A stretch of DNA of 64,000 bases from an uncultured Thermoleophilia bacterium (GCA_963736945.1 CAVTQW010000009.1:199201-263200), one strand, 5' to 3'; counted from the first letter of the stretch, positions 1 to 64,000 are shown. The notes: generated by a model not told the origin, from the letters alone. Numbers and translations: made by a program.

Positions 1-232
1 AGGCGACGAACGCGTCGCGGTCGGGGAAGACCAGTTCTGTCACGACGTCGAAGTCGACCGTCTCGTCTTCCCTGTTGAATTCGTCGCCCCGCACGAGATA
101 GTTGCGCTTGTACACAATAGGAGTGGACGCCAAGCTGAGAACCAACGGCACGTGGTTGCTCTCGTAGTACTCGATGAACGCTTCCGTCTCGATGTCTTCC
201 CTCTTGGTGAGGAAGGCGAATACCTTCAGCAT
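1..232 (-). CDS. EthD-family dimeric alpha/beta-barrel protein (runs off window edge)
   Basis: Hand translation MLKVFAFLTKREDIETEAFIEYYESNHVPLV...DFDVVTELVFPDRDAF fits the EthD F-x-x-YY-x-x-x-H pattern. Confidence 0.75.
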   Translation of the reverse strand, partial: MLKVFAFLTKREDIETEAFIEYYESNHVPLVLSLASTPIVYKRNYLVRGDEFNREDETVDFDVVTELVFPDRDAFVA

Positions 233-309
233 GTCATTGCTCCTCACGGGTTGACGCCCGGCAAATGGTATCCCCGTCCGCCCTGACAATCTGGAGCTTG
301 AAGTGCTGA

Positions 310-1221
310 TCAGCCTTTCACGGCGCCACCCAGTCCGGTGCCGCGCAAGAACGGCCGCTGGAAGATGAGGAATCCGACGATCGGCACGAGACACGCGATG
401 AACATCGCGGCGAGGAAGACGCCGAGCTCGGTCTGCGACTGGATGATCGGGAGACGAACGGAGAGCGGCTGCTTGTCCGGGTTGGAGAGGACGAGGAGCG
501 GCCAGAGGAAGTCCTTCCACGACGCGAGCACGGCAAATACCGACACCACCGCGAGGATGGGCTTCGACATCGGCAGCGCGATCGAGATGAACAGCCGGAA
601 CGGGCCCGCGCCGTCGACGCGCGCCGCTTCGAAGATCTCGCGCGGGAGGTTGTCGAAGAAGCGGGCCACGAGGATGACGCTGAACGCGCTCGCGCCGGCG
701 GGCAACCAGATCGCCCAGTAGCTGTCGACGAACGAGCGGTCGATCAGCGGCGGGTCGACGATCTCGATGTAGAGCGGGACGAGAAGGACGATCGCCGGGA
801 CGAAAAGCGTCAGGAGCAGGAGCGCGCGGACGATGCCCGCATACCACGGCCGGAGCACCGCCAATACAAACCCGCCGGTGGTTGCGACGACGATCTGCAC
901 GGCCCAGGAGCCGAACGCAAGCACGACCGTGTTCCGGAAATACCGGCCGACGTGCACCTCGGTCCAGGCCCTGCTCAGGTTGTCCCACGCGGTTCCGTTC
1001 GGGAAGAGTGAGATCGGGTTGCTCAGCGTGTCGGCGGTCGGCGTGACGGCGGACTTGGCGAGCCATAGGATCGGGCCGAGGCCGAGGACGAGCAGCCCGA
1101 CGAGGAGGAGCAGCTGTAGCGAGCCGACGCCCCACTTGACGCGACGCGCGTTCCACTCGGCGGCTGAGATGAAGCCGCCGCCGCGTCTGTCGGTCGCGGT
1201 GCGAGTTCGTCGTCGGATCAT
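310..1221 (-). CDS. Carbohydrate ABC transporter permease (MalG-like)
   Basis: EAARVDGAG EAA motif, TM helices; ATG overlaps the upstream TGA (ATGA) at 1218-1221. Confidence 0.9.
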   Translation of the reverse strand: MIRRRTRTATDRRGGGFISAAEWNARRVKWGVGSLQLLLLVGLLVLGLGPILWLAKSAVTPTADTLSNPISLFPNGTAWDNLSRAWTEVHVGRYFRNTVVLAFGSWAVQIVVATTGGFVLAVLRPWYAGIVRALLLLTLFVPAIVLLVPLYIEIVDPPLIDRSFVDSYWAIWLPAGASAFSVILVARFFDNLPREIFEAARVDGAGPFRLFISIALPMSKPILAVVSVFAVLASWKDFLWPLLVLSNPDKQPLSVRLPIIQSQTELGVFLAAMFIACLVPIVGFLIFQRPFLRGTGLGGAVKG

Positions 1222-2150
1222 CCCGTGCTCCACGAGCGCGTGAGGCGCATGTAGACGAGCGAGAACAGGGCGAGAAAAGCGGCCAGCATCAGGCTCAGTG
1301 CGGCAGCGCTGCCGTAGTCGCCGCCGAGCGAGTTCGCGAACGCGTAGTTGTAGATCAGAAGCAGCACCGTGATCGTGGCGTTGTTCGGCCCCCCCGAGGT
1401 GAAGAGGTACGGCTCGAGGAACACCTGCGCCGTCGCGATGATCTGCAGGATCATCGTCACGAGCAACACCCCGCGGAGCTGCGGCATCGTGATGTGCCAG
1501 ACCTTCCGCCAGAGCGACGCACCGTCGACCGACGCGGCCTCGTAGAGCTCCCCATTCACGCTGGTCAGAGCGGCGAGGTAGATGATGACCGTCGCGCCCG
1601 CGTTCGCCCAGGTCGCCTCCAGCACGAGCGACGGCATCGCCATGCCGGCCGACTGCAGCCATGGGTAGGGACCGAGGCCGACCCAGCCGAGCACGGTGTT
1701 GAAGACGCCGGCCGAGCTGCCGTCGTAGAACGTCTTCCAGAGGAGGACGGCGACGACCGGCGGGATGACGACGGGAAGGTAGACGAGGGTCGCGTAGATC
1801 CCTCGGACGCGGCGCAGCTCGCTCATCAGGACGGCCGCAGCGAGCGGGATGGGGTAGCCGATGAGGATCGCGAGGAGCGCGAAGTACGCGGTGTTCTTGA
1901 TCGCAATCGGGAGCAGCGGGTCTTCGAGGACGGTGCGGAAGTTGTCGAGCCCGACCCACGTCGGCGCGTCCACGAGGTTCGTGGACTGGAACGACATGAT
2001 CACCGTCTTCAGGATCGGGTACCACGAGAACGCCCCGAAGATGAGGAGCGTGGGCAGGATGAGCAGCAGCGTCGTGAGACCGCCGTTCCGAGCCCACGTC
2101 AGCGGCGTTCGGCGCGGCCGGTGCCTCAGCGACGGCCCCATGCAGGCCAA
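1218..2150 (-). CDS. Carbohydrate ABC transporter permease (MalF-like)
   Basis: WVGLDNF and ELYEAASVDGAS motifs, TM helices. Confidence 0.9.
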   Translation of the reverse strand: MACMGPSLRHRPRRTPLTWARNGGLTTLLLILPTLLIFGAFSWYPILKTVIMSFQSTNLVDAPTWVGLDNFRTVLEDPLLPIAIKNTAYFALLAILIGYPIPLAAAVLMSELRRVRGIYATLVYLPVVIPPVVAVLLWKTFYDGSSAGVFNTVLGWVGLGPYPWLQSAGMAMPSLVLEATWANAGATVIIYLAALTSVNGELYEAASVDGASLWRKVWHITMPQLRGVLLVTMILQIIATAQVFLEPYLFTSGGPNNATITVLLLIYNYAFANSLGGDYGSAAALSLMLAAFLALFSLVYMRLTRSWSTG

Positions 2151-2221
2151 CCGTCGCAGCCGCGCGGAGTCCTGCTCTCTTCCGGAATGACGTCCACCGC
2201 ACCCAATGCTGCCTCCTGTGA

Positions 2222-2267
2222 GCGGTCGCTCGGGTGGGCGGCGTCGGCCCGCCCACCCGAGGGCCGC
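2222..2267 (-). terminator. GC-rich stem-loop directly after the sugar-binding protein gene
   Basis: Inverted repeat ctcgggtgggcgg / ccgcccacccgag. Confidence 0.6.
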
Positions 2268-2277
2268 GGGTGCTACG

Positions 2278-3652
2278 TCAGCGCCTCATCAGGTCCTGCG
2301 CGGCGGTGTTCGCCTGTTGGAGGAGCTGAGTGATGTTCGCGTTCCGATCGGTGAGCACCGCCTGCACGACGGTGTCGAGGGAGTGGTACACGGCCTGCGT
2401 CGCGACCGCGGGCTCCGGGACGAGCGTCTGCCCGAAGATACGGCTGGTGAACGGCTTCATCTGCGCCTCGGGAACGTTGATGTACGGCTTGATCCACGTG
2501 TTCGCGAGGTCGTACTGCGTCTTGTTGAAGAGCGGCAGCGCCGGGACGCCGACGGGTTGCTTGTTCGCAACGAGCGACTGAGCGTTGCGAATCGCCTGCG
2601 ACTTCGTGACGAGCTTCCGCACGTAGTAGAAGTCGATCCACTTGACGGCCGCGGCCTTGGCCGCCGCGTTCGCGTCCGGCCGCACGGCGACGAGCGTGCC
2701 GCCGCCGAGCACTCCGGCGGTCTTGCTCTTCGCGACCGGAATCGTCGTGACGCCGTACACGCTCGGGTCGATGTTGCTCGCCTGGACGAGATTCGTGTAG
2801 ACGTCCGAGCCACTGATGTACATGCCGACGTTGCCGGCGGCGAACGCCTGGTTGATGTCGCTCCAGCCGTAGTCGAAGTTCGAGCCCATCGAGTTGTCAG
2901 TCCAGCGCATCGTCTTCAGAAGGTTCAGCGCCGTGACCGTCTGCGGATTGTCGAGCGTGGCTCGTGCGGAGGTGCCGCTCCCGGCCTCCATGCGACCGCC
3001 GAGCGAGTACGTCACCGTCGTCAGGATCCAGCCGGCGGTGTTGTCGGCCTTGCCCATCTGCAGGTAGCCGGCCTTGCCCGTCCGCTCGGCGATCTGCTTC
3101 GCGTACGCGCGGATCTGCGCCCACGTCGTCGGTGGCTTGTTCGGGTCGAGGCCCGCCTGTGTGAACAGCTTCCGGTTGTAGTGGAGGGCCTGCGCGTAGG
3201 CGCCCTTCGGCAGTGCGACAATCTTGCCCTTCGTCGTCGTCGCCTCCGCCAGCACCGCCGGGTTGCAGCTTCGAGAAGTACGGGAGCGCCTTGATCTCGC
3301 TGGTCAGATCCGCAAGCTGCCCCCGCTCGCCGAGCGTCCTCGCGTCGGTGAACGGCACCTCGAATACGGTCGGCAGCGTCCGGGCGGCGAGCTTCGCGGC
3401 GAAGGTCGGCCCGGTCCACTGATACTCGACCGGCTTCACCTTGATGCTCGGGTTGGCCTTCTCGAACTGCGCGACCTGGTTCTGGAACTCCTTGACGGCC
3501 GCGGGCGTGCTGCCCGGGATCAGCGACGCCACGCTGATCGTGACCGTCGCCTGGCTCGAGCTGCTCTTCGCGGACGCCCCTGCAACGACACACGCCGCCA
3601 GCAGGCTCGTCACGACGACGGCGACGGTAGCGATCCTGCGAGTGGACTTCAT
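2278..3652 (-). CDS. Sugar ABC extracellular solute-binding protein (frameshift near 3265)
   Basis: Signal peptide MKSTRRIATVAVVV in ORF 2897..3676 continues into ORF 2278..3255 (ALHYNRKLF, PPTTW motifs). Confidence 0.85.
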
Positions 3653-3708
3653 CGTCCTACCCCTTTCCTGTTGCACGAGGCCGTGGCCTCGTGCAGATCG
3701 TCGTTGAC

Positions 3709-5378
3709 CTACTGCGATGAGTCCGGCCGGTGGAGCCAGACGGTCGTGTCGGCTGGGAGCGCACCTCCTTCCAACTCATCGCTGGCGATGAGCACGTCGG
3801 CGCCCTCTGGAAGAGACGCCGGCTCAGGGCCGAAGTTGACGAAGCAGCTGAAGCGCTCGCCCCGCGAGAATGCGAGCACCGACGGGGCGGAGGGAACCCA
3901 TTGGAACGCGCCGTCTTCCCACGGGGCGGCTCGGCGAAAGCGGAGTCCGGTGCGGTACAGCGAGAGCATCGATGCCGCCTGCTCCGACTGGGCGGCGACG
4001 GTCAGCTGCGGCCCATCCGACGGGTGGGTCGAGCCACGGTATCGCGTCGCCGTTGCTGAAGCCGTACGGCGGGGAGTCGCCCTCCCAGGGGATCGGGATC
4101 CGGCACCCGTCCCGGCCCGGGTCGAGGCCACCGGAGCGGTGCCACATCGGATCCTGACGGCGGTCGTGCGGGATGTCCTCGACCTCGGGGAGGCCGAGCT
4201 CCTCGCCCTGGTACACGTAGAGGGAGCCCGGAAGCGCCATGGCGAGCAAGGCGGCGGCGCGGGCCCTGCGGGTTCCGCGCTGTCAGGTCGGTCGGCGTTC
4301 CCTCCCGCTTCGACTCGAACGAGAACGACGTGTCGGCTCGCCCGTACCGAGTCACGGGTCTCGTCACGTCGTGGTTCGACAGCACCCACGTCGGCGGGGC
4401 ATCGACAGGAGCGTGCAAGGCCAGGGTCGATTCGATCGACTCCCGCAAGCGTGCCGGCTCCCACGGGCAGGACAGGAAGTCGAAGTTGAACGCGGTGTGC
4501 ATCTCGTCCGGGCGCAGAGTACCGCACGAGACGCCCGGCGTCGGCGAGCCACACCTCGCCGACCAGCACGCGTGGCTCGGCGTAGCCGTCCGCGATCGCG
4601 CGCCAGCGGCGATAGATGTCGTGGAGCTCGTCGCGATCCATGAACGGATGGCGTCCGTTCGCCGTTCTCGAGCTCGAGCTCGGGAAGCACGGGGTCCTTC
4701 ACCAGGAGGGCGGCCGAGTCGACGCGGACGCCTGCGACACCTCGGTCGAACCAGAAGCGGAGGATCTCCTCGTGCTCGGCCCAGACGTCGGGATGGGTCC
4801 AGTTGAGATCGGGCTGCTCGGGCGCGAACAAGTGCAGATACCACTCGCCGTCCTCCGACCCGCGTCCACGCGGAGCCGCCGAAGATCGACTGCCAGCCGT
4901 TGGGCGCGCTCGCGCCGTCCGGACCGGATCCCGGCCGGAACCAGAACCGTTCCCGGGACGGCGACCCCGGCGGCGATGCAAGCGCCTCGCGGAACCAGTC
5001 GTGCTGGTCCGAAACGTGATTCGGCACGACGTCGACGATCGTCCGCATCCCGAGCTCGCGGGCCTCTGCGATCAAGGATCCTCGGCGTCCTCGAGCGTGC
5101 CGAACGCCGGGTCGATCGCGCGGTAGTCGACGACGTCGTAGCCCGCGTCGGCGAGCGGCGACGGATACCACGGGTTGAACCAGAGCGCGTCCACGCCGAG
5201 CGCGCGTAGGTATGGCAGGCGTGCCCGAACACCCGCCAGGTCGCCGACGCCGTCGCCGTTCCCGTCGGCGAAGCTCCGGACGTACACCTGGTAGACGACC
5301 GCATCGCGCCACCACTCGCCGTGGCCGTTCGCGCTCCCCGCTGTGCGGCGCCGTCGCCGCCCGTTCGATCTGCGTCAT
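3709..5378 (-). CDS. GH13 alpha-glucosidase/oligo-1,6-glucosidase (several frameshifts)
   Basis: Fragments in successive frames: YVRSFADGNGDGVGDL, DVVPNH, WYLHLFAPEQPDLNW, GVRVDS, LVGEVW, WVLSNHD, YQGEELGL. Confidence 0.88.
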
Positions 5379-5407
5379 CGCGCCGGGACGATGGCAGAGT
5401 TAACAGG

Positions 5408-5465
5408 TCGTTGCAAGAGATCAACTCAATCTGCGCAGATTTCGCACAAATTTCGCAAGATTTCT
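5408..5465. promoter_or_regulatory. Putative LacI/MalR-type operator cluster upstream of the GH13 gene
   Basis: AT-rich patch with ttgcaaga, palindrome tctgcgcaga and ttcgcaaga; similar cttgcgcaag upstream of the LacI gene near 6511. Confidence 0.45.
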
Positions 5466-5486
5466 ACAATTGACGCCGAGTCGCGG

Positions 5487-6492
5487 TCAGGCAGGTGCCG
5501 CGGCGGTCGATCCGCGGGCGACCATCTCAGGCTCGAAGAACAGCTCGTCGGCGGAGACCGACGAGCCCTCGATCTGGCCCACGAGCATCTCGACCGCGGC
5601 ACGTCCGATCGCCTCGATCGGCTGTCGCACGGTCGTCAACGGCGGGTCGGTGCAGCTCATGAAGGCGGAGTCGTCGTAGCCGATCACCGAGAGCTGCTCG
5701 GGTACCGTGAGGCCACCTCGGCGCGCGGCTCGGATCGCGCCCAGCGCGAGTGGGTCGCTCGCGCAGATGATCCCGGTGACACCGTGCACGATCAGTCGCG
5801 ATGCCGCTGCATGACCACCCTCGAGCGAGAAGCGCGTGCGCTCGACGAGCTCCGCGCGGTAGGACCGCCCGGCCTCCTGCTGTCGCGCGCTCGAACGCGG
5901 CCAGCTTCCGCCGCGACGGCACGTGGTCGGGCGGCCCGAGGATCAGGCCGATGCGCTCGTGCCCGAGATAGGAGAGGTGCGCGTACGCCTGCTCCATCGC
6001 GACCGCGTCGTCGGTCGAGACGCGAGGGAAGTCGAGGTGGTCTGCCGCCGCGTTGACGAGAACGACCGGGAGGCGTAGCTTCAGCAGCCGCGTGTAGTGC
6101 TCGTGGGACGCGTCCGCCTCCGCGTACTGGCCGCCGGCGAAGATCATCCCCGAGACCTGTCGGTCGAGGAGCATCTCGACGTACTCGGCCTCCGACATGC
6201 TGCCCGTCCGCGTGCAGAGGACCGCGTTGAAGCCTCGCTGCGCGAGCGCTCCGGCGACGACTTCCGCGAAGGCCGGGAAGATCGGGTTCTGGAGCTCGGG
6301 GACGACGAGGCCGACCATCCGCGCGCGGCGCGGGCGCAGGTGCGTCGGCCGGTCGTAGCCGATCACATCCAGCGCCGTGAGGACAGCCGCACGCGTCGCT
6401 TCCGACACGCCCGGCTTCCCGTTGAGGACACGACTCACGGTCGCCTCGCTCACAGCCGCCTGTCTGGCGATGTCCACAAGCCTTCCAGCCAT
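5487..6492 (-). CDS. LacI-family transcriptional regulator (frameshifted)
   Basis: LVDIARQAAVSEATVSRVLN HTH; C-terminal PEQLSVIGYDD..PPLTTVRQP in a second frame. Confidence 0.9.
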
Positions 6493-6583
6493 GTTGCAAT
6501 TCTATGACAGACTTGCGCAAGAACTGCAAACACAGTGACCGTTCTTGTTCCATGCGCTTCGGGCCCGTGTTAGCTCTGCGGGG

Positions 6584-8326
6584 TCACAGCCTGCTCGATC
6601 GCTGCGGCAGCTTCTCCGCTGGGCTGCCGGTTGGCTGCGTATGTCGTTCGCCGGCGAGCACCTGCATCAGGAACCGGACTGCCATCGCACCGTCGCCGAC
6701 GGCGCCCGCAACACGGTTCGACGCGCCCGCGCGGACGTCGCCGGCTGCGAATACCCCGGGCCGAACGGTTTCGAGGAGGTGCGGCTCGCGGTCGGTCAGC
6801 GGCCAGGCGAGATGGCCCTGGCAGCCTGCCGCACTCTCTCCGCAGAGCAGGAAGCCGCCGTCGTCGACGGCCAGGATGCCGGTGGCGGCCTCGCTGCAGG
6901 GGTTCCCGCCGATCATCACGAACACGGCCGCGGCGGGGACCTGTTCGACGCTGCCGTCGCGTCGGTCGCGCAGGGTCACCGATTCCACGGTGGCGGTGCC
7001 GTGCACCGCGATCAGCTCTGTTTCCGTGATCACGTCGATCCGCGGCGATCGCTTGATGCGGTCGAGGAGGTAGTGCGACATCGTCGACTTGAGTGACGTG
7101 CCCCTCACGACGATCCGGACGCTGCGTGCGCGGGTGGCGAGGCTCGCGGCTGCCTGCCCGGCCGAGTTGCCGCCGCCGACCACGACCACGTCCTCGTCGC
7201 GGCAGCGCTCGGCGTCGGTGGCCATCGCCGCGTGGTAGACACCTGCGCCCCGGAAGCGCTCGATGCCCTCGGCGGCGAGCTCGCGCCAGCGGGCGCCGGT
7301 CGCCATCACGAGCGAGCGGGCGAGCACGTGTTGGCCGTCGTCGAGGTCGACCCGTATGAGACCCTCGGTCCCGTCGGCCAGCTCGACCGCGCGGTGGAAG
7401 CTCGACAGGACGGCGTCGAAGCGGCGCGCCTGCAGTGTGGCCTTGCGCGTCAGCTCCGTTCCCGAGACGCCGGTGGGAAAGCCGAGGTAGTTCTCGATCC
7501 GTGTGCTCGTGCCGGCCTGGCCGCCCGGTGCCCAGGCCTCGGCGACGAAGGTGCTCAGCCCCTCCGAGCCGCCGTACACGGCGCTCGCCAGCCCGGCCGG
7601 CCCGGCGCCGAGCACGACGAGGTCGAACCGCTCGCCGTCTACCTCGGCCCGCAGTTCCAGGGAGCGCGCGACCTGGGCGGCGGATGGGTTGCGCATCACC
7701 TGGGTGGCGTGCACGAGAACAGGCGTCTCCGAGCGCGGGATGTCGAGCCAGTCGAGCAGTGCCGCGCTCTCGGCGTCCGTGTCGACGTCGTACCAGCGCA
7801 CCGGCAGCAGGTTGCGCTCCAGCAGGTCGCGCACCTCGAACGCGCGGCGCGCGTTGCGCGGCGCGATGAGCCGCATCAGGCCGTGACCCTCCGACTCGCT
7901 CCACGCGCGCCGCGCGAGGAGCGTGCCGAAGATGTGCTCGCCGAACTCCGGCCAGCGCGCGACGAGCTTGCGCAGCCCGGCACGGTCGAACATGATCACG
8001 TCCGTCTGCTCGACCGCGACGCAGGCGTTGATCGTCGGCTCACCGGTGAACATCGCGATGTCGCCGATGAACGTGCGGCCGTCGGCCTGGGCGATGTAGA
8101 CGTCCTTGCCGGGCTTGCGGTCGATGAACTCGACGAGGCCCCCCTCGATCACGTAGAAGGGCGCGTCACGAACCGCGTGCTCGTAGAGCACCTCGCCGGG
8201 CAGAAACGTGCGCCGCTCGCCCCGCTCGGCAAACCACTCCAGCTTTGCGTCCGAAAGCCGCGGAAAAAGCACCTCATCGTCGAGGTCAGGAAACCGCTCG
8301 CTCCGAACCACCTTCGTGGCAGCCAC
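6584..8326 (-). CDS. Cyclic-nucleotide-binding domain fused to thioredoxin-reductase-like FAD oxidoreductase
   Basis: N-terminal cNMP domain (FLPGEVLY..FYVIEGG..FIGDIAMF); GAGPAG, IENYLGFP, VGGGNSAGQ, PGVFAAGDVR. Confidence 0.85.
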   Translation of the reverse strand: MAATKVVRSERFPDLDDEVLFPRLSDAKLEWFAERGERRTFLPGEVLYEHAVRDAPFYVIEGGLVEFIDRKPGKDVYIAQADGRTFIGDIAMFTGEPTINACVAVEQTDVIMFDRAGLRKLVARWPEFGEHIFGTLLARRAWSESEGHGLMRLIAPRNARRAFEVRDLLERNLLPVRWYDVDTDAESAALLDWLDIPRSETPVLVHATQVMRNPSAAQVARSLELRAEVDGERFDLVVLGAGPAGLASAVYGGSEGLSTFVAEAWAPGGQAGTSTRIENYLGFPTGVSGTELTRKATLQARRFDAVLSSFHRAVELADGTEGLIRVDLDDGQHVLARSLVMATGARWRELAAEGIERFRGAGVYHAAMATDAERCRDEDVVVVGGGNSAGQAAASLATRARSVRIVVRGTSLKSTMSHYLLDRIKRSPRIDVITETELIAVHGTATVESVTLRDRRDGSVEQVPAAAVFVMIGGNPCSEAATGILAVDDGGFLLCGESAAGCQGHLAWPLTDREPHLLETVRPGVFAAGDVRAGASNRVAGAVGDGAMAVRFLMQVLAGERHTQPTGSPAEKLPQRSSRL

Positions 8327-8734
8327 ACACGGAGGCTACCCGCCCCTTACGCCGGCGGTACGAGGAGGCGGAACCGATGCTGAGCGGGCTACTTCGCGAT
8401 GATCGGCGTCGTGTTGGACTTCCTCAGTTGGCCGACCTCGACGAGCGTGGTCTCGGGCGTGGCGATGCGGTCGCCGCATGTCCGCAGCCGTCCGCGCGGC
8501 CGCCGCGACGATCTGACCCAGAGCTGGTCGAGCGGATGCGACAACTGGTGACGGTGCGGTTCGCCGCACCCGAAGACACGTGCGAACCTCACGTTCAGGC
8601 TTCCTCGGGCCTGCGACTCTGGTGAGTCATCTCAGCGGCGCGGCGAGAGACGCTCAGGCTGGCCGCGGCCCGCGAATGAGCGGCGGCTGCAGGGCAAGGA
8701 CGACCAGCTGGACGCTGTCCGGGCGGCCCGGACG

Positions 8735-9085
8735 GTGCTCGCCAGCGAGACGCCGGCATTGCCACGCGAAGGGCAACAACGGGAGGCTTTGCGGCTGCTG
8801 ATGGTCGCCCGCCGCAGCGCCGTCGATGTTCGTCGAGAAGCGCTCGTGCAGCTACGCAGCGTGATCGTGACCGCACCTGACGAGCTCCGCAGCGAGCTGC
8901 GGGAGCTACCTGTGGGGCGGCTGATCGAGGGTGCAGCCGCTTCCGCCGCTCGAGCTCACGCACCCTGACGCGCAGGCCACGACGCTCGTGCTGCGCACCC
9001 TCGCCCGCCGCGTCCAGGCCGCAACCCTCGAAGCAGCGGAACTCCAGACCGAGATCCTCACCCACGTGCGGCGCTCGCACCCAGG
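8735..9085 (+). mobile_element. IS110-family transposase internal remnant
   Basis: REALRLLMVARRSAV..QLRSVIVTAPDELR and LRTLARRVQ..EAAEL resemble the IS110 middle region; both ends missing. Confidence 0.6.
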
Positions 9086-9114
9086 TTGCTCACGAGCGGC
9101 TCGGCGATCGCGGC

Positions 9115-9732
9115 ATGTCTCCGATCACGATCGACGAAGCGCTCCGCTCGGGGCAGCGAACCGTCCGGCTCGTCGAACCGGCCACCTCGGTGCTGATGGT
9201 GAAGCAGCGAGTGGGACCGACCACTGTCGCCTCCCGATTAGGTCTGACCAGCGGCGAGTTCTGGGTTGATGCGTGCGGTGGTCTGGGATTCGAGTTCGCG
9301 CTCGACCCGAAGGACATCCTCAGGATGCGGGACGAGGATCTGCGCCTGCATGGTCTCCTGGGAGGGCTCGCGACGCTCGGGCCGACGATCCGCTTCGAAT
9401 CAGCGAGTGTCGACGCGTCTTCGGCCCGTGTGCTGGCCGATGGGCTGGTGCTGTTCGGGGGACAACGCTCGCCAGCCGAGCTCGAGATCGGCGCACAGCT
9501 TCGCGACGGAGCGCTCGATCTCGCTGCGACCACGGCGCTGGATCAGAGGAGCCTCGGCTTCGACTGGCTTGGGATGGGCTATCCGGAGGCACCGACGCGG
9601 CTGGACGTGCAGGCGCGCCTCGTCCGGAGTGCGCGCCCGGCAGTGCACGCATCGACACAGTCACACGAGCCGCATCCGTTCGTCGGTCGGTACCGGTTCA
9701 TGGCGAGAAGAACGCGACCGAGCGCCGCCTGA
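9115..9732 (+). CDS. Hypothetical protein, possibly YceI-like beta-barrel
   Basis: Spacing of RDEDLR, PTIRFES and TTALDQRSLGFDW resembles YceI RD-HL / P-I-F-S / idR-dfG motifs. Confidence 0.4.
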   Translation: MSPITIDEALRSGQRTVRLVEPATSVLMVKQRVGPTTVASRLGLTSGEFWVDACGGLGFEFALDPKDILRMRDEDLRLHGLLGGLATLGPTIRFESASVDASSARVLADGLVLFGGQRSPAELEIGAQLRDGALDLAATTALDQRSLGFDWLGMGYPEAPTRLDVQARLVRSARPAVHASTQSHEPHPFVGRYRFMARRTRPSAA

Positions 9733-9937
9733 CCCTCGCACGCGACGACCATCGACACGATCTCCTCGCGGAACCTCTCGGCTCAATCCCCATGGGCGGA
9801 TTGACTTCGATGGGGTGTCGAAGCGTCAGATCGAAGAGACGGTGAAGCAGTCGGTGGACGAGCTCGATCCGCGCTTCGAGGACTTCGTCCCCGCGCTCGC
9901 CGACCGGCGATCACGCGCACACACGTTGTGCTCGTTG

Positions 9938-10996
9938 CTAACGCGACGGTGCCTGGGCGGTGGTCTGCCGTACGACGAGGTCGGTTGGGAGGATGAGCCG
10001 TCGCTGCTCCGGTAGCGGCTGCCTGCGCTCGATCGCCTCGACGAGCCACTCGGCGGCGACGCGGCCCTTCTCTTCGTGGGGCTGGGCCACGGTGGTCAGT
10101 GCGGGCGTCGCGAGCGTGGCGGCGGGGCTGTCGTCGAAGCCGACGACAGAGAGCTCCGTGGGGACGTCGACGCCGAGCTCGGCGGCTGCCTGGAGGGCGC
10201 CGAGTGCAAGGACGTCGCTCATTGCGAGAATCGCCGTTGGCGGCTTGTCGCTCTGGAGAAGCTCGAGGGCCGCGCGTCGCGCGGGCTCGGGGGCGTTAGG
10301 GCGGACGGGGCGGACGGCCCGTTCATTCCACGCGGAGCCGAGCCCGTCCTTGTAGCCGGCGAGTCGTTCGGTGCTCAGGAAGAGCCCGAGCCTGCCTTCG
10401 GCGTCCAATGCGGTAACGAACGTGAGCACCCCGACGTGCTCGTGCCCGAGCTCGCGCACGTACTGCGCGGCCGTTCGTGCCGCCGCCCGGTCGTCGATCC
10501 CCACGAACGGCGTCGGGAGGTCGCGGGGCTGGTCGACGGTGACGACCGGTACGTGACGGTCGAGTGCCGCCTCCACGCGCGGATCGTTCTGCGCCGCCGA
10601 GTAGATGACGAAGCCATCGACTGCAGCCGTGCGCACCGTCTCCGCCGTCGTGTCGCGGAAGCGGGAGTCCGGGACGAGCAGCAAGCCGAACGCCGACCCC
10701 TCGATGCCCTCCGCGAGACCGCTGAGGAACAGGGGAGACGCCGGGTCCGTGAACTGGTAGCGCAGGCGCTCGGAGAAGATGACGCCGAGCGCGCCCGCTT
10801 GTCCCAGGCGCAGACGTCGTGCGGCCGGGTCCGGCCCGCTGTAGCCGAGGGTCCTTGCCGCGGCCAGCACACGCTCGCGCACCTCTTCGGAAACGAGCTC
10901 CGGCCGGCCGAACGCCTGCGAGGCGCTGCCGACCGAAACGCCAGCTTGGGCCGCGACGTCGCGGAGCCGCACGCGCTTGCGATCGCCAGGCGCCAT
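9938..10996 (-). CDS. LacI-family transcriptional regulator
   Basis: LRDVAAQAGVSVGSASQAF HTH; VPTELSVVGFDD..PALTTVAQP. Confidence 0.92.
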   Translation of the reverse strand: MAPGDRKRVRLRDVAAQAGVSVGSASQAFGRPELVSEEVRERVLAAARTLGYSGPDPAARRLRLGQAGALGVIFSERLRYQFTDPASPLFLSGLAEGIEGSAFGLLLVPDSRFRDTTAETVRTAAVDGFVIYSAAQNDPRVEAALDRHVPVVTVDQPRDLPTPFVGIDDRAAARTAAQYVRELGHEHVGVLTFVTALDAEGRLGLFLSTERLAGYKDGLGSAWNERAVRPVRPNAPEPARRAALELLQSDKPPTAILAMSDVLALGALQAAAELGVDVPTELSVVGFDDSPAATLATPALTTVAQPHEEKGRVAAEWLVEAIERRQPLPEQRRLILPTDLVVRQTTAQAPSR

Positions 10997-11016
10997 TGGC
11001 CCAGCGTAGCGCAAGG

Positions 11017-11053
11017 TGAACCGATTCAGGTAGAGTAGCTCTGAACCGATTCA
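11017..11053. promoter_or_regulatory. Tandem LacI-type operators TGAACCGATTCA x2
   Basis: Identical 12-mers at 11017-11028 and 11042-11053, near-palindromic with central CG, in the divergent promoter region. Confidence 0.75.
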
Positions 11054-11070
11054 GAAAGGTAGGAAGCACG

Positions 11071-11277
11071 ATGTTCGAGCTATTTGTCAACAGTGACCTG
11101 ATCCGGCAGCAGATGCAGGATCAGGTCGAGATGCGATCTCAAACGACCCGAACGCCAAGCCCGCCGCGTCGGCGTTCCCTGTTCAGGGGCAGACGTCTTG
11201 CCAACCGACCTGATCCGCCGGTTCACGCAGCCTCCTACCGCACGTATGGGCCCGGCCCGTCCACGCCGAGCTCGTGA
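11071..11277 (+). CDS. Small hypothetical protein divergent from LacI
   Basis: RBS-like aaaggtagga before ATG; directly behind the operators. Confidence 0.5.
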   Translation: MFELFVNSDLIRQQMQDQVEMRSQTTRTPSPPRRRSLFRGRRLANRPDPPVHAASYRTYGPGPSTPSS

Positions 11278-11602
11278 ACCGTGATGGTCGACGGATCGCC
11301 CCTCGGGTCGGACACACAGCGGCGGCGAGTCGAGATGCGAGTGCGCCATGCGCGACTCGTTGCCCGCTGGCTGCCGGGGCCGCCGACCACCGCGGGTCGG
11401 CGGAGCCCAGGCGGCGTCGGTCGAACAGATCAGACGCGCGCGTTCACCAGCCATGCGATTGGCTTGCGATTGCCGGTCGAGATGGCTGCGATGTTGGCGA
11501 GCGCCGAGCCGAGTCATCCGGCGCCGCGGCCGGGACGGCGTGCCTGACGCGCCAGACGAACATGGGTGCCGGCGCGTCTGACTGGACGTTTGTTGCAGGT
11601 CC

Positions 11603-12544
11603 CTACGAGGTCGTCGTCGGCGCGGAGGACCTCGAGGCGGCTCGCGAGGTCGCTGGAGCCGCGGTGACACCTACTCCGTGGACATCGAGTTCGATGTATG
11701 GGAGTCCCGGATCGACGAGGAGTTCGGGGTGGATGAGGTAGGCGAGTTGGGCCACACCGTCGGCGAGTCGCGGCGCCGGTCGTGCGTAGTAGGCGTTCGA
11801 GTCGACGGCGACCGCGCGGCAGCCGAGCGGCGGAAGCGTCGCTTCGCGGGCCGCGCGTGTGTGGTCGAAGCCGCACGGGGCGACGACGACGAGTTCCGGC
11901 CGGTGCTCGCGCACCGTTTCCCATGAGGTCGGGTAGGAGGGAGCGCCTGCTCTTCCCAGCACGTCGCGGCCGCCGGCGAGGGCGACCATCTCCGGGATCC
12001 AGTGTCCGGCGGCGTAGGGCGGCTCGAGCCATTCGGCGACGAAGACCGGCCGCCGCGATGCCTCGCTGACGCGCTCGCTCACGGCCGCGACCTTCGCCTC
12101 CATCTCGTCGACGACCGTGTGGCCTCGCGCCGGCACGCCGAGCAGGTCGGCGAGCGAGAGGATGCGCTCTTCGATCTCCGCGAGCGTGTGCGCGTCGAGG
12201 GTGACGACCTCGACGTCGGTGGCGCAGAGCTCGTCGATCGTGTCGCTGGAGACGGCGCAGACCGAGCAGAGGTTCTGGGTCAGGATCAGGTCGGGCTCGA
12301 GTGCCTCGAGCAGCTCGCGGTCGATCGCGTACAGGGGCCGTCCGTCGCCGAGCGCCTTGCGCACGGACTGGTCGATCTCGAGACTGGACAGCCGTGCCAT
12401 GTCGACGCGGGAGGCGGTCACGACCGGCAGCGCCCGCACCTCGGGCGGCCAGTCGCACTCCTCCGAGACGGCAACCAGCGACTCGACGAGCCCGAGCGAG
12501 GCGACGATCTCGGTCGCACTCGGAAGCAAGGAGCAGATCCGCAT
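11603..12544 (-). CDS. BtuF-like cobalamin/iron-siderophore binding protein (no signal peptide)
   Basis: MRICSLLPSATEIV, LEPDLILTQNLCSVCAV, EWLEPPYAAGHW, YARPAPRL. Confidence 0.85.
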   Translation of the reverse strand: MRICSLLPSATEIVASLGLVESLVAVSEECDWPPEVRALPVVTASRVDMARLSSLEIDQSVRKALGDGRPLYAIDRELLEALEPDLILTQNLCSVCAVSSDTIDELCATDVEVVTLDAHTLAEIEERILSLADLLGVPARGHTVVDEMEAKVAAVSERVSEASRRPVFVAEWLEPPYAAGHWIPEMVALAGGRDVLGRAGAPSYPTSWETVREHRPELVVVAPCGFDHTRAAREATLPPLGCRAVAVDSNAYYARPAPRLADGVAQLAYLIHPELLVDPGLPYIELDVHGVGVTAAPATSRAASRSSAPTTTS

Positions 12545-12551
12545 CGGTCAG

Positions 12552-13295
12552 TCAGCCCGTCCAGGCCGGTCTCAGGTCGCAGAAGACGAATCCGTCGCGC
12601 TCGACGATCTCTCCTCGTTCGCAGGCGATCGGCTCGGCGAAGATCGGGCCCGCGGAGACGAAGGTGTGGAACTCGCCGTTCTCGCCGCAGGCGTCAACGC
12701 CTGCCGGCAGCGCGGCCAGCAGCCGCTCGTCGTAGCGGCGGCCGGCGAAGGAGGGATCGAGCGCGCGCGGATCGACGCAGACGAGTGTCGCCTCGAACCC
12801 TGCGTCGAGGAACTCGCGCGCGAGTGCGCTCGTGTCCCGCCCCCAGAGCGGGAAGAGGCCGCGCCTACCGCCCGAAGCGAGCCGTTCTTCGCGGTAGGCG
12901 CGAACATCCTCGAGGAACAGGTCGCCGAACGCGACCGCCTCGACGTCGGACAGCGGAGCCGCAGCGAAGGCTTCGGCCATCCGCGCCTCGTACACATCGT
13001 TGCCGCACCCCGGCGGGATCACGACCTCGACGAGCGGCAGGCCGAGCGCCTCCGCCTGCCGCGCAAGCAGCTCGCGCCGGACGCCGTGCATGCTGATCCG
13101 CTCGTAGCGCTCGGTGACGGTGGTGATCAGCGCTTCCGGCTCGAGCCGCTCGCGGCGCAGCGTCCAGAGGGCGAGAGCCGAGTCCTTGCCGCCGCTCCAC
13201 GAAAGCGCGAAAGGCGTGTGCCGCGGCCGCTCTGCGGGCGCAGCGTCTCCGTCCCGCGAAAGTTGCCGCCGCGACTGGATCGTGTGTCCGCTCAT
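12552..13295 (-). CDS. DUF71/diphthamide-synthase-like PP-loop ATPase
   Basis: SWSGGKDS PP-loop, FGDLFLEDVRAYRE, DACGENGEFHTFV. Confidence 0.9.
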   Translation of the reverse strand: MSGHTIQSRRQLSRDGDAAPAERPRHTPFALSWSGGKDSALALWTLRRERLEPEALITTVTERYERISMHGVRRELLARQAEALGLPLVEVVIPPGCGNDVYEARMAEAFAAAPLSDVEAVAFGDLFLEDVRAYREERLASGGRRGLFPLWGRDTSALAREFLDAGFEATLVCVDPRALDPSFAGRRYDERLLAALPAGVDACGENGEFHTFVSAGPIFAEPIACERGEIVERDGFVFCDLRPAWTG

Positions 13296-13384
13296 GAAAA
13301 CCTCCACGTCTGCGGAGGAAGAGGCCCGGCGGCGGCTGCCGCCCGAACCGCCCTTCCTCAGAGGGCTGGCGTCCGTTCGGCGCA

Positions 13385-13482
13385 AAGCGGTCGACCTGGC
13401 TCATCCCCATAAAGGCGGGGCATCGCAGTTGCGCGACAGCGCCGGATTCACACCGGACTTCGCCGTCTCTACACCGGCCGGG
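13385..13482 (-). ncRNA. Cobalamin riboswitch
   Basis: Minus strand reads gcgaagtccggtgtgaatccggcgctgtcgcgcaactgcga...gagccaggtcgacc (B12 box); upstream of B12-linked genes. Confidence 0.85.
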
Positions 13483-13767
13483 GATATGTACCCGACCTGC
13501 GGAGGATACCCCGCACCGGCAGCTGGATCCGCTCGCGACTCACCTCGACCCACGACCCCCCGTCCGCTTGTTGTTCATGCCGGTGAGCCGTTTCTCGGTA
13601 GCCGAGCCAGGCGCCGAGCGCAGCGGCGGAGGGCTCAGGCGGCGACAGCGTCAGCGGCGGGCGCCAAGGGGTTGTTGTGCGCTGTCTTTGGTGGAATATA
13701 CTGCGCCCGTTTCCTGAATTTCGAATGGTGGCCGAACGAATTTGCGGCCGGCCGGAGGAGGGCTGAA

Positions 13768-14013
13768 GTGTCGACGTACCAGCGTGTCAGGGACGTGCTC
13801 GCAGACGGCGAGTGGCACAGCATCGAGGAACTGCGAAAGGTCAGTCGCTTCCCGGAACGGTGGCTCGAGGAACTTCGCAAGGACGGATTGGAAGTGATGG
13901 TGGATTCCTGCGAAGGGAACGTGGCGCTCGTCGGCGGCCCGGGGACCATCATGCGACGACCGGACCGACGCGCTCAGCGGGGAGTCCGAGCACGTGGTTC
14001 TGGGGCGTGCTGA
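13768..14013 (+). CDS. Small winged-helix-like hypothetical protein
   Basis: RBS ggaggag then GTG; STYQRVRDVLADGEWHSIEELRK resembles an HTH start. Confidence 0.5.
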   Translation: MSTYQRVRDVLADGEWHSIEELRKVSRFPERWLEELRKDGLEVMVDSCEGNVALVGGPGTIMRRPDRRAQRGVRARGSGAC

Positions 14014-14073
14014 TGAGGTAACGGCCTGGCAAACGAGGCGAACGAGGCACCGTCGCGGGCCTACGATCGGAGT

Positions 14074-14542
14074 CGTGCTCTACCTCTATGGTTGTCCCGT
14101 CTCGGAGCAGGCTGCCCGCAATCTCATTGCGACGCTGATCAGCGACGGCGCAGCCGACGGGCTCGCCGCAGCCGGCCAGATCGATGACGCCCTCCACAAG
14201 GATCGAGTTGCTACGGGGCTGTCCCCCGAGATGCGGGACGCGGTCTTCGCCGCCCTCGCCGACCCGCCACCGGAACTGACCGAGCTTCGCGATCGGCTCG
14301 GTCGCGATGTCGCACACAGAGGGACCGGTCAGGCTTCCGAGCCGAGTTCGCTCTCGCGGCGCTACCGCCTGATTCTGATCGGCAAGGACCGCGATCGCAC
14401 GCGCCTCGTTCTGGCTCTGGACGCCCAACCGCACGTGGGCGACCACCTCGCCGTCCCGTCTGCCGGCGAGGTCGTCGTCCACCACGTCTCACCGTCCCAG
14501 AGCACCGGCATCGACGGCGTCATCATCGCCGGCAGCGCGTAG
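14074..14542 (+). CDS. Hypothetical protein
   Basis: Protein-like composition in the ORF 13994..14542 frame; start uncertain. Confidence 0.5.
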
Positions 14543-14853
14543 TCGTCATCATCTGGTGGCGGTTATTGGCTCTGCCGAGCCGCCGGTCGGCTCGGTGGTC
14601 GTCCCGTACTGGCGCGTCGGCAAAATCGCTTGGCGAGCTCCCACGGGCGAACGTCATGGCCCAGGAGTTGCGTGGCCGGCAAGGTAACGAGCTCGTAGGT
14701 GCCGTCGAGCTCGAAGTTCGTCGGGTCGCCGTCGTGCGAACGACGGGCAGGCCGCCCGCGCAGCCGGCGATGGATGTCGAGGTGCGTCGAGTAGACGGTC
14801 GGGATGACGCGCACGATCGCCTGGGTCGTGCGGGGCAGGCGACTCCGACGCGT

Positions 14854-16005
14854 TCAGACCGACGTGCGGAGCGCTCGAGCCTCGGCGCGCGCTTCGCGCC
14901 ACCAGAGGATCTCGTAGGCGTGGAATGTGACCCAGACCGCCGCCACGAGCGCAAGTGCGACGAGCGCCGGCACCACCAGCGCGATCGGGAACAGGGCCGC
15001 GCAGGTAATCGCCGCGACAAGGCGCCCGCGGCCGAGCGTTCCGCTGATCCGCAGTCGCAGCGCAACGAACGCGAGCAGGTAGATGGCGGGGCCGACGCAC
15101 AGCGCGAAGGCGGAGACCGGGTCGAGCTTGTCTCTCACATGGGCGAGTGTGACCTCCATCGCGAACGCGAAGAGCACGATCCCCGCCACCATCGGGAGGT
15201 GGAGGTAGGAGTAGACGTCGCGTGCGAAGGCGATCCGTTCAGTGCCCTCCCGCTCGTCGAGAAGCTGCTGCGCGCGGATCGGGAAGTAGTCGAAGTACGC
15301 CAGCCACAAAGAGGTGGCGACGACGAGACCGAGCAGGGCTGCCACGACCTCCCCGCCGCCGAGACCGGTGCTTCGAGCCCCGAGGCCGATCGCGATCAGC
15401 GACTCGCCGATCGCGATGATCACGATCAGTCCGTGGCGCTCGATGAAATGCGCGGGCTGAATGCGCCAGCCTTCCACGCCTTCGAACAGCGGCCCGAGGA
15501 AGCCGATCGCAAGCGCGATGACCCAGAGCCCGGTCCTGACGCCACCTTCGAAGAACCCTGCGGCGAGGATCAACGCCGCGCCCAGGAAGTTGAACGGGGC
15601 GACGCGGAGAATGGCGACGAGGAGGTCGCGGTCGGGCCGCGCGGACAGTGCGTACAGCGCGAGGTACATCGCGTTCACGATCAGGAATGCGACACCGAAG
15701 AGGACGCCATCGGTACCGAACGCCGCGGGTACCGCGAGCGCGGCGACGAACATTGCCGCCATCGCCACGAGGATCGCTGCGAGCACGGCGTCCTCGCCCG
15801 CGTCAAAGGTGTTCGTGAGCCAGGCGTAGGACGCCCACGCCCACCAGAGCGCCGTGAGGATCAAGAGCCCATGCCCGACTCCAGCCCAGGTCGGCTCGCC
15901 GAGAAACACCGTCGTCACCTGCGTGAACCCGAAAACGAACACGAGGTCGAAGAAGAGCTCGAGCGGCGTGATCCGATGCTCGAGCTCAATGGCCTGCTCA
16001 CTCAC
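14854..16005 (-). CDS. ltrA: Low temperature requirement protein A family membrane protein
   Basis: TPLELFFDLVFVF, HFIERHGLIVIIAIGES, YSYLHLPMVAGIV. Confidence 0.9.
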   Translation of the reverse strand: MSEQAIELEHRITPLELFFDLVFVFGFTQVTTVFLGEPTWAGVGHGLLILTALWWAWASYAWLTNTFDAGEDAVLAAILVAMAAMFVAALAVPAAFGTDGVLFGVAFLIVNAMYLALYALSARPDRDLLVAILRVAPFNFLGAALILAAGFFEGGVRTGLWVIALAIGFLGPLFEGVEGWRIQPAHFIERHGLIVIIAIGESLIAIGLGARSTGLGGGEVVAALLGLVVATSLWLAYFDYFPIRAQQLLDEREGTERIAFARDVYSYLHLPMVAGIVLFAFAMEVTLAHVRDKLDPVSAFALCVGPAIYLLAFVALRLRISGTLGRGRLVAAITCAALFPIALVVPALVALALVAAVWVTFHAYEILWWREARAEARALRTSV

Positions 16006-16421
16006 AGGGACGAGGCTAACGCCGAGGGATGGTCTCCGTCACGACCTCCCCGATCCGGGTGTCACGGAGTCCCTCGCGTCCCGTCAGGCGGGGATGGGTG
16101 GGTGCCGCGCGCCGATCCGCGCGTGGTTCGGCCGGACGCGGTAGCTCGCTAGGCGGCCACACGCTCCCAGGCCCTACGTCGATCGCCGCGGCCAGCAAGC
16201 AGGCTCCGTCGCTCGGAGCGCGACCGGAGGGAGGGTCGGGTGGGGACGCACGCCCAGGCGAGCGCTGTTCTGTCAAATCTGGGGCGGAATCAACAGGACC
16301 GGGCCGTTCGGGAGTGAAGGGGTGGTTGCATCGGTCGTATCGGCCTTCAGTTCCTTTCGCGATGGGCGTAGCGTGGTCGGGGCAGCGGCGAACCAACCCC
16401 CCAACAGAAGGAGCTCTTCTC

Positions 16422-17138
16422 ATGAGCGACTCGGACACGACGACTGTGGTCCTTGTTCATGGCGGATTCGTGGACGGCTCAGGCTGGCAGGGCGTCTACG
16501 AACACCTCAAGAAGGACGGCCACAGCGTCAGTGTCGTCCAGAATCCGACGCTCTCGCTCGCCGACGACGTTGCCGTGACCACGCGGGCGATCGACGCGGC
16601 GGGCGAGCCGGTCATCCTCGTCGGCCATTCATACGGTGGGGTCGTCGTCACCGAGGCGGGCACGCATCCAAAGGTTGCAGCGCTCGTCTACATCGCGGCC
16701 TTTGCACCGGACAACGGCGAGTCGGTCAACACCCTCATCGCAGATCCACCGCCCGGCGCACCCGTGCCGCCGATCCTGCCCCCGCAGGACGGGTTCCTGT
16801 TCCTCGACCGGGACAAGTTCCACGCGTCATTCGCGGGCGACCTGAGCGCCGAGCAGGCCGCCTTCATGGCCGACTCCCAGGTCCCGTGGGGCGTTGACGC
16901 CCTGGGCGGCACGATCAGCGAACCAGCGTGGCGAAGCAAGCCAAGCTGGTACCTCATCGCGACCGAAGACCGGATGATCCCTCCACCGGCCCAGCGCGAG
17001 ATGTCGGCGCGCGCGGGTTCGACCGTGGTCGAGGTCGCGGGCAGCCACTCGATCTACGTCTCGCAACCCGCGGCCGTGGCCGATCTCATTCGGACGGCCG
17101 TCAACGCCACGATCCCTTCCGCGGACGGGGAGGCCTAG
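16422..17138 (+). CDS. Alpha/beta hydrolase
   Basis: VLVHGG, GHSYGG nucleophile elbow, EDRMIPP, GSHS; RBS gaaggag. Confidence 0.9.
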   Translation: MSDSDTTTVVLVHGGFVDGSGWQGVYEHLKKDGHSVSVVQNPTLSLADDVAVTTRAIDAAGEPVILVGHSYGGVVVTEAGTHPKVAALVYIAAFAPDNGESVNTLIADPPPGAPVPPILPPQDGFLFLDRDKFHASFAGDLSAEQAAFMADSQVPWGVDALGGTISEPAWRSKPSWYLIATEDRMIPPPAQREMSARAGSTVVEVAGSHSIYVSQPAAVADLIRTAVNATIPSADGEA

Positions 17139-17499
17139 CGTTTCCAGGCGGAGAAGCTAGAACTCGAAGGCTCCCGGACGGGCGCTGGCGCGCCGGCGGC
17201 CGCTGGTGGAAGACGCCGGGCTCGAAGGGCAGCAATGTCGAGGCGGTCGACTCGGGCTCCGGGCCGAGCGAGCCTAATGCTGCACGCGCTCCGCGCCGCC
17301 GGCCGCTTCTCTTCATAGCGCCGCCCCATCGCGATCGTCGTGGTGATGATCCCGCGCCGTGCGCGTAAGAAGGGTCGTGGGATCAGAGGCGCGAGCGGAG
17401 CGCAGACGCCGGATCTCTCTCCGCAGGTTTACCGCATCCACAGGGGTGGTGGGTCGAGACTCGATTGCGGGGACAAGCACGACTGAAGGGAGGAAGACG

Positions 17500-17880
17500 C
17501 CGAATTAAGAGACGCACGAAGGTGCTCGCGGCTGCGGCTGCGGGCCTCACGGCCCTCGGGGCATTCGCCGCGGCCGGCGCCGCGAGGCCCTCGATCGACC
17601 TCACGTCGGTGCCGTTCGCAAACGCGAAGGTGGCGGGACGCTCGGCGCCGAACCTGGTCTCGCCCGAGCTGCAGGACGTCGCCTGGGCGCAGGGCTCGAA
17701 CCCCGGTCGAGAACCCGTCCAACAACGTCGTCGCCTACGGCTACCTCGGAACCGGCACCTTCCTGCCGGTTTCGAGCAGCTTCGTGTCGCCAACGCCGGG
17801 CCCGCCGAGCGTCACGATCGGCCAGGCGACCCCGGTCGAGGCGCAGAAGACGGAGCCGGACAAGAACACGTACTTCGTCG
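17500..17880 (+). pseudogene. N-terminal fragment of a secreted PhoX/DUF839-like phosphatase
   Basis: Signal peptide, then LVSPELQDVAWAQGS and EAQKTEPDKNTYFV; truncated. Confidence 0.5.
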
Positions 17881-17934
17881 GATTCACGTCCTCTGGTTTG
17901 GGATCTCGATCGGATCGGATCAGGCCGAGAGCGG

Positions 17935-18158
17935 TATCCGTTTGGCCTCCTCACGATGATCGTGTCGCTCGAGGCGATCTTCCTGTCCACCTTCGTCATG
18001 ATCAGCCAGAACCCGTGCCGACGCGAAGCGGCAAGTGGTCGCCAATCTGCAATGGCAAACCGTTCAGGAAGAAGACAGCCAGAACGTTCACCTACTCGAG
18101 TTCTCGAACCAGATTCTCGAGCTCACGAACCCAGTCCACGACTTCACCACGCGACTGA
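17935..18158 (+). pseudogene. DUF1003 membrane protein C-terminal fragment
   Basis: LLTMIVSLEAIFLSTFVMISQN signature. Confidence 0.65.
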
Positions 18159-18357
18159 CAGACCCCCGCGAAGGAGGGAATGAGTCCTCACCGGACGAGA
18201 GCAGCGGCACGTGAAGAACCAGCCGACCAAGCTCACACGCGCAGCAGTTCAGGGATTCGGGCCTCGAGATTGTGGCGGATACCGGTTCTGACCCTCGGGA
18301 ACGGTCGCGTCACGGACGACCATCGCTGGGGGTGGGCCCCTGTCGGCTGAGCGATCG

Positions 18358-20704
18358 TTGAGTCTCACCTTGCTCTACGCCGCAGAGCCGGGACGGAGGA
18401 GCCGCCGCACGACCGATGGTGTGCTTCTTGCAGTCGGAGCGTTCGTCGTCGGTCTGGGAGCGGTTATCGCCGAGTCGGCCTCGGCTGAAGATGAGGACGT
18501 CGAGCAGGCGGTGGTCACGGTGCTCGGGTGGGCGCCGGCGCTCTGGCGTGTCGCCCTCCTGGGTGCGCTCGTCCTGGCGTGCGCGATCGTCGCGGACTCG
18601 CTGTTGCAACGTCGGTGGGCGTTGGTTCGCGATCTCGCGGCCGGTGTGATCGTCGTCGCCGGGCTCGCGAGCCTCCTCGGTCGTCTCGTCGATGGCGATT
18701 GGCTCCCGGCCGAGGCGCGATCTCTGGTCGCGGTGGGGGTTCCCCGAGCTCCGGCTCGCGTTCGTGGTCGCCGTTCTCGTCGTCGCCGGCCCCGAGCTCA
18801 TCCGACCCGTGCGCACCGTTGCACATTGGCTCGTTCTCGTGGCGGCCGTCGGCACGGTCGCACTCGAGGCGGCCTCTCCGTCCCGCGCAGCGGCCGGCCT
18901 CGCACTCGGTCTCGCGGCAGGTGCCATCGTTCGGCTCGCGCTCGGATCGGCAGCGGGCGTGCCGCGCATCGAGCGCGTGCGCGACGCGCTCGCTGCGCTC
19001 GGCGTCCAGATGCAGCGACTTGCGCTTGCGGAGCGGCAGCGAGTCGGCGCGGCGCTGTTTGTCGGCCACGACACGGACGGGAGCTCGCTGAAGGTGCGGG
19101 TGCTCGGCCGGGACGCGCAGGACACTCAGCGGCTGGCTCGTCGCTGGCGGCTTCTCGCCTACCGTGACCCACCGCGGAGTGCACCGGTCGGACGCCTGGA
19201 GCAGGTCGAGCACGAAGCCGTAGCGACGCTGATGGCTTCGCAAGCCGGTGTTCGTGTCCCGAGGTCGTCGCCGTCGGTCTTGGCCCCGAGAACGACGCGC
19301 TCGTGGTGACGCGCCAGCCGGACGTCGAGCCGCTCGAGTTCGCGAGCGCCGACCAGGTGAGCGACGCGTCCTCGAGGATCTCTTGCGACAAGTCGCGCGG
19401 CTCCACGCGGCCGGCATTGCGCACGGCAGGCTCAACGCGAGCAATGTGCTCGTCGGCGACGACGGGCCGATGCTCGTCGACCTGTCGGCGGCGACGCTCG
19501 GAGCGCAACAGGCCCAGCTCGACATCGACCTGGCCGAGCTCCTCGTCGCCTGCACCGTGCTCGTCGGCCCGCAACGCGCATTGAGGAAGGCGGTCGGAGC
19601 CGGCTGGGGAGACGCGGTCGCCCGTGTCCTGCCGTACCTGCAGCGCTGCAGCACTGACACCGCATCTCCGAGATCTCGCCGCAGCACACGAGATCGACGC
19701 TCAAGGACCTCCGTACCTCCGTCGCCGCCACCACCGGCGCAACGGTGCCGGAGATCGACGCCGCTCCGTCGCATTCGCGCTCGGGACATCGTGCTGATGG
19801 CGGCCGTGATCTTCGCCGCCTATCTCCTGATCAGCCAGCTCGCCGAGATCGGCTTCGACACGATCGCCGACGAGCTGGGGAAGGCCGACCTCGCCTGGGT
19901 GGTCGTTGCGCTGCTCCTCGCCCAGTCCACCTTCGTCCCGTCAGGCATCTCGGCACGAGGCGGGGTGGCGACGCCGCTCCCACTGCTGCCCTCGTCGTCG
20001 CTCCAGTCGGCGCTCAAGTTCATCAACCTGACCGTGCCGAGCTCGGCAGGCCGAATCGCGACAAACCTGCGCTGCCTGCAGCGGATGGGCGCACCCCGCG
20101 CCGAGGCAATCGCCGGCGGCGCCATCGACGACGCATCCAACACCATCGTCCAAGTCTCCGCTCCTGCTCGTCACGCTGCCGCTCGTGGGAGTGAACATCG
20201 ACACGAGCCAGTTCCAGGGCGCGGGACCCGACCGCCGTCTCCTGATCGCGATCGCCATCGCGCTCCTCGCCGGGGCCGTCGTCATTCTGGCGGTGCCGAA
20301 GGTCCGGGCCAAGGTCGTGCCGGGCATGCGGGGGGCGCTGTCCGGCCTGTGGAGTCGTCGCCGGAGACCGCCACAAGCGAATGGAGGTATTCGGCGGAAG
20401 CGTCGCCGCGGAGCTCCTGTACGCGCTCGCTCTGGGGGCGAGCTGTCTCGCCTACGACATCGACCTCAACCTGGCGCAGCTCGTCTTCGTCAACACCTCG
20501 GCCGCCGTGCTCTCGGGTCTGATCCCTGTTCCGGGAGGGATCGGCGCCGCCGAGGCCGCACTGTCGGCCGGTCTGATCGCGATGGGAGTCGATGAGTCGA
20601 CGGCCTTCGCAGTCGCGATCACCCAGCGACTCTGCACGTTCTACCTGCCGCCAGTCTGGGGATACTTCTCACTGCGCTGGCTCAGTCGCAAGGGATATGT
20701 GTGA
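18358..20704 (+). CDS. Membrane protein with kinase-like domain and LPG-synthase/flippase TM domain (UPF0104-like), multiple frameshifts
   Basis: RRTTDGVLL, KVRVLGRDAQD, QVEHEAVATL, LHAAGIAHGRL, PVPGGIGAAEAAL..RLCTFYLPPVWG across frames. Confidence 0.75.
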
Positions 20705-21589
20705 GCGGCCGACCCCACCGGGCCCCATGGCGTCGTCGAAGTTCCATTGCGGCGACGCGGTCCGCCAGAAGATCGGGCACGGGAGGGTCATTGCGGTCAC
20801 GAAGACACCGCAAACCAGAGGGATCTGAGGGGAGATGGTCGGGCTTCTGTTCGCACCTCGTTGCGTGAACCCCGATCACTTGGAGGCCGTCACGCCGTCG
20901 GAGAACCGGCGTAGGGCAGCGGCGGCTCGGCGGATTGCCTCCCGCCGAAACCTCGCCGACACGCTCGGCGTAGTCGAACTGCGGGTTCACGCCGCATCGA
21001 GCGAATGCGCAAAGTTTCCGGCGCTGACGCGTCTACATAGGTGCGGGCCGCGAGTGGGTTGGGGGAGGACACTTCGCGCCCGTCTTCCATGAAGGCCGGC
21101 GGAGCGCCGCCCCAGCGGCGCTCCCGGCCGGATTACGAACGGGATCTCCGCGGGCAACGCGACGTTTCCGGCGGTCCGCGTCTACCGAGGTGTGGGCGCG
21201 AAGGTAATCCCCGACTCGCGTCCTCTTCATGTCAGCCGGGAGCGCAGCTGCGGCAGGGCCGCTGCCGGCGGACGAAGCTGGACACTCGACGTGATCTTCG
21301 ACGCCCGGTTCCAGGCTGACGATGAACGGCGATGAGTGGCGTATTGACTCGCGCCCAGGGCGTCGTTCGGTTCATGCGGCGAGGCGGTATCGCGGAGGAC
21401 TCCGCCGAGTCGGTCTCGGCGCTCGAGGAGGCTCGTGGGCGAGTACGGGTTTGCGCGAGTATCGGGTCGATACGGGCAACGTCGGCTGTGCGCGGGCGCC
21501 GCACAGAGCAGCGCCCGCACTTCTAGCCTGTTCAGCGCGCGCTGTGCATCGTGCGGTCGCCACCGAACTCGAGGCGCGAGTCGGAGCGC

Positions 21590-21690
21590 ACTAGCGCCGG
21601 CAGCAGTGTCACCGCCAAATAGATGCCTGCCAGCCCGACGAGGCCGTAGACGATTCGCGTCACCGCGTTCGTCGTACCGAACGTTTTGTC
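21590..21690 (-). pseudogene. DUF378 membrane protein C-terminal fragment
   Basis: FGTTNAVTRIVYGLVGLAGIY. Confidence 0.55.
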
Positions 21691-21897
21691 ACGTTTCACA
21701 AGCTCAGCAACGACAGCTGCAAGGTGATGGTGCAGATCGACTGGGAGCCGCAAGGGATGCTGGAGTCGCTCGGCGCTGCGATCGGCTCCGACGATCGCCG
21801 GGTGAAGGCCGACCTGGAGCGGTTCAAGGAGATGATCGAGTCGCGCGGCAGCGAAACCGGCTCCTGGCGGGGCGAGGTCGAGCAGAGCGCGAGCTAG
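21688..21897 (+). pseudogene. SRPBCC/cyclase family C-terminal fragment
   Basis: VTFHKLSNDSCKVMVQIDWEPQG..RVKADLERFKEMIESRGSETGSWRGEV. Confidence 0.65.
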
Positions 21898-21902
21898 TTC
21901 AT

Positions 21903-21945
21903 GTCAAGTCGAGGGGCCTCGCGACCCGAGGCCCCTCGACTTGAC
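21903..21945. terminator. Perfect 19-bp inverted repeat, terminator-like
   Basis: gtcaagtcgaggggcctcg / cgaggcccctcgacttgac just after the SRPBCC stop. Confidence 0.75.
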
Positions 21946-22243
21946 GGCCGCGCTTCAACTCCACAGCTGACGCGTCAAACGCCTGTTTGAAGTCTCGCGA
22001 CATCTGTCTCCGTAGCGCTCCGCCGCGTTAGACCCGATGGCGCAGCGGGTATGCGGCGCTAACGGTCAGCCATAGAACGGGCGTCGGGGATCATCGGTCA
22101 CTATCCGCCCCTCACGGCCTGCGCCGTGATCGCTGCGAGGAAGACGGCGCGAGTCGGGTCGCACGTACTCAACAACGTCTTCCGACATCCGTCGTTGCTG
22201 GCGCTTCAAACTCGCACTCTCGGGCGTGTCGCAGCCGTTGTCT

Positions 22244-22269
22244 GTTTGTCTGTGAGGGCAAACGGGTAC
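22244..22269 (+). promoter_or_regulatory. SigB/SigF-type promoter GTTT-N16-GGGTAC
   Basis: Consensus match immediately upstream of the molybdoenzyme gene. Confidence 0.6.
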
Positions 22270-22280
22270 GCCGTGCAGCG

Positions 22281-24620
22281 GTGTCTCGAGCTGAAGGCCT
22301 AAAGGCATCGACGGCTGCGGCGAGGATCGTAGACCCGTGGGGTGAGCGGATGCCGTATCCGCGTGGCGGCGAGTGGCCTGTGCGGGTTGACGAGCATGTG
22401 GACGGTTTCGTGGAGCGATGGGTGCGGTCGGCCTGCGTGCTCTGTTCCCATGGCTGCGGCCTCGAGATCGGCGTTCGCGGCGGTCGTATCGTCGGGGTCC
22501 GTGGAAGTGGGAGCGACCGTGTGAACCATGGTCGGCTTGGCCCGAAGGGCCTTTACGGCTGGCAGGCCAATAATGCGGAGGACAGGCTGCTGCATCCGCT
22601 CGTGCGCCGCGACGGGGAGCTCCGTGAGGCGAGCTGGGACGAGGCGATGGATCGTGTGGTGGCGCGTTCGCGCGAGCTGCTCGCGTCGAAGGGGAGTGGT
22701 GCGCTCGGGTTCTATACGAGCGGCCAGCTGTTCATCGAGGACTACTACACCCTTGCTCTCGTCGCGCGGGGCGGTATCGGCACGAACCACCTCGACGGCA
22801 ACACGCGCCTCTGCACGGCGACGGCGGGCCAGGCGTTGAAGGAGACGTTCGGGTGTGACGGTCAGCCCGCGGGCCTCCACGACATCGAGTATTGCGACAC
22901 GATCTTGCACGTCGGGATCAACACGGCCGAGTCGCAGACGGTGCTGTGGATGCACGAGCTCGACCGGCTGCACGGGCCCGACCCTCCGCGCTCGGTTGTC
23001 ATCGACCCCCGCGAGACGCAGTCGGCCCGGGCGTCGGAGGTGCACCTCGCGATCCGGCCGGGGACGAACCTCGCGGTGTTGAACGGGATCGCCCAGCAGC
23101 TGATCGAGAACGACTGGGTCGACCGTGCCTTCGTCGCGGCCCACACCGTCGGCATCGAAGCGCTCGAGAAGACGGTGGCGCCGTACACGCCCGAGCTCGT
23201 GGCCGAGGTCTGCGCCGTATCCGCCGCCGATGTTCGGCGTGCGGCGCAGATCGTCGGCGAAGCGGAGAGTTTGCTCACCTTCGTGCTGCAGGGCGTCTAT
23301 CAGTCACATCAGGCGACGGCGTCCGCGTGCGCGGCGAACAACGTCAACCTCCTGCGCGGGATGATCGGCCGGCCGGGCGCCGGGATCTTGCAGATGAACG
23401 GCCAGCCGACGGCGCAGAACACGCGTGAGACAGGCTGCAACGGCGACCTGCCGGGCTTTCGTAACTGGCAGAACGAGGAGCACGTCGCGGAGTTGGCGCG
23501 GCTGTGGAACGTGGAGCCCGACCAGATACCGCACTGGGGGCCGCCGACGCACGCGATGGAGATCTTCCGGTACGCGGAGCAGGGCTCGATCGGGTTCCTC
23601 TGGGTCAGCGGCACGAACCCGGCGGTGTCGCTGCCCGACCTGCGGCGGATCCGCTCGATCCTGGCGCAGGAGGGCCTGTTCCTCGTCGTCTCGGACGCGT
23701 TCCTGACGGAGACGGCTCGGCTCGCCGACGTCGTGCTGCCGACGGCGTTGTGGGGCGAGAAGACGGGCACGTTCACGAACGCGGACCGGACCGTCCACCT
23801 CTCCGAGCAGGCGGTCGATCCGCCCGGGCAGGCGCGGCCGGACGGGGCGATCTTCGCCGATTACGCCCGGCGGCTGGGCCTGAAGGACAGGGACGGGCAG
23901 CCGCTCGTGAAGTGGTCGACGCCGGAGGAGTGCTTCGAGGCCTGGAAGGAGTGCAGCCGCGGCCGGCCGTGCGACTACACGGGTCTCGGCTACGACAAGC
24001 TCCGCCGCCACAACGGCATCCAGTGGCCGTGCAACGGGCAGGCGCCCGAAGGCACGGAGCGCCTCTACTCGGACCTTGTGTTCCCGACCTTCCCCGAGGT
24101 CTGCGAGGACTACGGACACGACGTCGTCACCGGCGCGTCGTTCACCGAAGCGGATTTCAGGGCTCTCGGAGCCGATGGCCGGGCGATTCTCAAGGCGGCC
24201 GAGTGGACGCCACCGCACGAGTGGGCGGGAGGCGACTACCCGTTCACGCTCACGACCGGCCGCACCGTCTACCACTTCCACACCCGCACGAAGACCGGCC
24301 GCGCGCCGGAGCTCGAGGCGGCGGCACCGGACGCGTGGGCGGAGTTGTTCCCGGCGGATGCCGAGCGGCTCGGGATCGCGGATGGCGACCTGGTGCGCGT
24401 CTCCTCGCCCCGCGGCTCGATCGTCGCTCCCGCGCGCCTCGGCGGCCCACGCGAGGGCGTCGTCTTCGTTCCCTTCCACTACGGCTACTGGGATGTCGGC
24501 GACGGCGCCGGCCCCGACGGCCGTCCTCGCGCGGCGAACGAGCTGACGATCACGCTCTGGGATCCCGTCTCGAAGCAGCCGCGGTTCAAGACCGCCGCAG
24601 TGAAGGTGGAGAGGGCGTGA
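22281..24620 (+). CDS. Molybdopterin (Mo-bisPGD) oxidoreductase, NarB/NasA-like
   Basis: CVLCSHGC, YTSGQL, DGNTRLC, EKTGTFTNADR, LTTGRTVYHFHTRTKT, DPVSKQPRFK. Confidence 0.9.
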   Translation: MSRAEGLKASTAAARIVDPWGERMPYPRGGEWPVRVDEHVDGFVERWVRSACVLCSHGCGLEIGVRGGRIVGVRGSGSDRVNHGRLGPKGLYGWQANNAEDRLLHPLVRRDGELREASWDEAMDRVVARSRELLASKGSGALGFYTSGQLFIEDYYTLALVARGGIGTNHLDGNTRLCTATAGQALKETFGCDGQPAGLHDIEYCDTILHVGINTAESQTVLWMHELDRLHGPDPPRSVVIDPRETQSARASEVHLAIRPGTNLAVLNGIAQQLIENDWVDRAFVAAHTVGIEALEKTVAPYTPELVAEVCAVSAADVRRAAQIVGEAESLLTFVLQGVYQSHQATASACAANNVNLLRGMIGRPGAGILQMNGQPTAQNTRETGCNGDLPGFRNWQNEEHVAELARLWNVEPDQIPHWGPPTHAMEIFRYAEQGSIGFLWVSGTNPAVSLPDLRRIRSILAQEGLFLVVSDAFLTETARLADVVLPTALWGEKTGTFTNADRTVHLSEQAVDPPGQARPDGAIFADYARRLGLKDRDGQPLVKWSTPEECFEAWKECSRGRPCDYTGLGYDKLRRHNGIQWPCNGQAPEGTERLYSDLVFPTFPEVCEDYGHDVVTGASFTEADFRALGADGRAILKAAEWTPPHEWAGGDYPFTLTTGRTVYHFHTRTKTGRAPELEAAAPDAWAELFPADAERLGIADGDLVRVSSPRGSIVAPARLGGPREGVVFVPFHYGYWDVGDGAGPDGRPRAANELTITLWDPVSKQPRFKTAAVKVERA

Positions 24621-25046
24621 AGATCGGCCCACTCCTCGCCCATCTCGACGAGCTCGAGGCATGCTACGCCGAGGCCCTGAGGAGCTCCGCACGACGGTTC
24701 CCGGACGAGCACGACGTCTTTCACCAGTGCCTGACCTTCGCCGCCGCGGCCGACCGCTGCCGCGAAGAAGCTCGAGCCGCTCCGAAAGCGCTACCACGGC
24801 GAGGCCGACTGGCAGACGGTCTCCCCCCGCACGGGAAAGGTGCTCCTGGAGGAACTTCGCGCGCTCTACCTGCTCGCCCACGAGGTGGCCGTGACGTGGG
24901 CGATGGCGCTCCAGGCCGCACAGGCAGCGCGCGACGCGGAGCTGAAGGAGGTCGCCGGCGACTGCCACACCGAGGCGGAGACGCAGGCGAAGTGGTTCCT
25001 GACCCGGATCAAGACCGGCGCACCCCAGGCGCTCGTGGTCGAATGA
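24617..25046 (+). CDS. Helical hypothetical protein coupled to the molybdoenzyme (frameshift near 24765)
   Basis: GTGA overlap; LLEELRALYLLAHEV..W..QAAQAARD.EL..C..E...Q.KWF.TRIK..APQALVV. Confidence 0.7.
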
Positions 25047-25736
25047 CGGAGACGCCGGGAGAGGCGGCCGCGCGCGAGGAGCTCACGGGCACGCATCGTC
25101 CTGCGCCCACTGGCGGGCCCGCTCGCGCTGGGGTTCTTCGGCCTCGCCGCCGGAACGTTCGTCGTCGCCGGACTTCAGCTCGGCTGGGCGAGTCCGAACG
25201 AAGGCAGGCAGGTCGCCCTATGCCTGCTCGCCTTCACGGCGCCGCTCCAGTTCACCGCCTCGATCTTTGGGTTCCTCGCCCGAGACGGGGTCGTAGCAAC
25301 GGGCATGGGCCTCCTCAGCGGGATCTGGGCAGCGACCGGCCTCGTCCTGCTGACCGGCACGCCCGGCTCGACGAGCAACGCGCTCGGCCTCTTCCTCGTC
25401 ATCGCAGGAATCGCCATGTGGGCACCCGCCTCAGCGGCAGCGGCCGGCAAGCTCGTGCCGGCGCTGGTGCTGGCAACGGCCGGCCTGCGGTTCGTGCTCA
25501 CCGGAATCTACGAGATCTCGGGCTCCGAGACGTGGGAGAACACCGCTGGGGTGATCGGGCTGATCCTGACCGCGCTGGCCGTCTACGCCGCATACGCCGC
25601 CGAGTACGAAGACGTCCTCAAGCGACCCGTGCTGCCACTCGGGCGGCGCGGCAAAGGCCGCCAGGCACTCGACGGCACCTACGGCCAGCAAGTCGCGGCA
25701 CTCGCGCGCGAACCCGGCGTCCGGCAGCAGCTCTAG
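25043..25736 (+). CDS. GPR1/FUN34/YaaH (SatP-like) channel family protein (frameshift near 25085)
   Basis: RIVLRPTGGPLALGFFGLA, FGFLARD, C-terminal AREPGVRQQL; ATGA overlap. Confidence 0.7.
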
Positions 25737-26104
25737 GGCGGGCGCTGACACTACGAGGGGCTTCCGTCCGGTTCTACTTCCAAGCGTTCGCACAAGGACC
25801 TACACAGCCGCCCCGCACCACTCGCGCCGGCTCCGGCCGCCCTCGGGTTCGGCTATGAGCCGGGTATGGTTCAGGGTCCTGAGTCGGAGGCTTCGTCTCC
25901 GTCTTGGCCCAGCTCCCGAGCTCTGTGCGAAGCGCGTCGTCGCCGTTGTTGATCACGGCGCGGGACATCGTGCTCGCCCTACCGTAGGTGTGCCCGACGC
26001 GTCGGCGTGTCAGTCGGATCGTCGTGGTGAAAGACCACTTCGGTGCGGGCGAACTGGCGGCGCTGCGCGATCGTGAGGAGACGCCGGAGTTCCGATCGAG
26101 GGCA

Positions 26105-26215
26105 AGCGCTCCGGAAGGGTGCGGAACAAGTCCGGTGACCTCTACAAGCCGAGCGCGACCCGCAGCTACGAACGCGCCCTGCGCGACCGCGTCCTCCCCG
26201 AACTCGACGCAATGC
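26105..26215 (+). mobile_element. Tyrosine integrase N-terminal remnant
   Basis: RVRNKSGDLYKPSATRSYERALRDRVLPEL resembles the integrase core-binding helix; adjacent to a tRNA fragment. Confidence 0.55.
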
Positions 26216-26226
26216 TCTTTTCGTGA

Positions 26227-26278
26227 TGCCCCCGGCAAGAATCGAACTTGCGCACGCAGTTTAGTTAGGAAGCGCTGC
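26227..26278 (-). other. tRNA-Arg(CCT) 3'-half fragment, att-site-like
   Basis: Minus strand ttcctaa(ctaa)actgcgtgcgcaagttcgattcttgccgggggca: T-arm and acceptor 3' strand, no 5' half. Confidence 0.7.
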
Positions 26279-26328
26279 GGCTCTTGCAGAAAACAGCACT
26301 TTGCAGGTATTCTTTGGGGATCGAGCCG

Positions 26329-26352
26329 CCGCGCGACAGTCCGCGCGACAGT
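26329..26352. repeat. Tandem 12-bp direct repeat ccgcgcgacagt x2 (arm-type-site-like)
   Basis: Exact tandem 50 bp from the tRNA fragment. Confidence 0.6.
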
Positions 26353-26524
26353 TTCGTAGCTGCTCTCCCGTCTGGTGCGCCGTGTCGTTGATCGGCTGCA
26401 GGAACCCGTCCCAGCCGGCCGGCGGTGAGGCTGCCCTTGGTGATCGCGTAGCTGCCGACGTCCTTGCCGGCCGCCCGCACCAGTCCGCCGGAGAGGCTGT
26501 CGCCGGTCTGCAGGGCGCCGTTCG

Positions 26525-26714
26525 GGACGTCCGTAACGTCGCAGACGACCGGCTCCGCGCCGGCGTCGGCCGCCACGGGGAGTCCAGCCTCGTCTCGATC
26601 GACGGCGACGACATTCGCACGCTTGAGCAGCACGAGGGCCGTCGCGCGCCCGATTCCGCTCGCCGCTCCCGTGACGACCGCGCGAGCACCTGCGATCCCT
26701 GCGATCTCGCTCAC
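26525..26714 (-). pseudogene. Truncated SDR oxidoreductase (N-terminal Rossmann part only)
   Basis: AVVTGAASGIGRATA..VVCDVTD, then unrelated sequence. Confidence 0.7.
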
Positions 26715-27685
26715 AGGTGGTCGGCCAGGTCGACGAGGTTGCCGAGGTCCCCGAGATCACCGTCGAGATAGTGCGGAAGGTTCCGCCGGAAGAGATCCAT
26801 CGAGCGTGCCCAGCCTTCAGGGCTTCCACCGGAGATGTGTGAGGTGACGAGCACGTGGGGATGTGTCCAGAAGGGGCTCTCGGGCGGCAGTGGCTCTGGC
26901 TCGACGACGTCGAGCACGGCGCCGCGGACCCGGTCGTCCGCGAGCGCGGCGAGGAGCGCCTCCTGGTCGACGAGACCACCGCGGGCGATGTTGACGAGTC
27001 CCACGCCGTGCTTCATCGCATGGAACTCCGCGTCGCCGAGGAGATGCCGGGTCGTCGAGTTGAGCGAGGCGGTCAGAACGACGTAGTCGCACGCGCCGAG
27101 CAGCCGAGGGAGCCCTTCGGTTCCGAGTAGCCGGTCGACCGGCTCGCCTGCGGTCACGATGGGCTTTCGCTTGGTCGCCCATACCTCCATCCCGAGGGCC
27201 TTGCAGACAGTCGCCAGGTAGCGGCCCGTCGCCCCGTAGCCGACGATGCCGACCCGTTTGCCATAGAGCTCGGTCCCTGAAACCGGCTCGTGGTTCCAGC
27301 GACGCTGCTTCTGCTGCTCGATCAGGCGCGGCAGGTCGCGCGCGATCGAGACCATGCCGGCGAGCGCGTACTCGGCCATCGCGGGCGCGTAGACGCCAGA
27401 ACTGTTCGTCACGAGCACGCCGCGCGCCTGGAGCTCCGGCGAGGCGAAGCTCTCGATCCCGGCGCCGGTCGAGTGGATCCAGCGCAGGCCCGGCATCCGG
27501 TCGATGAGCTCCCGGAACGAGAGCGGCCCTTCGTTGAGGCCGTACACCGCGATCTCCGCCTCGCGAAGCCGGGCTTCGTCCTCCCCGCCGCGGAGCGGGA
27601 GCAGGCGGACGCGTCCTCCACCGGCCACTTCGATCTCCTCGCCGTGCTTCTCGGCGAGCGCCTGCGCGATCGCGACGGTGATCAC
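26711..27685 (-). CDS. D-2-hydroxyacid dehydrogenase
   Basis: GIVGYGATG, LVNIARG, LDVVEPEPLP, TSHISG. Confidence 0.9.
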   Translation of the reverse strand: MITVAIAQALAEKHGEEIEVAGGGRVRLLPLRGGEDEARLREAEIAVYGLNEGPLSFRELIDRMPGLRWIHSTGAGIESFASPELQARGVLVTNSSGVYAPAMAEYALAGMVSIARDLPRLIEQQKQRRWNHEPVSGTELYGKRVGIVGYGATGRYLATVCKALGMEVWATKRKPIVTAGEPVDRLLGTEGLPRLLGACDYVVLTASLNSTTRHLLGDAEFHAMKHGVGLVNIARGGLVDQEALLAALADDRVRGAVLDVVEPEPLPPESPFWTHPHVLVTSHISGGSPEGWARSMDLFRRNLPHYLDGDLGDLGNLVDLADHL

Positions 27686-29781
27686 GCCTCGAGCCCGTTG
27701 CCGGCCGAGAGAGCCCCGACCCGGATGCTCGACGCCGCGGCGCGCCGGGACAGCTCGTCGAGCGGTAAGTGGCAGCGCAGCTTGTGACCCTCGCCCGACG
27801 ACTGCCACGGCGGCGCCACCTCGTCGCAGACCGGCCCGACCTTCCACGGGCAGCGATCCGCGAACGGGCACGCGCTGGGCGGGCGCGACGTCGCGACGCC
27901 CGGATCGGTGCGGACGGCCGCCGAGATCTCGGTCTCGCCCTCGATCTCCGGGACGGCCGAGAGAAGCATGTGCGTATACGGGTGATACGGGGGCGCGTAC
28001 ACGTCCTGGACGGAGCCGACCTCGCAGAGCTCGCCGAGGTAGAGCACGCCGACCCGGTGCGACAGCGAGCGGACGACGGCGAGGTCGTGCGAGATAAAGA
28101 GGTACGCGATCCCCTGATCCGCCTGGAGCACGCGCAGGAGCTCGACGATGCTCGTCTGCACCGACACGTCGAGAGCGGACAGGATCTCGTCGCAGAGCAT
28201 CAGCCGCGGCCGCGCGGCAAGCGCGCGGGCGATCGCGATGCGCTGGCGCTCGCCGCCCGAGAGCTGGTCCGGGTAGCGGCTTGCGAACGAGGCGTCGAGC
28301 TGCACGTCCTCGAGCGCTCGTGCCACGCCGTCGCGGCGGGCCTTTCCGTGCAGTCCGAAGAACAGCTCGAGCGGGCGACCCACGATCTGGTGCACGCGTT
28401 GGCGGGGATTGAGTGACGCATCCGGGTTCTGGAGGACGAGCTGGATCTCGCGCCGGACAGTCTTCGACCGGGATCGCGCGGTGGCGGCGAGGGTGCGGCC
28501 CTCGAAGGTGATCTGCCCGGCGAGCGGCCCCAGGAGCCCGCCGATGGTGCGTGCGATGGTCGACTTGCCGCTGCCGGACTCGCCGACGAGCGAGAAGGTC
28601 TCGCGCGCACGGAGGTCGAAGGCGACGTCGCGGACGATCACCAGGGGCTCCGGCCGGGTGGGCGAGAGGCGGTGCCGGTGCCTGTCGTACGTGATCGAGA
28701 GGTCGGAGACGTCGAGCAGCTGCTCGTCGGCGGCCGCCACGAGCGGGACGTAACTCGCCAGTGAGCCGCTCCGCGCTGCGATCCGCTCCACGTCCTCGAC
28801 GCGGCGGCACGCAACGTCATGCGCCTCGCCTACCGGAAGGAGCACCTGGCGCTCGTCGAAGCACTCGGCCTCAGCGAAGTCGCAGCGGGGCGCGAAGCGG
28901 CAGCCGGTCGGCAGCTCGCTCCTCCTGAGCAGCCCGCGCAGGACGACGTCCCGGCTGCGGTGCGGCTCCGCGATCGACGGGACGGCCGAGATCAGACCGC
29001 GCGTGTACGGGTGCCGGGGGTGCGAGAAGAGCTCGCGCACCGGGGCGTCCTCGACGAGCTCGCCGGCGTACATCACGCCGACGCGGTCGCAGACCGTCGC
29101 GACGACGGCGAGGTTGTGCGTGACATAGACCATCGCCATGTCGAGGTCGGCGCGCAGCCGGCGCAGCAGGTCGAGAATCTGCGCTTCCGTCGTCACGTCG
29201 AGACCGGTGGTCGGCTCGTCGAGGACAACGAGCTCCGGGTCGCAGGCAAGCGCCATCGCGATGACGACGCGCTGCTGCTGGCCTCCGGAGAGCTGGTGGG
29301 GGTACTTGCGCGCGGTCGCTTCCGCGTCCGGGAGACGGACGTGTGCGATCAACTCGCGGACGCGGCCCTGACGCTCGGCCCGCGACTTGCCGACGCCGTG
29401 CACCGACATGGCCTCGACGAGCTGGTCGCCGATGCGAATGCCCGGCGATAGCGCCGTCGTGGGGTTCTGCGGGACGATGCTGACTCGCCGCCCGCGCACC
29501 TTCTGGAGCTCGCGTCGCGACAGATGAGCAAGGTCGCGGCCGCCGAGGTGGATGGCGCCGGAGCGGATCCGGCTGCCCGGACGCTGAGCGCCGAGCAGCG
29601 AGAGAGCGGTCGTCGTCTTGCCGCAGCCGGACTCGCCGACGAGCCCCAGCGCTTCGCCACGACGAAGCTCGAACGACACGTTGTTGACCACGTTGTTCCA
29701 GCGGTCGTTCGACCAGAAGTCGATCGTCAGACCCTCCACGCGGACGAGGGCCTCCTGCGTCACACGTCGAACGGCCGTCAC
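27682..29781 (-). CDS. Dipeptide/oligopeptide ABC ATP-binding protein with two fused ATPase domains
   Basis: GESGCGKT and GESGSGKS Walker A, two LSGG signatures, HPYT and CxFxxRC tails. Confidence 0.92.
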   Translation of the reverse strand: MTAVRRVTQEALVRVEGLTIDFWSNDRWNNVVNNVSFELRRGEALGLVGESGCGKTTTALSLLGAQRPGSRIRSGAIHLGGRDLAHLSRRELQKVRGRRVSIVPQNPTTALSPGIRIGDQLVEAMSVHGVGKSRAERQGRVRELIAHVRLPDAEATARKYPHQLSGGQQQRVVIAMALACDPELVVLDEPTTGLDVTTEAQILDLLRRLRADLDMAMVYVTHNLAVVATVCDRVGVMYAGELVEDAPVRELFSHPRHPYTRGLISAVPSIAEPHRSRDVVLRGLLRRSELPTGCRFAPRCDFAEAECFDERQVLLPVGEAHDVACRRVEDVERIAARSGSLASYVPLVAAADEQLLDVSDLSITYDRHRHRLSPTRPEPLVIVRDVAFDLRARETFSLVGESGSGKSTIARTIGGLLGPLAGQITFEGRTLAATARSRSKTVRREIQLVLQNPDASLNPRQRVHQIVGRPLELFFGLHGKARRDGVARALEDVQLDASFASRYPDQLSGGERQRIAIARALAARPRLMLCDEILSALDVSVQTSIVELLRVLQADQGIAYLFISHDLAVVRSLSHRVGVLYLGELCEVGSVQDVYAPPYHPYTHMLLSAVPEIEGETEISAAVRTDPGVATSRPPSACPFADRCPWKVGPVCDEVAPPWQSSGEGHKLRCHLPLDELSRRAAASSIRVGALSAGNGLEA

Positions 29782-30671
29782 GGAGTCCGCTCCACGGAGC
29801 GCCCGAGCGCGCGGGCCATGCCGTCGGTCACGAGGTTCAGGCTGATCACGAGAAGCGCGAGCGCTGCCGACGGCGCGAGCACCGTGAGCGGCGCCGTGAA
29901 GAGGGCTGCGCGGTTCTCGCTGATCATGAGGCCCCACTCCGGCGAGGGAGGCTGTGCGCCGAAGCCGAGGAATCCGAGCGAGCTGATCAGGATCGGTGCG
30001 TATCCGGCGCGGACGCCGAATTCGACGAGCAGGACGCCCGCAGCGTTCGGGGTCAGCTCGCGCCAGACGATCGAGTGCACGGATTCACCACGTGCGACTG
30101 CGACGGTGACGAAGTCGCGAGTCACGAGGTCGGCGGCGACCGAGCGGGCCATCCGCGCGATACGGGGGGCGTAGACGAGGACGACGACCCCGATGAGGAG
30201 GAAGCTGCTACCCGAAAGCTCCGGCCCGGCTGCGGCGATCGCGAGCAGGGCCAACACCAGCAAGGGAATGCTGATGATCGTCTCGAAGAGGCGCATGAGA
30301 GTCTCGTCGACCCAGCCGCCCACGAGTCCGCACGCCAGCCCGATCAGACCACCGATCACGGTCGCGATGAAGGTGCTCGTGAGTGCGAGGTACAGGACGT
30401 CGCGCGTTCCGTAGACGACGCGGCTGAACACGTCGCGGCCGAGGATGTCGGTGCCGAAGAGATGGGCCCTGCTCGCGCCCTCGAACGGCGCCCCCGTACC
30501 CGCTTGATACGGATCGTACGGCGCCCACAGATGGCCCGTGAGCGCGACCAGGAAGTACGCGAGCAGGACCAGAGCCGCGACCCGGGCGCTCATCGGAAAG
30601 CGCCGGAGAAACCTCCGAAGACGCGTGCGCTCCACGGCGACCGGAAGCTCGGCTGTGGTGACGCTCGTCAC
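29778..30671 (-). CDS. Peptide ABC permease (DppC-like)
   Basis: HLFGTDILGRDVFSRVVYG, LGFLGFGAQPPSPEWG. Confidence 0.92.
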   Translation of the reverse strand: MTSVTTAELPVAVERTRLRRFLRRFPMSARVAALVLLAYFLVALTGHLWAPYDPYQAGTGAPFEGASRAHLFGTDILGRDVFSRVVYGTRDVLYLALTSTFIATVIGGLIGLACGLVGGWVDETLMRLFETIISIPLLVLALLAIAAAGPELSGSSFLLIGVVVLVYAPRIARMARSVAADLVTRDFVTVAVARGESVHSIVWRELTPNAAGVLLVEFGVRAGYAPILISSLGFLGFGAQPPSPEWGLMISENRAALFTAPLTVLAPSAALALLVISLNLVTDGMARALGRSVERTP

Positions 30672-31615
30672 GGCGTCCTGAGGCGAGGATTCAGCAGCAT
30701 CGCGAGCACGTCGGCCACGAGGTTGGCGATGATGTAGACGGCCGCGGCAAGCAGCGCGATCGCTTCGACCACCGGCACGTCGCGAACGGAGACCGAGTCG
30801 ACGAGCAGCTTGCCCAATCCGGGGTACGAGAAGACCGACTCCACGACAACGATGCCGCCGATGAGATACGTGAGGTTGAGCGCGGTGACGTTCAGCGCCG
30901 GCCCGAGTGAGTTCGGCAGCGCATGGCGCACCACGACACGCCAGCGCGGGACACCCTTGAGCGTGGCCATCCGGACGTACTCGGAGTCGAGCACGTCGAT
31001 CAGGTTGTCGCGCAGCATCCGGATCGCGTAGACGGACATGGCGACCATCAGCGTCACCGCCGGTAGCACGGTCGCGTGGAGACGCGTCGCGAGGTCGTCG
31101 CCCGGACTGACGATGGAGAGCGCAGGCGCGACCGAGAGCTGGACCGCGAACACGAAGATGAGGAGCGTCCCGAGCACGAACTCCGGGATCGAAAGCCCGA
31201 CGAGCGTGACCACCGAGATCAGCGAGTCCGTGAGCCTCCCTTTCGTGAGCGCCGCCAGCGTCGCCAGAACGAGCGTGACCGGGATGTACAGGAGGAATGC
31301 GAAGGTGCCGAGAAACAGCGTGTTCTTCGCGCTCGTGCCGATCGTCGCCGTGACGGTCTCGTCGTTTACGAGCGAACGGCCGAGGTCGCCGCGTGCGACG
31401 CCGGCGATCCAGTCGCCGTACCGCTCCCAGACCGGCTCGTCGAGCTGCAAGTGGTCGCGAAAGACCTGACGCTGCTCCTCGGAGGACTCGCGACCGAGCA
31501 CGCGTTCGGCGATGTCACCCGGGAGGACGCTCGTGAAGAAATAGATGAGCGCCGACACGATCAGGAGCGTGCCGACCGCGAGCACGAGACGCTGGGCGAT
31601 GAGTCTCAGAATCAC
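30668..31615 (-). CDS. Peptide ABC permease (DppB-like)
   Basis: LPGD, GDLGRS, EYVRMATLKG, RHALPN, VESVFSYPGLG. Confidence 0.92.
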   Translation of the reverse strand: MILRLIAQRLVLAVGTLLIVSALIYFFTSVLPGDIAERVLGRESSEEQRQVFRDHLQLDEPVWERYGDWIAGVARGDLGRSLVNDETVTATIGTSAKNTLFLGTFAFLLYIPVTLVLATLAALTKGRLTDSLISVVTLVGLSIPEFVLGTLLIFVFAVQLSVAPALSIVSPGDDLATRLHATVLPAVTLMVAMSVYAIRMLRDNLIDVLDSEYVRMATLKGVPRWRVVVRHALPNSLGPALNVTALNLTYLIGGIVVVESVFSYPGLGKLLVDSVSVRDVPVVEAIALLAAAVYIIANLVADVLAMLLNPRLRTP

Positions 31616-31631
31616 AGCTGTCGGGGTATTT

Positions 31632-31675
31632 GCCTGCCGCCCGGGCCGTCCCAGCGGGCGGCCCGAGCGGCAGGC
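31632..31675 (-). terminator. Intercistronic stem-loop after the peptide-binding protein gene
   Basis: gcctgccgc..cgggccg / cggcccg..gcggcaggc inverted repeat. Confidence 0.6.
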
Positions 31676-31693
31676 CTGCTTACAGCGGGCGGA

Positions 31694-33259
31694 CTACGTG
31701 CACTGGAGCTGGGTGAGGTCGAACTGCACGAACTGGATCGAGGGGACGTAACCGCTGCAGTTCGAGCGCTGTGCGGCGACCACGCGTTGGAACGCCGGGA
31801 TGATCGCGCCGCCCTGCACGGTCAGCATCCTCCCGGCCTGCTTGTAGAGAGCGCTCCGGGCCCTCGGGTTAACGGTCGTGTTCGCCTTCCGGATCAACGC
31901 GTCGTAGCCCGGCACCTTCCAGTGCGTCTCCGGGTACGGCGCGTTCCGCAGGTAGGCGATCGACAGGGCCAGTCCTGCCGGGCGGGCCGACCAGGCCGAG
32001 ACCTGGAACGGGTGCTTCAGCCAGACGTTGTCCCAGTATTCAGTGGCGGGGCCAGTGATCACGTTGACCTGGATGCCGGCCTTCGCCGCCTGCTGCTTGT
32101 ACAGCTGCACCATGTTGACGATGCCCGGGATCATGTCCGCCGTGTAGATGTCGACCTTGAGCGGATTCGATTCGTTGTAGCCGGCCGACGCGAGCAGCTT
32201 GACGGCGCCCGCGATGTCCGGGCCGGGAACCGTTTTCCGCCAGGCGTCGGGCGACGTCGGCGGTACCGGGTTGTCGTCGCCGACGACACCGAAGCCGAGC
32301 AGGACGGTCGCCACCATCTGCTTGCGGTCGATCACCTTCTTCATGGCCTGCCGGACGGCGACCTTGTCGAACGGAGCAGTGTCCGTCCACATCGGCATGA
32401 CCATCGACGTCGAGGGGCCCGTTGCGGTCAGCTTGACCGCCGAGCTCTTCTTCAGCGCCGGCACGATCTCGTACGCGACCTGCTGGGAGAAGTTCACCTG
32501 GCCGGTCTGCAACGCGGCCAGCATCGAGTTCGCCTCCTGGATCACGTAGAGCTGCAGGCAGGGTGCCTTGGGAAGGCCCTGCCGCCAGTACGCGGGGTTC
32601 CGCGTGAACGTGTGCACCTGTTGCACCGGCTTGAAGTCGACCGGGATGAAGGGGCCCGTGCCCGCGCCTTTCGTCCGCAGCGTTGCGGTGGTGGCACCGT
32701 TCTGGACGATGAAGGTGTTCTTGTTCGTGATGAGGAGCGGCAGCTCGGCCACCGGCTTGGCGGTCACAAACTTCACCGCGTACGTGCCGGCCGGCTGGAT
32801 CCCGCTCGGCTTGAGGAAGGTCATCTGCGACGCGCCCTCCGAGCCTGTCTTCGGGTCGAGCACGCGTCGGAAGGTGTAGACGACGTCCGCCGACGTGAGG
32901 GGCTTGCCGTCCCAGAACTTCACGTCCTTGCGCAGCTGGAACGTCCAGACCCGACCGTTCGCGCTGGGCTTCCACGACGTCGCGAGGGACGGCAGCACTT
33001 TCCAGTTGTCGTCCACGGTGGTGAGCCTGTCGTAGCTTGCGCTGACATTGAGCGAGTTCTGGCTCGAGGGCTGCTGCGCCGGATCCATCGAGTTCTTGTT
33101 GCTGCTCGACTCGACGCCTGCGTACTTGACGCAGTTGGTCGTCTGCGCGACCGTGGTGGCGGCGGCGGGGGCCGACTGTGCCGTGTGTGCCAGACCGCCG
33201 ACCGCGGCCATCGTGACAAGGGTCACCAGCGGAAGGACGACCCTTAGTAGCTTGTTCAT
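31694..33259 (-). CDS. Peptide/nickel ABC substrate-binding protein (family 5)
   Basis: Signal peptide; PSLATSW, WTFQLRKDVKFWDGKPLTSADV, GTGPF, PFDKVAVRQAM. Confidence 0.92.
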   Translation of the reverse strand: MNKLLRVVLPLVTLVTMAAVGGLAHTAQSAPAAATTVAQTTNCVKYAGVESSSNKNSMDPAQQPSSQNSLNVSASYDRLTTVDDNWKVLPSLATSWKPSANGRVWTFQLRKDVKFWDGKPLTSADVVYTFRRVLDPKTGSEGASQMTFLKPSGIQPAGTYAVKFVTAKPVAELPLLITNKNTFIVQNGATTATLRTKGAGTGPFIPVDFKPVQQVHTFTRNPAYWRQGLPKAPCLQLYVIQEANSMLAALQTGQVNFSQQVAYEIVPALKKSSAVKLTATGPSTSMVMPMWTDTAPFDKVAVRQAMKKVIDRKQMVATVLLGFGVVGDDNPVPPTSPDAWRKTVPGPDIAGAVKLLASAGYNESNPLKVDIYTADMIPGIVNMVQLYKQQAAKAGIQVNVITGPATEYWDNVWLKHPFQVSAWSARPAGLALSIAYLRNAPYPETHWKVPGYDALIRKANTTVNPRARSALYKQAGRMLTVQGGAIIPAFQRVVAAQRSNCSGYVPSIQFVQFDLTQLQCT

Positions 33260-33989
33260 TCGCCTTCAGTCCTTTCGAGGAGGAGTGTTCCGCCGGGGCG
33301 CCACGGGCCAGGCCTGTGCGAAGCCGGGCTGGCGGTCACGACCGTTGTCTGACTATCGGAATTGTGTTCCAATGCTCGGCGCGAATCTTCTCGCGCCGAG
33401 CGAGCGGCGTCAACCCGCCGATACGGAGCTCGTCGGCGCCGACCGCGTGCTCGCCGTCCTCTGACGCGACCGGACTCTCGTCATTGCGCTGCTCTATGGC
33501 AGTGAGTCGGATTGGCTTCGCAATCTGCGGGCCGGGGGTGGGCGGGTGATCCGAGCCGGACGCACCTTCACTGGTTGCGCTGTCGAGCGGGGCGGATCGC
33601 AGGGTCGCGTGTGCGGGAAATGGTGTCAGCCCCGCCGACCCGAGCCTGCGCCGTCCAAGCCGTGCCTGATGGATCGGCGCAGGTCCCGCTCTTACGCTTG
33701 CCGTCGGCGGCGTAGGGGTCGGGCGGGCGGCGAGCGGAGATCGTCGATCTCTGGCGCAGGTGAGCGTTCGGCCGCCGAGAGCGCACCAACCCGCCGTGAG
33801 GCCACCGAGGTTCGTGCCGTCAGCGCCACCGGTGGTCGCCGACGGGACGCTGAAAACGCGACACCACGTTGTAGAGCGCCTCAGGGTTCTGCTTCCTAGA
33901 CGCGCCTCTCTGCCAGTCGTCAACTGCTGACGGTCGTGGAGAGCTGCTCGCGGCGCTCTCCGGCTAACCGAGGATGAGTAGGAGGGCGA

Positions 33990-34024
33990 CCAGCGTGGAT
34001 CCAGTGAGTCTCCAGCATCGCCAA
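33990..34024 (+). promoter_or_regulatory. 11-bp phased CCAG direct repeats, candidate SARP-binding site
   Basis: ccag at 33990, 34001 and 34012, upstream of secreted protein A. Confidence 0.45.
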
Positions 34025-34077
34025 CGACCCTTGGAGGTGTGGCGGCGACGAGCGCCGCCCTCGCTAGAGGAGGAGAG

Positions 34078-34560
34078 ATGCATCAAAAGCTCAGTCTGGT
34101 TGCTGCCATGGCCACACTCGCGGTGTTCTTGAGTGTTGGCGCTGCGCTCGCAGCGGGGACGACGCAAGTCTCCGGTGTGCAACAGCCGACGGCGACGCCC
34201 GGCGTCTACACGATGACCGGGTCACTGATCGGCATCTGGACGACAACTTCGATCGCGGCCAAGGTGATCACTCCATCCGGCGTTATCAACGGAAGCGGGA
34301 CGGAGCGGTTCGATGGCTGCCTCGATGCCGACCGGAATGGCGCCTGCAGCGTCGGCGACCCCACCGGCCAGCTGTTCTTCAGCTTCACGTACTCGACCAA
34401 GTACGACATGTCTACCTGGGCCGAAATCCACGGCCGCTGCCACCACCCGATCAGCAGCGGCAGCGGCGACTTCGCGGGGGCAACCGGGTCGCTCGACTTC
34501 CACGATGACCCCGTCACCGGCTGCGCGGCCTACCACGGCCAGATCTCGCTCGCGAGCTGA
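34078..34560 (+). CDS. Secreted beta-barrel protein A (AOC/dirigent/DUF3224-like, uncertain)
   Basis: Strong RBS gaggaggag, signal peptide, clear homology to 35947..36522. Confidence 0.8.
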   Translation: MHQKLSLVAAMATLAVFLSVGAALAAGTTQVSGVQQPTATPGVYTMTGSLIGIWTTTSIAAKVITPSGVINGSGTERFDGCLDADRNGACSVGDPTGQLFFSFTYSTKYDMSTWAEIHGRCHHPISSGSGDFAGATGSLDFHDDPVTGCAAYHGQISLAS

Positions 34561-34570
34561 GGACCCTGTA

Positions 34571-34602
34571 CCCAGGGCTGGCTGCGTCACGCCAGCCCTG
34601 GG
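34571..34602 (+). terminator. Stem-loop terminator
   Basis: cccagggctggc / gccagccctggg just after the stop at 34560. Confidence 0.65.
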
Positions 34603-35133
34603 CGTCCCACCGGCGTCGGCTGTCGCCGGCGCCGAGATCGGCGCCGGCCACTCCGCCGGACATATCACTGGAAAGACACCCACACACGGGGTCATTCGGG
34701 AATCGAGTCACACGCGAAGAGCACGGCGCCACCCTGGCAACAGCCCCAGACGGGACTCTCACACACTCACAGTTCCGGAATGTCAACCCGGAGAGAGACT
34801 CCTACTCGTCTGGATCGTCGGGCCATGCATACCGCTTCCACTCCGCGTCAACGGCTGAACGTTCCGCCGCCCAGCCGAGCGGAAGATCGGCAACTAGGCG
34901 AAGCACGGGGCGGTCGTCGAACACGTGCTCGGCCTGAACGGCGACGCCATCGTGCCCCATCGACCAAGCCCCCGTCGAGGAACTGCGGGCCTCCGTCCTC
35001 CTGTGCAGGACGAGCAAGATCGGCAACTCGTCTCGGTAGACCGAGCCACTGAGGGTAAGCCGTAGCCACCGCGCGAGGCAATCACTCTTGATGCCAACCC
35101 GTCACTGCAATATCGGCTGTCGAGCTGGAGGTG

Positions 35134-35772
35134 TGGTGGTGGCGAGGGCGCGGAGGTTGTACACGGCTGTGGAGCGTCGTGAGTTGTGGGAGCGGTGGAA
35201 GCGGGGAGAGTCGGTCAGTGATATTGGTCGGGCGCTCGATCGAGCGCCGAGCACGGTTCATGGCGCGATTTTTGAGCGGGGAGGCGTGCCCCCGCGGGAG
35301 CGGCGACGCAGCGCGTGAGCGCAGCGGTCTCGCGTCCGATGAGCTCGCTCGGGGCGAGCGGCAACCCAGGCGTGCGCGACGGCCACAGGAGTGCAAGCTC
35401 GCCCGCAATCGCGTCTTGGCCGGTGTGGTCGCGACGAAGCTCGAGCGGACTGGTCGCCGCACCAGATCGCCGGCTGGCTGAAGCGTGAGTATCCCGAGGA
35501 CGAGACTATGCGGGTGTCGCACGAGACGATCTACTCTGTCGTGCAGGCACGCGGCGCCTTGAAGCGCGAGCTCGTCGTGCACCGACGCCGGACGCGCTCG
35601 ATCCGCCGGCCGCGCGCCGCCAAGCGCGGTCACACCGGCCAGGGTCAGATCGTCGACGCCGTCTCTATCCGTGAACGGCCCGCTGAGGCGGAAGACCGCG
35701 CCGTCCCCGGCCACTGGGAGGGCGACCTGCTCGCCGGCGCCGCCAACAGCCACATCGCGACTCTCGTCGGGA
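35134..35772 (+). mobile_element. IS30-family transposase remnant (frameshifted, truncated)
   Basis: ERWKRGESVSDIGRALDRAPSTV, WSPHQIAGWL, RVSHETIY, PGHWEGDL. Confidence 0.85.
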
Positions 35773-35946
35773 TCACGAAGACGATCAGCAAGATCCATGG
35801 CGCTGTGCTGAACGCAAGAACCATGTTCGCCGCCGCAAGCACGGGCGCGAGCTACAGCAGCGGCCGGTCGCACACGCGAAGAACGCGGGCGAGGCGACTG
35901 CAGCAAGTCGTCCCGCCCGCGCCATCGGGCCTGGTGCCCGAAGTCG

Positions 35947-36522
35947 TCAGTGCCCGCAGGTCCTCGCCCCGGCGACGCTTGCGAGCGAGCGATTCCCCGC
36001 GGTCGAGGAGACCGACGCGGTCGTCGCGCCCGGGAAGAGAAGCGAACCGGCGTAGGTCGTCTTCACTTCCTTGCCGGCCGGCCGGTCGACCATGTGGATG
36101 ATCCCCTTCACGTTCTTGAAGCCGCCCGTGCCGCCGGCCACGGGGTGCACGCACTCGCCGCGGATGAGAGCCTGGGTCTTCGGGTTGTAGTTCGCCCAGT
36201 AGACGAACGTGAAGCGCAGCGTGCCCGTGGGCTCTCCCGCATCGCATGTCCCGTTGGCGTCGGCGTCGTGACAGCCCCTGAAGATCTCCCTACCGCTGCC
36301 GACGAACTCGCCGTCGGAGCCCTGGTAATTGATCTTGAACGCGGTCGTGTTCCACTTCCCGATCAGGCTGCCGTGCATCTCGAACTTGCCCTTTGCCTCG
36401 TTGATCACGGTCTGCGTGCCCTTGACCTTCACGGGTGCCGGGGCGCCGACGGCGGCGCCCGCGACGACGAGCGCTGCGACGATGCAGGCGCCGATCGCGA
36501 GGTGGATCCGTGTTCCGGTCAT
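35947..36522 (-). CDS. Secreted beta-barrel protein B, paralog of protein A
   Basis: RBS aaggaggag, signal peptide; shared GSLIGxW, GCxDADxNGxC and GxCxHP motifs. Confidence 0.8.
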   Translation of the reverse strand: MTGTRIHLAIGACIVAALVVAGAAVGAPAPVKVKGTQTVINEAKGKFEMHGSLIGKWNTTAFKINYQGSDGEFVGSGREIFRGCHDADANGTCDAGEPTGTLRFTFVYWANYNPKTQALIRGECVHPVAGGTGGFKNVKGIIHMVDRPAGKEVKTTYAGSLLFPGATTASVSSTAGNRSLASVAGARTCGH

Positions 36523-36581
36523 CGTGCTCCTCCTTGTCGAGTGGCCGTTCGCCGCGGTCGAGCAGCACTCTCGGCGAGGGC

Positions 36582-36622
36582 GCTTGAGGACCACTGAGCA
36601 CTCGCTGGAGGCGGGGCTGGAC
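36582..36622 (-). promoter_or_regulatory. Phased CCAG/TCAG/CAAG repeats between protein B and the SARP gene
   Basis: Minus strand tccagccccgcc tccagcgagtg ctcagtggtcc tcaag, spacing 12/11/11. Confidence 0.45.
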
Positions 36623-36651
36623 GCGGCTCACGCTCCTGTTAGCGTCCTCGC

Positions 36652-38232
36652 ATGAGCCTCGAGTACCGGCTCCTCGGCCCGCTCGACGCGCTCGTGGACG
36701 GACTGCCCGCACAGCTCGGGCCGCCGCGCCAGCGCGTCCTCCTCGCGGCGCTCCTCTGCGAGGCGAACGCGCTCGTCCCCACCGCCCGGCTCGTCGACCA
36801 GCTCTGGCCCACCGACCCGCCGTCGTCGGCGGAGAACCTGGTGCAGGGCTACGTCTCCGGGCTGCGCAAGGTGCTCGGAAAGGAGGCGATCGAGACGCGC
36901 GGGACGGGCTACGTTGCCCGCGTCGCGCAGAACGCGCTCGACCTGCAGGTGTTCGAACGGCTCGCTCACGAAGGCAGCGTCGCGCTCGAAAACGGCCAGA
37001 GCGAGGCAGCCGCGGCCGTGCTCGCCGAGGCTCTCGGCCTCTGGCGCGGGCCCGCGCTCTCGGACCTCGGCCGCGAGTCCTTCGTGGTCGCCACCGCCGC
37101 ACGCCTCGAAGAGCTCCGGCTCCTCGCGCTCGAGCGCCGTCTCGCGGCGGACATCGCGATCGGACACCACGCCGACGTGATCGGAGAGATCGAGACGGTC
37201 GCCGCCGAGCATCCGCTACGCGAGCGTACGTGGGGGCTGCTGATGATGGCCTTGTACCGGTCCGGCCGACAGGCGGAAGCACTCGACGCCTACCGCCGCG
37301 CCCGCGCCACGCTCGTGGAGGAGATCGGGATCGAGCCGGGCGCCGGGCTGCGCGAGCTGGAGGCCGCGATGCTGCGGCAGGACCGCTCCCTGGACATTGC
37401 CCCCCGCGCCGAGCCCGAGAGCCTGCAGCTCCGCTCGATTCTTGTGGCCGCTCTCGCCGCGGACGCGGTCGGGGGTCTCGTGGACCTCGCGCTACCGCTT
37501 GCCCGGCGACCCGAGCGCGAGCTGGTCGTCGTCACGACGGTCGCTTCGGTCGAGGAGCTGGGCCCGGTCGGTGAGATACTGAGCGCCCAGCGCGTCCGTG
37601 GAGGCACTGACGGCGTCGAGATCCGCACAGCCGTCTTCCTCTCGTTGACACCGGGGGTCGACCTGGGGCGGCTCGCGGCCGAGCAGGATGTCGATCTGCT
37701 GCTTGCGGACGCGCCCGACGGGTTGCTGGAGGACGCACGCGTGCTGGCGCTCCTCGAGCAGGCGCCGTGCGACGTCGGCGTCGTAGTTGGAACTGCGCTC
37801 CGAGACGGCCCTGTTCTCGTCCCCTTCGCGGGTGCCGTGCACGACTGGGCGGCCGTCGAGCTCGGAGCCTGGCTCGCACGCAACGAGGCAACGGAGCTCC
37901 GGCTCGCGGGCGCAGCTACCGGCCCCTCCGGCTCGGGCGCGGGACGGCTGCTTGCGAACGCTTCGATCGCGGTACAGCGCGCCCTCGGCGTCCCCGCTGA
38001 GCCGCTGCTCGTCGAGCCGGAGGCGGAGGCGCTCGTCGAGGCGGCCGCCGGGGCGCGCATCGTCGTCGTCGGCCTCACCGATCGTTGGCGCCACGAAGGC
38101 CTCGGACGGGCGCGCACGGCGCTCGCCACCCGTGCCGACGGGGCGACGATCCTCGTTCGCAGAGGCGTCCGGCCGGGCGGGCTCGCTCCGCACGGCACCC
38201 AAACCCGCTTCACCTGGACGATCGCCGGCTGA
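36652..38232 (+). CDS. SARP/AfsR-type activator (wHTH + BTAD) with C-terminal USP-like domains
   Basis: YRLLGPL, LVDQLWP, ALGLWRGPAL, HPLRE..LMMALYRSGRQAEAL, GIEPG; LLEQAPCDVGVV and PVLVPFAG are USP-like. Confidence 0.88.
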   Translation: MSLEYRLLGPLDALVDGLPAQLGPPRQRVLLAALLCEANALVPTARLVDQLWPTDPPSSAENLVQGYVSGLRKVLGKEAIETRGTGYVARVAQNALDLQVFERLAHEGSVALENGQSEAAAAVLAEALGLWRGPALSDLGRESFVVATAARLEELRLLALERRLAADIAIGHHADVIGEIETVAAEHPLRERTWGLLMMALYRSGRQAEALDAYRRARATLVEEIGIEPGAGLRELEAAMLRQDRSLDIAPRAEPESLQLRSILVAALAADAVGGLVDLALPLARRPERELVVVTTVASVEELGPVGEILSAQRVRGGTDGVEIRTAVFLSLTPGVDLGRLAAEQDVDLLLADAPDGLLEDARVLALLEQAPCDVGVVVGTALRDGPVLVPFAGAVHDWAAVELGAWLARNEATELRLAGAATGPSGSGAGRLLANASIAVQRALGVPAEPLLVEPEAEALVEAAAGARIVVVGLTDRWRHEGLGRARTALATRADGATILVRRGVRPGGLAPHGTQTRFTWTIAG

Positions 38233-38235
38233 CCG

Positions 38236-39540
38236 CTACCGCGCCCAGGGCGGCGGCTTCGCCTTGACGCACGGCTGGCTGCCGGGCCCAGGTGGCGGCG
38301 CCGCCGAGAGGAGCCCGGCGAAGGTCTGCTCGACGTCGTGCGCAACGGAGAGCGGCCGCGGGACGAGATGGCCGTCCTGCCACCGCATGCGCACGAGCGG
38401 AACGTCGGCGACCGCCTGTCTGTGGGAATCGAGCCGCACGTCACCACGCGGAAGATCGATCCGGAGCTTCGCCAGCGCCTCCCGTAGCCGGACGCGGCCG
38501 CCGGAGAGATCCCCGCCGGTCTCGTCCACGGCGGCGAGCAGGGCGCGAACCGCGTCGCCGTAACCGATCACGAACGACTGGTCGCCGAGGCTCGCAGGCA
38601 GCCCTTTGAACGTCTTCGCATAGCGCTGCCGGTAGCCGGTGAGCTCCCGCGACGGCGTCGTGACGGGCATCAGCGAGGTCGAGACGACCCGGTCGAGACG
38701 ACGGGAGACCGGCTGCAGCACGGTCGGATCCTCGATCAGCGGGCCGTTCAGCAGCAGCTGGCGGTCGGGCTGCTCTAGGCGCTGCAGGACGCCTCGCGTG
38801 ACCTCGAGCGGCGAGTCGAAGCTCGTCAGAAGGAGTGCCACGCCGTCGGGGCGTGAGCGTAACGCCTGAGCCGCCGGGTCATTCATCGGAACCCACGGCG
38901 AGAGGTAGACCTCGTCGGTGATCCTTCCCCCCAGCGAGCAAAACTCGGCGATGAAGGCGGCCGCAGCGCCCCAGCCGGGAGAGGCGTCACCCGCGAGGAT
39001 GCTCGCGCGACGCCAGCCGAGATCGCGGTACGCGTAGGCTCCGAGCCCCGCCATGTGCTGCCCGTAGTCGGTCTCGAAGCGGTAGACGTTGGCCACCGGC
39101 TTCCGCAACGTGACTTCCTGCTCGTCCCAGAACGTCGCCACGAACGGCACGGTCGGGTACAGCCGCGCTACGTCGCGAATCGAAGGGCCGTTGCCACCGA
39201 CGATCGCGTCGACGTGCTCCGTCTCGACCAGCCGACGGGCCTCCTCGAGGAAGACGGCGAACTCGCCGGTCTCGGCACAACCGCGCACGAGCTCGACCTT
39301 GCGACCGCCCGCGGTCGCGTCCGTGACCCCATCCGTCGGAGCCGGGCCGCGGAGGCGAGCGCCGCGTTCGATGAGCGGCAGCTCGACGCCCGACAGCTCC
39401 GCCTCCTCGAACGCGTGGAAGGGGCCCTGGCAATCGGTGAGCACGCCGAGCCGGAACGGCCGATCGTTGCCCACACACCCGGCCGCCAGCATCGCGCAGG
39501 CCGCGACGACGAGCGCCGCTACGAGGCGGCTAGCTCTCAT
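38236..39540 (-). CDS. Branched-chain-amino-acid-type (type I) substrate-binding lipoprotein, no transporter nearby
   Basis: LAAGC lipobox; FRLGVLTDCQGPF, EARRLVETEHVDAIVG, YAYRDLGWRRA. Confidence 0.8.
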   Translation of the reverse strand: MRASRLVAALVVAACAMLAAGCVGNDRPFRLGVLTDCQGPFHAFEEAELSGVELPLIERGARLRGPAPTDGVTDATAGGRKVELVRGCAETGEFAVFLEEARRLVETEHVDAIVGGNGPSIRDVARLYPTVPFVATFWDEQEVTLRKPVANVYRFETDYGQHMAGLGAYAYRDLGWRRASILAGDASPGWGAAAAFIAEFCSLGGRITDEVYLSPWVPMNDPAAQALRSRPDGVALLLTSFDSPLEVTRGVLQRLEQPDRQLLLNGPLIEDPTVLQPVSRRLDRVVSTSLMPVTTPSRELTGYRQRYAKTFKGLPASLGDQSFVIGYGDAVRALLAAVDETGGDLSGGRVRLREALAKLRIDLPRGDVRLDSHRQAVADVPLVRMRWQDGHLVPRPLSVAHDVEQTFAGLLSAAPPPGPGSQPCVKAKPPPWAR

Positions 39541-41383
39541 TCGCCGTCACCCAGACGCGGCCGAGTCCGTAGGTCACCTCGCTGGGTGCGCCCGCGACCG
39601 GGATCGTCTTCACGATGTCGAGCGAGCGCGGATCGATCCTGCTCACCGAGCCGTCGAGCGCGCTCGCAATCCACACGCTCCCGCCTCCGACTGCCACACC
39701 TGCCGCGCCGCGTGGCACATGGATCGTCCGCACGACCTGCCCCGTGCCCGGGTCGAGGCGGGAGAGCACATCGTCGATCGCCCCCGTCACCCATACGCCT
39801 CCCTCCCCCACCGCGATCGAGCGCGGGGCGAACGGGAGCTGCGTCGCGTGCAGGATGCGGCCCGTCCGGAGATCGACCTTGAACACACGGCGGTCGGCAA
39901 CGTCACCCACCACCCACAGCGCGCCCTCCCCGATCGCCATGTCCCGCATCGCGCTCCGGGCCGTCTCGCCCGAGCGCGGCTCCTGGAACGGGACGAAGAC
40001 CGAGCGCTCGATCTTCATCGGCTGCGAACCGGCTGAGACGCGGACGAGGAAGGGACAGCCCGCCACCCAGAGGACTCCACGTCGGGCCGCGACCGAGCAC
40101 GAGAGCACGTCCACCCCGTCCTCGCGAGCGCCCGTGATCGCGTTGTAGCGCGCCACGATGCCCTCGAACGGCGTCTGGCCGTCGCTCGCGACGTAGAGCT
40201 CGTCCCCGGACGCCGCGAGGTCACGCGGCTCGCCGGCCGTCGTGAACCGCTCCACCTCACCGGTGGCGGGATCGATCCTCCAGAGCGATCCGTCCCGCAG
40301 CGACCCAACCCAGACGCGGCTGCGGCTCGTGGTCACCGAGCTCGGATGGGCGGAGACCTTGTACGTCGTCGCGACCCGGTCGCCGACGGGGTCGATCGAG
40401 ACGATCGTGCCGCCCTTCACGGCGGCCGGACCGCCGTCCGAGCGCGCGAGCACCACGGCGCCCACCGCCACGACGATGGCGACGAGGGCGAGGCATCCGG
40501 CCAGTGCGAGCGGCCAACGGCGCGGCGCCTTCGCAGCGGGAACGAGCCCGAGCGCGGCCGTCGCCTCCTCCACGAACCCGGTCGCGGTAGGCTGGCGGAC
40601 CTCGCGCTCCTTCGCCATCGCCCGCCGGAGGACGCAGTCGACCGCGGGCGGCAGCCCCGGCAGCCGCTCGCTCGCGGACGGTGGCTCCTCGTCGAGGTGC
40701 GCGTAGACGATCGCGACCTCCGACACGCCTGTGAACGGGACGGAGCCCGTGAGCGTCTCGAAGAGGAGGCAGCCGAGCGCGTAGACGTCCGCGCGCCCGT
40801 CGACCTCCTCGCCACGGATCTGCTCGGGGGCGACGTAGTCGACCGAGCCCATCAGGCTGCCGTCGGCGGGCTCGCGGTCGGAGGCGCTCTGCGTGAGCCC
40901 GAAATCGGCGAGGTAGACGTGCTCGCGCCCGCCCTGCTGGTCAATGAGGACGTTCGACGGCTTCACGTCGCGGTGGACGAGTCCGAGCGCATGCGCGGCG
41001 TCGAGCGCGGCCGCGACCTGCGCCGCGAGCGCGATCGCCCGCGCCGGATCGAGCGCCCCTTGCCGCCGCAGCAGCGCCTTCAGGTCGGTGCCGTCGACGT
41101 AGCGCATCGAGATGAAGAGGCGCCCGTCCGCCTCGCCCGCCTCATACACCGGAACGACGTTCGGGTGGTCGAGACTCGCGGCAAGCCGCGACTCGCGGAG
41201 CAACCGCTCGCGGAAGCCGGGGTCGTCGGCGAGCCGCCGCAGCAGCACCTTCAAGGCGACGCGCCGCCCGAGGCGCTCATCGCGGGCGCGATACACCTCC
41301 CCCATGCCCCCGCTGCCGATCGGCTCCTCGACGACGTACTCCGCAATGGTCGTCCCGACAGCGACATGCGACTCGACGGGCAA
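39530..41383 (-). CDS. Hanks-type Ser/Thr kinase with TM helix and extracellular beta-propeller
   Basis: IGSGGMGEVY, VALK, HRDVKPSN, DFG, APE; TM; repeated VWV..RIDP blades. Confidence 0.9.
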   Translation of the reverse strand: MPVESHVAVGTTIAEYVVEEPIGSGGMGEVYRARDERLGRRVALKVLLRRLADDPGFRERLLRESRLAASLDHPNVVPVYEAGEADGRLFISMRYVDGTDLKALLRRQGALDPARAIALAAQVAAALDAAHALGLVHRDVKPSNVLIDQQGGREHVYLADFGLTQSASDREPADGSLMGSVDYVAPEQIRGEEVDGRADVYALGCLLFETLTGSVPFTGVSEVAIVYAHLDEEPPSASERLPGLPPAVDCVLRRAMAKEREVRQPTATGFVEEATAALGLVPAAKAPRRWPLALAGCLALVAIVVAVGAVVLARSDGGPAAVKGGTIVSIDPVGDRVATTYKVSAHPSSVTTSRSRVWVGSLRDGSLWRIDPATGEVERFTTAGEPRDLAASGDELYVASDGQTPFEGIVARYNAITGAREDGVDVLSCSVAARRGVLWVAGCPFLVRVSAGSQPMKIERSVFVPFQEPRSGETARSAMRDMAIGEGALWVVGDVADRRVFKVDLRTGRILHATQLPFAPRSIAVGEGGVWVTGAIDDVLSRLDPGTGQVVRTIHVPRGAAGVAVGGGSVWIASALDGSVSRIDPRSLDIVKTIPVAGAPSEVTYGLGRVWVTANES

Positions 41384-41984
41384 ATCCGGCCTCTTTCGTC
41401 TCGACGAGCACACGTTGGCGCAGCACGCTGGACGAATCCTGGAGGGATGGTAGACGCGTTCTCCCGCGGCGGCCACTCGCCCGCGCGTGCCGAAGTGGCG
41501 CAGCAGAATCTTCCTCCGTATCAAGCCTCACCCGCCAGCGAGGGTTGGTGTCTCTAGGCGCCGTCGAACGTCTTGCGGTGGAGGAGGCACGCGTTCGGCC
41601 CGGCGCGAAACTTTGTTCAGCGACGGGATCCGCGTGCTGCTCGAGTGGTGGAACGCAGGCGGGACGGTTCTGGCCCTCGAATCCGAATCGCCGGCCAGCC
41701 TGTCGGTCGCGAAGATCTTAGTCAGGGAATACAGTCCCTCGCGTCCAATCCGGCGTCGTACCGTTCTGACCGTTCCTGAAGTGACACGTCGTGCGGCGGC
41801 CGATGAGATTCTTGAAGCGGTTGGAGCTCGTGCAGGTCGTGGAGGAGCGCGCGGTCGAGCGTCGCCTCGTAGCGTCAGAGCTTCGAAAGGGCGTCGGCGC
41901 CCGAGGCGTCGCGAATGAACGCGCGGCCGAGACGTGCCAGGTCGCTTGAGCGCGCCTCGTCCGCGTCGCGAACGCGCTGCATCC

Positions 41985-42100
41985 GCTCGGCGTCGCCTGG
42001 ACCCGCTCATCTGGCGCCTCTGGCAAGACCGAACCAGCTACGACCCCAACCGCCACCGCAGCCTCAACCAACTCCTCACAACCCAGGGTTGACACAGGAC
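41985..42100 (+). mobile_element. IS110-family 3' end remnant
   Basis: IWRLWQDRTSYDPNRHRSL..QG* followed by ttgacaca. Confidence 0.5.
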
Positions 42101-42103
42101 GTC

Positions 42104-42529
42104 TCATGCGGCCACCTGCGTCGCGGCCTCGGCTCCCTCGATCATGACGCCGGCCACGACCGCGAACGCCTCGCTCCACGCGCGCTCGAACTCCGTGTTC
42201 CACGCGGCGCCTGCGATGTCAGCCATCGAGGCGATCAGCACCTCGCCGACAACGGGGTAGTGCTCGGGCTGTGCCCCGTAGGCGACATGACGAGCGCCGA
42301 GCTCGCGCAGCTTGGGGATGATCGGGTCGAGATTCCGCAGGGATTTGCGGAGGAGGACGAGGGTGCCGAGCAGCATCGTTTTCTGCCGCGTCAGGTCGGT
42401 GCCTTCGAAGAGCGGCTTCACCGCGGGTGCCGAGGCGAAGAGGCGGGCGTAGAACACGTCCATCAGCTCGTCACCCCGGGGGGCGACCAGGTCGAAGCTC
42501 GTCTCGAGCACGTTCAGGTCGAGGCTCAT
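42104..42529 (-). CDS. Single-domain globin (flavohaemoglobin/Vgb-like)
   Basis: FYARLF (TyrB10), PLF (PheCD1), RQK (GlnE7), LGARHVAYG (HisF8), HYPVVG. Confidence 0.9.
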   Translation of the reverse strand: MSLDLNVLETSFDLVAPRGDELMDVFYARLFASAPAVKPLFEGTDLTRQKTMLLGTLVLLRKSLRNLDPIIPKLRELGARHVAYGAQPEHYPVVGEVLIASMADIAGAAWNTEFERAWSEAFAVVAGVMIEGAEAATQVAA

Positions 42530-42609
42530 CGGATCTCCTTGCTCACGTTGACGCGAGGAGTTTCGTCTCTCTCGCTGCTCGTGGACAGAGAGCGATCCGC
42601 CCGAACCGT

Positions 42610-42645
42610 GGCGGTCAGACGCCGGGTTGCTGGCGGATTTCCGCC
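42610..42645 (-). promoter_or_regulatory. Paired GGCGG-N4-CCGCC dyads upstream of the globin
   Basis: ggcggatttccgcc at 42632-42645 and ggcggtcagacgcc at 42610-42623. Confidence 0.55.
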
Positions 42646-42650
42646 GCGCT

Positions 42651-43310
42651 TCAGCGGCCGAGCAACGCGAGGACCGCGAGCACGCGGCGGTTGTCGTCCT
42701 CCGTGTCGGACAGGCCGAGCTTCTGGAAGATCGCCTGCACGTGGCGCTCCAGCGCCCGTGAGCTGAGGTAGAGCTCCTTCGCGATCGCCCGGTTCGAGCG
42801 ACCCTCTGCGATCAGCCCGAGAACAGCGCGCTCGCGGTCGGTGAGGTCGTCGAGCGACGAGCGTCGGTGACCGTCGACGAGGCTCTTGACGACCTCGGGA
42901 TCGAACGCGGTGCCACCATTGGCGACCCGTTCGACCGCCTCGATGAAGTCCGAGACGTCACGGACGCGTTCCTTGAGCAGGTATCCGACACCCGAGGCAT
43001 CGTCCCCGATGAGCTCGAGCATGTACGCCGGCTCGAGATGCTGCGAGAGGACGAGAACGGCAACCGTCGGCTGCTTGCGGCGGATCTCGGCGGCGGCGAC
43101 GAGTCCGTCGTCGGCGTTCCCGGGCGGCATGCGCACGTCGACGATCGCGATGTCCGGCGTGTCCGAGCGGACCTTCCGGAGGAGCTCGTCTGCGCTCCCG
43201 GCCCGGCCGACGATCTCGTGCCCGGCGTCCTCGAGCAGCGATGCGATGCCCTCGCGCAGGAGCGCGTTGTCGTCGGCGACCACGATGCGCAGTTGTCGGG
43301 CGTCTGTCAC
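42651..43310 (-). CDS. NarL/LuxR-family response regulator
   Basis: VVADD, VDVRMPP, GYLLK, LTDRERAVLGLIAEGRSNRAIA. Confidence 0.92.
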   Translation of the reverse strand: MTDARQLRIVVADDNALLREGIASLLEDAGHEIVGRAGSADELLRKVRSDTPDIAIVDVRMPPGNADDGLVAAAEIRRKQPTVAVLVLSQHLEPAYMLELIGDDASGVGYLLKERVRDVSDFIEAVERVANGGTAFDPEVVKSLVDGHRRSSLDDLTDRERAVLGLIAEGRSNRAIAKELYLSSRALERHVQAIFQKLGLSDTEDDNRRVLAVLALLGR

Positions 43311-43361
43311 GTCTCTCCGATCGAGATGGAGAAATCCAGTCGCGTAGCATTCATAGTCGGT

Positions 43362-44898
43362 ATGGAGACGGGGGACACGGGTGCACGCTTCGCCGACGTG
43401 GGTGATCTCCAGGCGGTGGAGCACGCCGTCGCCCGGATCCTGGCCGAAACGGATCGGCCTGTCGAGGCGTATGCGTCCGTTCTCGAGGCAATCGGAGGCT
43501 CGCTTGGGTGGGAGCTCGGCGCCGTCTGGGAGCTCGGGCCGGAAGATGAGCGACTGCGCTGCCTCCGCACCTGGCACCTACGCGACGGCGCCCGGGAGTT
43601 CGAGTCGCTGAGCGAGCGCATCGCGCTCGCTCGGGGTGAGGGGCTCCCAGGCCGCGTCCTCGAGGCGGGCGAGCCGGTCTGGCTGGTCGACGCACCCGAG
43701 GACGGCAACTTCCCACGGGCCGCGGTCGCGCGTCGCGACGGCCTGCATGCCGCATTCGGCTTCCCACTGTTGAGCGCACGAGGAGTGGTCGGTGTGATGG
43801 AGTTCTTCTCGCGCGAGTTGCGTGAGCCTGACGAGCGCCTGCTCGAGACGATGCGTGAGCTGGGAAGCCAGGTGGGTCAGTTCGTGGCGCGGCGTCAGGC
43901 GGAGGACGCGGTGCGCAGGAGCGAGTCACGCCTTCGCGCGATGCTCGAGGCCGCCCTCGACGGGGTCGTCAGCATGGACGCGAGCGGCCGTGTGATCGGC
44001 TGGAATCATGCGGCCGAGACGAGCGTTCGGGTATCGCGAGGACGAGGTGATGGGACGCGAGATGGCGGAACTCATCGTTCCACCGGCTCTGCGTGCGGCG
44101 CACCGAAGCGGGCTCGCGCGCTTTCTCGAGACCGAGCATCCCGTCATCCTCGACAGGCGGCTCGAGCTGACCGGCATGCACAAGAATGGGACCGAATTCC
44201 CGGTCGAGCTGACGATCACGAGGATCGTCCTTCCGGGCGCCCCGACCTTCACGGGCTACCTGCGAGACATCAGCGACCGCAAGCAGGCGGAAGTCGAGCT
44301 GCGCGCATCCCGGGCTCGCCTCGTCGAGGTCGCCGACGCGGAGCGACGCCGGATCCAGCGAAACCTCCACGACGGCGCGCAGCAGCGGCTCACCGCTGTG
44401 CTCCTCACCCTCGGCCGTCTGCGGGAGTCGCTGGCCGAGGGCAACGACCGGCTCGATATCGCGATCGAAGAGGTTTCCGCCGGGTTGCAGGAGATCCGCG
44501 AGCTCGCGGGCGGCCTGCATCCGTCTGTCCTCGCGGAGCGCGGGCTCGAGGCGGCTCTGAACGCGATCGTACTCCGGGCCCCGTATCCCGTCGAGCTCCG
44601 CACGAAGCTCACCGACCAACTGCCGGAGCAGGTCGAGGCCGCAGCCTACTACGTCGTTGCGGAAGGTCTGGCCAACGTTCAGAAGCACGCCGGCAGAAGC
44701 CAGGTCGTCGTCGACGCCAGAGCGGAGAGCGGAGCGCTGCTCGTCGAGGTCCGCGACGACGGCGTCGGCGGTGCGGACGAGGAAGGCACCGGGCTGCGCG
44801 GGCTCGCGGATCGGGTGGAGGCATTCGGGGGCCGGCTTACGCTGACGAGCCCGGCCGGGGGCGGAACGCGCCTCCTGGCCGAGATTCCTTTGGCATAG
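43362..44898 (+). CDS. GAF-PAS sensor histidine kinase, HisKA_3 type (frameshift near 44025)
   Basis: GAF GEGLPGRV; PAS WNHAAE..FPVELTI; RNLHDGAQQRL; EGLANVQKHA; DDGVGG; no TM. Confidence 0.88.
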
Positions 44899-44924
44899 CG
44901 CCGCTAGGCCCTCCGGTGCGCCCT

Positions 44925-44961
44925 GGCGGGAAACCGCCGGATCTTGCGGCCGGAAACCGTC
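44925..44961 (+). promoter_or_regulatory. Paired GGCGG-N4-CCGCC dyads upstream of the PKD gene
   Basis: ggcgggaaaccgcc at 44925-44938 and ggccggaaaccgtc at 44948-44961. Confidence 0.55.
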
Positions 44962-45076
44962 GGCGATCGGCGTGCGCACCCCCTGGTGGGCTCGGGTGGT
45001 GCGGAGGCATCGTGTTGCCTTGTTCCCAGGCCCCGGCACCGGTGGCCTTCAAGCGAGGCGAAAGGACTATCCCAAG

Positions 45077-46840
45077 ATGTCGTTTTGGAAGACATTCCAA
45101 CAGCAGGACTCGAGCACCCGGCTTAGTCGGCGGCGCGGCCGCCGCAGCGGCCAGGCGCTTGTTGCCGTATGCCTGACGGTTCTCGCGGCGATCCTTCTCG
45201 CGGGCCCGGCGGCAGCCGCTCCCGCGACCAACACGCAGGTGGTCAAGGTGACCAGCAACGAGGCTGAGCTTGGCGGCTTTCAGCTCGAAGCGCCGATCGT
45301 GATCCCCGATCCGCTGCCGATCGTGCTCACCAATCTCACTGTGAAGGCGAAGGCGAAGTGGAGTGGCGAGCTTACGACCAACGTGGGCTGGGACAGCGAC
45401 AAGGTTCGGCAGGGAGCCGACCTTGCGGTGACCCGTGCAGCTCCGATCACCAACGGCAAGCTCGCCGTCACGTGGGAGCTCTTCGGGGAGATCGACAGCA
45501 TCGACTTCGGCCCATTGACCCTCGACACGGACAACGTGTCGTGCGACGTGAAACTCTCCGGCGGCGGATTCGACTGCGAGGCGGACTCGCCGGGCATTCC
45601 GCTGCCCGGGGCGCTCCCCTCGCCGATCCCCGGCACGTTCATCTTCGCCAAGCTCGGTATCGGCGTGAAGTTCAGCGTGACGCCTGAGGGCGCCGTCGTC
45701 ACGCGCGGTCTCTCGATCGGCGGCAACCAGGTCGGTAGCGTGGACGACCTCCCGCTCACGCCATCGGTGCAGACCGACAGCTTCCAGGTGCCGTGCGGGG
45801 CGAAAGCCGGTGACCAGGTCGACTACAAGCTCGACCCGTTCCACTGGACGCCGGCGACGGTCGCGAAGGAGCAGGTTGAAGTCCGGATCGTCAATACCCT
45901 CGACGTGTTCGGGCTGATCGACATGTTCGACTACAAGGCGATCGGCGTTGGCTCGGAGATCGTCTCGAATCCGAACTTCGACCTCACGAGCGGTGGCTTC
46001 ATCACCTCGATGGGACCGCTCCAGGCGAACAACGTCTCGCCGACGATTGCCCCACTCGGCCAGTTCTCCGGCACGGAGGGCGCCACGGTCGGATTCTCGG
46101 CGTCAGTGAGCTCGAAGTGCCCGATCGCTTCCTACGTGTGGGAGTTCTCGAACGGCACGAAGTCGTACGGGCCCTCCCCGCAGCGCGCGTTCGGCGACAA
46201 CGGCGTCTACGACGGCCAGCTGACGGCGACCGACGTCACCGGTCTCTCGGCCACACAGAGCTTCACGGTCTCGGTGGCAAACGCGAAGCCGTCGGTCAAC
46301 GCCGGCCCTGACACGACGAGCGACTGGGGGAGGCTCGTGCAGTTCAACGGCCAGGCCACCGACCCCGGCTCGAACGACCAGGGTACGCTGCAGTACACGT
46401 GGAGCTTCGGTGACGGTTCGCCGAGCGCTACGGGCGGCCCCAGCGTGGGACACGCGTACGCATCCCCGGGCGACTACAACGCGACGCTCGAGGTCTGCGA
46501 CAAGGACAGCGCCTGCAGCACCGACAACCGGCTCGTCCACGTGACCAAGCGGGACACGACGCTCGGCTACACCGGTGTGCTCTCGTCGGTTCCCTCGAAG
46601 ACGGTCGCGCTGACGGCCAACCTCATCGACGAGTACGCCCAGCCCGTCAGCGGCAAGCAGGTCACGTTCGTCCTCGGTGCCCAGACGGCAACCGGCACGA
46701 GCGATGCAAGCGGGCACGTTGTCGTCAACATGAAGCTCACGCAGAAGTCGGGGTCGTACCCCTTGAGCGCGACCTTCCCGAGCGGCGACGCGAAGTACGA
46801 CACATCGTCCGATGCGCGGACTTTCGTGATCGGCAAGTAA
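45077..46840 (+). CDS. Secreted protein with PKD/Ig-like domains
   Basis: Signal peptide; YVWEFSNG, YTWSFGDG..HAYASPGDYNATLEV. Confidence 0.8.
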   Translation: MSFWKTFQQQDSSTRLSRRRGRRSGQALVAVCLTVLAAILLAGPAAAAPATNTQVVKVTSNEAELGGFQLEAPIVIPDPLPIVLTNLTVKAKAKWSGELTTNVGWDSDKVRQGADLAVTRAAPITNGKLAVTWELFGEIDSIDFGPLTLDTDNVSCDVKLSGGGFDCEADSPGIPLPGALPSPIPGTFIFAKLGIGVKFSVTPEGAVVTRGLSIGGNQVGSVDDLPLTPSVQTDSFQVPCGAKAGDQVDYKLDPFHWTPATVAKEQVEVRIVNTLDVFGLIDMFDYKAIGVGSEIVSNPNFDLTSGGFITSMGPLQANNVSPTIAPLGQFSGTEGATVGFSASVSSKCPIASYVWEFSNGTKSYGPSPQRAFGDNGVYDGQLTATDVTGLSATQSFTVSVANAKPSVNAGPDTTSDWGRLVQFNGQATDPGSNDQGTLQYTWSFGDGSPSATGGPSVGHAYASPGDYNATLEVCDKDSACSTDNRLVHVTKRDTTLGYTGVLSSVPSKTVALTANLIDEYAQPVSGKQVTFVLGAQTATGTSDASGHVVVNMKLTQKSGSYPLSATFPSGDAKYDTSSDARTFVIGK

Positions 46841-46858
46841 CGGCGATCGAATTGCCGC

Positions 46859-46897
46859 ATACGCCGGGGCGAGCCCTTCTGAGCCGCCCCGGCGTAT
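46859..46897 (+). terminator. Stem-loop terminator
   Basis: atacgccggggcg / cgccccggcgtat. Confidence 0.7.
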
Positions 46898-47302
46898 CGC
46901 TGCGATCCCCTCGCCAACCCCGTGGATCGCCGCGCGCCTCGTAGCTCCGCCGTGCCAACACAGTGCGCGACGTGGAAGCAGACCGCTCGACGTTCACACG
47001 AAAGCCTGATGTAAGCCTGTCAGACTCCCCCGACCTCCAGCCTTCGAAGGGTGCCGGCGCCGGCTTCCTCTCGCCCGAACAGCGACCGCCGGCTTCGATG
47101 ATCGGCGTTCGCACGCCTCGTGCCTCGTACCCGATCCTTTCCACCCAAGAAACCGAGGCGCGGTCTTGGCCGAAACGCGGCGGGTCAGGTTCCGATCAGG
47201 TCACACACACCAGCCCCGACGCAGCGTGACCGACGCGCGTTCACAAAAACCGCCGGAACGAGCCAATGCGACCTCCCCCGACCTCCGCTGACCATCGTCG
47301 TC

Positions 47303-47328
47303 CCGGCCTGTCACGCCTGAGGTCGCGG
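47303..47328 (+). other. tRNA-Asp(GTC) anticodon-arm fragment
   Basis: ccggcctgtcacgcctgaggtcgcgg, nearly identical to the 61631 fragment. Confidence 0.5.
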
Positions 47329-47964
47329 TAAATGTTCGCTATCTCCCGCATTGTGTCCGGTGGCTCGGAACCCGCGGGCCACGGTGGTGAGCGCTTGCTG
47401 CCAGGTGCGCTCCTCGTCGCCCGCCGGGAGGATGCGAAGAATCGTGCCGCGTAGCTCGGCGTTCGCTAGCCCCTCCAGCATCGCGTTGAACTCAACGGCT
47501 GCGTCTGGCACCGTCTTCTCCCCGAGGAGATCCGCCTCTGCGAGCCGCTCGACCTTCCCCAGCAGGCCGGCGAGGGCCCGCTCGCGCGCCTTGACGACCT
47601 CAGGTCCGGCCGGGAAGTTCGGTGCGATGCGCTGAAACGCGATCCGATAGAGGGCCGGGTGCTCGAGAACGAGTGAGCGAAAGACAGGCACTCCAACGGC
47701 TATGAGGTCGGCAACCGCATCGTCGGTCTCGGGCAGCTCTGCGATCCCGTCGGCGAGGAACTCGAATGCGCTCTGCGCGAGTGCGTCGGCGAGCAGGCCC
47801 TCTTTGGACCCGAACAGGCTGTAGACGGCGCGCGTCGTGGTGCCGACCTCGCGGGCGACGGCGCGAACGGAGAATGCGCCGATCCCGGACTCGGCGACGA
47901 TTCTCTCCGTCGCCGCTCGGAGGGCCGCGCGCGTTTCCTCGTCGTGCTCCTTGGGCCGGCCCAC
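47311..47964 (-). CDS. TetR-family regulator
   Basis: FSVRAVAREVGTTTRAVYSLFGSKEGL. Confidence 0.9.
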   Translation of the reverse strand: MGRPKEHDEETRAALRAATERIVAESGIGAFSVRAVAREVGTTTRAVYSLFGSKEGLLADALAQSAFEFLADGIAELPETDDAVADLIAVGVPVFRSLVLEHPALYRIAFQRIAPNFPAGPEVVKARERALAGLLGKVERLAEADLLGEKTVPDAAVEFNAMLEGLANAELRGTILRILPAGDEERTWQQALTTVARGFRATGHNAGDSEHLPRPQA

Positions 47965-48027
47965 CTTGACATCGTACCGCGACGTGTTACGTTACGTGTT
48001 TCGTTACACGTGCCGAAAGGAGACGAA

Positions 48028-48865
48028 ATGAGCGCCGCGAGGATTTCGACAGACTCGTCAGAGCGACTGTCGCCGTCGTTCGAGAGCTACCAAGGGCCGG
48101 CCCCACGCAATTACGAGCGCTACTTCGTCCCTGCCGTGGCCGCTCCACTCGCGATCGATCTCGTCGCTGCCGCATCGCTGACTCCCGGCGAGAAAGTGCT
48201 CGACCTCGCCTGCGGTACCGGCGCCGTCGCCAGGGTTGCGGCCGAGCGTTTGGGCACAGCGACGGTCGAGGCGGCAGACGTCGAACCCCGCCATGATCGA
48301 GGTCGCGCGTTCGCTCGCAGCACATCCCCCGATCAGTTGGCATCAGGCAAGCGCCGAGGCACTGCCGTTCGCGGACGCCGCCTACGACGCCGTCCTCTGC
48401 CAGATGGGCCTCCAGTTCTTCTCGGACAAGCTGCTCGCCCTCAGCGAGGCCCGCCGCGTCCTGCGCGCTCGCGGACGCTTCCTCGCCACTGTCCCCTCGC
48501 CCACTCCTTCCCTCTTCACGATCCTCGCCGAGCAACTCGAACACCACCGGCTGCACAGCGCCGCCGAGTTCGTGCGCCAGGTGTTCTCGCTCGGTAGCGA
48601 AGAACTCGAGGAGCTACTCGACCGGGCCGGCTTCGCGGACATCTCCGTCACCACCAGCGAGAAGGCCCTCAGACTCCCCGCACCCCATGACTTCCTCTGG
48701 CAGTACGTCACAAGCACGCCACTCGGCGCAGTCTTCGCCGACCTCGACGAGACAGAGCGACATGACTTCGCGCGCGCGGTCGTGGACGATTGGCGCTCGC
48801 TCGTGCAGCGCGGATCGCTCGCTCTCGACCTGCCCCTCGTCCTGGCGGCAGCGGTCGCTCCCTAG
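48028..48865 (+). CDS. Class I SAM-dependent methyltransferase (frameshift near 48290)
   Basis: VLDLACGTG; AEALPFADAAYDAVLCQMGLQFF. Confidence 0.85.
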
Positions 48866-48889
48866 CGAAGCCTCAGCGGGCACGGACCG

Positions 48890-49327
48890 ATGATCCGGAT
48901 CGAGCACGAGCACTACTTCGCGACTCCAGTCGAAGCTGGCTTCGCTTTCATAACGGACATGGCCAACTGGCCCCGGTACTGGCCCGGCTTCGTCCGGATC
49001 GAGCCCGGTTCGCGGTGGAGCAGCCCAGGCGACGAGACCCGCATCGTCGTTCGGCTACTTGGACGGAACATCGAGCTTCGAATGACTCTGCGCCACTTCG
49101 AAGAGAACCGACTCGTCGAGTACGAGAGCACCCAGAGCGGGATGCCCGAAGCGCATCACGAGCGACACTTCGTCGCGGCCAACGGCGGTTTCCGCTACCG
49201 CCTCGTGGTCGAGTACGAGCCGAGATCCGGGCTCCGAGGCCTCTACGACCGCCTTCCCCTGCGGCGCGGCGTCGAGCGCGCACTTCGTCAGACGGCCGCA
49301 AACATCGACGCCGCGTTGGCAACCTGA
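48890..49327 (+). CDS. SRPBCC family protein
   Basis: ATPVEAGFAFITDMANWPRYWPG START-like pattern. Confidence 0.75.
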   Translation: MIRIEHEHYFATPVEAGFAFITDMANWPRYWPGFVRIEPGSRWSSPGDETRIVVRLLGRNIELRMTLRHFEENRLVEYESTQSGMPEAHHERHFVAANGGFRYRLVVEYEPRSGLRGLYDRLPLRRGVERALRQTAANIDAALAT

Positions 49328-49401
49328 CGGCAACCGGGCCGACCGTCCTCGACTGGAGCCAGTCATTGCCCCCGCTCATCGGGGACAAAGAACACCTGTA
49401 G

Positions 49402-49839
49402 TCACCCGGGCCGATTCCGGGGAGCGCATCGAGCTGCTCGAGCGTCGCGCTGGCAAAGCTCACCTTCGCGCCGGCGGCCGCCGCCCCACCGGCCGCGGCA
49501 CCACCGCCGCCCGCGCCGGGAGGAGCGCAAGCCGGCACCACGATCTGCTGGCCGTCGGCGACGGGGGCCGCCAGGTTGAGGAGCGTGAGGTCGGCGTGAG
49601 CGTTCGGCCCGCCGACACGCTCGAGGGCGTCGTCGACCGCGCTCGCTCCGACAGCCGGACGAGCCCGGCGCGCCGCACCGCGCCGACGACGTAGACGACG
49701 AGCCGGGGCGCGAGGCCCCCGCTCGCCGAGGCTCCCGTGAGAGCGCCGCTGCCTGCGGCGCAGGAGACCGGGGCCGTTCCGGCGGCCTCATGGCGATCCC
49801 GCCAAGCTTGCCGTGGCGATCGAACGAGACGTCGCTCAC
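49402..49839 (-). pseudogene. comEA: Degraded ComEA-like gene (SLBB + HhH)
   Basis: LVVYVVGAVRR, LNLAAPVADGQQIVVP, ATLEQLDALPGIGP; frameshifted and truncated. Confidence 0.7.
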
Positions 49840-49991
49840 ACCACCCCCGTCGGTCCCCGGCCGAGGAGGCCGGCGCGGCCTAGAGGCGGGCGCCGGTGGT
49901 TCCTTTCGCTCCGGTCGAGGCGGTCTGAGTGACGCTTCGGCGGGTCATAGCGGTGGTTGTTCTGGTTTCGGCTGCGTTCTAGTCTGCTGCC

Positions 49992-52913
49992 GTGCTGGTC
50001 TGTGCGAGCTGCGGTCATGAGAACAGCGACGCCGCCAGGTTTTGCGAGGCGTGTGCTGCCCCGCTAGGCGGCGGCTCGGGCGAGCGCCGGAAGGTGGTGA
50101 CGGTGCTGTTTTGCGATCTGGTTGGTTCGACGGCGTTGGGAGAGCAGACGGATCCAGAAGTGCTGCGGGCACTGCTCGCGCGCTACTTCGAATGCATGAA
50201 CGCGATCGTCGAGTCGCACGGCGGCACGGTGGAGAAGTTCATCGGCGATGCAGTTATGGCGGTGTTCGGGATCCCGGCTGCGCACGAGGACGATGCACTC
50301 CGGGCTTGCCGGGCGGCGGTCGAGATGCGGGACGCGCTGCCTGAGCTCGGGATCCGCGGCCGGATCGGGGTGAACACCGGCGAGGTCGTCACGGGCACCT
50401 CGGAGCGGCTGGCAACAGGGGACGCCGTGAACGTCGCGGCACGGTTCGAGCAGGCCGCCGCCCCGGGGGAGGTCTTGATCGGGGAGGCGACCCATGCGCT
50501 CGCCTCTGACGCGGTCGCGGTGGAACCGGTGGAGCCGTTGAGGCTGAAGGGAAAGTCTGCGCCGGTGCCTGCGTATCGGCTGCTATCGGTGCTCGACGTG
50601 CCGGACCGCAGCCACGCGTCCCGGTTCGTCGGGCGCGAGACGGAGCTTGCGCAGATCGTCGCGGCGTGGGAGCGAGTGAAGACGCAGGCGTGTTGCCAGC
50701 TGATCACCGTCACAGGCGACGCCGGAGTGGGCAAGTCGCGGGTCGTGGCGGAGGCGCTCGCCGCCGTCGAAGCTCGTGTGCTCCGGGGGCGCTGCCTGCC
50801 CTACGGCGACGGGATCACGTACTGGCCCGTGGTGGAGGTGGTGAAGCAGCTCGGGAAGCTGCCCTCGGACCCGGTCGCAGCGGCAGCGATCCGCTCGCTC
50901 CTCGGCGATTCGGACGTCGCGACCACCGCAGACGAGATCGCCTGGGCATCCCGAAAGCTGCTCGAGGAGCAGGCGCCGCTGGTCGTCGTCCTCGACGACA
51001 TCCAGTGGGGAGACGAGACGTTCCTCGACCTGGTCGAGTCGACGGCGCTGCTCTCGGCCGGCGCTCCGATCCTGCTCCTGTGCATGGCGCGTCCGGAGCT
51101 GCTCGACCGGCGCCCCGGCTGGCCCGGCGTCTTGCGGCTCGAGCCGCTGCCCGCCGAGCAGGTCGAGGCGCTGATCGGCGATCAGGTCTCGGGCGAGCTC
51201 CGGGAGCGGATCGCGTACGCGTCGGGCGGGAACCCGCTCTTCGTCTCCGAGATGCTGGCGATGGTGGCGGCAGACGACGACGTCGACGTGCCCCCGACGC
51301 TCAGGGCGCTCCTGGCGGCACGGCTCGACCAGCTGGACGAGCATGAGCGGAAGGTGCTCGAACGAGGAGCAGTCGAGGGCGAGATCTTCCACCGCGGGGC
51401 CGTGCAGGCGCTCGTACCCGGAGAGATGCAGCTGACGACGCGCCTGGCCGGGCTCGTGCGCCGAGAGCTGATCCGTCCCGACCGCGCCCAGCTCGCCGGA
51501 GAGGACGGCTACCGCTTCCGCCACTTGCTGCTCCGGGATGCCGCCTACGACTCCCTGCCCAAGGCGATCCGCGCCGACCTCCACTCCCGCTTCGCCGATT
51601 GGCTGGCCCAGCATGGCCTGGGGCTCGTCGAGGTCGACGAGATCATCGGCTACCACCTCGAACAGGCGACCCGTTACCTCACCGAGCTCGGCCGCCCCGA
51701 CCCGGATTTGTGCGAGCGCGCTGCCGAGCGGCTCGCCGCCGCGGGCCGGCGCGCGAAAGACCGCCTCGACGGCCGGGCCGCGACCTCCCTCCTCACGCGC
51801 GCCGCCGAGCTTCTGCGCCCGCACCGCCTCGACGTCGCGCTCGAGTTGGAAGCCGCCTGGGTGACGAACGATCTCGATGGTCGCGCGGCCGTGCAAGCTG
51901 CGGACGCGCTCGCCGACCGCGCCGCGGCCTCGGGCGACCGGTCCGGTGCTTCGCTTGCCCGTGCAACAGGCCTCTGCCTGCGTGTGATCAGCGGCGAGCT
52001 CGGCTCGTACGACGAGCAGGAGGCGCTCTGCCGCGCAGCGCTTCCGTTCGAAGAAGAACGTGACGATCCCAGGCGGCTCGCGCTGCTGTGGTTGGCCGTC
52101 GGCGTCACGGCCCAAAATCGGATGCACTGCGACGACGCCGTTGCCGCCCTCGAGCGGGCGTTCCACCACTCCCGGCGTGCGGGCGACTCGCCTTCCTCCA
52201 TCACGCTGGAGCTCGACTGGGCGCTGATCCTCAGCCCGCGCCCGGCGGACGAGGGCCTGCGGATACTCGACGAGCTCGTGCCTGGACGACCGCCTGGGGA
52301 CAGTGACCTCGCCCGAGCGGTGCTGCTCGCGATGCTCGGCCGCACCGACGAGGCGTGGCCCCTCGCCGAGGCGCGGTCGGAGCATCTTCGCGAGGTCACC
52401 GGCGGCATTTGGGCGGACGCACACCTCGCGGCGATCGCGATCGTCGAGGGCGATCGCGAGCGCGCATGTCGGCACCACAACGCTCTGATCGAGGCCCTAC
52501 CACCTGGCACCGACGGCATCGCCGCCTCGTTCAGGCTGCCGCTGGCCCGGGACCTCTGTTACCTCGGCTGCCTCGAAGCCGCGGAGCGCGAGCTACATCG
52601 GGCGCAGGCGGTCGAGCCCGGCCCGGTCGGTCGGTCGCTACGCCCGACCGTTGAGGCTCTGATCATCAGCGCGCGCGGCGAGCTCGAGCGAGCCGAGGCT
52701 CTCGCCCGCGCAGGACTCGCCGCCGCAGAGACCGAGACGGACAACGTCTTGCTCCAAGGCTGGGGTCACGAGGATCTCGCGACCGTGCTCATCGGTGCCG
52801 GCCGGATCGACGAGGCACGCGCGGAGCTCGAGCGCGCCGTGGGGATCTTCGAGCGGAAACGCTGCCTAACGTATGCCGAGCGCCTCGGCCGACAGATCGA
52901 CTTGCTCGGGTAG
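49992..52913 (+). CDS. Zinc-ribbon + class III adenylate/guanylate cyclase + STAND ATPase + TPR-like protein
   Basis: CxxC..CxxC, FCDLVGST, KFIGDAVM, GDAVNVAAR, GDAGVGKS, LVVVLDD, GGNPLF. Confidence 0.9.
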   Translation: MLVCASCGHENSDAARFCEACAAPLGGGSGERRKVVTVLFCDLVGSTALGEQTDPEVLRALLARYFECMNAIVESHGGTVEKFIGDAVMAVFGIPAAHEDDALRACRAAVEMRDALPELGIRGRIGVNTGEVVTGTSERLATGDAVNVAARFEQAAAPGEVLIGEATHALASDAVAVEPVEPLRLKGKSAPVPAYRLLSVLDVPDRSHASRFVGRETELAQIVAAWERVKTQACCQLITVTGDAGVGKSRVVAEALAAVEARVLRGRCLPYGDGITYWPVVEVVKQLGKLPSDPVAAAAIRSLLGDSDVATTADEIAWASRKLLEEQAPLVVVLDDIQWGDETFLDLVESTALLSAGAPILLLCMARPELLDRRPGWPGVLRLEPLPAEQVEALIGDQVSGELRERIAYASGGNPLFVSEMLAMVAADDDVDVPPTLRALLAARLDQLDEHERKVLERGAVEGEIFHRGAVQALVPGEMQLTTRLAGLVRRELIRPDRAQLAGEDGYRFRHLLLRDAAYDSLPKAIRADLHSRFADWLAQHGLGLVEVDEIIGYHLEQATRYLTELGRPDPDLCERAAERLAAAGRRAKDRLDGRAATSLLTRAAELLRPHRLDVALELEAAWVTNDLDGRAAVQAADALADRAAASGDRSGASLARATGLCLRVISGELGSYDEQEALCRAALPFEEERDDPRRLALLWLAVGVTAQNRMHCDDAVAALERAFHHSRRAGDSPSSITLELDWALILSPRPADEGLRILDELVPGRPPGDSDLARAVLLAMLGRTDEAWPLAEARSEHLREVTGGIWADAHLAAIAIVEGDRERACRHHNALIEALPPGTDGIAASFRLPLARDLCYLGCLEAAERELHRAQAVEPGPVGRSLRPTVEALIISARGELERAEALARAGLAAAETETDNVLLQGWGHEDLATVLIGAGRIDEARAELERAVGIFERKRCLTYAERLGRQIDLLG

Positions 52914-53695
52914 GCCAAGTCTGACCTGGCGGACGATTGAGATGTCCGCTCGTCGGTCGGTCGTATCGACGTGTCACGGTGAGGCCCCGGTGACGACACG
53001 CGGGCGATCGACGAAAAACGGGCCACGCTCGCCCGAGTTCCTCGGCGGGAGCGCGTCCTCAACGCACGCACGCGTATTGGATCGCCCGAAGTCCAGACTA
53101 CGCCCAGACCACGGTCTCGCAAACCCGGTGCTGATGCCGGTTTGCGAGCGACCCCTCCTTGCTTATAAGGTCGCTCTCCCGGACAGGGTTGGCGAAGACG
53201 TGGCCCCTTCGTGGCCCCCGGATCACCCCTGTCCGACCCTCCCCCGGCCGGCCCGGCGCGACAGGCCGACGCGCAGAGGGACGGCTGCGAGGGAAGGGCA
53301 GGCGGTGGCGGACGAATGCCGCTGCCCCGCAGAACCGCCTGGGAAATCCGTCCCGGCCCCGACCCCTCCCCGCCCGCCGCGACGCACGAGCCCCACGCGC
53401 CGTCGAGCAGCGGACGGCTCACCAAACAACTAACGATTGAGCATTCATAGGGCCGAGCGGTCGCAACCCATGGCAATGCAGGGGGCGCGCAAGCGGCAAG
53501 TAAGCGAACACCGCTGCCTTGGTTTGCGCCCCAGCGTTCATCTTGCTAGCCACGGCAGACCCCCTCTGGCCGAGAAGTTCAATCACGGGCCTGGCTCGTA
53601 GTACCCACAGGTTTCCTCAACACGGGGCACGTCCCGACAACAACGGGCCCACCGTCGGCAGGCCCGTTTGTGTTCGCTTGTGGGTTAGATACTTG

Positions 53696-53908
53696 CTAGT
53701 GGCCGTCGCGGTCGGAGTCGCCCGGGATCAGGTCCTCGGCGGCGTCGGACACTTTCTGGCCGGCGCTGCTCGCTGCGTCCTTCGCCCGGTCGGCGGCGTC
53801 GCCCGCCTTGTCAGCCGCGCGATGACCGGCGCTTGATACGTCGTCGCCAGCCTCACGCAGATCAGTCTCGACGGGGCTCGTGCCGCTGGTGCGATCGCTC
53901 TCACCCAT
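53696..53908 (-). CDS. Small hydrophilic (LEA-like) stress protein
   Basis: RBS gaaggag; AADKAGDAADRAKDAA; ends IPGDSDRDGH. Confidence 0.6.
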   Translation of the reverse strand: MGESDRTSGTSPVETDLREAGDDVSSAGHRAADKAGDAADRAKDAASSAGQKVSDAAEDLIPGDSDRDGH

Positions 53909-53943
53909 GATGCTCCTTCGGTTGAATGCCAGTACGTCGCGTC

Positions 53944-53969
53944 CTACCGTGCCGTGCAAAACGGCAAAC
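53944..53969 (-). promoter_or_regulatory. SigB/SigF-type promoter GTTT-N16-CGGTAG
   Basis: Near-consensus 35 bp upstream of the small stress gene. Confidence 0.45.
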
Positions 53970-54104
53970 CAGCGCGAGGCCAGACGGGGTCGGCCGATCG
54001 CCCATCTTGACGACTGACTGATCGGTCCGATCCTTTGGCGGTTTCCGGCACTTGGGAAGAAGAGGCGGTCGCGGCCACCGGACGCGGACGGCCGAAGACG
54101 GTGG

Positions 54105-54938
54105 TCAGATTCGGCGGTAGTGTGCGTCGCTGAATGAGTGGAGCGCGAATGCGATCAGGCCGAGCGCGACGAGGCTGAGCAGGAACGGGCCGAGTGTGTT
54201 GTGTTGGAGCTTGGCGAGGGCGCCGTCGAGGCCGATGGCTGCGCGAGCGTCGAAATCGACCGCTGCCTTGACGAGGAAGACCCCGATCAGTGTGAACACG
54301 ACCATGCGGGCGAGATGCCCGACCAGGCCGAGGGCGGCGATCATCTGTTTTGTCCGGACGCCCATCCGTTCGGTCTTTGCGTCGTCGAGGAACTCTTTCG
54401 TGATTCCGCGGTAGCCCTGGTAGAGCCCTACGCCGATCACGATCAGGCCTGCGGCGGCGACGATCCAGGTGCCGGCCGGCCAGCCGAACACGTCTCGGGA
54501 GGCCGTTGTGGGGGTGCTAGAGCTGCCTTTGGAGCCGGTCAGGATGCGGACGGCGACGATGAAGAAGCCGAAGTAGACGATTCCGCTCGCCAGTGCTGTG
54601 ACCCGGTCGAGGGTGCTGTCGTTGCCTTCGGGGCCGTGGCCGATCGCTGCTCGCGCGAAACGCCAGATCGCGTAGCCGCCGAGTCCGAGGGCGAGCAGTG
54701 CGAGGAGCAGTTTGCCGAGCGGCTGGTTGGCGACGGTGTGGAGTGCACCTTGCTGGTTTGTTGTCCTCCCTCCCTGCCCGATAGCGAGTCGCAGAGCGAG
54801 CAGCCCGATGATCCCATAGATCAGCCCCCGTGCGCCGAACCCGGCGCGGGAGAGCCATTCGAAGCCGTTCGACCGAACGACCTTTTCGCTCCCCTCGCGT
54901 ACGGCCTGGGCGGTTCCGGTTTCGGCGCCGTCAGTCAT
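54105..54938 (-). CDS. DUF1206 membrane protein
   Basis: LSRAGFGARGLIYGIIG, GLDGALAKL..LGPFLL repeated TM units. Confidence 0.85.
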   Translation of the reverse strand: MTDGAETGTAQAVREGSEKVVRSNGFEWLSRAGFGARGLIYGIIGLLALRLAIGQGGRTTNQQGALHTVANQPLGKLLLALLALGLGGYAIWRFARAAIGHGPEGNDSTLDRVTALASGIVYFGFFIVAVRILTGSKGSSSTPTTASRDVFGWPAGTWIVAAAGLIVIGVGLYQGYRGITKEFLDDAKTERMGVRTKQMIAALGLVGHLARMVVFTLIGVFLVKAAVDFDARAAIGLDGALAKLQHNTLGPFLLSLVALGLIAFALHSFSDAHYRRI

Positions 54939-54977
54939 CGCCGGTGACGCGTTCCGCCTCGACTGTCGCTGGCTGCA

Positions 54978-55859
54978 TCACGGTTGGTTTGGCACACGGA
55001 CGGTGATCGCGCCCGGCTCGACCTTGACCTTCAGCACTTTGGCGGGTCCTCTGTCGCCGCCGTCGAGTTCGTAGGCCACCTTGCGGTCGAGTTTGATCCG
55101 GATCTTCGTCGCCTTTGTCACTTGCACGAACGGCGACTTGGCGGTGCTTCCGACCGCGGTTCGGGCCACGGTGCGTGCCCACTGACCGAGACCGTCGGCG
55201 CTCGTGACGCCGACTTCGAGGAGCCCGTCGTCGGGCCTGGCGTTGTCGAATGCTTCGATGCCGCCGAAGAGGGAGCCGACGTTGCCGAGCAGGATGCAGC
55301 TGGCGCTGCCCTTGTACCAGAGCTCGTCGTTGATATCGATGCGTGCCTTGAACGGCTCGGCGCGGAGGTTCTTGGATGCCGTCCAGATGTAGGCGAGCCG
55401 GCCGAAGCGGTCTTTGAGGCCGCCGTCGGCCTCCTGGATCATGTGCGCGTCCAAACCGGCGCCTGCCATCACGGCGAACCGCTCGCCGTTGATCTTGCCG
55501 ACGTCGAGCTTACGATCGCGTCCCTTGAACCCGATCTCGACTGCTTTCTCGATATCGGCTGGGATGTCGAGACTCGAGGCGAACAGGTTCGCCGTCCCGG
55601 CCGGGATGATCGCCAAGGTTGCGCCGCTCCCTGCCAGCCGGTCGATCGAACGTTGCACCATCCCGTCGCCGCCCCAGACGAAGACGAGCTCGGCGCCCTC
55701 AGCGAGCACCCGCTCGACGCGCTCGGGCGCGTACTTGCTCTTTGGCACCTCGGACCACATCGGGTTCTCTACCCCGGTTTTCTCGAGCGTGGCGCGAAGC
55801 TCATCGAGCCCCCCACCGATTGTTTTGCCGGCGTGGGCGATAACTGCGACTTTCTTCAC
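54978..55859 (-). CDS. Diacylglycerol kinase family lipid kinase
   Basis: GGDGMV, IPAGTANLFA, GAGLDA, PDDGLLEV, ELDG. Confidence 0.9.
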   Translation of the reverse strand: MKKVAVIAHAGKTIGGGLDELRATLEKTGVENPMWSEVPKSKYAPERVERVLAEGAELVFVWGGDGMVQRSIDRLAGSGATLAIIPAGTANLFASSLDIPADIEKAVEIGFKGRDRKLDVGKINGERFAVMAGAGLDAHMIQEADGGLKDRFGRLAYIWTASKNLRAEPFKARIDINDELWYKGSASCILLGNVGSLFGGIEAFDNARPDDGLLEVGVTSADGLGQWARTVARTAVGSTAKSPFVQVTKATKIRIKLDRKVAYELDGGDRGPAKVLKVKVEPGAITVRVPNQP

Positions 55860-56626
55860 GAGGTTGATCCTTTCGTTGGGGTGGCGTCCCGCCGGTCGGC
55901 AGCAGCGCCCGCCGCACGGCACGCGAAGACGGTGATCAGGAGCGCGCCTGCGCCCATCAGCACACCAGCGGCAACGTCTGTGAGGTGGTGCATGCCCCGC
56001 TCCAGCCGCGACCAGATCACAAACGCCGGGATCGCAACCGCGAATCCCCACAGCAGGAGCCGCAGGGCGAGACTCTCGATCCGGGAGGCAAGCACGAGCA
56101 GCAGGCCCGAGAGCAAGGCGATCGCGGCGGCGGTATGCCCTGACGGATAGCTCGCGTTCACCGGCAGCGTCTCTAGCCGGTGCACCTCGGGGCGGTTGCG
56201 ATGAACGACGAGCGATGTAGCCCGGTAGGCGCCGGACTCGACACAGATCACAAACAGCGTGAACGCCGCCAAACGCCAGTGGCGGAAGCACAGAAACAGG
56301 ACGAGAAGCACCCCAACGAGGATCGGGATCACAATGCCGCCGGCCAACGTCGAGCCCACCCAGGAAAGATCGACGAGCGTCGAGGTGCGTGTTCCGGCCA
56401 GCCTTCGGTTGAGGTGCTCGTCCCAGGCCGAAACTCCACCGACACGAAGGATGACCTTCGTCAGCAAGAAGCCAGCGACGATCGTCAGCCCCACGAGCAA
56501 CGCGTAGCCGCCCAACGCCGCGGCAAGGAAGACACGGACCGGGTGGGTCGCACCGACCGCGTTCGCGAAACGATCCGCCGACCCAGCGTCGCCCGGCTCG
56601 AGCAACGGTGCTCCGGACCGGGCCAT
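55856..56626 (-). CDS. PAP2-family membrane phosphatase
   Basis: RNRP, SYPSGH, SRLERGMHHLTDV. Confidence 0.9.
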   Translation of the reverse strand: MARSGAPLLEPGDAGSADRFANAVGATHPVRVFLAAALGGYALLVGLTIVAGFLLTKVILRVGGVSAWDEHLNRRLAGTRTSTLVDLSWVGSTLAGGIVIPILVGVLLVLFLCFRHWRLAAFTLFVICVESGAYRATSLVVHRNRPEVHRLETLPVNASYPSGHTAAAIALLSGLLLVLASRIESLALRLLLWGFAVAIPAFVIWSRLERGMHHLTDVAAGVLMGAGALLITVFACRAAGAAADRRDATPTKGSTS

Positions 56627-57162
56627 CTCCGCCCGCGACCCATCCTTCCTGCTGCGCGCTGACTCACCCTCAAGCGCCCGAGGCAAGGCTGAATCAACGC
56701 TCACCAGGATCGACCTACAGACATCTGGTTCTGTTCCTCGATCGACTCTTCCGCCAATGTGGACCTCCCCATCTGAGTTCTCTGCAAGTGCACCATCCGC
56801 ATCCTGTGATGCGTTCGCAGCCGGGAAAGCCCTGTCGCTGACGGGCCACTGCTTCCCTGCATGCACGGTACGGCTGCCTCGATGCCGGCGCGACCACCCA
56901 ATCGCGTCAACCGCAGCCTCCGCTTAGCGGCGCGCCGCTCGCGCCGACCACGAGCCATCCTTTCTGAGACGGCTACGTCATCCCTTCGCGGGACCCGCCA
57001 CTCCTGCTGCCGCAGCAGCACCGCGCGGAGGTCGCCGAGGCCGTCGGGGCAGTCGTCGACCGGCAGGTCGGACGGCCCTGCCGACGCAGTTCCCGGCGAG
57101 GCGCCCGCCCGGGCTTCCTGAACAACACGGCGGCCACGCTCGGTCATCTCCTTGGCGCGAGG

Positions 57163-57415
57163 GTAGACAAGGCCGTCCGCAGCCGACAAAGGCGCCATCT
57201 CAAACGCGTCCACTGGGCCCACGCACTCGACCCCTCCGGACGATCATTCGCCGACGGAACCTTCCCGCCCCGTGCCGGGAACGCCCTGGAAGTGCTGGTC
57301 CACGGTTCTAAAGCGTTGCCGCGCATGGCTGCCGAGATCGCGGCAGCAACCTCGCACGTCCACATGACCGGCTGGTTCCTATCGCCCGAGTTGGCCCTGA
57401 GCCGAGAAAGTCCCG
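57163..57415 (+). pseudogene. Phospholipase D/cardiolipin-synthase-like N-terminal fragment
   Basis: PPRAGNALEVLVHGSKALPRMAAEIAAATSHVHMTGWFLSPE; no HKD motif follows. Confidence 0.6.
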
Positions 57416-57887
57416 CTCGATCCGAGCGGGAGCTCCGGTTATGTCCGCGGTCGTGGTGACGTGGCCGGAGCCTTCGACGAGGCCCATCCCGCAGAGTAAA
57501 TGGGTCACGCATTCGTCATCGTGAAACTGGGCCTTGAACGCTCGATCCGACGCTGCACTAGCCCAGAGCCAACGAGGGCCGGGGAGCCGCGAAGCGCGTG
57601 CTCTCGTCGAGGTCGTCGCCGAGCGGGCGTCCAGGCCCCGAAGTCGGTGTCGAGCCGCTTCGCCGTCCCCCGCCAGCGCCCTCCCTTGTTTCCGCTCACG
57701 GCGCGCGCGTAAACCGGGAAGATTTCTCGCGGATTGGCGCGAGTGTCACCGTGGATGCCCGCATGGGGTCGCATCCCACCCCTCGAGCGGCGGCCGGCGC
57801 GTAGGCGAGCGTTGCCATGTGCGCGCCGAGGGGGATAGTCCCCAGTCATCGAGAGCATGGTCGCCCCCGGACGAGCGACCAGTTGAT

Positions 57888-57913
57888 GTTTAGGCGCCGA
57901 CACCGTCGGGAAC
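57888..57913 (+). promoter_or_regulatory. SigB/SigF-type promoter GTTT-N16-GGGAAC
   Basis: 30 bp upstream of the 57944 ATG. Confidence 0.55.
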
Positions 57914-57943
57914 GAGAGGAGTCCCTGAACCGAGGAGCACTCC

Positions 57944-58156
57944 ATGCAGATCGATAAGCAGGGCGTCATCGACTTCTTGAAGAAGGAAGGCAAGGACGAG
58001 CACGTCCAGAAGGCAGTCGCCGAGCTACCGGACAAGATCGATCATGAGGAGCACGCCCAGATGCTGCAAGAGAAGTTCGGTATCGACGCGGGGAAGCTCG
58101 CGGCCCAGGGCGCGGAGAAGCTCGGTCTAGGAGCGTCGGGACAGTCTCCGTCGTGA
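57944..58156 (+). CDS. Small conserved actinobacterial-type hypothetical protein
   Basis: RBS gaggag; MQIDKQGVIDFL..AELPDKID..FGID. Confidence 0.75.
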   Translation: MQIDKQGVIDFLKKEGKDEHVQKAVAELPDKIDHEEHAQMLQEKFGIDAGKLAAQGAEKLGLGASGQSPS

Positions 58157-58160
58157 AGGG

Positions 58161-58532
58161 TTAGCTGCGCTGGAAGAGGCGGACTGTCGTTCCCTGGCGC
58201 CCAGACGTGATCTGGACGTCGGAGACAAGCGCTCTGATCAGCACGAGTCCGCGACCGCGATTATCGCTCGGATGTGGCTCGGGGATTCTCCAGTGGCCGT
58301 TGTCGCTGATCTCGATCACGAACCCCGCGCTGCGGGCGGCCGCTTTGACGAGCACGGGGCTTATGGAGTTGGAGTGCTCGATCGCGTTGGCGAGCGCCTC
58401 GTGGGTGGCAAGCACCACTGCCGCGCGCGGCGGATCGGGCAGCCCACGATGGTCAAGCCATTCGTCGAGCGTTCGACGCAAGGGCGCCAACGCCTCCAGG
58501 TCGTGCTCGACATGTAGCTCGAAAGGGGACAT
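58161..58532 (-). CDS. RsbW-like anti-sigma factor (HATPase_c_2)
   Basis: LATHEALANAIEH, ISDNGHW, GRGLVLIRAL, GTTV. Confidence 0.85.
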   Translation of the reverse strand: MSPFELHVEHDLEALAPLRRTLDEWLDHRGLPDPPRAAVVLATHEALANAIEHSNSISPVLVKAAARSAGFVIEISDNGHWRIPEPHPSDNRGRGLVLIRALVSDVQITSGRQGTTVRLFQRS

Positions 58533-58618
58533 GATGGACGGCTCCCGATTGTGCCCCAGGGCGTGGCGGTTCAACCCACACCCCGCTGGGTGCGTGAGAC
58601 GGCTACGGTGGCCGTCCT

Positions 58619-58957
58619 ATGGGCGACGATACGATCAAGGTCAGCTATCCCCGCGATGGGATCGCCCTCGTCGAGGTCTGCGGCGAGCACGACCTGACAA
58701 CGAAGGACGTAACCGCCAACCTCCTTGAACGGCTCGTGAGCGACAACGACGTCGTGGTGGTTGACCTGTGCTCGGCGACGTTCATCGACTCATCCTTCCT
58801 CAGCTGTCTCCTCGCAGCGGATCGGCGCGCAGCCGGGCAGAGCCACGAGCTACGGGTTCACGTCAGCGACAGCCCCAACGTCTCGAATGTTCTCAACATG
58901 AGCGGTGTCGCGGAAGTCCTCACGATCGTCAGTACACGCGACGAAGCGATCGCATAG
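58619..58957 (+). CDS. STAS anti-sigma factor antagonist (RsbV-like)
   Basis: GEHDL, VVVDLCSATFIDSS. Confidence 0.88.
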   Translation: MGDDTIKVSYPRDGIALVEVCGEHDLTTKDVTANLLERLVSDNDVVVVDLCSATFIDSSFLSCLLAADRRAAGQSHELRVHVSDSPNVSNVLNMSGVAEVLTIVSTRDEAIA

Positions 58958-59460
58958 TCAACCGCTTCCCGCTCGCGATCGTCAGCGCAGGCGAGGGTAT
59001 CGCTCGCTGACGGCGGGCCGAGCGGCGAGGTTGCTCCCGAACTCGCGCGCCTCGTCGATGCCGAGCGCGAGGCCGAAGCGAGGATCGCGCAGCTGGACGA
59101 TGACGAGAGGGCCGCTGCTGGCGACGTGGCGCGGCTGGGTGCCGAGCTGATCGCGCTTGAGAGGCGTGCCGGGAGGGGCGAGCCGGTCGCGAACAAGGAG
59201 CGCACCGTGGTCGAGAGCGTGGTCATCGCCGCAAGAGCGCGAGTCGCGGAGCCCGTGGCCGGAACGTCGGGCTGCGGCGAGAGCCGTTCTACGCGACCGC
59301 GCTGAGGAAACCCAACGCTTCGTGAGCGCCAACTTCTCGGCGTTGCTCGACGAGATGGAGCTGGACTGCGTTCCGGCCGCGCAGCGGGTCGACGCTGCCG
59401 CGCAGGAGCTTGTCGACGCTGTCGACTTCGCCGCAGAGCTGTCGAGGGAACGGTGCTTGC

Positions 59461-59655
59461 ATGAGCGAGCGCGCCTTCGACGAGCGCGATGTCTTCGCCT
59501 ACGGCAAAGCCGCGAAGGAGCAGCGCAGGTTGGAGCTGCATCACGCGCTCGCGGGCGGCGGCGAGCAGGACCAGCGCGACGACGACGCTGCTCTCGATCG
59601 TCTTGCCGACAGGCTCGTCGATCGCATGATCGCGCGGCTCAGGCAGGAGCCGTGA
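59461..59655 (+). CDS. Small hypothetical protein, mobile-element-like
   Basis: MSERAFDERDVFAYGK..; GTGA coupling to the next short ORF. Confidence 0.4.
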   Translation: MSERAFDERDVFAYGKAAKEQRRLELHHALAGGGEQDQRDDDAALDRLADRLVDRMIARLRQEP

Positions 59656-59902
59656 ACGCGCGGGAGCGCCTGCTCGACGAGCTGCTCGGCTCACGCTCGA
59701 CGACGATCACGACGACGACGCCGAAGACGATCGCCCCCTCGTTCGACGGCGGCGCACGACCTCTCGTGCCCCCGAAGGTCGACCCGGCGGAAGATCACGA
59801 TCGGCTCGTCGTCGCTTGCGAGCGCCGCTCTCGTGCATCGCGGCCTGACGTTCTGATCTGCCTTCCGCGTTACACCCGTCGTCGGGCGGGGAACAAGGGC
59901 GG

Positions 59903-61018
59903 ATGCTCACGGTCTTCGTTTTTGACGAAGGAGAGTCCGGGCGAGAGAAGGACCTGGGAGCCGCACTCGACCGCGTCGCGGATGAGACACTGCTCTGGAT
60001 CGCGTTGCGCGACCCGAGCGAGGAAGAAGTGGCGGCAGTGCAGGAGGCGCTCGAACTCAGCGACGAGCAGGCAGACAGGCTGCTCGAGCAGCCGAGTAAA
60101 CCGTCACTGCTCGACGCAGGCGAGCATCTGCACGCGACGCTGTACGCAGCCAGCAGCAAGAACGGCGAGCCTATCCTCCGTTCCGTCGAGTGCGTGATCG
60201 GCCCCGGCTGGGTCGTCACCGCTCATCACGGTCAGATCGAGGTGCTGGACGAGTTCCGCGAACGCGCCGAAGGGGGAAGTCGAGTCGGCGAACTCGACTC
60301 AGCGTCGTTTGTCGCAGCGGTCGCCGAGTGGGTTGTCGCCAGCTACTTCCGCGCCTTCGAGGCCGTCGAGAGCGAGCTCGAGGAGCTGGACTCGAAGGTC
60401 ATGACCGATGGCCCGACGAGCGACTCCGACGACCTCGCTCGGATCGTCGAACTCCGCCGCTCCATCGGAACGCTGCGAGCTGCGCTTTCGCCGCACCGTG
60501 AGATCGTCGTCAGCCTGGCCCATCCCGAACTCGACCTGCTCTCGACCGAGGCGTCGGCGGAACGGTTCACCGCCATCGAGGGTCGCGTGCTGCAAGCACT
60601 CGATGCGGCCCGCGAAGCGAAGGAATCGACCCGCGGCTCGTTCGACCTCATCGTCGCCCGGATCGGACAGAGGACGAACGACATCATGAAAGTGCTCACC
60701 CTCGTCACCGTGATCCTCCTCCCAGCCACCGTGCTCGCAGGGGTCATGGGCATGAACTTCCAACTCCACCTCTTCGATTTCGTGTGGATGTTCTGGGTCG
60801 TGATCGGCACCATGCTCGGCATCGCCGTGCTCGTACTCTCGACTCGCCCGCAGCCAACGCTGGATCTAACTGCCTCCCACGGCCTCGAGCGTGTCGAGCC
60901 GACTCGCGATGGGGCGACGTCGAGCGCGGCTCACTCGTCGTCGGGCTGCGCTCCGTCGCTCGTGCCGCCGTACTCGCTCTCGCCAAGCCCCGCGCGGCTC
61001 GACTCGCGACAGGAGTAG
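59903..61018 (+). CDS. corA: CorA-family divalent cation transporter (3' end probably frameshifted near 60845)
   Basis: NDIMKVLTLVTVILLPATVLAGVMGMNF signature. Confidence 0.88.
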   Translation: MLTVFVFDEGESGREKDLGAALDRVADETLLWIALRDPSEEEVAAVQEALELSDEQADRLLEQPSKPSLLDAGEHLHATLYAASSKNGEPILRSVECVIGPGWVVTAHHGQIEVLDEFRERAEGGSRVGELDSASFVAAVAEWVVASYFRAFEAVESELEELDSKVMTDGPTSDSDDLARIVELRRSIGTLRAALSPHREIVVSLAHPELDLLSTEASAERFTAIEGRVLQALDAAREAKESTRGSFDLIVARIGQRTNDIMKVLTLVTVILLPATVLAGVMGMNFQLHLFDFVWMFWVVIGTMLGIAVLVLSTRPQPTLDLTASHGLERVEPTRDGATSSAAHSSSGCAPSLVPPYSLSPSPARLDSRQE

Positions 61019-61048
61019 TGTCGGGTTATCCGATCGAAGGAGAACACG

Positions 61049-61219
61049 ATGACGACCACACGACCCGACAGCAACACCCTGCAAGCCGAAGGCGACCTTG
61101 AGGTGCACGACGCCGAACAGGAAAAGGGCACCGATGTCGCCATGACAAAGGAGGAGCGCGTCGACAAGGTCCCCTCAAACGAGGGACTCCGGAAGAAAGA
61201 CGTGGGAACAACCACCTAG
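61049..61219 (+). CDS. Small hydrophilic hypothetical protein (56 aa)
   Basis: RBS gaaggag; MTTTRPDSNTLQAEGDLEV... Confidence 0.5.
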   Translation: MTTTRPDSNTLQAEGDLEVHDAEQEKGTDVAMTKEERVDKVPSNEGLRKKDVGTTT

Positions 61220-61630
61220 CCTCGGCTCCGCAAGTCGCCGCCCTTCAAGCGCTCGAGCGCGCGATCGTGGACGGCCGGGGCAGGGTCGTGCCGGTCGACG
61301 CCGCCGAGGCCGTCGTGCACGAGCTCGCGTGCCAGGCCGCCGGCTCCTGCCGCGGCACGATGCGCCCGAACCGCCGGCCGGCGCCTCTCAGCCGCTCTCT
61401 CCGCCTCCGGCCCACCGGGCACGTTCCCGGTCAAGCCGGCCGGCTCGGGCGTGAGACGGCCTCAGCGAGCGGCCCGGCATCACGCGCGTACCGAACTGGT
61501 ACCGAACGTCCCGGAACCCGGCGAGGCGCGACCCACGCGTTCATGCGGCTCGACGCGCGGGACGCCTGTAGCCATGCCGATTTGCGGCGCCTCCCGTCGT
61601 TTCGCGTCGTCTACCGTGGATCGGCCGGCA

Positions 61631-61676
61631 CGGCCTGTCACGCCGGAGGTCGCGGAGGCGAGTCCCGTCGTTCCCG
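61631..61676 (+). other. tRNA-Asp(GTC) 3'-half fragment, att-site-like
   Basis: cggcctgtcacgccggaggtcgcggaggcgagtcccgtcgttcccg: anticodon arm, damaged T-loop, acceptor strand. Confidence 0.65.
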
Positions 61677-61734
61677 TGCCCTCGCTCGACCTGAAGCTCT
61701 CGGACCGGGACCTGCACCGGCCAGTGCCGACGTG

Positions 61735-62280
61735 CTAGGCCGCTCGCTCCAGCATCCTCTCGCACTCCTCGAGCACGAAGCGGAGACTCGCCATCGAGAT
61801 CTCGTTCCTCGCGAACACCTCCCATGACCGCGGGTCGTTCGTCTCGATCATCCGCTCGATGCCGGGGATCGTCGCCAGCGCCGCGAACGCGAACTTGTAC
61901 TTGAACGGCAACCGCTCCCACTCCTCCAGGGTCGACGGCATCGGGTAGTTCTCGGAGGACGGCGACCTCGCCTCGAACGCTTTGCCCTCCACGCGCTCGG
62001 AGACGAACTTGAGGCCGTCCAGGCGGAGTTTCAGGTCGGGCACCTGGACGCCGATCACCTGGCCCGGGAGCGCGCCGGCAGGCACGACCACGTTCACCGT
62101 CCGCGTCGCGTCGAGCAGCAAGGCGACCGTCTCTTCGATGGCCTCGCGGGAAGATGATCGCGCCTCGCGCAGGATGTCGCCGACCGTCGCTTCGACCCGC
62201 CCGTGCTCCTCCTCCGTCACAGCCACGTCTGCAAGCACGGGCGTCAACTCGTTCCCGTTCGCACCCTCCTCCGCTAGCAC
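61735..62280 (-). CDS. Hypothetical protein between tRNA fragments (true start probably near 62449)
   Basis: Protein-like 181 aa ORF; RBS+ATG upstream in another frame. Confidence 0.55.
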   Translation of the reverse strand: MLAEEGANGNELTPVLADVAVTEEEHGRVEATVGDILREARSSSREAIEETVALLLDATRTVNVVVPAGALPGQVIGVQVPDLKLRLDGLKFVSERVEGKAFEARSPSSENYPMPSTLEEWERLPFKYKFAFAALATIPGIERMIETNDPRSWEVFARNEISMASLRFVLEECERMLERAA

Positions 62281-62664
62281 CGCGTCAACGCGCTTGACCG
62301 GGGAGAGCTGGGCGGCAAGCTTGGCCTTGTTCGTACCAGCGGTGCCAGGTTGCGACTGGCACTGCGGCCTCGCCGGGGCCCGCTCCCTGCTCGGGCAACG
62401 GGCGCACGTGGGCGCTGAACTCGGCCGTGCTCATCTCCTCGACCCTCATTGGGCGCCCTTCCTGATCTTGACCCTCGATGGAGAGATCGTAGGACAGGGT
62501 GCGAAGGGCACGAATCGCTGCTCCCCCGTGGCCCCCGCGTGGCCCGAATCCGAGAAGAGTTCGAGAAGATATCTACTCAGCAGAGACCCTCGAACGGCTT
62601 GCTTGAGCGGATATCTGCTCAACGACCGCATGAACAAGGGGTCTCCTTAGAAGGAGGAGCAGAG

Positions 62665-62709
62665 ATGGTAAGTTTGAGGGGGTCGACGGTTCGAGTCCGT
62701 CAGAGGGCT
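62665..62709 (+). other. tRNA-Thr(GGT) 3'-half fragment, att-site-like
   Basis: atggtaag..gagggggtcgacggttcgagtccgtcagagggct: intact T-arm, no 5' half. Confidence 0.7.
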
Positions 62710-62957
62710 TACAAAAAAAGCCTGCAAATCGGCGTTTATTGTTGTCTGCCCGTTGAACATGCGGACGCATTCCGGACACATCTGCGGTACGCGCGACGCA
62801 GCGCGACGTCTCGCGGCGTCCTCCGACACGTCTGCTTGAAGCGCGGTCGAGGAGCCGGCTCAAAAGACTCCCTGCAACTGGGCAGCTTCCGTTGCCCGGA
62901 TGGACGAGCTCGTGACCCCTTCCCAGCAGAGAGGGGGTCGAGGGGGGTCCATCCGCC

Positions 62958-63000
62958 TAGAACGCCGGCCTTTCGCGCCGGAGGTCGCGGGTTCGCGCCC
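62958..63000 (+). other. Degenerate tRNA-Asp-like fragment
   Basis: tagaacgccggcctttcgcgccggaggtcgcgggttcg. Confidence 0.55.
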
Positions 63001-63051
63001 AACGCCGTGCCGCGATCGACGAGCTGAAGCGGTCGGGGAAGTCCGGCCATT

Positions 63052-64000
63052 TCACGCCGGAGATTCGAGTAACGCGACGGTAACGACCACTGAAACCACA
63101 ACGAGGCCCGCGAGCACGGCAACGAGCCAAAGGCCGGCGTCGAAGCCTCCGGTAATGTCGCGCAGCGCACCGAGGGCCAACGGGGCAGCGGCAGCCATCG
63201 TGTAACCGGCGCCGAGCTGCATGCCCGCGATCGCCGCCGCCTCTCCCGGCCGGCGGGCCATGACCGCCGCCAGCGTCAACGATAGGGCGAAGAGCGAACC
63301 GAGCGAAACACTGATGACGCTCACCCATGCCCAGGCGCTGCCATTTGCTCCAGTTAGTCCCAGGGTGCCGACCAGTAGCGCAGCCGACGCAAGGCAGAGA
63401 TAGAGACCGATGCTGATCACTCGGTCCGCAAACACGGTGACGAGCAGCACGCCAGGAACAGCGAGAATATTCAGCGTCGCGACAAGAGCGCCGGCTTGAC
63501 CTTGTTGCCACCCTCGCTCGACCATTGAACCCGCGAGCCACGCGTTTAGGCCGAAGAAGCACAGAGCCTGAAAACCGAAGATGAGCGTCGCACCCCAAGC
63601 CAGTGGATTGCGCCATGGCAAGGGATCGTGGGTTGTATTTCTGGCGACGCTCCGCAAGGACCGGCGCGAGAGCGCCACCCAGGCCGGTAACGCCAACGCA
63701 CCAGCTGCCGCCATCGACCCGAGCGACCATCTCCACCCTCCAAAATGCTGAGCGAGCGGGACTGCAAGCCCAGCCCCGAGCGAAGCGCCAACGTTGAGAC
63801 CAAAGGCGAATATCCCGGTAGCGAGTGCCGGGCTATCGGAAAACTGGTCTTTCACGACAGCTGGCAAGATCGCCCCCATCACACCGGCAGAAACACCGAA
63901 GAGGAATGTCATCGCAAGCATGAGTGCGAACTGCGGCGCGAAGGCCCGGGGAATTGTCGCAGCCGCAGTTACAGCTAGACACACTGCGATCGTCGTCCGA
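63052..64000 (-). CDS. MFS transporter, CynX/NimT-like (5' end outside window)
   Basis: ILPAVVKDQF, GGWRWSLG, WRNPLAW, FGFQA, GYTMAAAAPLALGALRDITGGF. Confidence 0.85.
   Translation of the reverse strand, partial: RTTIAVCLAVTAAATIPRAFAPQFALMLAMTFLFGVSAGVMGAILPAVVKDQFSDSPALATGIFAFGLNVGASLGAGLAVPLAQHFGGWRWSLGSMAAAGALALPAWVALSRRSLRSVARNTTHDPLPWRNPLAWGATLIFGFQALCFFGLNAWLAGSMVERGWQQGQAGALVATLNILAVPGVLLVTVFADRVISIGLYLCLASAALLVGTLGLTGANGSAWAWVSVISVSLGSLFALSLTLAAVMARRPGEAAAIAGMQLGAGYTMAAAAPLALGALRDITGGFDAGLWLVAVLAGLVVVSVVVTVALLESPA

Follow-up and report, generated by a model that had tools for sequence, protein, structure and literature searches.

In globin-coupled histidine kinases and in E. coli DosC-DosP, a globin and a heme-PAS protein cooperate in gas signaling. 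DevR promoters carry tandem, helically phased primary and secondary boxes, centered for example at -63.5 and -42.5 (PMC3177182), and in S. coelicolor a DevS/DevR pair that responds to NO is part, together with a hemoglobin gene, of a single NO-homeostasis circuit (PMC4766573). Our literature search found no description of the module or the motif reported here, which lie in a 64,000-nt stretch of DNA from an uncultured Thermoleophilia bacterium (GCA_963736945.1 CAVTQW010000009.1:199201-263200; hereafter the window). At this locus, inverted repeats precede a globin gene and a gene for a PKD-domain protein that flank a divergent response regulator (RR) and histidine kinase (HK) pair. With a probability of roughly 60%, we read these dyads as the putative operator boxes of a small regulon under that two-component pair.

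Results and Discussion

A Globin Gene and a PKD-Protein Gene Flank a Divergent Two-Component Pair

Gene calls and Pfam domains bear out the layout given in an earlier note on this DNA (globin <- RR <- -> HK -> PKD), and all four dyads that it reported (42632/42610 and 44925/44948) were located, with spacings of 22 and 23 bp, respectively. Of the two perfect dyads, GGCGGATTTCCGCC spans 42632-42645 and GGCGGGAAACCGCC spans 44925-44938. On the globin side, the imperfect partner is GGCGGTCAGACGCC at 42610, 22 bp away and with 1 of 10 arm bases off; on the PKD side it is GGCCGGAAACCGTC at 44948, 23 bp away and with 2 of 10 off. The features of the locus are as follows.

42104-42529, minus strand: globin gene (Pfam Globin)
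42559-42564, minus strand: -10-like hexamer GAAACT of the globin promoter, putative transcription start near 42552
42597-42602, minus strand: third, degenerate half-box GGGCGG of the globin promoter, 44 nt from the box 1 start, predicted center -42.5
42609-42624, minus strand: globin box 2 (secondary), TGGCGGTCAGACGCCG on the plus strand, 2/12 mismatches
42631-42646, minus strand: globin box 1 (primary), TGGCGGATTTCCGCCG on the plus strand, starting 4 nt past the RR stop codon
42651-43310, minus strand: RR gene (Response_reg and GerE)
43362-44898, plus strand: HK gene (GAF, PAS, HisKA_3, HATPase_c)
44924-44939, plus strand: PKD box 1 (primary), TGGCGGGAAACCGCCG, starting 26 nt past the HK stop codon
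44947-44962, plus strand: PKD box 2 (weak), CGGCCGGAAACCGTCG, at +23, 4/12 mismatches
44969-44974, plus strand: possible third half-box GGCGTG of the PKD promoter, read from the sequence by analogy with the globin promoters
45008-45013, plus strand: -10-like CATCGT of the PKD promoter, putative start near 45020, read by the same analogy
45077-46840, plus strand: PKD protein gene (two PKD domains and a weak Big_1 match)

The third half-box at 42597-42602 had been overlooked in the earlier note.

How unusual are these dyads? Inside this genome alone they are statistically unremarkable. The window holds three perfect GGCGG-N4-CCGCC sites against 0.68 expected, a count reached in 2 of 100 shuffles, and a genome-wide scan against a control, as the earlier note had proposed, gave no enrichment (39 perfect sites, 86 for the reversed control pattern). 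A second dyad (≤2/10 mismatches) at 21-23 bp accompanies 2 of the 39 perfect GGCGG dyads, both at the present locus; for the other 31 GC-only arms, the same pairing is found for 161 of 3,449 perfect dyads (4.7%). The concern that paired dyads might be just as frequent in random high-GC intergenic DNA holds within the genome, other GC arms being paired about as often, but across related loci the dyads lie far beyond chance. Conservation across loci, rather than within-genome statistics, decides that the dyads matter.

Individual sites differ in strength. A neighbor as good as globin box 2 occurs at 35 of 20,000 random genome positions, and one as good as PKD box 2 at 10% of random positions, so PKD box 2 alone is not significant. 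It has GGAAACCG in common with PKD box 1, whose 16-mer consists of the same letters as the globin box of another locus, L037. Sites with at most one mismatch number 39 in the 4.08-Mb genome, which by simple arithmetic gives ~0.002 expected in the 178-bp HK-PKD spacer. A third site in the genome, at C9:292710, repeats the order of box, box, and GTGCGG ~100 nt upstream of a gene for a secreted 164-aa protein.

The Boxes Are Kept Across Related Loci

To what extent is this arrangement retained elsewhere? We compared 87 loci picked by kinase similarity, not by box presence, and scored a box where at most 2 of 12 positions departed from TGGCGG-N4-CCGCCA within 40 nt past a stop codon; the chance rate of such a box is 1.7% per 40-nt window. 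Past the RR stop codon, a box stands in 36 of 63 distinct loci: 33 of the 40 with a globin gene next, the remaining 7 having none with ≤2 mismatches, and 3 of 23 otherwise. Past the HK stop codon, 15 of 54 distinct loci have a box, ahead of differing genes, and 39 of the 54 kinase-downstream regions have none at the same threshold. Synteny of globin, RR, and HK, a check that the earlier note had called for, is found in most loci with enough flank, the globin adjoining the pair on the RR side in 40 of 63 and on the HK side in further loci. Some loci have the RR-HK pair and no globin on either available flank.

The internal structure of the array recurs as well. Boxes follow one another at a step of 22 bp in nearly all loci scored, and the second box is conserved but weaker. 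In 38 promoters unselected on it, the second box keeps C25 in 97%, G26 in 92%, and C36 in 97%; a third GGCGG, at positions 45-49 from the box 1 start, is conserved at 61-79% per position, again in 38 promoters unselected on it. The 4-nt spacer has at least three A/T in 46 of 58 boxes, within DNA of 70% GC. Boxes precede the globin gene also where it sits after the kinase (L110-L113) and where the pair is on another contig, as in L043, whose genome carries a 72% identical kinase at another location. Presence and absence do not match up fully, however: of five genomes with a box-less globin, three nonetheless have GAF-PAS kinases of 47-53% identity, a fourth gives a partial match, and the fifth gives none. 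Taken together across the 87 loci, these comparisons indicate that the dyads are genuine control sites under evolutionary conservation and that they occur in step with the two-component pair and the globin. The expectation that they would be operator-like elements kept in orthologous loci has thus been borne out.

The family is large. At least 501 related kinase loci were found in metagenome contigs, together with 3,979 globin relatives, and the relatives belong to Gaiellaceae, Solirubrobacteraceae, and unclassified Actinomycetota genomes from soil. One carrier of the module is in culture, Solirubrobacter soli DSM 22325 (locus L047).

The Adjacent Response Regulator Is a Candidate Box-Binding Protein

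The RR gene starts with GTG and encodes 219 aa that combine a receiver (PF00072, E = 1e-17) with a C-terminal GerE/LuxR helix-turn-helix (PF00196, E = 2e-12), the make-up of the NarL/FixJ family. Among solved structures, its closest relative is DevR of M. tuberculosis (3c3w, E = 1.9e-22). The alignment covers the acceptor Asp motif DVRMP: the phospho-acceptor motif IAIVDVRMPPGN of the RR pairs with VAVLDVRLPDGN of DevR, whose Asp we take to be D54. The recognition helix, LS(P/S)RA(V/I)ERHVQ, is nearly invariant across loci. The geometry of the boxes matches that of NarL/DevR-type regulators, as the paired dyads had suggested from the start, and the DevR/DosR architecture, defined after PMC3177182 as at least two tandem phased boxes with a strong primary and a degenerate secondary, is present here. 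The Dev box half-site G4G5G6A7C8T9 is absent; the half-site here is TGGCGG, and specificity is therefore different.

Might the boxes instead be operators for a regulator encoded elsewhere in the genome? Box-bearing globins do occur without the pair alongside (L037 and L043), and the divergent RR-HK spacer has no good box, its best candidate showing at least two mismatches in 78 loci, so that the pair has no apparent site for regulating itself. Yet boxes lie directly past the RR and HK stop codons, ahead of unrelated genes, in many genomes; a DevR-like regulator would suit the 16-bp palindrome, the tandem 22-bp phasing, and the predicted -42.5 placement; and the recognition helix of the RR is conserved as much as the box. 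We regard a regulator from elsewhere as unlikely. The putative box-binding protein is most likely the adjacent RR, which we identify by its adjacency.

The Predicted Promoter Geometry Suggests Activation

Where do the boxes lie relative to transcription? Of 38 distinct globin promoters, 25 have a -10-like hexamer, nAn(A/G)CT, 81-83 nt from the box 1 start and 7 have it at 60 nt, distances that would put the promoter-nearest box at -42.5 in both classes. In 10 three-box loci, the hexamer is followed by 6 nt and then by the start codon without a ribosome-binding site; counting L157, the fixed hexamer-to-start-codon distance without a ribosome-binding site is found in 11 loci. This spacing is what we would expect of a leaderless mRNA. 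From the conserved -10-like hexamer and the presumed leaderless start codons, we infer a promoter-proximal box near -42.5. A second hexamer, T(A/C)CCGT, recurs ~9 nt past the third half-box.

It is conceivable, if slightly less so than a regulator from elsewhere, that the RR binds the boxes but represses, with the third half-box and the tandem array blocking the promoter until a signal frees the RR. The transcription start and the -10 element are predictions, and were T(A/C)CCGT the true -10, the third box and the core promoter would overlap. This reading does not sit well with the nAn(A/G)CT hexamer, whose distance to the nearest box is constant in the two-box and three-box classes alike, as is, in 11 loci, its distance to a start codon that has no ribosome-binding site. 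By analogy with DevR, moreover, a nearest box at -42.5 would occupy an activator position. We thus continue to favor activation by the RR.

The Kinase Has a FixL-Like PAS Domain of Its Own

Which protein senses the signal? The kinase has no transmembrane segment, in line with the earlier note: its highest 19-residue Kyte-Doolittle means are 1.17-1.35, compared with 2.46 for the N-terminal segment of the PKD protein. The seven best solved matches to its PAS domain are all FixL heme domains (best E = 3e-12), and two NCBIfam models, FixL and DosP, hit this region too. H243 and R249 (A5 numbering) occur without exception in the 44 orthologues compared; in the window, LRAAHRSGLARF supplies the H and R that align to the proximal His in the F-alpha helix of FixL and to the Arg six positions on. 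The FixL counterpart of this His is presumably His200 of B. japonicum FixL, and the distal and propionate arginines of FixL are, on our assumption, those numbered Arg206 and Arg220; Arg220 aligns to a Leu in the kinase, with Arg-Arg one and two residues before. A sequence search of the GAF domain against solved structures returned only NifA-like, PtsP, and plant GAF domains at E = 1e-4 or weaker, with no DosS/T GAF and no relative of known ligand among the matches. The ATP-binding domain matches 3zxo and 3zxq. With a FixL-like PAS and an invariant His, the kinase probably senses gas itself, through a putative heme, and the globin would be output rather than sensor. The cytoplasmic gas sensor that the earlier note postulated thus looks like a soluble kinase whose PAS is closest to the heme domain of FixL.

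The reading frame of the kinase is split in the window by one extra base at ~44019-44022 (frame A, 43362-44021; frame B, 44008-44898), where the sequence has AGCG and the orthologues carry one codon. Of the 87 loci, 83 carry the kinase in frame, 3 were not assessable, and the window alone is shifted; near-identical soil contigs (runs X2 and X1) have one base fewer at 44021/44022. The frameshift had been overlooked earlier; if it is real, the sensor of this strain would be dead.

The Globin Is the Probable Conserved Target

The globin is a 141-aa protein (Pfam Globin, E = 8.6e-12); among solved structures, its closest relatives are HGbRL of M. infernorum (3wfw, E = 9e-23), HGbI (3s1i), and Vitreoscilla Hb (1vhb). 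F26, Y27 (B10), Q49 (E7), and H81 (F8) are invariant in 33 orthologues, in line with the TyrB10/GlnE7 globins named in the earlier note, and HisF8, TyrB10, and GlnE7 without a reductase domain mark it as Vitreoscilla-type. The window gene and its 120 best relatives encode 140-179 aa with a globin domain only, and none of them has a fused transmitter domain as a globin-coupled sensor would. The protein is a single-domain globin of the Vitreoscilla/flavohemoglobin-type lineage and, judged from its boxes, probably the core regulated target.

The earlier note had gone further and suggested that the globin may be the trans-acting heme sensor for the kinase. As a stand-alone protein it would then dock on the kinase, perhaps at the GAF domain, and determine its activity. 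Fused globin-kinase sensors occur in other systems, the globin is tightly linked to the pair (adjacent in most loci with enough flank), and the kinase GAF has no relative of known ligand. Nevertheless, the kinase owns a FixL-like PAS with an invariant His at the heme-ligand position (44 of 44), the globin lies downstream of the boxes, as a target would, and keeps its box even in genomes with the pair on another contig, and some loci have the pair without a globin on either available flank. The proposal is improbable on this evidence. Just as doubtful is a combined scheme for abundant, uncultured soil actinobacteria, in which a FixL-type heme-PAS/GAF kinase would drive the globin and the globin would act back by GAF contact or gas buffering, making a self-tuning O2/NO sensor that also switches secreted surface proteins.

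The PKD Protein May Be a Genome-Specific Addition

The PKD protein (587 aa) has two PKD_4 stretches (E = 1e-30) and a Big_1-like match, all PKD domains lying behind a hydrophobic segment at residues 27-45; it is predicted to be secreted or anchored. Its N-terminal 300 residues are confidently predicted as an all-beta sandwich (pLDDT 85.7), with only generic fold matches (Z up to 9.5, ~100 residues aligned). The family has 113 metagenomic homologues, none in 400 sampled genomes of the class. A PKD gene adjoins the RR-HK pair in 0 of 86 other loci and in none of the loci from the globin search; there, the kinase-downstream slot holds other genes. Of the proposed co-regulation of a globin and a surface protein, then, the globin link is conserved but the PKD link is confined to this genome, and the PKD protein may, tentatively, be seen as an accessory target added here.

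A Model for the Module

The unit of control would be a 16-bp palindrome, TGGCGG-(A/T-rich N4)-CCGCCA, repeated in tandem with a 22-bp period, which would therefore present the boxes on the same helix face. The best box lies farthest from the gene, and the weaker box or boxes would reach toward the promoter, the last centered near -42.5. Phosphorylated RR would bind the strong box as a dimer, then fill the weaker boxes cooperatively and activate transcription, as DevR does. The soluble kinase would sense O2, NO, or CO directly via its FixL-like heme-PAS, with a second input taken by its GAF domain. The conserved target would be a globin that binds O2 or detoxifies NO, so that feedback on the signal can be proposed. 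Accessory targets would differ per genome; here they may be the PKD protein and the 164-aa secreted protein 48 kb away. Most likely, then, an O2- or NO-sensing kinase switches on the globin and two secreted proteins in this genome.

Transcript hairpins (terminators or stabilizers of the RR and HK transcripts) or chance GC palindromes would suit the position of the dyads 4-26 nt past stop codons, the GAAA loop of one of them, and the unremarkable within-genome statistics, but this reading is largely refuted and barely credible: no T-run follows the dyads, their arms do not co-vary (positions 2 and 13 are complementary in 34 of 58 boxes and non-complementary in 24, with 2 compensated), and second and third boxes at 22-bp steps are conserved across the 87 loci.

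The module matters in three respects. In a group for which hardly any genetics exists, it offers a predicted regulon, operator sequence, and promoter architecture. It would join a bacterial hemoglobin gene directly to a putative O2/NO sensor; otherwise, hemoglobin control in actinobacteria is tied to NsrR. And the recurrence of a DevR-style tandem box design with another box sequence and a FixL-type sensor may help to understand how gas-sensing circuits are rebuilt from parts.

Comparison with Known Systems

How does the module relate to the systems described so far? Like DosS/DosT-DosR of M. tuberculosis, it has a soluble kinase with GAF, HisKA_3, and HATPase_c, 5 + N4 + 5 palindromes with an A/T-rich center, and tandem phased primary and secondary boxes, the nearest of which is here predicted at about -42.5. 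In contrast to that system, the box is GGCGG instead of the GGGAC of DevR, the recognition-helix residues of the RR differ from those of DevR, the sensing domain is a FixL-like PAS after a GAF dissimilar in sequence to the DosS/T heme-GAF, the core target is a globin, and the host is a soil Thermoleophilia-like actinobacterium. With rhizobial FixL-FixJ it shares a PAS closest to the FixL heme-PAS, including the conserved proximal His and the Arg six on, and a LuxR-type HTH that is also found in FixJ (NCBIfam FixJ model, E = 1e-14); it differs in a HisKA_3 DHp domain not of FixL's type, an N-terminal GAF, the unmatched Arg220, and its targets and box. Globin-coupled kinases and DosC-DosP differ in turn, the globin here being a separate protein of 141 aa without a transmitter and an apparent transcriptional target. 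The S. coelicolor DevSR/NsrR circuit, which governs nitrate reductase and flavohemoglobin, likewise joins a DevS/DevR pair and a hemoglobin in NO control in an actinobacterium (PMC4766573); there, however, the hemoglobin is a flavohemoglobin with a reductase domain under NsrR, not DevR, whereas the present locus has a single-domain globin directly behind the boxes of the pair.

A four-gene block absent from sampled congeners

Which genes make up the block, and is it shared with related genomes? Four genes are placed as the earlier note had described:

42104-42529, minus strand, globin (Globin domain)
42651-43310, minus strand, NarL/DevR-type response regulator, RR (Response_reg and GerE)
43362-44898, plus strand, divergent from RR, sensor kinase, HK (GAF, PAS, HisKA_3 and HATPase_c)
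45077-46840, plus strand, PKD protein (two PKD domains, weak Big_1 match)

No hydrophobic segment was found in the kinase (top 19-residue hydropathy mean 1.17-1.35), in agreement with the note's view that it lacks a transmembrane segment; the PKD protein has one at residues 27-45 (mean 2.46, 19-residue windows). No protein of the block reaches an NCBIfam equivalog cut-off.

The genome itself is 4.08 Mb long (69.7% G+C, 23 contigs, 86% complete). No copy of the globin was found in 36 sampled genomes of the genus, and the sampled genomes likewise yielded neither a close GAF-kinase (the GAF part gave two weak partial matches only, 27% and 48% identical) nor the N-terminal part of the PKD protein. 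A DNA search of close relatives for an orthologous locus returned paralogous RR/HK genes only. Because these parts are missing from the sampled congeners, the block, as far as the genus was sampled, is not an ancestral feature and may have been acquired; flanking repeats at its borders were looked for and none found, and there is no synteny with the congener G005.

Unusually long stretches without a convincing gene lie on both sides of the block (41525-42103 and 46841-47310), the right-hand one holding CTCCCCCGACCTCC twice, 248 nt apart (47025 and 47273). On the left, a 129-nt non-coding element (41979-42106) that contains TTGACA abuts the globin stop codon. One place in G005 matches it at 87% identity and one in a second congener, G007, at 74%, with no synteny around it; its last ~24 nt recur (92-100%) in five further genus genomes. 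Rfam gave no match for this element or anywhere in 41500-47400. Just to its left, a 57-nt stretch (41941-41997) has a 96% identical inverted copy on another contig of the same genome (C23, 64099-64155). The product of the neighboring gene (39530-41383) is a Ser/Thr protein kinase that has a single membrane segment and, at its C-terminus, repeats resembling a beta-propeller (DUF6923, SGL and Vgb_lyase match weakly).

Paired dyads within the genome

Do the inverted repeats upstream of globin and PKD stand out from chance in this genome? Both perfect GGCGG-N4-CCGCC dyads reported earlier are present (GGCGGATTTCCGCC at 42632 and GGCGGGAAACCGCC at 44925), as are their imperfect partners at 42610 and 44948, 22 and 23 bp closer to the genes. 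The window holds three perfect sites versus 0.68 expected, a count reached in 2 of 100 shuffles; the whole genome holds 39, below the 86 for a reversed control pattern. When pairing is defined as in the earlier note—a perfect dyad with a second one (at most 2 of 10 arm mismatches) at 21-23 bp—2 of the 39 GGCGG dyads are paired, both at this locus, versus 161 of 3,449 (4.7%) for the other 31 GC-only arms. The note would have abandoned its operator if paired dyads were as frequent in random GC-rich DNA, and at this pairing rate they very nearly are within this genome. Within the window's genome alone, then, the dyads are hardly more than chance.

Extension to a 16-bp box, TGGCGG-N4-CCGCCA, sharpens the signal somewhat. 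Among 39 genomic sites with at most one mismatch, only the two here come immediately behind a stop codon, in a short gap between gene calls; the remainder lie inside crude gene calls or hundreds of bases from the nearest called gene (one exception, contig position C10:265927). Other such sites, for example C2:157032 and C16:102719, were rejected, as they are inside crude gene calls and lack a second box. A second box with at most 2 of 12 mismatches occurs at the globin site only, a match equalled by 35 of 20,000 random positions; that of the PKD site has four mismatches, equalled by 10% of random positions.

Boxes are conserved across related loci

Comparison with related loci decides the matter: at the level of sequence, the boxes are real and conserved. 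Globin relatives number 3,979, the best 120 of these being 77-94% identical, and species genomes (titled Gaiellaceae, Solirubrobacteraceae and Actinomycetota MAGs) supply 57 globin loci. Of these, L038, L039, L041 and L048 repeat the order HK <- -> RR -> globin, and a box with at most one mismatch lies upstream of globin in 8 of the 19 closest loci, including two (L037 and L043) with no adjacent RR/HK.

We then searched metagenomes with the GAF-PAS part of the kinase, which has at least 501 relatives there; the 80 loci returned were pooled with the window and six genome loci into a set of 87, from which duplicates were removed by their first 80 nt. Loci were thus picked by kinase similarity and not by the box, and their mutual kinship means that the counts below overstate independence.

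Boxes (at most 2 of 12 mismatches) within 40 nt after stop codons
After RR stop, all: 36 of 63 distinct loci
After RR stop, globin next: 33 of 40 distinct loci (36 at up to 3 mismatches)
After RR stop, no globin next: 3 of 23 distinct loci
After HK stop: 15 of 54 distinct loci
Chance expectation: 1.7% per 40-nt window

In many genomes, boxes start 1-25 nt past the stop codons of RR and HK, irrespective of the next gene; in L110-L113, globin itself is downstream of the kinase and a box is present there. The RR-HK spacer holds no box in 78 loci, the best candidate having at least two mismatches, so self-regulation is not indicated. A presence/absence test on five genomes with a box-less globin gave a pattern that was not clean.

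Anatomy of the globin promoter

We aligned 38 distinct globin promoters on box 1, the primary box farther from the gene. Because they were selected on box 1 only, the conservation of later positions is unbiased.

Elements of 38 globin promoters, positions from the start of box 1
22-37: box 2 (secondary); C25 97%, G26 92%, C36 97%
45-49: third GGCGG; 61-79% per position
81-83: hexamer nAn(A/G)CT; 25 of 38
60: hexamer nAn(A/G)CT; 7 of 38
Hexamer at neither position: 6 of 38

If the hexamer is taken as the -10 element, the boxes would lie at -86.5, -64.5 and -42.5 from the predicted transcription start in three-box promoters and at -64.5 and -42.5 in two-box promoters. The window's globin promoter is of the three-box class, and the PKD promoter can be read by analogy:

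42631-42646, minus strand, globin box 1
42609-42624, minus strand, globin box 2
42597-42602, minus strand, globin half-box 3 (third, degenerate)
42559-42564, minus strand, globin -10-like GAAACT
42529, minus strand, globin ATG
44924-44939, plus strand, PKD box 1 (by analogy)
44947-44962, plus strand, PKD box 2 (by analogy)
44969-44974, plus strand, PKD GGCGTG (by analogy)
45008-45013, plus strand, PKD CATCGT (by analogy)
45077, plus strand, PKD ATG (by analogy)

In 10 three-box loci (L038, L041, L145, L154, L155, L158-L160, L162 and L170) and the two-box L157, the hexamer is followed by 6 nt and then a start codon without a ribosome-binding site, and the globin mRNA of these 11 loci is probably leaderless. 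Other loci, the window included, have a 23-37 nt globin leader with GGAG.

Could the boxes act as RNA hairpins? Arm positions 2 and 13 are non-complementary in 24 of 58 boxes and compensated in only 2; such drift without compensation points to a protein site rather than a hairpin. The four-base box spacer is A/T-rich (at least three A/T in 46 of the 58). A hairpin in the 5' leader of the globin mRNA was dropped as well: the RNAalifold consensus pairs nothing, and single-fold z values mostly fall between -1 and +1, going below -2 only in L172 and L115.

A DevR-like regulator

The best solved relative of RR is Mycobacterium tuberculosis DevR (3c3w, E 1.9e-22), with the acceptor motif aligned. 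In the recognition helix, the K, K and N of DevR correspond to R, E and R in RR; these differences fit a different box sequence. Across loci this helix of RR varies as little as the box does, leaving nearly no variation to set against box variants. The position of the boxes after the RR and HK stops suggests that RR is the protein that binds them.

The kinase as a probable sensor and the globin as a proposed output

What might the kinase sense? FixL heme domains make up all seven of the best solved matches of its PAS domain (E 3e-12 to 9e-9), and the NCBIfam FixL (E 5e-24) and DosP (E 6e-11) models cover the same part, below their family cut-offs. Neither the residue at the FixL proximal histidine nor an arginine six positions later varies among the orthologues (44 of 44). 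At the position of FixL Arg220, however, the kinase has Leu, with Arg-Arg just before. Its GAF domain has no similarity to the heme-GAF of DosS/T, and no relative with a known ligand was found for it. Given the FixL-like PAS matches and the invariant histidine and arginine, we put the odds somewhat better than even (about 0.6) that the kinase is a direct heme-based gas sensor, with a second input besides.

The earlier note had instead suggested that the globin may be the kinase's trans-acting heme sensor, an unlikely role for which we found nothing in support; since the globin is the gene that the boxes follow, we read it as an output. At 141 aa, it belongs to the flavohemoglobin lineage (3wfw, 3s1i and 1vhb), with TyrB10, GlnE7 and HisF8 invariant in 33 orthologues. 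A predicted complex of globin with kinase residues 1-294 (the natural pair of locus L126, alignments A5 and A6) scored 0.00 in both runs, which is evidence neither way.

The window's kinase carries a frameshift that the note had missed: its N-terminal portion, with GAF and the beginning of PAS, is read in one frame and the remainder in the +1 frame, with four bases, AGCG, at ~44019-44022 where six orthologues have one codon, in GWNHAAET-(T/V/I)-FGY. Of the 87 loci compared, 83 have the halves in frame and three could not be assessed; only the window has them shifted. Bridging contigs from two public soil metagenome runs of different studies have one base fewer at this site: a 160-nt piece from X2, otherwise identical to the window, and a 107-nt piece from X1 with four other differences. 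Runs X3 and X8 gave no bridging contig. In light of the in-frame orthologues and the near-identical soil contigs without it, the extra base is best explained as an assembly error or a rare variant; a real insertion would mean a broken sensor in this strain.

PKD and other candidate targets

How far do the targets extend beyond globin? The PKD gene adjoins an RR/HK pair only in the window (0 of 86 other loci), and none occurs among the globin loci either. Its box 1 is letter-for-letter the globin box of L037, and a 16-mer with at most one mismatch is expected ~0.002 times in its 178-bp spacer (from 39 sites in 4.08 Mb). The 113 homologues found for the PKD protein are metagenomic; none turned up in 400 sampled genomes of the class. 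The N-terminal 300 residues form a confidently predicted beta sandwich with generic structural matches only. Ig-repeat proteins dominate the Foldseek list for the whole protein; for the N-terminal domain alone, the matches to macroglobulin MG and Vps26/arrestin were set aside as generic (Z 8-9.5 over ~100 of 301 residues).

Elsewhere, post-kinase boxes precede a family of small proteins of ~85 aa (about 77-102 aa) that start MLELRLRSGxVVxFDGRVVEIF and lie directly after the kinase, behind the boxes:

L126:5594-5854
L142:1563-1868
L143:1996-2304
L151:2003-2236
L166:5596-5865
L175:1429-1689

The family has no Pfam or NCBIfam match, and tblastn found no member in the window's genome. Other post-kinase boxes precede an MFS transporter, collagen-repeat secreted proteins (L143 and L178), a membrane protein with a C-x2-H-x4-M motif (L121) and further unnamed proteins. 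Between the boxes and the MFS gene, L104:8514-8756 holds successive near-repeats predicted to encode NHSATVVRRG-like units.

A third site in the window's genome lies outside the window, at C9:292710, and reads TGACGGAAACCCGACA, then TTGCGGTCGGCCGCCG at +22, then GTGCGG. It is ~100 nt upstream of a gene whose 164-aa product has a signal-like N-terminus and matches nothing in Pfam or NCBIfam (promoter and gene, C9:292710-293331, equivalent to L196:1211-1832). The putative accessory targets thus tend to be secreted proteins of unassigned function.

Comparison with known systems

The module is real, conserved and widespread in soil, and should come as a moderate surprise to a specialist. We found neither module nor motif described in the literature on Thermoleophilia globins, FixL with HisKA_3, DevS/DevR with flavohemoglobin, or the half-site. 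A possible experimental system is a cultured strain, Solirubrobacter soli DSM 22325 (L047, NZ_AUIK01000001.1), which has box, globin, HK and RR in one direction, proteins 46-66% identical to the window's, and a GAAGCT hexamer 7 nt before a start codon without a ribosome-binding site.

In Streptomyces coelicolor, DevSR and a flavohemoglobin are parts of a single NO circuit, but hemoglobin is controlled by NsrR (PMC4766573). According to PMC3177182, every DevR promoter carries at least two boxes, a strong primary and a degenerate secondary one (for example at -63.5 and -42.5), and promoters fall into classes with two, three or four boxes; the window's boxes share this design, whereas their sequence differs. 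In the module, the sensing domain is FixL-like, the transmitter is of the DosS/DesK type, and both the regulator and the promoter design are DevR-like; what is new is the box sequence, and the core target of the module is a globin.
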